Below, piece by piece: positions 1 through 28,079 of a stretch of 28,079 nt of DNA. This stretch comes from a virus. Its lineage: Duplodnaviria > Caudoviricetes. The notes under the pieces are model-generated. The model saw only the letters and a list, made by a program, of their open reading frames with translations, did no database searches and was not told the origin of the DNA. The stretch is from IMG/VR virus record IMGVR_UViG_3300025805_000202, positions 1-28,079 of that record; one strand, given 5' to 3'. The position numbers were made by a program, and so were the translations under genes. Every line of letters starts with the position of its first letter. The stretch's first letter is position 1.

Positions 1-549
1 AACGGTGCCGCTCGACAGTTGCACGATACTTGACACCCCTGTCCCGCTGCCCAGCGTGACAGAGGTGGGGAAGGTCGCGCCGCCATCGGTCGAAATCCAA
101 ACTTCAGGGACGCCATACACCCCTGCCAAAACGGTGCCCAGACCGCAATCCACGATTTGTTGAATATTGTTGCCGCTGCCGAGTGTGGCCGTATAACGCC
201 CGGCGAGACCGCGCCGAGCCGACAGTCTGGCCGTGTCGTAATACTGCGGGTGGGGATCGACCGCCCCCTCGTGCGCCGCTACGGTGGTGGAGGCCGTACC
301 GGCTGGGTCGGCCCCGACGTCGCCGGGAGTCAACGTCACCGCTCCGGCCTTCCCCGCTACCGATTGCACGGGAGCGGCAGCGCCAGCCTCTGCGGTGGTG
401 GTGTACTGCGGGTGGGGATCGACCGCCCCCTCGTGCGCCGCGACGGTGGTGGAGGCCGTACCGGCTGGGTCGGCCCCGACGTCGTCTGGGCCGACCACTG
501 CGAGTTGCGCGGTAACGTCGTCGACCGTCACCACTAGGTAGTTCGGCAT
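1..549 (-). CDS. Tail fibre / receptor-binding protein, 5' part (runs off the window; absent from ORF track)
   Basis: ATG at 549 with AGGAGG upstream, open to base 1: MPNYLVVTVDD..., two AAHEGAVDPHPQY repeats, VQSVAGKAGAVTL fibre motif, Asp-box-like STDGGATF. Confidence 0.85.
   Translation of the reverse strand, partial: MPNYLVVTVDDVTAQLAVVGPDDVGADPAGTASTTVAAHEGAVDPHPQYTTTAEAGAAAPVQSVAGKAGAVTLTPGDVGADPAGTASTTVAAHEGAVDPHPQYYDTARLSARRGLAGRYTATLGSGNNIQQIVDCGLGTVLAGVYGVPEVWISTDGGATFPTSVTLGSGTGVSSIVQLSSGTV
242..484. repeat. 81-bp direct repeat (242-322 and 404-484) in the tail fibre gene
   Basis: Offset 162 bp, one synonymous mismatch (280 vs 442); encodes DVGADPAGTASTTVAAHEGAVDPHPQY twice. Confidence 0.95.
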
Positions 550-550
550 G

Positions 551-859
551 TTAACTCCTCCTGATCGTGAGCTCGCCCGAGGCGATGTGTCGGTCGTCGC
601 CGAGGGGGTGGGTCGCGTTGATCGACCATGCGTAGCGTCCGATACCCACCGCCTCAAGGGTGGCAAGGTCGGCAAAAACCAGCACCAATCCACTCGTCAA
701 TCCAAGGGCGACCGGCCACGTTGCCGAGGACTGATCCGACCAGCGGCGGCGCAACGTCAGCGAGGCGGTGTAATCTCGGAGATCAAGCGCCACGCCATTG
801 GGCGCTGAGACCTTAAGAATCCGCCAAAAGTCGGCGTTCAACGAGGCGTCCCATCGCAT
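551..859 (-). CDS. Small tail-tip / fibre adaptor protein (BppU-N-like beta-sandwich, putative)
   Basis: 102 aa with LDLRDYTASLTLR...GRYAWSI...IASGELTI pattern; lies between tail hub and fibre genes. Confidence 0.6.
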   Translation of the reverse strand: MRWDASLNADFWRILKVSAPNGVALDLRDYTASLTLRRRWSDQSSATWPVALGLTSGLVLVFADLATLEAVGIGRYAWSINATHPLGDDRHIASGELTIRRS

Positions 860-3238
860 TTAAGTCAGCTCCAAAAGCGTCACCCGGCACGATTGCCGAG
901 CCCAATCGAAATCGCGTCGCACGACGTAGCACAGCAAAGTCCGGCCCGGAATAGTCAGAGGCAATTGCGCCGAGACGATTCGCACCACGTCCCCAGCCTC
1001 CAGGCGTAAACACGCGGACGAAACGGACGCCTCGATCACCTGCATTCCGTTGGCCTTGCGGGCCGCCGAAGTTGCTGCTAGAGCCTGACACTCGGCTGCT
1101 GGTAAACCCCACTTGTCTTCGATGACCTCGGTTTGGGCTCCGTATTCGGCGACCGAAACGGACTCGGCCACGCTGTAGGCGGCTCCAAAGGTCTGGCCGT
1201 CCCACCCCGTGGCTACGGTGACCACGTTGCGGACGTACTCCCAGCCCCTGCGCCACTTGAGGGCACTGGCCCCCACCTGATCGGGGGTGATGGTCTCGAC
1301 GGCAGGCGCGCCCGCCCGAGGGATCTGGAACAGCGTCAGCAACCCGTCACGCACGGTCCATTGGGCTTCTAGCAGCGCCGCCAGACTGGCGAGCAGATCG
1401 GATGCCGAGGTTGGCTTGTCGATGGTCTTTTGCGCCTCGATCTGGCGGGACGGGAACGTGGTCTTGAAGTGCCCCACCCACGCAGGATCGATCCGTGCCT
1501 CGGGGATCTCCAGCCAGTTGGTCAGCAGGTCGAAGGCGAGATCGGCCAAGTGGGTATTGACCGGATAGGTCGCCTTGCGCCATGCCGTGCCGTCCGATTG
1601 CCAGACAACCGGGTTCGACCCCGGTATCACGGCGCCGCCTGCGCCCGGACCACTGGCCACCAAGGACGACCAACCGGCGTTGCCGTAGGTGACCTTGTCA
1701 CCCACCGCGTAATCGGTCGTCGCCGACCAGGTCGGACCATATTCGCGATCTGGAATTTTGCGGTCGGTCAGGTCGAGGTCGTCACGCAGCACAACCTCAA
1801 GACTCGCCCCGGCGCGGACGTCCCACACTCTGCCTCGATAGATTCGCGCCCGGTCGGTCGAGTCTGCATACCCCACCGAGACGGTGGCGATCCTGTTCTT
1901 GATCGTGCCGCCCAGCAACGCCCCGTAGGCCTCACCAGACGGTGCGACGGTGATTGACACCTCCCCGGAGGTCGCGCCGCGCGGCGACTCGGTCAATTGC
2001 GACGTCCGGGTGATCGTCCCGCCAATGGCGGGGATAGCCATCTCGGACCCAGCGTAAGATCCCAGCACAAGGGGCGGCGGCGCGAAGGTGATAATCAGGT
2101 TCTGCACCGACGGCGACGCGTCGTGGGCGGCGGAGGCGGTCAGGTCGATCTTGGCCAGCCAGTATCTGTCCAGGGCGTGGAGCGGATCGCCGGTGGCCAC
2201 AGCCCCGTGCGCCGTCCACCCGGCGAGCGAACCCGAGGCGTAAACGACGGGATCATTCGTCGAGTAGAGCGACACCGCCACCGCCCCTCCGATGGGTATC
2301 GTATCGGTCCAGGAGACCGATCCGGAACCGGTCGGGGTTCCGCCGAGGTCGACGGGGCGGTAGGCAGTGCCGGTGGGTTGATAGACTTCGGCGATGGTGA
2401 GCGGGAAGCCCATAGCCGGATCCATCGCGCCACTCGGCACCCAATACCCCGGCGCAGCGCACGAGAGGCCGTAGATCCACAGCTTGATCCAGGACACGGC
2501 ATCGACCCAGGGGAGGTCGAACACAATCACCGCTGAGCGATCGGGAACGAGCCTAAACTCGACCGAGTAGGTGCTCCCTCCACGCAGCGAGGCTGCGAAT
2601 CCCGAGATGATGACCCCCCCTGGAGTGGTCGACGTAGGGAGCGCGTCGAGATGGGTGGTGGCGACGTCGGCGTACCGGAACCAGTAGGCGGTTAACCCTA
2701 CCTGCCCCCCAGACGCGTCCAAAATGCGGCACTCTAGGTTCCAGCCGCCCTGGGGCCACTCAATCGTGCTCGGGTAGGTCAGGACCTGCGTTGCCGCACG
2801 ATGCATTTCGCACTCGAGGCGCAGCTCGTTGAGCACCCCGTCGGCGCTGGCAATAAAGGGGAAGGTCGCTGTCGGAACCGTCGCGAAGGCGCCGTAGAAA
2901 TCGGTGTCTGTCTTTGAAACCCGGTGGTAAAGCACCCTCAACGTGGCGAGATCTGGCTGATGCGAGGTCGCGAACGAGGGGCCTGTGGTGTGGGTCGGCG
3001 TCACGGGCGACCCGGGGCCGAGGATCAACCTCCCCCCCTCCGCCCGTACCCCAGAATCGAGGGCGTTGTAAGGTGCGACTCCAGCCCACTGCACTTGGCT
3101 GTCGAGGGCGGCGGCGTAGCCTGCCGACCCGGTCGCGCCAGGGGGAGGGGTTTGGTCGATTTCGACCCACAATGCCGGGGTGGCCCCGTGGGCTGGAGAG
3201 GACAATCGGGTGGCGATGGCCTGGGACAGCGTCAGCAT
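860..3238 (-). CDS. Large tail-tip/hub protein with an embedded CBM5/12-like module
   Basis: Start MLTLSQAIA at 3238 (TAATG overlap with upstream stop); C-terminal RLEAGDVVRI hub-like motif; WSATTDYAVGDKVTY...PGSNPVVWQ segment. Confidence 0.7.
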   Translation of the reverse strand: MLTLSQAIATRLSSPAHGATPALWVEIDQTPPPGATGSAGYAAALDSQVQWAGVAPYNALDSGVRAEGGRLILGPGSPVTPTHTTGPSFATSHQPDLATLRVLYHRVSKTDTDFYGAFATVPTATFPFIASADGVLNELRLECEMHRAATQVLTYPSTIEWPQGGWNLECRILDASGGQVGLTAYWFRYADVATTHLDALPTSTTPGGVIISGFAASLRGGSTYSVEFRLVPDRSAVIVFDLPWVDAVSWIKLWIYGLSCAAPGYWVPSGAMDPAMGFPLTIAEVYQPTGTAYRPVDLGGTPTGSGSVSWTDTIPIGGAVAVSLYSTNDPVVYASGSLAGWTAHGAVATGDPLHALDRYWLAKIDLTASAAHDASPSVQNLIITFAPPPLVLGSYAGSEMAIPAIGGTITRTSQLTESPRGATSGEVSITVAPSGEAYGALLGGTIKNRIATVSVGYADSTDRARIYRGRVWDVRAGASLEVVLRDDLDLTDRKIPDREYGPTWSATTDYAVGDKVTYGNAGWSSLVASGPGAGGAVIPGSNPVVWQSDGTAWRKATYPVNTHLADLAFDLLTNWLEIPEARIDPAWVGHFKTTFPSRQIEAQKTIDKPTSASDLLASLAALLEAQWTVRDGLLTLFQIPRAGAPAVETITPDQVGASALKWRRGWEYVRNVVTVATGWDGQTFGAAYSVAESVSVAEYGAQTEVIEDKWGLPAAECQALAATSAARKANGMQVIEASVSSACLRLEAGDVVRIVSAQLPLTIPGRTLLCYVVRRDFDWARQSCRVTLLELT

Positions 3239-4038
3239 TACACCGCCTCCACCAGATCGAGGGTGATGGATCGCAAATTGCCCGCACGGGCGATGGGCAT
3301 GTGGGGCATCTGCTTGGCCTGCATCAGGTAGACCTCGGTCGGGCGGGTGTCGGGCATCCAGGCCCACCAAATAGGCAGACCGGCCTCGAAGCGTTGCTCA
3401 CGGATCAGGTCGATCTTGGCCGCCAACGTGGGATCGATGGCCGACCATTGCGGCTTGAGCTCCAAACGTCGTCCGGTCACGTTAACCCACCGCCGCCCTG
3501 TTTCGGCCTCGAATTTGGTCGCAATCGTCACCTCGCGGTAGGGGTCGTAGCCCAGCTCGATGAAATCCATCTCGACCGCCTCGGCCAGCACGATCTCGGG
3601 GATCGTCAACACCTGTAAGGGGTCGAAATAGTTCAGCCTGATCAAATACTGGGTCGAGGGCGGGTGTGCGTTTAGCCGATAGATTCGACTCCCTTGGCTC
3701 GGACCATCGTTGGGGGCGGCGTTAAGGATGGTGTTCCAGACTGCCCCGTCCCAATAGGCGACCGTCAACAGGGCCGACGCCGCCACGGAGCGAGCTCCTG
3801 CCGTGTCGTGGCGATGCCCGCCGAGGAGGATGACCGTCGGCATAGCAGCCGAGGCAAGGGTGGCGGTAATATCCACCCCACCCGATTCCCCGCCGTCGGC
3901 TTGGATCACGGCGGGAGACAGCAGATCGCCGTCGGCGATGCTGTCCACCTTATAGCTGGGCGATTCGGTCCCGGTGAGCACCGCAAAGGCGGCCCCAGTG
4001 AGCAGGTTCGTGCCGATGATGAGGGGGGCGTCGGTCAT
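3238..4038 (-). CDS. Distal tail-like protein
   Basis: 266 aa, ATGA-coupled to the tape measure gene; position and C-terminal SITLDLVEAV are typical. Confidence 0.6.
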   Translation of the reverse strand: MTDAPLIIGTNLLTGAAFAVLTGTESPSYKVDSIADGDLLSPAVIQADGGESGGVDITATLASAAMPTVILLGGHRHDTAGARSVAASALLTVAYWDGAVWNTILNAAPNDGPSQGSRIYRLNAHPPSTQYLIRLNYFDPLQVLTIPEIVLAEAVEMDFIELGYDPYREVTIATKFEAETGRRWVNVTGRRLELKPQWSAIDPTLAAKIDLIREQRFEAGLPIWWAWMPDTRPTEVYLMQAKQMPHMPIARAGNLRSITLDLVEAV

Positions 4039-7000
4039 ACCGATACCGCCACGTTCGCACCGCGATTAATGTTGCGGTCGAGCACTGGAGAGAGTGCCTC
4101 GGCGATGCGCTGGAGCGTCCCGGCGCTGACCTCGTCCGGGTGCAGAGCCTGCACCTGTAGGTGGATCGTCACCGGGGGCTGCGTCGGTGGGGTGGCTGCC
4201 TTGTCGTGCGCTCCCGTGACTCCGCCATACCCCGACCCGGTGGCCATACTGCCGGGGGTGGATTGCACCCCCGCGCCTACTCCGCCCCCGGCGGAGGCGG
4301 AGGCTGCGCCGCCGTATTGCTGCTTCGAGATTGCGGCGACCCGTGCCACACCCTGGACGACGGCGATCCCTGCCGCCACGGCGGCCCGTGCGGGGGCGTC
4401 GGGCGTCGGAATCGCAAGCTGCGATTCATAGGCCTTCTGCGCGGCGGCATAGGTCGAGACCACCGTCTCGGCGATGGCGAGCGCCTTGCTGGCCTCGAAG
4501 GCCTTCTTGCCACCGTTTGCGAGCAGGGCCGACAGCGCACCGAACACCCCTGCGGTCAGTGACAGACGGGCCTCTGCCGCCTGTTTTTCGACCCCCGCCT
4601 TAGCGTTTTCGTGGATCTGTTTGGCCCGCAATTCGTCGCGGTCGTAACGGGCACGCAGCGCGGCAGTCATTTGGCCGCTGTCTTCCACTGCCTTGCGCTC
4701 GGCGGCCAGTGCCTCTAGCTGACGTTGATAACGCAGATTTTCTCTCTCCGCCTCGGTCAAAAACTGACCCTGCCACTCTTGTTCCAGGGCGGTGGATCGG
4801 TCGCGAGCGGCGGCGAGCAGAGCGTCGGTTTTGTCGCGCTCCTGCTGCGCCAACCACTGCCCATAGGCCTGTTCCAGCGCCACGACGCGGGCCGACCCTG
4901 CCCCCTCGACCGCCACCAGGGCCTCCCACCGCGCCGAGTATTCGGATGCCATCTTGGTGCTGGCGTCTTGGGCCGTGCCCAACAGATCGGCGGTCAACTG
5001 CCGGGCTTGGTCGACAGTTTGTTGCGCTTGGGTGGGGTCGATGCGAGGTGCCGGGATGGACCGGGGCGACGGGGCGGTGGGAGCACCGACGTCGTTCGGC
5101 GCCGCAAACATCTCGACGCCGACAGCGTCGATACCACCCAGGGCGCGGTCGCGCTCCTGGGCCAGCTTGGACAAGCTGTCGCTCAAGGAGGTGACTCCGC
5201 CCTTGGCCCGGTCCAGCCCGGCGCGCAGGCGGTCGGACCCCTCTTGGATGGCCCCGTAACCCGCTGTCGCCTCGTCCGCGACCCGACGCATTGCCACGCG
5301 ATAGTCGGCCAAGGCCCGTCCGGCGGGTTGAATCGCCGACTCCCATTCGCCGATTTTCCGGGCGACGGTATCGAGCCCGAGTGATTCGCCGATCCCGTCG
5401 AGCAACGTGCCCACTTCGTCGAGAGACGCAGTTTTGGCCCGCAATTCGTCGCGGTCGTAACGGGCACGCAGCGCGGCAGTCATTTGGCCGCTGTCTTCCA
5501 CTGCCTTGCGCTCGGCGGCCAGTGCCTCTAGCTGACGTTGATAACGCAGATTTTCTCTCTCCGCCTCGGTCAAAAACTGACCCTGCCACTCTTGTTCCAG
5601 GGCGGTGGATCGGTCGCGAGCGGCGGCGAGCAGAGCGTCGGTTTTGTCGCGCTCCTGCTGCGCCAACCACTGCCCATAGGCCTGTTCCAGCGCCACGACG
5701 CGGGCCGACCCTGCCCCCTCGACCGCCACCAGGGCCTCCCACCGCGCCGAGTATTCGGATGCCATCTTGGTGCTGGCGTCTTGGGCCGTGCCCAACAGAT
5801 CGGCGGTCAACTGCCGGGCTTGGTCGACAGTTTGTTGCGCTTGGGTGGGGTCGATGCGAGGTGCCGGGATGGACCGGGGCGACGGGGCGGTGGGAGCACC
5901 GACGTCGTTCGGCGCCGCAAACATCTCGACGCCGACAGCGTCGATACCACCCAGGGCGCGGTCGCGCTCCTGGGCCAGCTTGGACAAGCTGTCGCTCAAG
6001 GAGGTGACTCCGCCCTTGGCCCGGTCCAGCCCGGCGCGCAGGCGGTCGGACCCCTCTTGGATGGCCCCGTAACCCGCTGTCGCCTCGTCCGCGACCCGAC
6101 GCATTGCCACGCGATAGTCGGCCAAGGCCCGTCCGGCGGGTTGAATCGCCGACTCCCATTCGCCGATTTTCCGGGCGACGGTATCGAGCCCGAGTGATTC
6201 GGCCCCTGTTTTGAGTGCCGTCAAAAGCCCTTTTAAGGCCGTTTGAATGCCTTCGAATGCCGCCGATGCAGCAAATTTTGCCCCGGTCCACACCACAGTG
6301 GCGGCGGTCTGGGCGGTTTGCCACCCGTTGCGCAGCACTTGAAGCAATCCGACGAACAGTGACCCGATCCACCCGACCGCCTCGCCAGATCCGGTTTTGA
6401 TCCCCTCCCAGGTGGCCGCTGCACCAAATTTGATCCACTCCCACCCCTTGAGCAGAGCGAGGACTAAGGCGTCGCCCGCCTGGCGCACGACGGCGAATTC
6501 CTCGCGGGCCCAAGATCCGATTGCGTAACCGGCCATCCCCGCACCCAATAAATTAAACAGTCCGGCAATTCCGATTCCGGCGGCTTTCGTCGCCCCGGTC
6601 AGATCGGCGACCTGACTCCGTAGGGCGGCGGTCTGCGCCGTCAGGTCGGCCACAGTCTGTTGCGCGACTGCGCCCATGATCGAATCGGCCCTGGCCTTGG
6701 CGAGAGCCGCCTCGGCGCTGGCCAGTTCGGCCTGGGTCTGCTCCAGCAGTGCCGCCTTCTGGGCGCGCGCCGCCAGTGCCGCCTGGGCGGCAATCGCTAC
6801 GGCCGACGTCTGACGGGCCAGCCAAATCGCCAACGCAGCCTCGGCGAGGGCGATGCCTCCCGATGCCAGGGCAGCCATGTGGTTGGCCACGCCGTCGAGG
6901 GCAGTGGCCAAATCTGTCGTGGCGCCTGAAATCTTGTTTTGTGCGTTGAGCCAGCGCCCGAAAGCGTTGGCAATGCGGGTTGAGGCCTGCTCGATGGTGA

Positions 7001-7739
7001 CGGGCATTTGGTCGAATTCGGCTTGCACCGTGGCCGCCTGGCTGCGCAGCGCCTCGATCACCGTGGCGGCGGTGATCTGCCCCTGTTCGCCGAGCGCGCG
7101 CAGCGCCCCAAGCGGTACCCCGAGCCCATCGGCGATTGCCTGCGCGATGCGCGGGGTTTGCTCCAGCACCGAATTGAGCTCGTCGCCGCGCAACGTACCG
7201 CTGGCGAACCCCTGGGCAAGCTGAGTCATCGCGGCGGAGGCGGAGGACGACGAGGCCCCCGATACCACCGAGGCTTGCGACAGGGTCTTGGTGATTTCGA
7301 TCAATTCGGCCTGGGAGACACCGAGTTGCCGCGTCGAGAGCGCGAGGCGCGAAAACAGATCGGCATTGGCGGCGATGGGGGTGCGGGTCTCTTGAGCGAC
7401 GGCGTACAGGTCGCGCATGGCGACTCGTGATGCGGCCATCGACCCGGTGGCGAGTCGGATTCGACCGTCGAGGTTGGTCCAGGTATCGGCGACAGCGACG
7501 ATCCCCGACAGGCCGCCAGAGGCGAACGGCAGAGCCTGGAACGACAGCCAGAGTGTGCGGGCCTGAGCGAGCTGGGTACTGATCGAGGTAATTCCGCGAC
7601 GGGCCGCCGTGACCCCAGCCGCCATCTGCTGCGTCGAACGCAGCGACGTCTCACCGAGATCGCCGACCGTCTGACTGAGGCCGAGGATTTCGGCTTTTGC
7701 CTGCCCCCCAGAGGCGGTAATCTTAAGGGCTAGTTGCAT
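4035..7739 (-). CDS. Tape measure protein (1234 aa, with internal duplication)
   Basis: N-terminal tape-measure domain (GTLRGDELNSVLEQTPRIAQAIADGLGV), Ala-rich helical body, follows tail chaperones. Confidence 0.95.
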   Translation of the reverse strand: MQLALKITASGGQAKAEILGLSQTVGDLGETSLRSTQQMAAGVTAARRGITSISTQLAQARTLWLSFQALPFASGGLSGIVAVADTWTNLDGRIRLATGSMAASRVAMRDLYAVAQETRTPIAANADLFSRLALSTRQLGVSQAELIEITKTLSQASVVSGASSSSASAAMTQLAQGFASGTLRGDELNSVLEQTPRIAQAIADGLGVPLGALRALGEQGQITAATVIEALRSQAATVQAEFDQMPVTIEQASTRIANAFGRWLNAQNKISGATTDLATALDGVANHMAALASGGIALAEAALAIWLARQTSAVAIAAQAALAARAQKAALLEQTQAELASAEAALAKARADSIMGAVAQQTVADLTAQTAALRSQVADLTGATKAAGIGIAGLFNLLGAGMAGYAIGSWAREEFAVVRQAGDALVLALLKGWEWIKFGAAATWEGIKTGSGEAVGWIGSLFVGLLQVLRNGWQTAQTAATVVWTGAKFAASAAFEGIQTALKGLLTALKTGAESLGLDTVARKIGEWESAIQPAGRALADYRVAMRRVADEATAGYGAIQEGSDRLRAGLDRAKGGVTSLSDSLSKLAQERDRALGGIDAVGVEMFAAPNDVGAPTAPSPRSIPAPRIDPTQAQQTVDQARQLTADLLGTAQDASTKMASEYSARWEALVAVEGAGSARVVALEQAYGQWLAQQERDKTDALLAAARDRSTALEQEWQGQFLTEAERENLRYQRQLEALAAERKAVEDSGQMTAALRARYDRDELRAKTASLDEVGTLLDGIGESLGLDTVARKIGEWESAIQPAGRALADYRVAMRRVADEATAGYGAIQEGSDRLRAGLDRAKGGVTSLSDSLSKLAQERDRALGGIDAVGVEMFAAPNDVGAPTAPSPRSIPAPRIDPTQAQQTVDQARQLTADLLGTAQDASTKMASEYSARWEALVAVEGAGSARVVALEQAYGQWLAQQERDKTDALLAAARDRSTALEQEWQGQFLTEAERENLRYQRQLEALAAERKAVEDSGQMTAALRARYDRDELRAKQIHENAKAGVEKQAAEARLSLTAGVFGALSALLANGGKKAFEASKALAIAETVVSTYAAAQKAYESQLAIPTPDAPARAAVAAGIAVVQGVARVAAISKQQYGGAASASAGGGVGAGVQSTPGSMATGSGYGGVTGAHDKAATPPTQPPVTIHLQVQALHPDEVSAGTLQRIAEALSPVLDRNINRGANVAVSV
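4620..6201. repeat. 769-bp direct duplication (4620-5388 and 5433-6201) with a 44-bp unique spacer
   Basis: Period 813 bp = 271 codons; ORF-track translations of the two copies are identical in several frames (e.g. 4725-5384 vs 5538-6197). Confidence 0.95.
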
Positions 7740-7768
7740 CGGTGGTTAACCTATACAAGGAGGGCGTC

Positions 7769-7924
7769 ATGGGGATCCTCGAAGACCTCGTCATGGGGGT
7801 GGTGGGGATTGTGCTGTCGCTCGTATCCAGTCCGTGGTGGCTGGTGGCTCCGGCCATCGTGGCCGTGAAGTGGGGGTATTACGCGGCGCGATACCTCTTC
7901 AGGCCGATCACCCCCACACCCTGA
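7769..7924 (+). CDS. Small membrane protein, opposite-strand moron (51 aa)
   Basis: AAGGAGG then ATG at 7769; hydrophobic VMGVVGIVLSLVSSPWWLVAPAIVAV; fills the gap between chaperone and tape measure genes. Confidence 0.65.
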   Translation: MGILEDLVMGVVGIVLSLVSSPWWLVAPAIVAVKWGYYAARYLFRPITPTP

Positions 7925-8222
7925 GCGCCTCCCCTTCTAGGGTTTGCACCCGTTCCAGGCAATCGGCCTGATCGCCGACCCCCAGCATCTGCATCGCGGC
8001 GTGAACGCTGGGTAGATCGAGGGCAGAGCGTCGCCCCTCGATCACCCGCCACGACCCGGAGCAGGCCAAAAACACCCGCAGCGCCTGCCAGTTCTCTTCC
8101 CACACCCACACGTCACTGCTCACCGACAACCGGGCGAGTTGTTCCTCGCCCAGCATGGCGACGTCGTCGTCGTCGAACTTCGCCGTCCGCCCCCCGGCCC
8201 AGGCGCGGGCGGCGTCAATCAG
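7908..8222 (-). CDS. Tail assembly chaperone, frameshifted C-terminal (gpGT-like, DUF1799-like) part
   Basis: VWEENWQALRVFL...W...LD...LEGEAL motif; frame is open from the slippery site at 8222 and is -1 relative to the upstream gene. Confidence 0.85.
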   Translation of the reverse strand: MIDAARAWAGGRTAKFDDDDVAMLGEEQLARLSVSSDVWVWEENWQALRVFLACSGSWRVIEGRRSALDLPSVHAAMQMLGVGDQADCLERVQTLEGEALRVWG

Positions 8223-8560
8223 TTTTTTCGGGCGCCCTCGGCAATCGAGTCAAACCACGACCGGACGATGCACCCAGCCACCGGCACGATCTCGATCACC
8301 GCATCGAGGTTCTGCGGCGAAAACTGTAGCGGGTTGCCGTCCGCATCGATCACCTCCTTCCAGTCTTCCACCACCCGACGGCAGAACTCGGCGTCGTCGA
8401 TCTCGCCACTCTTGGTCTCGTCCAGCAAGGACTCGACCTCGTGGCGGTTCAGGCGTCGGAAGACGGCGACGAACCGCGTCTTCTTGGTTTTACCCTTGTC
8501 GTCGATCAGGGCGACCTCGACAGGCCAGGGGTAGGTATCGGAAAAATCGAGTTTGAACAT
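8219..8560 (-). CDS. Tail assembly chaperone (gpG-like)
   Basis: MFKLDFSDTYPWPVEV...F.AVFRRL...DWKEVIDADGNPLQFS...ARKN; directly after the tail tube gene. Confidence 0.85.
   Translation of the reverse strand: MFKLDFSDTYPWPVEVALIDDKGKTKKTRFVAVFRRLNRHEVESLLDETKSGEIDDAEFCRRVVEDWKEVIDADGNPLQFSPQNLDAVIEIVPVAGCIVRSWFDSIAEGARKN
8222..8228 (-). other. Programmed -1 frameshift site A AAA AAC
   Basis: CGA AAA AAC TGA at the end of the chaperone gene; X XXY YYZ heptamer; -1 frame reads LIDAARAWAGG... into the DUF1799-like ORF. Confidence 0.85.
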
Positions 8561-8571
8561 GGCGCGTGACC

Positions 8572-9507
8572 TTATTGGAGGGTGACGGTGATGGCGTCGT
8601 GCGCAGTTTGCGCCGAATTGAGAACGCGCAGCGGCAGGCCGAGAAACGACACCCCGGCGTCGTCGCTGAAACCGGGCTTGCCGATCTGCACGCGGGGGCA
8701 CGCGATCACCAGCGACTTGCCGCTGCCGAGGCCGTGTTTGATTTCGAGCGCCCCCGCTGCCCCCGACTGGGCTTTGGCCCAGGCGTCGAAGGTCGCCACC
8801 GAGGGTTCCTCGACGGTGGCTGTGCCGGAGGGCTTCTGGCCGACGATGTCGATGCGCTCAGCGTTGGTCAGGTGGCGGTGCTGCACATCGTTGCCGAGCT
8901 TGATCTCCAGGTCTTTCAGCCCGAGGCTCACCCCGTGCAGAACAAACGAGTTGGTGTAGGTCGCGTCGGCAGGGTAGATGTCGAGGTTGGGCAGCACGGT
9001 GCCGGAGGGGAGCGCACCGTCGGCCACCGGCTTGTAGAGCCCGGTAAAGGCAAAGTGCATGACCGCCTCCCCCGCCGCCGTCACCTTGAACGACCAGTCG
9101 CCGCGACAGCCGACCGCCTGGTGTTTCACTCCGTCGCGATAGGCCTCGAACGTCAGCGACTCGAAGCCGCTGCCGACCAAGGCATAGATCGTTTTGGTGC
9201 CCGGCGTGTTGGTCTCGGACCAGCCGCAACCCCGCATCAACCGCCCCCACCAGGGGATCGTCCCGGCCATAGTGGCGTTGGGCAGCGGCACGTCGAATTC
9301 GATCTTGCAGCCGAGGCCAGTCATGGGGATGGCGGCGTCCTCGCCCAATACCGGCTTGACCACCGCCGGAGCCAGTTCGACGCCCTCAAGTGGGGTCAGG
9401 CTGAAATTGGTCACCGCAAGGGCGTCGGTGGCTGGGGATGGGGTGGCTGCGGTCCCATAGACGGTTTCGATCTTGGCCATGATGACCTTTTTCGCGGCGA
9501 GGATCAT
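8572..9507 (-). CDS. Major tail tube protein
   Basis: 311 aa, KIETVYGT N-terminal motif, GCRG..SF motif, AAGGAG RBS, position. Confidence 0.85.
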   Translation of the reverse strand: MILAAKKVIMAKIETVYGTAATPSPATDALAVTNFSLTPLEGVELAPAVVKPVLGEDAAIPMTGLGCKIEFDVPLPNATMAGTIPWWGRLMRGCGWSETNTPGTKTIYALVGSGFESLTFEAYRDGVKHQAVGCRGDWSFKVTAAGEAVMHFAFTGLYKPVADGALPSGTVLPNLDIYPADATYTNSFVLHGVSLGLKDLEIKLGNDVQHRHLTNAERIDIVGQKPSGTATVEEPSVATFDAWAKAQSGAAGALEIKHGLGSGKSLVIACPRVQIGKPGFSDDAGVSFLGLPLRVLNSAQTAHDAITVTLQ

Positions 9508-9677
9508 TTCTTGGCTCCTTTGATTTTACCCTCGGCGTGGTCGTCGCGGGTGCGCTCGGTCAGCGTTACCTCGCCGGTATCGGTGGCGGTATAACTGCCT
9601 CCGCTCGGGGGTTGAGCCGGTCCGGTGGGTCGAGGTGGCGGAGAATCGGGCGTCGGTGCGGTTTTGGCGGTGGCCAT
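9504..9677 (-). CDS. Small hypothetical protein (57 aa, GGSY motif; absent from ORF track)
   Basis: AGGAGG RBS, MATAKTAP...AGGSYTATDTGEVTLTERT...KK; stop overlaps the tail tube ATG (ATGA). Confidence 0.7.
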   Translation of the reverse strand: MATAKTAPTPDSPPPRPTGPAQPPSGGSYTATDTGEVTLTERTRDDHAEGKIKGAKK

Positions 9678-9678
9678 G

Positions 9679-10107
9679 TCAGCCTCCTGACTTGAGGTAA
9701 GCGTCGAAAGAAAAGTCGTCTTGCCAGGCGATCACGCCGCCGTCCATTTCGGCCAGTCGCCCCTTCACGAACAGACAGCCGGTCGATCTATCCTCTGGCG
9801 GCCAGCCATGCAGGGCTGCGAGCACTTGAGCCCGCACCTCCGACAGACCGCCGTCGAGTGCCGATTCCCCCACCGGGTCACGCAGATCGCGCACCTTGAT
9901 CAGCACTGCGAAGGTGCGGGTCGAGCGCTGCAAAGCTCCGGGGGTGGCGAGCAGGTCGCCTCCCGCCGTCTCGGCGACGGGCACGACCCACGCAGCCGGG
10001 AATCTGGCCGGGGTGGCGGCGGTCGCCGAGAATTCGGCCGCACCGCCGACCTTGGCGAGCAAAGAGCACTGCGTCTCAAGGCGGGCTACGATGGCGGCCA
10101 GGCGCAT
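9679..10107 (-). CDS. Tail terminator / neck protein (gp37-like)
   Basis: MRLAAIVARL...VGGAAEF...PAAWVVP...ALHGWPP...WQDDF; TGATG coupling to gp36. Confidence 0.8.
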   Translation of the reverse strand: MRLAAIVARLETQCSLLAKVGGAAEFSATAATPARFPAAWVVPVAETAGGDLLATPGALQRSTRTFAVLIKVRDLRDPVGESALDGGLSEVRAQVLAALHGWPPEDRSTGCLFVKGRLAEMDGGVIAWQDDFSFDAYLKSGG

Positions 10108-10526
10108 CAGATGAACCCTCCGTTGCCCCGATCCCACACCCTGCCGCCGGTCTCCATTTGTACCGATTGTTCGGCCACGGCCTGGGTGGCGGCGGGCGAC
10201 AACCCGAGATCGATCTGCCCCTTGCCTACGGCGGCCAAAAACTTGACCCCGTCTTCGTAGCGCCGACGAACCTCGTCGGAGGCCCGGTCTGCCCACAGGT
10301 AATAGCGGGTGAGGTTGCAGGCGATCCGCACGACAGCCCCCGGCACGGTGGCCAACGGCACCGGCACCCGCCCACCCAGATATCCGTCGATCTCAGCATC
10401 GGCGTCGGCCTGAGCGCGGGCGATCACGGCCTGGTCGATCTGCCCCAGCCGGTCGCGGTCGGTCAGTTCAATCAACTCCTGCTCGCCGAATCGGTCGATC
10501 AGGTCTTGCAGTGAGCTGTACGCCAT
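10107..10526 (-). CDS. Mu gp36-like head-tail adaptor (DUF1320)
   Basis: MAYSSLQDLIDRFGEQELIELTD...AEIDGYL...RYEDGVKFL..VGKGQIDLG. Confidence 0.9.
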   Translation of the reverse strand: MAYSSLQDLIDRFGEQELIELTDRDRLGQIDQAVIARAQADADAEIDGYLGGRVPVPLATVPGAVVRIACNLTRYYLWADRASDEVRRRYEDGVKFLAAVGKGQIDLGLSPAATQAVAEQSVQMETGGRVWDRGNGGFI

Positions 10527-10540
10527 CGTGGTTAACGGGG

Positions 10541-10762
10541 CTATTGGTCCCCGTCCTCCTCCGCAGTAACCGCACCGATTTCGAGGTCGATCTCGACGAC
10601 GGTGAGCATCGGTTCTGCCTTGATTTGGGCAATCTGCTCCTCGGTCAGAACGCTGACGGGCAATTCGGTCACGCCGCTCCAGGCGCGACCGCCCCGCCGA
10701 AATCCGTTTTTGTGGCTAGAGACCCGCAGACCCGGAGTCGTGGTTTTTTTTGCAGCGGCCAT
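10541..10762 (-). CDS. Mu gp35-like (HI1506-related) protein
   Basis: GFRRGGRAW...LTEEQIAQIKAEPML motif; AGGAGG RBS. Confidence 0.8.
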   Translation of the reverse strand: MAAAKKTTTPGLRVSSHKNGFRRGGRAWSGVTELPVSVLTEEQIAQIKAEPMLTVVEIDLEIGAVTAEEDGDQ

Positions 10763-10788
10763 GTTGGCCTCCTATATATATAGGAATG

Positions 10789-10822
10789 GATGATCAGGCG
10801 GGGGCTCCCCCGCCCCATCATC
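10789..10822 (-). promoter_or_regulatory. GC-rich hairpin after the capsid gene (mRNA stabiliser or partial terminator)
   Basis: GGCGGGG/CCCCGCC stem extended by GATGAT/ATCATC; no U-tract. Confidence 0.5.
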
Positions 10823-10832
10823 GAAGGATCGA

Positions 10833-11876
10833 TTACGGCAACCAGGGGACGACAACCACTTCGACGGCGTCGTAGTTGGGGTTCGAGTCGCCGCCGTTGA
10901 TCTGCTGCGCCTTGATGACCTTGTTGGCCGCCGAGCGGTTGGTCATCCCAACCACCAACAGATTGGGTTTGATCCCCAGGGGTTGGCCGTTGTCGCCCTT
11001 GAACCCGCCCATCGCGGCGAAGGCGGCGTCGAAATTGGTTTGGTCCAAGGTCGCCTTGGACCCGAACGCCATTTGCCAGAACCCATACCCGACGTTCGAG
11101 CGCGCCTTGACGCCGTAGCGAAACTCGTCGCGAGAGAACACAGCTTCATCGTCGACGGACGTCATCGCCTGGAAGCTGTAGTCCTCGCGCAGTTGGTAGA
11201 TCAGCGGCTTAAGGGGGCGGCGGGTGTCCATCAAATACCAGGGGGATCCTGCTCCGGCCTGCAAATTAGAGACCGAAGCCACCCCCGACTCGCCACCCAC
11301 AGGGTGGTCGGTATCGAAGAAGAACTGCCCATCGAAGCAGGGAGTGCTCCACCCTGCCGCCAGCGCATTGAACACGAGCTGATCGGGGTGTGACTTGGCG
11401 TTGAATCCCATCTCCTCGAACACGGGGGCCAGCACCCCATACGAATCGTCATTAATCGCGGTTGCTTCGACACCTACGGTCGATTCCCACTTTTTGTTTT
11501 TCAGGGCGTAGTCGTGCAGCGCCAGACTCTGGACCTGCCGATCCCCGATCCATTCGCGGATCGTGGTGCTCTTGCCGATCCAGCCGTATTTCTCTTCGGC
11601 GGTGGTCGAGGGGACCGTGGTGGCGACTTTTGCGAAGAAGGTTTCGGGGGCGCTAAACCCCTTGTTGAAGGCGGCTTTGAAGCCGGTAAAAACCGCGCTC
11701 AAGTTGGCTCGATTGACCACCATCGAGCCGAACGCCAGCCCGGACCAGAGGTCGGGCGCATCCAGGACGGAGCGCGCCAACGGGTAGGCCAGCGCCTCGC
11801 CACCGGGGGCAACCACCGCGACGGCGAAGGCAGCGACCACGCAAGTGAAAATCAAACCGGTAGAAAACTTGTTCAT
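10833..11876 (-). CDS. Major capsid protein (Mu gpT family) with a 51-aa hydrophobic N-terminal extension
   Basis: VPSTT..EKYGWIG, REWIGDR, CFDGQFFFDTDHPV, WYLMDTRRPLKPLIYQ, GYGFWQMA motifs; AGAGGA RBS before ATG 11876; usual gpT start corresponds to 11723. Confidence 0.93.
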   Translation of the reverse strand: MNKFSTGLIFTCVVAAFAVAVVAPGGEALAYPLARSVLDAPDLWSGLAFGSMVVNRANLSAVFTGFKAAFNKGFSAPETFFAKVATTVPSTTAEEKYGWIGKSTTIREWIGDRQVQSLALHDYALKNKKWESTVGVEATAINDDSYGVLAPVFEEMGFNAKSHPDQLVFNALAAGWSTPCFDGQFFFDTDHPVGGESGVASVSNLQAGAGSPWYLMDTRRPLKPLIYQLREDYSFQAMTSVDDEAVFSRDEFRYGVKARSNVGYGFWQMAFGSKATLDQTNFDAAFAAMGGFKGDNGQPLGIKPNLLVVGMTNRSAANKVIKAQQINGGDSNPNYDAVEVVVVPWLP

Positions 11877-11896
11877 GTCGTAATCCTCTGTGGCGA

Positions 11897-12298
11897 TCAG
11901 CCGATCAAGACCCAAACACCAACCGCATCGACATCCTTGCAGACGCCAGCGGCGGATAGGGTGCCGATACCATTGGTGGCGGCCAGGGTCTGGTCGTCCA
12001 CCAGGTAGACGGTTTTGCCGATATGGGTGCGGTCGATGGTGCCGTCGTTGCCGTACCGGAAAACCCCGGCGCGGACGGGTACGGTCAAGCTCCCGGCCAA
12101 CCCGGATGTGTTGTCGCGGGCCTCTTCGGCACGTCCCCGCGCCGTCAGTCCGGTGGAGGTCGAGGCAGGGACGGCGTTGCCCGAGGCATCGAGGCAGACG
12201 ATTGCCCCGGAGTGGATATTGGCGCTCGCGGCGACCGGGTCTTCAAAGGTCGTTCCGTCGCGCACCAAGGTGTTGCGGTCGGTGGTGGTGGCGGCCAT
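11897..12298 (-). CDS. Head decoration/cement-like protein
   Basis: MAATTTDRNT...VYLVDDQT...GVWV; between protease and capsid genes; AGGAGG RBS. Confidence 0.7.
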   Translation of the reverse strand: MAATTTDRNTLVRDGTTFEDPVAASANIHSGAIVCLDASGNAVPASTSTGLTARGRAEEARDNTSGLAGSLTVPVRAGVFRYGNDGTIDRTHIGKTVYLVDDQTLAATNGIGTLSAAGVCKDVDAVGVWVLIG

Positions 12299-12314
12299 GT
12301 GGCCCTCCTGTCGA

Positions 12315-12884
12315 TTAAGCCGCGCCCTTGGCGGCGCGGAACGCTTCGGTCGAAACGCCGGTGGCCTTGCATACCGCCATCTCGGTTTCGCTCAGTTGGT
12401 TGGGCTCTGACAATTCCGGCGGTTTTCCGCCGGTTTGGGTGCCGGATAGAGCCGAGATGGCGGGGGTCTTGTCGAGGTAGCCGCGCAGGGCGGCCACGTC
12501 TTTGACTCCGAGGTCGCGAGCCCACTGTTCTTGGACGGGCAGCAGTTTTCCCTGCTCCAGACCCGAGGCGATCAGGTCGTCCACCTGGGCTGCGTTGCGC
12601 TCGGCTTTAAGCGCCACCACCTCGCCCTTGAGCGCCTCGAAGGCGGAGAGTGGGACGTACTTGGACGGGTCGGGATCGGACGATCCGATCCCCTTGATGG
12701 CGGCGGTCACCGAGGTCCACGGGGCATCGGCAGGTAGCCCCAGGGCGGTGGCCGCCTCGGTTTGGGCCGCCTCGGCGCCCCGCAACAGGCTGATGGCTTT
12801 TTCGAGTTCGGCTGTGAGGTCGGCGTCGGTGGTGGTCAACGGCAGGTTGAGCAGGTAGATCAGGCGTTCGCGCAATTCGTCCAC
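12315..12884 (-). CDS. Nested in-frame scaffolding protein Z
   Basis: GGAGGAAACC-GTG in frame at 12884, just after the protease domain; matches the Mu I/Z arrangement. Confidence 0.7.
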   Translation of the reverse strand: MDELRERLIYLLNLPLTTTDADLTAELEKAISLLRGAEAAQTEAATALGLPADAPWTSVTAAIKGIGSSDPDPSKYVPLSAFEALKGEVVALKAERNAAQVDDLIASGLEQGKLLPVQEQWARDLGVKDVAALRGYLDKTPAISALSGTQTGGKPPELSEPNQLSETEMAVCKATGVSTEAFRAAKGAA

Positions 12885-13478
12885 GGTTTCCTCCGCAGTC
12901 TGGAAGGTCGCGGCGGCTCGGGCCGCCAGGTCGGAATGGCCATCGATGGCCGGGTAGTTGGTGAGCGAGGCCATCTGCACGTCGAGGATCTCTCCCGTGC
13001 CGACGCGGTAGCCGAACACTGGGCTGATGTAGCGGTACTCCCCCGCGCGGATGTGCTCGGCGGCGCGGTCGGTCCAGCGCACGTCGAGGGCGACCAGCCC
13101 CACCCCGTCGCGCCAATCGAGCTTCTTGCACCAGCCACTCGCCGGGGCGGGTTGTCCGTTGTGCTCTGCCTTGAGGGTCTGGTGTTCGTAATCGAGCGGC
13201 ATGTCGCCAGACGCTTGCGCCCACCGAGAGGCAATGGCTCGGGCGCGGTCGGGCGTCAGATACCAGTGGGGGGCATCTTTGGGCCGCCCGTCGCCCTCTC
13301 GGGCGCGGAACGGTCCGGCGGGAATCAGGACAATTTCGGACGGGGGATCTCGGTCGTCGATGGCAGCGCCGCAGACGGCGACGGCGTATTCGACGCGGGC
13401 GACAAAGCCGCGACGCCCCCCGACCTGGGGGGGCCGGTGGGTGTGAGGCGTCGCGAAGTGAGAGGAGATCGTCGTCAT
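12315..13478 (-). CDS. Prohead protease I (Mu gp32 family)
   Basis: DYEHQT, PAPASGW, WTDRA..HI...EYRYISPVF, LTNYPA motifs; start uncertain (13478 or 13502). Confidence 0.93.
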   Translation of the reverse strand: MTTISSHFATPHTHRPPQVGGRRGFVARVEYAVAVCGAAIDDRDPPSEIVLIPAGPFRAREGDGRPKDAPHWYLTPDRARAIASRWAQASGDMPLDYEHQTLKAEHNGQPAPASGWCKKLDWRDGVGLVALDVRWTDRAAEHIRAGEYRYISPVFGYRVGTGEILDVQMASLTNYPAIDGHSDLAARAAATFQTAEETVDELRERLIYLLNLPLTTTDADLTAELEKAISLLRGAEAAQTEAATALGLPADAPWTSVTAAIKGIGSSDPDPSKYVPLSAFEALKGEVVALKAERNAAQVDDLIASGLEQGKLLPVQEQWARDLGVKDVAALRGYLDKTPAISALSGTQTGGKPPELSEPNQLSETEMAVCKATGVSTEAFRAAKGAA

Positions 13479-13511
13479 GCCGGTATCCTTGCGGACCAGC
13501 ATGCGGCGGTT

Positions 13512-13530
13512 AATGGGAGGGGGTTCCGGG
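13512..13530 (-). promoter_or_regulatory. Putative late-promoter activator (Mor/C) site upstream of gene I
   Basis: CCCGGAACCCCCTCCCATT; 17/19 identical to 20846-20864. Confidence 0.6.
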
Positions 13531-13589
13531 TGGGATCTGGGGCGGGCTGTATATTAGTTGCAGTGGTGGCGCGGTTTCGGGTGCATCCG

Positions 13590-13690
13590 TACCCCCTTCA
13601 AAACCCCTTCAACGCCCTTCAAAACGTCTTTTTAGGGTTGCCGATATACCCTAGGTGCCTCTATGCCTTTTTGTTTGCTTAAATCGCGGT
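13590..13690. other. Candidate strong gyrase site between G and I
   Basis: CCCTTCAA at 13594, 13605 and 13615 (11/10-bp phasing) plus A/T tracts; same intergenic position as the Mu SGS. Confidence 0.5.
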
Positions 13691-14227
13691 TTTGAGCGCG
13701 TCGGTCAGCCGGTCGCGCACCACATCGAGGATTGTCCCCTCGTCTTGGCGCGATACCCCCAAAAAGGGACGGGCCGGAATGTCGCCCCAGGGGCTTTTGC
13801 CGCCCGCGAACGAGCGGGCTTTGGCCCCGAATTGCTGCACAGCGGCGTACTCCAGACCCGAGGCGATCACCACCTCGACGGCGGTGGCGCGGGCGTGGAT
13901 TTCCCGACCGAGACGACGGCTCTCGCCGATCAGTGGTTTTTTGTCGGCCAACAGGCCGACCCCCTTGCGGGTGAGGTTGCGCCCCCCCCCTTTTGTTTTG
14001 TGTTTCGACAGTCCGCCGCGACGGCGCAACAACAACAGCACCGTCGTGTCGCTGTTGTCGGGCCAGGGGGATCCGTCGGGTGCGGTGGAGGTTGTGAAGC
14101 GGCGCTTGGTCGATACAACCAGGGCCTCGCCGATGTCTTGCATGACCGGTTTTAGGTCGGTGGTGGCTCGGGCCAAACGTTCGAGCGCCGCCACAACAGG
14201 CGGGGTGTCGATTTCGATGCGGATCAT
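13679..14227 (-). CDS. Virion morphogenesis protein G (Mu gp31 family)
   Basis: DLKPVMQDIGE...RF....APDGSPW...YAAVQQFG...IPARPFLG. Confidence 0.92.
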   Translation of the reverse strand: MIRIEIDTPPVVAALERLARATTDLKPVMQDIGEALVVSTKRRFTTSTAPDGSPWPDNSDTTVLLLLRRRGGLSKHKTKGGGRNLTRKGVGLLADKKPLIGESRRLGREIHARATAVEVVIASGLEYAAVQQFGAKARSFAGGKSPWGDIPARPFLGVSRQDEGTILDVVRDRLTDALKTAI

Positions 14228-14234
14228 TTATATT

Positions 14235-14373
14235 GCCCCTTGGGTTCGCGGCAAAATCTCCCCGCGATCTGCTGAGGGCGCGCCTGACGCCCGAAGGTGA
14301 CCGGGACACTCACCGGTCGGGGCCTCGGCCCGGTGGCGGTGACGGGAGCCCGCCACGCGAACCCCATGGGGGC
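14235..14373 (-). ncRNA. Candidate structured RNA directly downstream of MuF
   Basis: Closing stem plus five internal hairpins; complementary loops CUCC/GGAG; predicted by eye only. Confidence 0.45.
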
Positions 14374-14375
14374 GA

Positions 14376-15545
14376 TCAGGCGCGCCCCTGCTTTTTTCGC
14401 AGCCGCTGAATCTCTCGATCCCGCTTGGCCGCGTCGGCCGACAAACGCCGATAACTGGTCACCCACAGCCCGCCCCCGGTCGTGGTGGTCTTGACCACTA
14501 GAATCAGTCCCCCCACTTCGTCTTCCCTTATATAAATAAGGCTGCGCTTTTCTACGACTTTCCAGGTCGCTCTATCCACCACCTCCTGAGCCTGCGCATA
14601 CTCTTGGGCCGTCAATTCTGGGTGACGGTCGATCTGCTTGTGGGCGCTGTCCGCTGACAGGTGGGCCACCGTCACCCCCTCCTGAGCCCCCAGGGCCGCT
14701 GCGTCCTCCGGCGGCAGTCGCACCAACGGGAAAGACCCCGAGGGGGCGCGATACCAACGGTCGAAAACGTCGGCGGCCAGCCAGCTCTGAATCAGATCGA
14801 TGGCTGGTCGGGGCGGGAGCTGGTCGAGCTTCGGGGCGAGAGATCGCACCGCATCGACCGCCCCCCCGCCGGGCTTGTAGCCCCATCCCCGGTCGATACC
14901 TGGCGGTTCCCCTGTTTTGTCGCTGGTTTGGTCCCACCCGTCTGGGATCGCCTTATCGGGGTTACCGCCCAGGCGGCGAGCCCCGTCCGCAGAGCGTGCG
15001 CCTGCCACGTGACACCCGCAGCCCCAGCCGTTGGGTGGGTAGTGGGTGGCCCAAAACTGGTGATCCTTGGGGAGTGTCAACCCGTTCCAGGCCAGATGCT
15101 GCGGTCTCGGATTGAGCGCCGAATCGCTGTGCAGATACACCCAAAAGGGGAAGTCTTGCAGTTGCGCGAGACGGCCAGCGGCATAGGCGGTCGAGGCGTT
15201 GGTGGCGTAGATCATCCGGGTGCGCCACGCTTGGCCTGCCCCGCTGTCTTCGCCTGTCCAGCCGTGCCAGCCCATCCGCGTGACGATGTCGCGGAAATCG
15301 CGGCGGAACCCATCCAGGCTGCGGCCCTCGGCGATGGCTCGATCTACAGCCCCAGCCAGCGCCGCCAATAGATCGGCACGCAGCGCACCCGCCACCATGA
15401 ACCCACGGTCGTGCTCGCCTTTGAACACATCGTCCCACCGAGCGGTGGGGACAAGGTTGCCCAGCTTTCCTCGGAAAAACGCGACCTGTTCGGCGAACGG
15501 TTTAGCGAATGCTCCAGAGACGCTGGAGGGACGCGAATCAATCAC
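14376..15545 (-). CDS. MuF (gp30) head morphogenesis protein with a C-terminal BECR/PBECR-like nuclease extension
   Basis: PRPQHLAWNG..L...HQFWATHYPPNGWGCGC MuF core; ~160-aa tail with KQIDRHPEL..QEY and VVKTT..G..LWVTSYRR; GTG start at 15545. Confidence 0.85.
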   Translation of the reverse strand: MIDSRPSSVSGAFAKPFAEQVAFFRGKLGNLVPTARWDDVFKGEHDRGFMVAGALRADLLAALAGAVDRAIAEGRSLDGFRRDFRDIVTRMGWHGWTGEDSGAGQAWRTRMIYATNASTAYAAGRLAQLQDFPFWVYLHSDSALNPRPQHLAWNGLTLPKDHQFWATHYPPNGWGCGCHVAGARSADGARRLGGNPDKAIPDGWDQTSDKTGEPPGIDRGWGYKPGGGAVDAVRSLAPKLDQLPPRPAIDLIQSWLAADVFDRWYRAPSGSFPLVRLPPEDAAALGAQEGVTVAHLSADSAHKQIDRHPELTAQEYAQAQEVVDRATWKVVEKRSLIYIREDEVGGLILVVKTTTTGGGLWVTSYRRLSADAAKRDREIQRLRKKQGRA

Positions 15546-17112
15546 TCGATCCCTCGACCACGTCGAAGATCCCTGCCGCCGCCGCCGCTTGCCCAGCCTC
15601 GGCCAGAGTCGAGGCGAGAGTGTCAAGCCCGAGACCTGGACCTGCTGCCAATAACTTGCCGCGCAGCTCTTCGAGCGATTCGGCCTCGCCGAGCAGAAGC
15701 TCGATCTGGGCCATCCAGACCCCGACGGCCTCGTGCCCCTGCCGGGCCAGTCGGTCGGCGATCAGCTCGTCGGGGCGGGGCAGATTTTGCTTGAGACCTG
15801 TCAGCGTCGCTCGGGCCGAGACCTCGCCACCGACCGGTGGCTGCGGCGTCGAGGCGACCGACAGCACCGCCTCCCCATCCTGGGCCTCGGGGATGCGCAG
15901 TTTATCGTGAGCCCAGCGTGCCGGGATTTTCATCCCGACCTGTACCAGCTTGGGCACCGCCTCGGAATACAGAGCCAGATCTTCCGCTTCGGAGGTGTCG
16001 AACACGAACCGAGGGCACCGGCGCAGATCGGAACTCCCCCGATTGAGCGCCAAAATCGGATAGATCAGGTCTCGGGTGAGCGTCCCGGCAATCTGGCGGG
16101 CGTCGCTGACCAATAGGTCGCGCCGGACCTCGTTGTGGACGCTGGCCGTATTGCTGCCCAATCCGGTATTGGTCGCCTCGCTGGTGGCGACGCCCCCTAG
16201 AATCACCTTCGACTGCGTTCGTTCGCACCACCCGACCATCGCCAGGAACGGATCGGCCCCTCCTTTGGCTGCCTCCTTGAATTCGATTTCCATCCCTTTG
16301 GGGATGATCCCCGCCGCCGCGTGACCGATGTTGACGACCGCGCGGAGCAGGGTCGCCTTTTCGGCGGGTGAGGCCCCCGATTCGTAGCGGCCCAGGCGCA
16401 ATGGCAGGCCGCAAATCTCCAAGAATTCGGCCAGGTCGCGCACCGAGTAGTTCTTGAAGAGGAAGAGCCACGCCAGGGTGCGGTAAATTCCTTCGCGGGC
16501 CAGTGTGCCGTTGCGCCCCTGGTGGCGGTGGACCACCCACCCGAACGGGTTGAGTGTTTCGCCGTCGAGGCTGTGGCCGTTGCGCAGCCGGATCTCTGAG
16601 CGGGTCGCGGTGTCGAGGCAGAACCAGCGCTGAGGGCGCGGGGTGACGGAGGTGGGGAGGCGCTCGCTGCCGTAACGTCCCCATTCGATTTCGGCGCACG
16701 CGAAACCCTTACCGACGGCGTCGGTGAGCCCGAGCAACACATCGTCGAGATCGGGGTAATCGCGCAACACCTCTTCGACGTAGGCGGCATCCCCCTCCTC
16801 TTGCGGAGTAGGGTTGCGCGGGGGCGTGATCGACCAATCCAGGGTAAGGACCGCCCGCTGGCGCTTGCCCATCTCGGCGGCGAGGTGGCCGTCTTTTTCT
16901 TCCATGTCGGCGAACAGGTCGGACTGCTGGGCGATGTCGCCGCGCTCTGCCCCCTCCAGCAGCGCCGACAGCTTGGCAGGTGTCAACCCCCGCACTGGGT
17001 GCAGCTCGAATTCCTGCTTGATTTGCGCGATTTGCGAGGTTTGAGGCTCTCCCCCAACGTCGGCGCGGCGGATGGGCTGGCCGTAGGGGTCGAAGATCGT
17101 GTAATCGGCCAT
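15538..17112 (-). CDS. Portal protein (Mu gp29, DUF935)
   Basis: DMEEKDGHL, GKGFACAEIEW, AEFLEICGLPLRLGRY, SKVILG, VHNEVRRD motifs. Confidence 0.95.
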   Translation of the reverse strand: MADYTIFDPYGQPIRRADVGGEPQTSQIAQIKQEFELHPVRGLTPAKLSALLEGAERGDIAQQSDLFADMEEKDGHLAAEMGKRQRAVLTLDWSITPPRNPTPQEEGDAAYVEEVLRDYPDLDDVLLGLTDAVGKGFACAEIEWGRYGSERLPTSVTPRPQRWFCLDTATRSEIRLRNGHSLDGETLNPFGWVVHRHQGRNGTLAREGIYRTLAWLFLFKNYSVRDLAEFLEICGLPLRLGRYESGASPAEKATLLRAVVNIGHAAAGIIPKGMEIEFKEAAKGGADPFLAMVGWCERTQSKVILGGVATSEATNTGLGSNTASVHNEVRRDLLVSDARQIAGTLTRDLIYPILALNRGSSDLRRCPRFVFDTSEAEDLALYSEAVPKLVQVGMKIPARWAHDKLRIPEAQDGEAVLSVASTPQPPVGGEVSARATLTGLKQNLPRPDELIADRLARQGHEAVGVWMAQIELLLGEAESLEELRGKLLAAGPGLGLDTLASTLAEAGQAAAAAGIFDVVEGSSD

Positions 17113-18458
17113 CACCAGGCCCCTTTCGCGCCCGCCAACGGGTCGTCGTCGTCATCGTCGAAAGATCCGTCCCAACGGCTGTGTTTGCCGGGGGCGGGGG
17201 TGTAGGCGTATTCGGTCGGCGGGGGCGACGCGGCATAGATCCCCAAAAAGGCGGCCCAGGCCCGGTCGGCGTGGCCGTCGCCCCCCTCGACATCGAAGCG
17301 GATGTTGCCCGCCGCCGTGGTGACCTTGCGCAGGCTGTGCAGATCGGCACGCACCCACTCGTTGCCCGACGGGATGCGCACCTTGCGGTCTTCGAACGCC
17401 TCTTTCGCGACGTGGGCCAAGTGCTGCTTGGCATCGCCGGTGAAGAGCACCCCCTCCACCCGGCTGTCACCGTAGCGGCGCTTGGCATCCTCGACCGGTT
17501 TTTCGCCCATGCCGGTTTGGTCCATGCACAACCTGACCGGGTTATACCGGCGCATCAGAGCGTCGAGGGTCTGGTCCTGCTCGCGGAAGCTGGCCCGTTT
17601 GAGGGTGACGATCTCTCGCGTCCACAACACGTCGCCGACCCGCTCCCACACCCAGGAGCACCATAAATCGTTGCGTGCGGCGATGTCGTTGCCGATGTAG
17701 GTGCGCCCGTTTAAGTACCTCTCGGGCAGACCGGCATCGTCGTGTTCGACTGCGTTGATCAGGTCGTAACTGAGCCAGGCGCTGGCCTCGTCGAGCCAGT
17801 TGAGTTCGTACTCTTGCGCCCAGGCGTCGGGGTCATTGATCCCCTTGCGCAGCAGGTCAATGTCGCGGGGCAGGCCATCGGCCACCGCCTGGTAGATGTC
17901 CACGACGTGCCGCGACCAAGGGGATTCGGGGTCTCGATCGGTCATCAGCTCGTAGAACTTATTGCCTTTGCCGTTGGGGGTGCTGACCACCCGCAACTTC
18001 CACCCCGCCGAGATCACCGGGAACAGTGCGGTCCAGATCTTGCGGCTGTCGGCGTGAAACCCGAACTCATCGAGGAAGACGTTGCTCGAAAACCCGCGCG
18101 CGGTGTCGGGGTTGGCGGGCAGGGCGGTGATGCGCGACCCACCTGGCAGCGTGACTTCCAACGCTTTGATCTGCACGCCTTCGAATTGGTCGATTTCGAC
18201 CAATTCGAAGGCGGCTTGAAGGGCTTGAAGGTGCCGCTTCACCCCCTCTTCCATTGCCTCACGAGCCTGCCTCTCGCCGCGTGACAGAATCACCCACCGG
18301 GTGCGCTTTCCCGCTGCCTCGGCCCGCACACAGTCGAGCACGATTTCAAGCGTGGTCGTGAAGGTTTTGCCAGTCTGACGGGCGAACATCCCGACCTTGA
18401 AACGGGTGCGGTCGGCCAGCCAGCGTTGCTGATAGGGGTAGAGCAGGGGGGCGCTCAT
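17112..18458 (-). CDS. Terminase large subunit (Mu gp28-like)
   Basis: LYPYQQRW, ARQTGKT Walker A, LDEFGFH Walker B, STPNG, DQTGMG, GHADRAWA; ATGA coupling at 18455-18458. Confidence 0.95.
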   Translation of the reverse strand: MSAPLLYPYQQRWLADRTRFKVGMFARQTGKTFTTTLEIVLDCVRAEAAGKRTRWVILSRGERQAREAMEEGVKRHLQALQAAFELVEIDQFEGVQIKALEVTLPGGSRITALPANPDTARGFSSNVFLDEFGFHADSRKIWTALFPVISAGWKLRVVSTPNGKGNKFYELMTDRDPESPWSRHVVDIYQAVADGLPRDIDLLRKGINDPDAWAQEYELNWLDEASAWLSYDLINAVEHDDAGLPERYLNGRTYIGNDIAARNDLWCSWVWERVGDVLWTREIVTLKRASFREQDQTLDALMRRYNPVRLCMDQTGMGEKPVEDAKRRYGDSRVEGVLFTGDAKQHLAHVAKEAFEDRKVRIPSGNEWVRADLHSLRKVTTAAGNIRFDVEGGDGHADRAWAAFLGIYAASPPPTEYAYTPAPGKHSRWDGSFDDDDDDPLAGAKGAW

Positions 18459-19003
18459 ACATCCACGCCGTAGCTCTCGCGGATGATCGCGCGCAGGCGG
18501 TCGGGGGTGATCGCGCCGTTCGACCCTCTGGCGTCCTCGGTGACCCTTTTGACCAACTCCTCCGCCGTGCGGCGCCGAACCTCCTCCTCCCATTCCTTCT
18601 GCCCCCGGCTGGCGCGGCTTAGGTCGGCAATGGCCCTGGCTGCCTGATTGAGCAGCTTCAGGCGCTCCCCAGGCGGGGCGGTTTCGGCCTCTTGCACCGC
18701 CAGCAGGGCCTCGAATAGATCCGACTGAACTAAGCCGATCACCGCAGCACTGCGGTGATCGGCATCGTCAGGGGCCGCCTCGGCAATCAGCCTCGCTGCA
18801 TCGGTGCTGGCCTTCAGCGCCGCCAAGCGGCGCTCCAGCATCTGGCTACGGGTACCAATGGCGGTTTTGCCGACACTGTAACCTCGGGCGGCCAGCTCCT
18901 GGCTCAGCCGCACAAACCCCGAATGCCCCCCCTCGACCAGAGCGCGGTCCAGCCATTCGCGCACCGGCTTGGGCAGTGCCTCGATTTTCGACCTAGGCGG
19001 CAC
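18455..19003 (-). CDS. Terminase small subunit (Mu gp27, DUF3486)
   Basis: PRSKIEALPKPVREWLDRAL N-terminus; GTG start at 19003 or 19009. Confidence 0.85.
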   Translation of the reverse strand: MPPRSKIEALPKPVREWLDRALVEGGHSGFVRLSQELAARGYSVGKTAIGTRSQMLERRLAALKASTDAARLIAEAAPDDADHRSAAVIGLVQSDLFEALLAVQEAETAPPGERLKLLNQAARAIADLSRASRGQKEWEEEVRRRTAEELVKRVTEDARGSNGAITPDRLRAIIRESYGVDV

Positions 19004-19005
19004 GC

Positions 19006-19317
19006 TCACCACCACTTTTTGGGGCGGCTGATCCCCGCCGGGGCGGGGGTGGCGTACTCCACCACGTTGACCCCTTGGGCGGTCATGCTGGCCATCCAGG
19101 TGGGGGTTTCTTCGCACTCCAGGGTGACCAGCCCGCAGTCGCGCAGGTAATCCAGTTCGCGCCGCAGTCCGTGGGGGGTCATGGGCAGATCGATGTCGGC
19201 CAGAGCGCGGTACAGCACGGTTTCGGCCACAGCGCTGGGGCGCCCGGCATCCAGCGCCCGCAAAATGCGCCAGCGGGTCTCTTCGCGCTGGGCTTTATCC
19301 AGATCAATCTCGTGCAT
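19006..19317 (-). CDS. Mu gp26-like winged-helix protein
   Basis: RWRILRAL...LRRELDYL...GLV...T..G..VVE...GI.RP; position before terS. Confidence 0.75.
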   Translation of the reverse strand: MHEIDLDKAQREETRWRILRALDAGRPSAVAETVLYRALADIDLPMTPHGLRRELDYLRDCGLVTLECEETPTWMASMTAQGVNVVEYATPAPAGISRPKKWW

Positions 19318-19630
19318 GGGGTTTGGCCTCCAACACCCGGTCGAGCTTGTCGCGCAGGTGGTCAAGTTTGGCGTCGATGCTGGAGCTAAACCGAATCCAG
19401 TCCTCGCGGCGCACGTACTCGCGGGGCAGTTCGGCTTGCAGCTTCAGCAGGTCTTTTTCCACGCGGTCGATTTTGTCGCCCCCTTCGCGGTTGGCTTTTT
19501 GAATGCCGTCCAGCTTGCCGTCGATGTGTTTGACGTAGCGGTCGAGCAGCCACTTCACCGCCCAGAACAGCACCCCCGACCACAGGGCAATCAAGGTGAC
19601 CAAGGGGCCGAGGTCCGCGATTTGATTCAC
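19304..19630 (-). CDS. Membrane-anchored coiled-coil protein (Mu gp25 position)
   Basis: GTG at 19630; N-terminal TM segment, LPREYVRREDWIR...IDAKLD motif. Confidence 0.75.
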   Translation of the reverse strand: MNQIADLGPLVTLIALWSGVLFWAVKWLLDRYVKHIDGKLDGIQKANREGGDKIDRVEKDLLKLQAELPREYVRREDWIRFSSSIDAKLDHLRDKLDRVLEAKPHARD

Positions 19631-19832
19631 TTCCCCCCCCCCGCTCGAACTCCTTTTGGCAATCGATGCAGCGCAACGCTCCTGGCTTGAGCGCCAGGCG
19701 CTCGGAGGGGATCGGCTCCCAACACACCCAACAAATGCCGGTCTCGTTGCGCTCCGGCTCGCTGCGGTAGCGGTCGAGCGCCTCGCGGCGCTGGATTTCT
19801 TCGACCTCGAAGGCCTGATCGGCGATGTCCAT
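19627..19832 (-). CDS. TraR/DksA C4 zinc-finger protein (3' end ambiguous at a G10 run)
   Basis: MDIADQA...CWVC..PIPSERL...PGALRCIDCQ; as assembled it reads on to 19386, but G11 or G8 would stop at 19627. Confidence 0.85.
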
Positions 19833-19838
19833 CGTTCC

Positions 19839-20312
19839 TCACACACTCAATAGCAAGGCGGCTTCGGCCTCGCGTCGCAGAACCAAACCGGGCAGCTTTC
19901 TCCCGCCGCCCCACACCCAGCGGCGCATTTCATTGGCCGCCTCGCGCCAGTCGGCCTCGTTGATCCGTCGCCTCATGGTCGAGGCCCGCAGGCGACCCGA
20001 CCCGAGGTTGAAGGTCCAGTCGGCGACGGCGGCCAGGCGTTGGGGCGATTCGTGGGTCAAGATCGGGCACACCCGCAGGGTTTGCGCGACCGCGTCGCCC
20101 ATGTCTGCCTCCAGGTAGATTTGGCCCTGCGCCTCGTCGATGGGGGGGTGATCGGGTCGGCATAGGTGGCCGTACCCGATGGTCCAATGCCCGGCGGGGC
20201 AGCGGTACGGTCGGGCCAACACCACCGGGGATCGCTGCACGACTCGCGCGAACCCTTCGAAGGAGATCGCCAGGTCGAGCGCCTGTTCGGGGACGAGTGA
20301 CAGGCCGCCCAT
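19839..20312 (-). CDS. Endolysin, phage lysozyme (GH24)
   Basis: FEG...YRCPAGHWTIGYGH, FNLG, RWVWGGG..LPGLV.RR..E motifs. Confidence 0.93.
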   Translation of the reverse strand: MGGLSLVPEQALDLAISFEGFARVVQRSPVVLARPYRCPAGHWTIGYGHLCRPDHPPIDEAQGQIYLEADMGDAVAQTLRVCPILTHESPQRLAAVADWTFNLGSGRLRASTMRRRINEADWREAANEMRRWVWGGGRKLPGLVLRREAEAALLLSV

Positions 20313-20315
20313 CGA

Positions 20316-20798
20316 TCACACCCCCTGTCGGTGGCGGATTACGCGATCCAGGAACCAAAAGTTGAGGATGCCGCTGAGCATTGCCAAGTCGGCGTCGGTG
20401 TAGGCGGTTGAAATCGCGGCGAGCAGATCGCCGCCCGACAGATACAGCGACACCGCCGCCGCCGTTTTGGCGCTGGCGTACAGCGCCAACAGCCAATAGG
20501 TGACGACGGGGCGTACCGATTGACTCAGACCGTCGATCCACCGCACACCCGAGGGCTTAGCCTGGGCAGCGATGGCGGTTTGGAGGGCTGCTAGCCCGGC
20601 GGCGTCGAGGGTGATCTGGCCTTGGGTCTTGGCTTCTTCGAGTCGCTCGGAGGATCGGTCGCGGTCGGCCTCGATTTGGCGATCAAACATCGCCAGCTCG
20701 TGCGCGCGCTCATTTTTTTTGTCGAGTTGGGTGAGTACCTCGGGGACCAGCCGCAACACACCGCCGCCGAGACCTGAGAGTAGGGATTCAAGGATCAT
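20316..20798 (-). CDS. Putative holin
   Basis: AGGAGG RBS; SVRPVVTY then two hydrophobic segments ending FWFLDR; directly upstream of the lysozyme. Confidence 0.7.
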   Translation of the reverse strand: MILESLLSGLGGGVLRLVPEVLTQLDKKNERAHELAMFDRQIEADRDRSSERLEEAKTQGQITLDAAGLAALQTAIAAQAKPSGVRWIDGLSQSVRPVVTYWLLALYASAKTAAAVSLYLSGGDLLAAISTAYTDADLAMLSGILNFWFLDRVIRHRQGV

Positions 20799-20845
20799 GG
20801 GCTTCCTCCTGGGGGGGGAGGATCGCCAGGCTGGAGCAGGGTGGG

Positions 20846-20864
20846 AACGGGATGGGGTTCCGGG
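20846..20864 (-). promoter_or_regulatory. Putative late-promoter activator (Mor/C) site upstream of the lysis operon
   Basis: CCCGGAACCCCATCCCGTT; 17/19 identical to 13512-13530. Confidence 0.6.
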
Positions 20865-20904
20865 GTGGTATTGCGGGGTTAATCAAGGGTCAGGCGAAGG
20901 GAGG

Positions 20905-20936
20905 AGAAAAGAAAGCCCCCGCCGAAGCGGGGCTTT
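20905..20936 (-). terminator. Rho-independent terminator after the antirepressor gene
   Basis: AAAGCCCCGC-TTCG-GCGGGGGCTTT stem with C(UUCG)G loop followed by CTTTTCT. Confidence 0.85.
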
Positions 20937-20941
20937 GGCAA

Positions 20942-21469
20942 TCACGACGATGTTTCTCCGATCCAGATCATGCTCGGGTTGGGCTCCTCCTCTCCGGTGA
21001 CGGCATAGTGCATCAGCAAATGGGCGTTGAGGTCGCAACGGCGCTTGAAATTCAATCCCTTCTTGGGGATTTGTTCGGCGTCGGCGCGACATCGCACCGT
21101 CAGCACACCGCTACCGTCATTGTTGGGCCGCATATCGACGACGTAGGCCGGGGAGTAAATATTGAGTTTGTGGGTGCGAATCACGTTGGAAGATTTGGCC
21201 ACCTCAAGGCTGAGCAGGTACTCGGTTTTTGGGCGGCCGCCGAAGAGGCCGGGGGTTTTTGCCAGCTTTGGCAAAAAGTCCGAACCCTCTGAAAAACCGT
21301 AGGTTTCGATTCGGTCTTTGATCCAATTGGCAAACATTTTGCCGACCCCCAGGTGCTTGTGCAGCGTCCTGGCATCGACCAGGGTCTGCTCGACCCCGGC
21401 CAAGGTGCCGGTGGTGGTGGGGATGAGGGTGGTACTGCTGGGGGTACTGCTGGGGATCAAGGCGCTCAT
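20942..21469 (-). CDS. AntA/AntB-family antirepressor with an unrecognised C-terminal region
   Basis: VDARTLHKHLGVGKMFANWIKDRIETYGFSEGSDF...GGRPKTEYLLSLEVAK; AGGAGG RBS. Confidence 0.8.
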   Translation of the reverse strand: MSALIPSSTPSSTTLIPTTTGTLAGVEQTLVDARTLHKHLGVGKMFANWIKDRIETYGFSEGSDFLPKLAKTPGLFGGRPKTEYLLSLEVAKSSNVIRTHKLNIYSPAYVVDMRPNNDGSGVLTVRCRADAEQIPKKGLNFKRRCDLNAHLLMHYAVTGEEEPNPSMIWIGETSS

Positions 21470-21508
21470 GGCGGCCTCCTGGGTGGGTTCCCCCCGCTGC
21501 TGCGCGGG

Positions 21509-21583
21509 TGGTGGGGGTGGGGCGGGTTAGCAGACCGGACCAGGTACCGGCAGCCCCGAGGGGCTCCCACCCAACCCCCACCA
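21509..21583 (-). ncRNA. C4 target structure (c4-a1b1-like) in the antirepressor leader
   Basis: Outer stem 21583-21566/21526-21509, hairpin AGCCC-CUCG-GGGCU, hairpin CCGG-UACCUGGU-CCGG, unpaired CUGCUAA. Confidence 0.75.
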
Positions 21584-21627
21584 TAGGGGGCCGAGCGTGC
21601 ACACCAGGCCCACCCCTGGCGGGGCGG

Positions 21628-21702
21628 GCGCAAAAAAAACCGCTGGCGCGGCTGGTGCGCCTGGTATCCGGGCTGCTGAACCCGTGCCTGCATGGGGCAG
21701 GC
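21628..21702 (-). ncRNA. C4-like antisense RNA
   Basis: Hairpins GCCUGC/GCAGGC, CGGGU-UCAGCA-GCCCG and CCGC-GCCA-GCGG-U8; linker ACCAGG; complementary to the downstream target. Confidence 0.75.
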
Positions 21703-21735
21703 GTGGGGATTGATGCCCGGATGGGGGGGGGCGTG

Positions 21736-22158
21736 TCAGTCCCACAACCTAGGCGCCACGACCTGTCGGGGTGTGCCTCGGTTGCGGATTTCGCGGATCC
21801 TCCGCTCGGTCAGCCCATACCGCAGGGCCAGGTCGCGGTTGATCTCGCCCACCGCAGCGCGGATTTGCGCGTCGCGGGCGGCGAGCAGGGCGGCGTGGCA
21901 ACGGGGGATGGGGAACCGAGCCTCTCCGCCTGCGAGGTGCGCCAGTTTTTGGGCCACGTCGTGCCCCACGGCGACGCTGAGCCAGTGATCTGGGGCTGGG
22001 CGGCGGGCCGGAACGTAAATTTCAGTGCCGCCCAAGAGGCGGATGACCCGTTCGGCGTCGGACCAACCCAGCCCCTCGACCAGAGCCTGAGCCGAGTCCG
22101 GTAGGGCATTGCTCTCGCGCAGGATGAGGGCGAAGTCGTGTGTGCGCGCGACGTTCAC
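21736..22158 (-). CDS. mor: Mor/C family transcription activator
   Basis: LP...LVE.LG......LGGTEIYVP...IPRC..AL...RD..I...LALRYGLTERRIREI; GTGA coupling to gemA. Confidence 0.85.
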   Translation of the reverse strand: MNVARTHDFALILRESNALPDSAQALVEGLGWSDAERVIRLLGGTEIYVPARRPAPDHWLSVAVGHDVAQKLAHLAGGEARFPIPRCHAALLAARDAQIRAAVGEINRDLALRYGLTERRIREIRNRGTPRQVVAPRLWD

Positions 22159-22613
22159 GGCTGCGTCCCTTCTGTTTTTCGATCCTTGGGGCCCAAGGCA
22201 ACCCCCTTGCGGCGCTGGTGGTACACCAATGCTGCGACAATCCGGCGCAGTTGATCCGGTGTACACCACTGCACCCGTTCGACCCCGAACATCTTCTTGG
22301 CCATGCCGTGGGCGTAGGGCCAGCCATACCCCAGGCTGGTCAACTGCGCCTCGATTTTGTCGATCGGCCGCTGCCGGGCGCGAGCGGGGTCGGGCTTGGC
22401 GGCCCGGTGCGGGTTGGTCTGGTGGGGCGGTAGGCCGCAGCGCTCCATGTAGACCAGCACCTGGGCGGCGCCGATGATCGTCAAGTGTTTGGCGCTGCGC
22501 ACCCCGGCCACCTTGTGCAGGGCGTCGCGGTAGGTGTCGTCGTCCCACCCCAGCTCTTTTTTGCCGATGTGGATCCTGGCCAGCAGGGGGCGGGTGATGG
22601 TGTCGGCGGTCAT
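22155..22613 (-). CDS. gemA: GemA / Mu gp16 (DUF1018)
   Basis: LARIHIGKKELGWDDDTYRDAL..VAGVRSAKHL. Confidence 0.88.
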   Translation of the reverse strand: MTADTITRPLLARIHIGKKELGWDDDTYRDALHKVAGVRSAKHLTIIGAAQVLVYMERCGLPPHQTNPHRAAKPDPARARQRPIDKIEAQLTSLGYGWPYAHGMAKKMFGVERVQWCTPDQLRRIVAALVYHQRRKGVALGPKDRKTEGTQP

Positions 22614-22655
22614 GATGCCCTGGCCAGCGCCAGCGCCGCCTCATGCGGATTGTTG

Positions 22656-22790
22656 TCAGCCATGCCTCGCCCCCCGGCACTCGGCGCAACGGTGGTCTGC
22701 GTCGTGCTTGGGCCTACGCACCAGGGCCAAGGCCAAGACAACGCCCAAACTGCCCAGGGTGATCCCGGCCACAAAAGCAACAGCGATCAT
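22656..22790 (-). CDS. Small membrane protein (44 aa; absent from ORF track)
   Basis: AAGGAG RBS; MIAVAFVAGITLGSLGVVLALALVRRPKHDADHRCAECRGARHG. Confidence 0.55.
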   Translation of the reverse strand: MIAVAFVAGITLGSLGVVLALALVRRPKHDADHRCAECRGARHG

Positions 22791-22886
22791 CGTTTTTCTC
22801 CTTCTCCGGTGAGCGCTTCATCGCCGCGCCCTCCGGGCTACCAAGCAATCGCGCCGAGGCGGCGCTCCTACACGTTGATGTCATTC

Positions 22887-22957
22887 GGCTGCTCGTCGGA
22901 CCCGGCGCACCACCGCCGGATGACCACCCCCCGCCTGGGCGGCGGAGGGGGTTTCGC
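22887..22957 (-). ncRNA. Type II hammerhead ribozyme (core CCGACGA, U4C variant)
   Basis: GC-GAAA-stem III-GUC-stem I (8 bp, loop GUGGUG)-CCGACGA-GC-AGCC; predicted cleavage between 22922 and 22921. Confidence 0.75.
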
Positions 22958-23120
22958 TTCCCCCCACAGGGGGGGCCATTACGTGGCCAGCGGCAGAGGC
23001 TCGCGAAAGGAGGAGCGCCCCCTGCTGCGGGTGTTGTTTCGATCCCATCACCGCCCGCTGGACGGGGCGCGGCCATTCCTGGCCCCCCCTAGGAGCCAAG
23101 GACCCCCCGCGCTGGGGGCG

Positions 23121-23648
23121 TTACGCGGCCTCGGCCTCGAAGGGGATGATCACGAAGTCCTCCACCCCGGTGACGATCTTGATGCCCGCCACCCCGGCCA
23201 CCGCCTCGGGTTCGTTCAGAATCGCCTCTTTGTTCGGTTCGCTTTTGGTGCGCACAAAACGCCCCAAACCCAGCCGCTCCAGGGTTTCCACCACGGCGTC
23301 GGCCCCGGTGATGCGGCACGAAGGGGGGCGCTGACGCCAGGCGATTTCGCCGGTCACCAAGTTGGCGGTTTTGCTCTTGCCGTTGCGGGTCAGCTCGTCG
23401 CGGTGGGCCTCGGCCCAGGTCTGCACCCCCTTTTGCAGGGCGGCCACCTCCTCCCCCAAGGCGTCGAGCTGGGGCTGATACTGCTGGGTCAAGGCGGCGA
23501 TCTGGTCGTTGAGCTGCGCCTGCAACCGCATCTGCTCACGGTTGAGGTCGCCAATCTGCCGCACAGCGGCGGCGGCTTGGTCCCGATTGGCCGGGACGGT
23601 CACCGCCACGGCGGGGGCTTTGATGCGGGTAGGGCTACGGGGGGGCAT
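23121..23648 (-). CDS. gam: Host-nuclease inhibitor Gam
   Basis: VQTWAEAHRDELT..GKSKTANLVTGEIAWRQRPPS...RFVRTK.EPNKEAIL; AGGAGG RBS. Confidence 0.95.
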   Translation of the reverse strand: MPPRSPTRIKAPAVAVTVPANRDQAAAAVRQIGDLNREQMRLQAQLNDQIAALTQQYQPQLDALGEEVAALQKGVQTWAEAHRDELTRNGKSKTANLVTGEIAWRQRPPSCRITGADAVVETLERLGLGRFVRTKSEPNKEAILNEPEAVAGVAGIKIVTGVEDFVIIPFEAEAA

Positions 23649-23662
23649 GGTGGCCTCCTGGG

Positions 23663-23827
23663 TTAATCCCGGCGCAGGGCGCCGGTGTAGGCGATCCAGC
23701 GATACCCCTGTTGGGACACCGCTCGGGTATGGCGCCGGTGACGTCGGTGACGCCGGGCGCTCTGGAGCAACCGCAGGGTGGCCACCAACAGCGCCACCCC
23801 GACAGCGAATAACACGACTTCAAACAT
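23663..23827 (-). CDS. Small membrane protein with a basic RRH-repeat tail (54 aa)
   Basis: MFEVVLFAVGVALLVATLRLLQSARRHRRHRRH...; overlaps the upstream stop; AAGGGGG RBS. Confidence 0.6.
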   Translation of the reverse strand: MFEVVLFAVGVALLVATLRLLQSARRHRRHRRHTRAVSQQGYRWIAYTGALRRD

Positions 23828-24380
23828 CGTTCGATCCCCCTTTAAGGCCGGTTTGCAGCATCTGCCGCACCGCCGCGAACCCGCCGACCAACTCCTGCTC
23901 CGACAGCCGGTCGGCCACCTGTGGCCGTTGGCTGGCGCGGGGTTGCCGGTAGGGGTTGCGCCGGGCCTCCTCTTGGCGCTCCTCCTCGGCGGCGGACTCT
24001 TGTTCGGCCAGATTGGCCACGACACCCCACAGGTAGCTGTGGGTTTTTAGGGGGCGCATCACCTTTGCCCCCGGCTTGCGGGCTTGGGCCACCACCTCGG
24101 CCATCCCCCGCACGATCAGCGCCCCGGTGATGGGCACCGGGCCGCTTTCGCGGGGGATTTGCCCCTGGTTTTTAACCGCCGCCAGGGCATCGATCCGTTT
24201 CGTGGCCTCGGCAAAATCGAGCCCTGCCCCCTTCGGATCGCGGAACAGGGCCAGGTAATCCAGCACCCCCTCACCCAGGTCGGCCTTCACCACCGCCGCC
24301 ACCAACCCCCGCGCCTGGGAATCGAGCGTCCACCCCTCCAGCGAGGCACAGGCGCCGCAACAGGGGCAGGTCAGGCGCAT
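23820..24380 (-). CDS. Mu-like hypothetical protein with N-terminal CPCC motif
   Basis: MRLTCPCCGACASLE...YLALFR...PLKTHSYL. Confidence 0.75.
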   Translation of the reverse strand: MRLTCPCCGACASLEGWTLDSQARGLVAAVVKADLGEGVLDYLALFRDPKGAGLDFAEATKRIDALAAVKNQGQIPRESGPVPITGALIVRGMAEVVAQARKPGAKVMRPLKTHSYLWGVVANLAEQESAAEEERQEEARRNPYRQPRASQRPQVADRLSEQELVGGFAAVRQMLQTGLKGGSNDV

Positions 24381-24625
24381 GGGGCGCCCGGCGGGGGTGG
24401 GGGGAGCGGCATCCAATACATGGGGGTGTGCGTCGAGTCGCCGCCGGTCAGACGCCACCGGTCGTGTCGGTCGAGACAGGCCGTCTCGACCCATCCGCCG
24501 TCGGGCAGCCCCGCATCGAACCAGACGAGCACATCCACCTGTCGGGGGGGCAGATTCTGGATAACCGGAATCCAGCCGTTGAAAGGCGTTTTAATGTCGT
24601 TTGCGCGGCTGATCGATCCAGGCAT
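24371..24625 (-). CDS. DUF551-family protein
   Basis: WIPVIQNLP...VLVW...YWMPLPPPP; TGATG coupling to B. Confidence 0.75.
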   Translation of the reverse strand: MPGSISRANDIKTPFNGWIPVIQNLPPRQVDVLVWFDAGLPDGGWVETACLDRHDRWRLTGGDSTHTPMYWMPLPPPPPGAPCA

Positions 24626-25572
24626 CACGCACCTCCCCACAATTCGCCCCAGGTGGCGCGAATCTCGGCGGCCCCCACCCCGTGCAGACCGCCGGGAGAG
24701 CTGATCGCCGCCAAACGGATGGTCTTGCGCACCATGCGCAGCGCCCCCGGCTTGCTGGCGATGGAGCGCAGCAGGGCGAGGCTGTCGGCGTCGAACGCCT
24801 TCCAGGCGCCTGCGTAGGCCTCCACGTCGGCGGCTTGGGGCAGGCTCACCTTGAGCCGCTTGCCGACCCGGCTGAACAGACGGTCGAGGTAGGCGGCCCG
24901 GCTGCCGCTGCCGCCGGTCATGCGGGTGTACACCTCTTCATTGCCCAGGAGCGCCAACCCCACCTCGGTGGCGTCGTGGATCGCCCGCACGGCGTCCAGC
25001 GCCTTGACCCCGAGGTTTTGCGCCTCGTCGAGGATCAGCATCCCACCCTTGCCCCGCATCGCCTTGACGAGGTCGCGCATCGTCGCCGCTGCGCTGCTGC
25101 CAGGCTGGATGCCGACGGCGGCGGCGATCTCGGCCAAGATCGGCATCGGGGTCTCGGTGGTGGGGTTGGCGGTGCAAAACCACACATTGGGGCGGGTCTC
25201 GGCGTAATGCAGGCCGGTGGCGGTCTTGCTGCACCCGGCTCCCCCGTAGATCAGGGCGATGTCGCCAGCCAGCTGGGCGTACCCAAGGGCGGCCAGAATC
25301 TGACCGGCGGTGGGGGTGGCAGCCCATTCGGGGTCGGGAGGCATCCCGGAGGAGTCCTCTTTGCGCAGGTGGTACAGTGCCAGCCAGCGCCCCACCTCCC
25401 GAGCCACCTTGGCGCCGTCGCCCGTGTATTTCTCGGCCAGCCAGGGCGACAGCCGGGACATCGACACCCCGGACTGACGGGCTACTTCGGCCCCGGTCAG
25501 CTCGTCCTCGGTCATCACCTGCTTGACCTGTTGCCTCACCTGCTCTTGATCCACCTCACGTTTGGCCGTCAT
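24625..25572 (-). CDS. Transposition protein B (MuB-like AAA+ ATPase)
   Basis: N-terminal HTH, Walker A-like GGAGCSKT, Walker B LILDEAQ, SRVG, GALR; AAGGAG RBS. Confidence 0.93.
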   Translation of the reverse strand: MTAKREVDQEQVRQQVKQVMTEDELTGAEVARQSGVSMSRLSPWLAEKYTGDGAKVAREVGRWLALYHLRKEDSSGMPPDPEWAATPTAGQILAALGYAQLAGDIALIYGGAGCSKTATGLHYAETRPNVWFCTANPTTETPMPILAEIAAAVGIQPGSSAAATMRDLVKAMRGKGGMLILDEAQNLGVKALDAVRAIHDATEVGLALLGNEEVYTRMTGGSGSRAAYLDRLFSRVGKRLKVSLPQAADVEAYAGAWKAFDADSLALLRSIASKPGALRMVRKTIRLAAISSPGGLHGVGAAEIRATWGELWGGA

Positions 25573-25587
25573 GACGAATCTCCTTTG

Positions 25588-27576
25588 TTATTGGTTGGCG
25601 CCCGTTGAACGGGTCTTGAGAGGTGCTGTTTTGGCGAGGTGCCGATCCAGCATCCTGTTGACGTTTTCTTGGAAGATTCGCTGCCGCTGGGGGTCAGACG
25701 AGGGGCCGACGACATCCCCGTTCGCCACCCGCTTGAGCGGCTGCCCAAAATTGGGGGCGACCAAGCCGGGGGCTGGGATGGACGCAGGGGTGTTGGGGGC
25801 GGGCGTTAAGGCTGCCGCCTCCAGGGCGCCCATCCGTTTGTCGGCCTGGGCCGCAACCTTCTGGGCTTTCTGGCTGCGGGCTTTGTTCTTGGCCCACTCC
25901 CGCCCTGCCTCGGTATCGCCGAAGCCCACCCCGGCGTAGTGCTGCACTTTGCCGATCACCTGGCCGTCCAAGGTGGTCACCGTGACTGCTGCCAGCAGAT
26001 CGGCGGGGTCGTAGTACGCCACCACCTTCTGCCCCTTGCGGTCGGCCATGGCTTCGTTCCAATAGCGATGGGCGCCGTGGGGCCCCTTGCCCGCTTGCAG
26101 CTTGATCTCCCCCCGCTCCCGGCTGGCGGTCACCACCTCGGGCATCAGCAGCAACATTTCCCGCTGCTCCAAGGTCAGCACACGGACGGTCGCGTCCTTG
26201 AAACTTTCGGCAAAGGCTTCGTCGTAGCTCTTCACCCCGGCGCAAATGTCGGTACGCCGGTTGGGCCGGGCGTTAAAACGCACCACTTCTTGCGCCACCA
26301 CCTGCGCGAATTCTGCGTAGGGAATAGCGGTGGCTTTGCTGAAGCCCCGGTCTAAAAATTGTGGGTGTTTGGCCACCAGATCGTGCAATCCGCCAATACC
26401 GAAACTGCGTTCAATCGGTTTGGCGCCGGGGTTCGATTTGGTCATATCGGGCAACGTAAAACGGGGGGTAATCCCCACCAGTTGCAGCAACCCCAGGGGG
26501 TCGTCTTCCCTGTTTTTAAAGCGGTGGCGGTTGCCCGACCGCCCGGTCATCGCCTTGTTGGCGGCGACCACGGTGTTGTCGATCCACGCATCGGTAGGGG
26601 TGCAAATGGCGGTCAGGTCGTAGGTGGCCAGGCGGAAAAGATCGGTGTTTTCGGTTTTGGCCAGCCGGTAGGCCAGAATCTTGTTGCTGCGCAGATCGGC
26701 CCAGAACCAACCGGTGCTGGTGTTCAGCACCTCGCCGTCGGGCCACTTCACCCACAGCTTGTCGAACTTCAGCCCGTCGCCCACCACCGCCTCGCCCGCT
26801 GCGTACATCGACCGATCCCGCTTCTGCGGGGGATACAGGAGAGCCAACGCCACCTCGCCCTCCCGCCAATACACACGGGTGGACTCCTTAATGTCGCTCT
26901 GCACCCGTTTGTGAAAGGTGCGCAGCGCGGGCAAGTCGCCCCACCCGTGCTGCTTGGCCGCTTCGTCCGTGCGGCGGTAACATTCGGCGACGGTGTCCCC
27001 GTCGTGGGTTAAATACAGGGCCAGAAAGTAATCCCACGCAGCCGGGGGAATTTCTTTACGCTCGTGCTGCACGCTCCAGCCGGGGATCATCAGCGCCGCC
27101 CAATCGCTTTTGGGGTGCTCGCGCACTCCTGGGTGTTGGCTGGTGCCGTAATACCAACCGCGTATCGTGGCGGCAGGTATGGCCCATTCCTGGGCCACTG
27201 TTTCCAGCGCCTCGCGCACGGGAATTTTCGCGTCGAGCAGGTCGCGCAATTTAAAAAGGCACATCGCTTTGTTCTGGCCGATGTCGCGGTGTTTTTGCGA
27301 TTTGGTCCACGCCCACCGCCAAAGGTGGGAAGAGCGTTCGCTGTCGGGGGTGGGGTTTTCTGGGGATGGGGGCGTTGGGGCGGCAGGGAGCAACTGTTTC
27401 AACGCGGAGGAATACCCCCCCGAGGCTATCGATTCGATGTTGTACTGCTTAGCGATGCCGCCATTCATGCGGACTTCCCTGGAGGGCCAATCCCTCGCCC
27501 TCCTGGCTACCGCCTGCTTTGATACCCCGGCGGCTGCGGCGATTTCTGCCAGGCTGAACCATTCGACGGGTGTCAT
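25588..27576 (-). CDS. Transposase A (MuA-like DDE transposase)
   Basis: N-terminal EWFSLAEI HTH; acidic triad GDG / IDN / KPIERSF; C-terminal YYDPADL; ATGA coupling to ner. Confidence 0.95.
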   Translation of the reverse strand: MTPVEWFSLAEIAAAAGVSKQAVARRARDWPSREVRMNGGIAKQYNIESIASGGYSSALKQLLPAAPTPPSPENPTPDSERSSHLWRWAWTKSQKHRDIGQNKAMCLFKLRDLLDAKIPVREALETVAQEWAIPAATIRGWYYGTSQHPGVREHPKSDWAALMIPGWSVQHERKEIPPAAWDYFLALYLTHDGDTVAECYRRTDEAAKQHGWGDLPALRTFHKRVQSDIKESTRVYWREGEVALALLYPPQKRDRSMYAAGEAVVGDGLKFDKLWVKWPDGEVLNTSTGWFWADLRSNKILAYRLAKTENTDLFRLATYDLTAICTPTDAWIDNTVVAANKAMTGRSGNRHRFKNREDDPLGLLQLVGITPRFTLPDMTKSNPGAKPIERSFGIGGLHDLVAKHPQFLDRGFSKATAIPYAEFAQVVAQEVVRFNARPNRRTDICAGVKSYDEAFAESFKDATVRVLTLEQREMLLLMPEVVTASRERGEIKLQAGKGPHGAHRYWNEAMADRKGQKVVAYYDPADLLAAVTVTTLDGQVIGKVQHYAGVGFGDTEAGREWAKNKARSQKAQKVAAQADKRMGALEAAALTPAPNTPASIPAPGLVAPNFGQPLKRVANGDVVGPSSDPQRQRIFQENVNRMLDRHLAKTAPLKTRSTGANQ

Positions 27577-28049
27577 TTCCGCCCCTCGTCCTGCCACATT
27601 GGCCCTGCACCCGTGAGTAGCCAGTTGAGGTTGACGCCTTGGGCTGCAATAGAGGCCAAGGCGTCGGCCCCAGGTTTCCTTCTCCCGGCGATATAACTAG
27701 CCAGGGTCCGAATGGGGATGGCCGTGCGGTCCGCAAACTCGATTCTGGTCATGCCAAGCTGTGCAATGGCCGTCTTGAGACGCACCCCTAGGCCGCTCTG
27801 TCCCGACGCAGTTGAATACCTGCTTGGCCAGATCGACGCCGGATCGACGCCGAGGGCTTCGGCGATGATCTGCTGCCCTTTCGGCCACGGGCGGTCGAGT
27901 GCCCCCTTAAGGACGCCGGGTTTGTACCCTTGCTCGGCCGACAACCTGCGCAAGCTCCAGCCGCGCAGACGCAGCGCGCAGACAATCTCGGCCCTGTGCC
28001 AGTCGTTGGCGCAGGTGGTGGTGCCAGATGTGGATGGTTTTTGGCTCAT
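27573..28049 (-). CDS. ner: Ner-family regulator fused to an XRE/Cro-C1 HTH
   Basis: DWHRAEIVCALRLRGWSLRRLS...PWPKGQQIIAEALGVDPASIWPSRY, then LGVRLK...FADRTAIP..TL..Y..G.RKP...VNLNWLLTGAGPM; start uncertain. Confidence 0.85.
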   Translation of the reverse strand: MSQKPSTSGTTTCANDWHRAEIVCALRLRGWSLRRLSAEQGYKPGVLKGALDRPWPKGQQIIAEALGVDPASIWPSRYSTASGQSGLGVRLKTAIAQLGMTRIEFADRTAIPIRTLASYIAGRRKPGADALASIAAQGVNLNWLLTGAGPMWQDEGRK

Positions 28050-28061
28050 GACCGGAGGATA

Positions 28062-28077
28062 GGTCCACAAGTGGACC
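28062..28077. promoter_or_regulatory. Inverted repeat, putative operator upstream of ner
   Basis: GGTCCAC-AA-GTGGACC, 12 bp upstream of ATG 28049. Confidence 0.55.
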
Positions 28078-28079
28078 AT

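Follow-up and report, generated by a model that had tools for sequence, protein, structure and literature searches.

The locus and its gene neighbourhood

The DNA analysed here (the window) is a whole virus record from IMG/VR, 28,079 nucleotides long. Pfam matches, found in 9 of the 13 ORFs scanned, identify minus-strand genes for a ner-like HTH protein, MuA, MuB, DUF551, gam, gemA, mor, antA and lysozyme, and judged by this gene content the record is that of a Mu-like phage. The same matches confirm the early-operon setting (ner-like HTH, MuA, MuB, gam, gemA and mor) in which the original prediction had placed a hammerhead ribozyme with a non-canonical core. In the order in which the minus strand is read, the features around the ribozyme are the following.

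23121 to 23648, minus strand: gam, the upstream gene (PF07352, E = 1.2e-39)
23023 to 23117, minus strand: Proteo-phage-1 RNA motif (RF03044, 43.2 bits against a gathering score of 42, just above the cut-off)
22960 to 22974, minus strand: C6/G6 hairpin just 5′ of the ribozyme, predicted by folding to hold a G run that would otherwise invade stem III
22849 to 22871, minus strand: palindrome, presumably of the GTAG REP-like type, 16 nt 3′ of the ribozyme; from sequence, with a ~32-nt stretch found in many other contigs
22656 to 22790, minus strand: putative gene, a 44-aa ORF with a hydrophobic N-terminus, the first ORF 3′ of the cut, with a purine-rich ribosome site upstream
22155 to 22613, minus strand: gemA (PF06252, E = 1.7e-22)
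21736 to 22158, minus strand: mor, of the middle-operon activator family (PF08765, E = 8.1e-09), with a probable GTG start overlapping the gemA stop
21638 to 21653, minus strand: terminator-like hairpin and U run after mor, from a consensus scan only; a possible 3′ end of the released RNA

A consensus scan gave no terminator-like site on the minus strand between gam and mor, and no sigma-70-like promoter was found within 21300-23700. By its position, as had been proposed, cleavage at the hammerhead would part gam and the genes upstream of it from the small ORF, gemA and mor.

Between the gam stop and the hammerhead lies the Proteo-phage-1 motif, for which a pseudoknot is possible and which occupies a place of enrichment for self-cleaving ribozymes. 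One idea is that it is a putative second ribozyme, which would make the hammerhead redundant. The motif reached the cut-off in 0 of 20 related loci; across 50 related records there were 0 matches, a count made uninformative by the control, which likewise gave 0. No literature was found under the name Proteo-phage-1. On the other side of the ribozyme, we take the palindrome at 22871-22849 to be a GTAG-type REP-like element, a label that partly follows PMC2817692 and PMC3686654. In the same runs, the stretch at 22849-22871 reaches a summed contig depth of up to 314, against 11, and a similar palindrome lies 3′ of a hammerhead in another locus (L303, near 407-429). Since the palindrome is common to many other contigs, it fits a host REP element.

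Several further observations concern the rest of the record. A C4 antisense RNA match at 21504-21588 on the minus strand (65.1 bits) lies after mor and directly upstream of the AntA antirepressor gene (20942-21469, minus strand), and the two together resemble an immunity cassette of P1/P4 type, here carried by a Mu-like phage; at 22354-22410 on the plus strand there is also a weak c4-a1b1 match (18.9 bits), below the cut-off. The ner-like ORF (27573-28079, minus strand) is a single 168-aa frame with two HTH domains, HTH_35 and HTH_3, the latter of XRE type. Compared over 22700-22869, a related contig of lower depth is longer by ~127 letters at 22812-22815 and has 6 nt inserted in the small ORF; these differences suggest that the samples contain another, related element.

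Identity and fold of the hammerhead motif

The Rfam model Hammerhead_II (RF02276) matches the minus strand at 22883-22959 with 53.0 bits (E = 8.4e-10) over model positions 1-66 of 66. The gathering score of the model is 37 bits and the match is far beyond chance; in the Rfam scan of the 28-kb window, no other hammerhead match reaches the gathering score. The covariance-model check proposed with the original prediction is thereby answered in its favor, and the minus-strand sequence of 22887-22957 and its core CCGACGA read as first given. The type II register, the three stems, the 2-bp stem II and the GUC site are also borne out, by the full-length RF02276 match and by a fold in which 22 of 22 proposed pairs are standard. 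Stem I and stem III are each capped by a loop, and stem II is open and consists of the pairs G22957-C22891 and C22956-G22892. The parts of the motif are as follows.

22887 to 22957, minus strand: motif of a type II hammerhead ribozyme whose core reads CCGACGA (U4C, N7 = C), from the 53-bit RF02276 match and the fold
22923 to 22952, minus strand: stem III, 3 + 9 bp around a bulged U at 22926, with loop GCCCA, from the fold; the outermost pair is A22952-U22923
22921 to 22924, minus strand: GUC triplet (22924-22922) with the predicted cut before A22921, from sequence and Rfam register
22900 to 22921, minus strand: stem I, 8 bp from A22921-U22900, with loop GUGGUG, from the fold; the loop could pair with the 3′ tail GCC (22889-22887)
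22898, minus strand: C at core position 4 (canonical U4), from sequence; the same letter is found in L001, L010, L331 and L332

Self-cleavage would yield a 5′-OH end that begins at 22921. As read from the letters, the core keeps C3, G5, A6, G8, A9, G12, A13, A14, A15.1-U16.1 and H17. The U4 of the CUGA turn departs from the consensus, with C at 22898, at a position for which natural exceptions are documented. The C at N7 is ordinary, being found in 40 of 217 canonical copies. A 3-bp pseudoknot (GGU/GCC) could join loop I to the 3′ tail, a contact whose covariation is not readable because the search patterns fixed the tail; among 221 arms of 22 nt in the subfamily, GGUG is the most frequent loop, with 88. 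Aligned to the register of its relatives, the bulge of stem III becomes a C.U mismatch at what is usually a G-C pair, and stem III is interrupted as early in 17 of 215 canonical copies. Across an alignment of 12 sequences, 96.9% of cells are paired, with two-sided changes at 8 of 19 pairs. The closest canonical relatives (L171, L174, L211 and L142) score 51.5-58.1 bits with RF02276, a range that includes the 53 bits of the window copy, so that outside position 4 the motif is not eroded. Judged from its sequence, the element is a type II hammerhead of the subfamily common in Mu-like phages, and it belongs to the known family by every testable feature except U4.

Fold predictions vary with the transcript context. 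A fragment starting at 22965 misfolds (z = -0.8) because stem III loses its C run to the G run that lies upstream; the pair probability of stem III is 0.05 without the 5′ arm of the C6/G6 hairpin and 0.93 with it. Stems I and III form the minimum-energy fold in 3 of the 5 contexts tried. They do so for starts at 22980 or 23000, with a stem III pair probability of 0.93-0.95, and with 23-43 nt of upstream context they cost 0.4-0.5 kcal/mol of ensemble energy. With 160 nt upstream, that is, the whole spacer to gam, the minimum-energy fold lacks stem I (pair probability 0.07), and 2.7 kcal/mol is needed to restore it. Given these contrasting predictions, folding of the window hammerhead is plausible but context-dependent.

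Reality and age of the core substitution

The C at core position 4 (C4) recurs outside the window. The identical motif is present in two IMG/VR records (L001 and L010), and two JGI contigs (L331 and L332) also carry C4. Locus L281 shares its contig with L001; over 5007 positions it has 4 differences from the window, and all 4 lie outside the ribozyme. In contigs from 4 of 4 sequencing runs (depth 4-11) there is no letter but C at 22898, and contigs with a different allele at 23147 carry it as well. This check rests on contigs, and for three of the four runs there is a flag that the window DNA may come from them, so the agreement among runs is consistent with C4 and not fully independent. We regard C4 as real because other assemblies of the phage carry the same letter.

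All copies of the window phage are at least 99.9% identical, and the age of C4 therefore cannot be told from them. A Gam-based search gave 9 loci, including two near-identical copies of the window phage; in the other 7, a hammerhead at gathering score was found in L284 only, with a canonical core. None of the 9 loci belongs to a phage at intermediate distance from the window phage, so C4 is not datable.

The canonical subfamily and its setting

The frame of the subfamily, GCGAAAC...GUC...CUGANGAGCAGCC, is common. From 10 of 64 parts scanned, we estimate ~880 canonical stretches in IMG/VR, and 151 of 151 distinct canonical matches passed the energy-based fold filter applied to pattern matches. 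Among canonical copies with full 1.5-kb flanks, searched with home-made profiles, gemA lies 3′ of the ribozyme in 51 of the 69 viral ones and in 23 of the 33 genomic ones, and gam lies 5′ of it in 13 of 69 and 6 of 33, respectively. Both genes together, gam upstream and gemA downstream, are found for 10 of 69 viral and 5 of 33 genomic copies. The copies nearest to the window motif (L211, L171 and L142) stand between gam and gemA and have the core CUGACGA. Self-cleaving ribozymes are enriched near Mu-like phage genes, for a biological reason that is stated as unknown in the accessible text of PMC10085705 and PMC6765202. Because most canonical copies have gemA downstream and the link to Mu-like phages is published, the setting of the window copy is ordinary. 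Processing of polycistronic phage RNA has been proposed for such ribozymes (PMC3088659, PMC6765202, in the portions available); a role in splitting mRNA is hence a hypothesis already in print, and would not be specific to the window copy.

One record (IMGVR_UViG_3300017605_000570, loci L188-L190) has a dense array of pattern matches for type II hammerheads: up to 10 of them fall within 3.7 kb, at intervals of about 250-400 nt, with small genes in between.

Frequency and scatter of core changes

A complete scan of IMG/VR with the U4C pattern gave 15 stretches, of which 6 fold as hammerheads, corresponding to 3 of 10 distinct sequences and confirmed by Rfam. This places U4C at ~6 of some 890 IMG/VR stretches. 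A stricter metagenome scan gave 3 U4C stretches, namely two copies of the window phage and a new motif (L330, 74.6 bits). The genome sample covered 9 of 64 parts and 126 loci; it yielded 67 distinct canonical motifs that passed the filter, along with one real U4A variant (L115). Beside these 67 no U4C copy was found, the marginal L098 apart, which is without the family loop and probably a chance match.

For other core changes, IMG/VR was scanned completely: of 23 stretches with a G12 change, 2 were real variants, and of 9 with a G8 change, 1 was. There were 0 real G5 variants among 8 stretches, 0 real U4A/G variants among 1 stretch and, with a fixed 22-nt stem I arm, 0 matches to A6 variants. 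Dropped from the variant tally, besides L098, were L292, L302 and L303, which have a canonical GCGAAAC inside the match; L296, L306 and L310, in which stem III fails (L296 and L310 have a canonical start upstream); and L333, which has no stems.

Considering 15 substitution types at U4, G5, A6, G8 and G12 in IMG/VR, U4C accounts for 3 of the 6 real variant sequences. With the window phage left out because it defined the question, the excess of U4C has P = 0.04 over all substitution types and P = 0.10 over transitions only. It is suggestive, not firm, that U4C recurs somewhat more than other core changes, and such recurrence fits a tolerated, weakened allele. Altogether there are four independent U4C sequences (window, L003, L006 and L330), which makes it the commonest core change found. 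Otherwise intact type II hammerheads also carry G12A, G12U and G8U (L290, L291 and L321) and U4A (L115); the three changes of the catalytic guanosines are single copies in the same subfamily. Each of the 5 position-4 variants is nearest to canonical copies, with the next variant ranking 18th to 104th of 222, and the U4C of the window was found only in copies at 99.9% identity or more and in no diverged relative. Judging by these sequences, U4C seems to have arisen repeatedly as a single substitution that is tolerated somewhat better than other changes, and it does not look like a maintained lineage. As a separate observation, both hammerheads of L003 (1499-1567 and 2533-2600; the same in L009) are odd-cored, one with U4C and one with an extra U after A9.

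Likely effect of U4C and proposed mechanism

U4 is counted among the conserved hammerhead core in the accessible text of PMC3088659, which cites Ambros and Flores 1998 for a viroid U4C variant that is considerably weaker in vitro and keeps infectivity. In a full mutagenesis of a type III hammerhead, activity was low for every single mutant in the CUGA region (PMC9901934, in the part available), and the window copy may thus be close to dead. No cleavage assay of a phage U4C hammerhead was found in the literature searched, which lacks most subscription papers. G8 and G12 are intact in the window hammerhead. By analogy with the systems in the available text of PMC3088659 and PMC9901934, U4C likely reduces its activity, in line with the original suggestion that the change may slow or abolish cutting.

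We hold with moderate confidence that the element is an ordinary hammerhead copy in which U4C is likely a single recent substitution, one that likely leaves slow or partial cutting. Transcription of the early region would read through gam into the hammerhead, where stems I and III would fold with the aid of the upstream hairpin and the pseudoknot of loop I and tail would dock. G12 and G8 would then catalyse cleavage after GUC. The gam-side product would keep a 2′,3′-cyclic phosphate, and the downstream product would be a hairpin-capped RNA of ~1.3 kb with a 5′-OH, carrying the small ORF, gemA and mor. A 5′-hydroxylated substrate is cleaved poorly by RNase E, via its 5′ sensor (accessible text of PMC4191395), and since a 5′-OH is poor for 5′-end-dependent RNase E, the released RNA could be more stable. 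GemA is a regulator from the Mu gem operon and Mor a transcription activator (PMC9769972, in the text available). U4C would weaken the CUGA turn and make the cut slower and partial, so that more transcript would stay uncut. Gating of translation of the next ORF by cleavage was considered and is not supported, as predicted access to the next ribosome site is unchanged by the cut (5.2-7.4 kcal/mol uncut, 6.1 cut, from folding). The window phage seems to tolerate U4C, and among the copies surveyed there is no sign that it was selected. Counting against this reading are the low activity of single CUGA-region mutants elsewhere, the weak excess of U4C once the window phage is left out, the loss of stem I with 160 nt upstream and the rare mismatch or bulge in stem III.

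Alternative explanations

There are other possible explanations for the odd core. First, the copy could be effectively dead, with U4C abolishing useful cleavage and the element drifting in the phage as an early-stage relic, which we consider unlikely and still worth serious weight. The low activity of all single CUGA-region mutants elsewhere (PMC9901934, in the part available) speaks for it, as does the second irregularity, in stem III. Moreover, the existence of L290, L291 and L321 (G12A, G12U and G8U), with intact stems and in the same subfamily, means that probably inactive copies do persist. A relic is harder to reconcile with a fully paired stem I and an Rfam score on a level with those of canonical relatives. 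U4C is also the most frequent core change, with 4 independent sequences, and its viroid precedent keeps function in vivo (PMC3088659, accessible text).

Second, U4C could be a recurrent slow allele, selected because it sets the share of transcripts that are cut and thereby adjusts when, or how strongly, gemA and mor are expressed. It would have arisen at least 4 times independently in Mu-like phages, 3 of the 4 independent copies lie upstream of gemA and mor, and L003/L009 have two odd-cored hammerheads (U4C; insertion after A9). Against this, U4C is rare (~6 of some 890 stretches) and forms no clade, none was found among the 67 canonical copies of the genome sample except for one probable chance match (L098), and folding predicts no change in access to the next ribosome site on cutting. 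We judge this reading improbable. The original proposal that U4C tunes activator timing accordingly finds no support here: the change is rare and marks no lineage, and G8U, G12A and G12U also occur, as single copies, in the same subfamily.

Third, the RNA could act through its fold, with no catalysis involved: together with Proteo-phage-1, the hairpins and the REP-like palindrome it would form a structured spacer that stabilises the transcript or makes it pause. The 330-nt gam spacer is indeed packed with structured elements, but Proteo-phage-1 is absent at cut-off from all 20 related loci, and nearly all relatives have U at position 4, a sign that catalysis is under selection in the family; this explanation is very improbable. 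Finally, a sequencing or assembly error at 22898 has a next to negligible chance of being right: the copies do come from similar samples, three of four runs are possible sources and the check used contigs, not raw reads, yet L281 has C4 despite its 4 differences over 5007 positions, the contigs of all four runs are uniform at 22898, including those with the other 23147 allele, and L331 and L332 agree.

Significance and comparison with known systems

What many ribozymes beside Mu-like genes do is an open question in the accessible text of PMC10085705 and PMC6765202, and the window copy gives no answer to it. Under the preferred reading of an ordinary copy with slow or partial cutting, the modest use of the window copy is as a natural weakened allele that can be placed beside its canonical relatives in a cleavage or reporter assay. 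The survey additionally provides a rough rank of tolerated core changes in the subfamily, with U4C the commonest. The window phage is uncultured, which limits work in vivo. Were U4C after all a selected slow allele, it would be a kinetic dial on Gem/Mor expression, and natural fast and slow alleles at one locus would allow a direct test of the role of ribozymes in Mu-like early operons.

Among known systems, the window element is most like the type II hammerheads of bacteria and prophages (RF02276; Perreault et al. 2011, PMC3088659, in the portions available), with which it shares the permutation, the 2-bp stem II, the GUC site, the potential for a pseudoknot between loop I and the 3′ tail, and an intergenic position in a prophage. 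It differs from RF02276 hammerheads in the C at position 4 and in the one-base bulge or mismatch in stem III and, unlike type II hammerheads that occur in clusters, it is the single Rfam hammerhead match in its 28-kb record. The viroid U4C hammerhead cited in the accessible text of PMC3088659 is a natural hammerhead with the same core substitution, in a viroid context and without the pseudoknotted type II scaffold; its activity has been measured, whereas the window motif is known from sequence. The neighbourhood is that of the ribozymes of Mu-like phages described in the available text of PMC10085705 and PMC6765202, from which the window differs by the adjacent Proteo-phage-1 motif and the REP-like palindrome.
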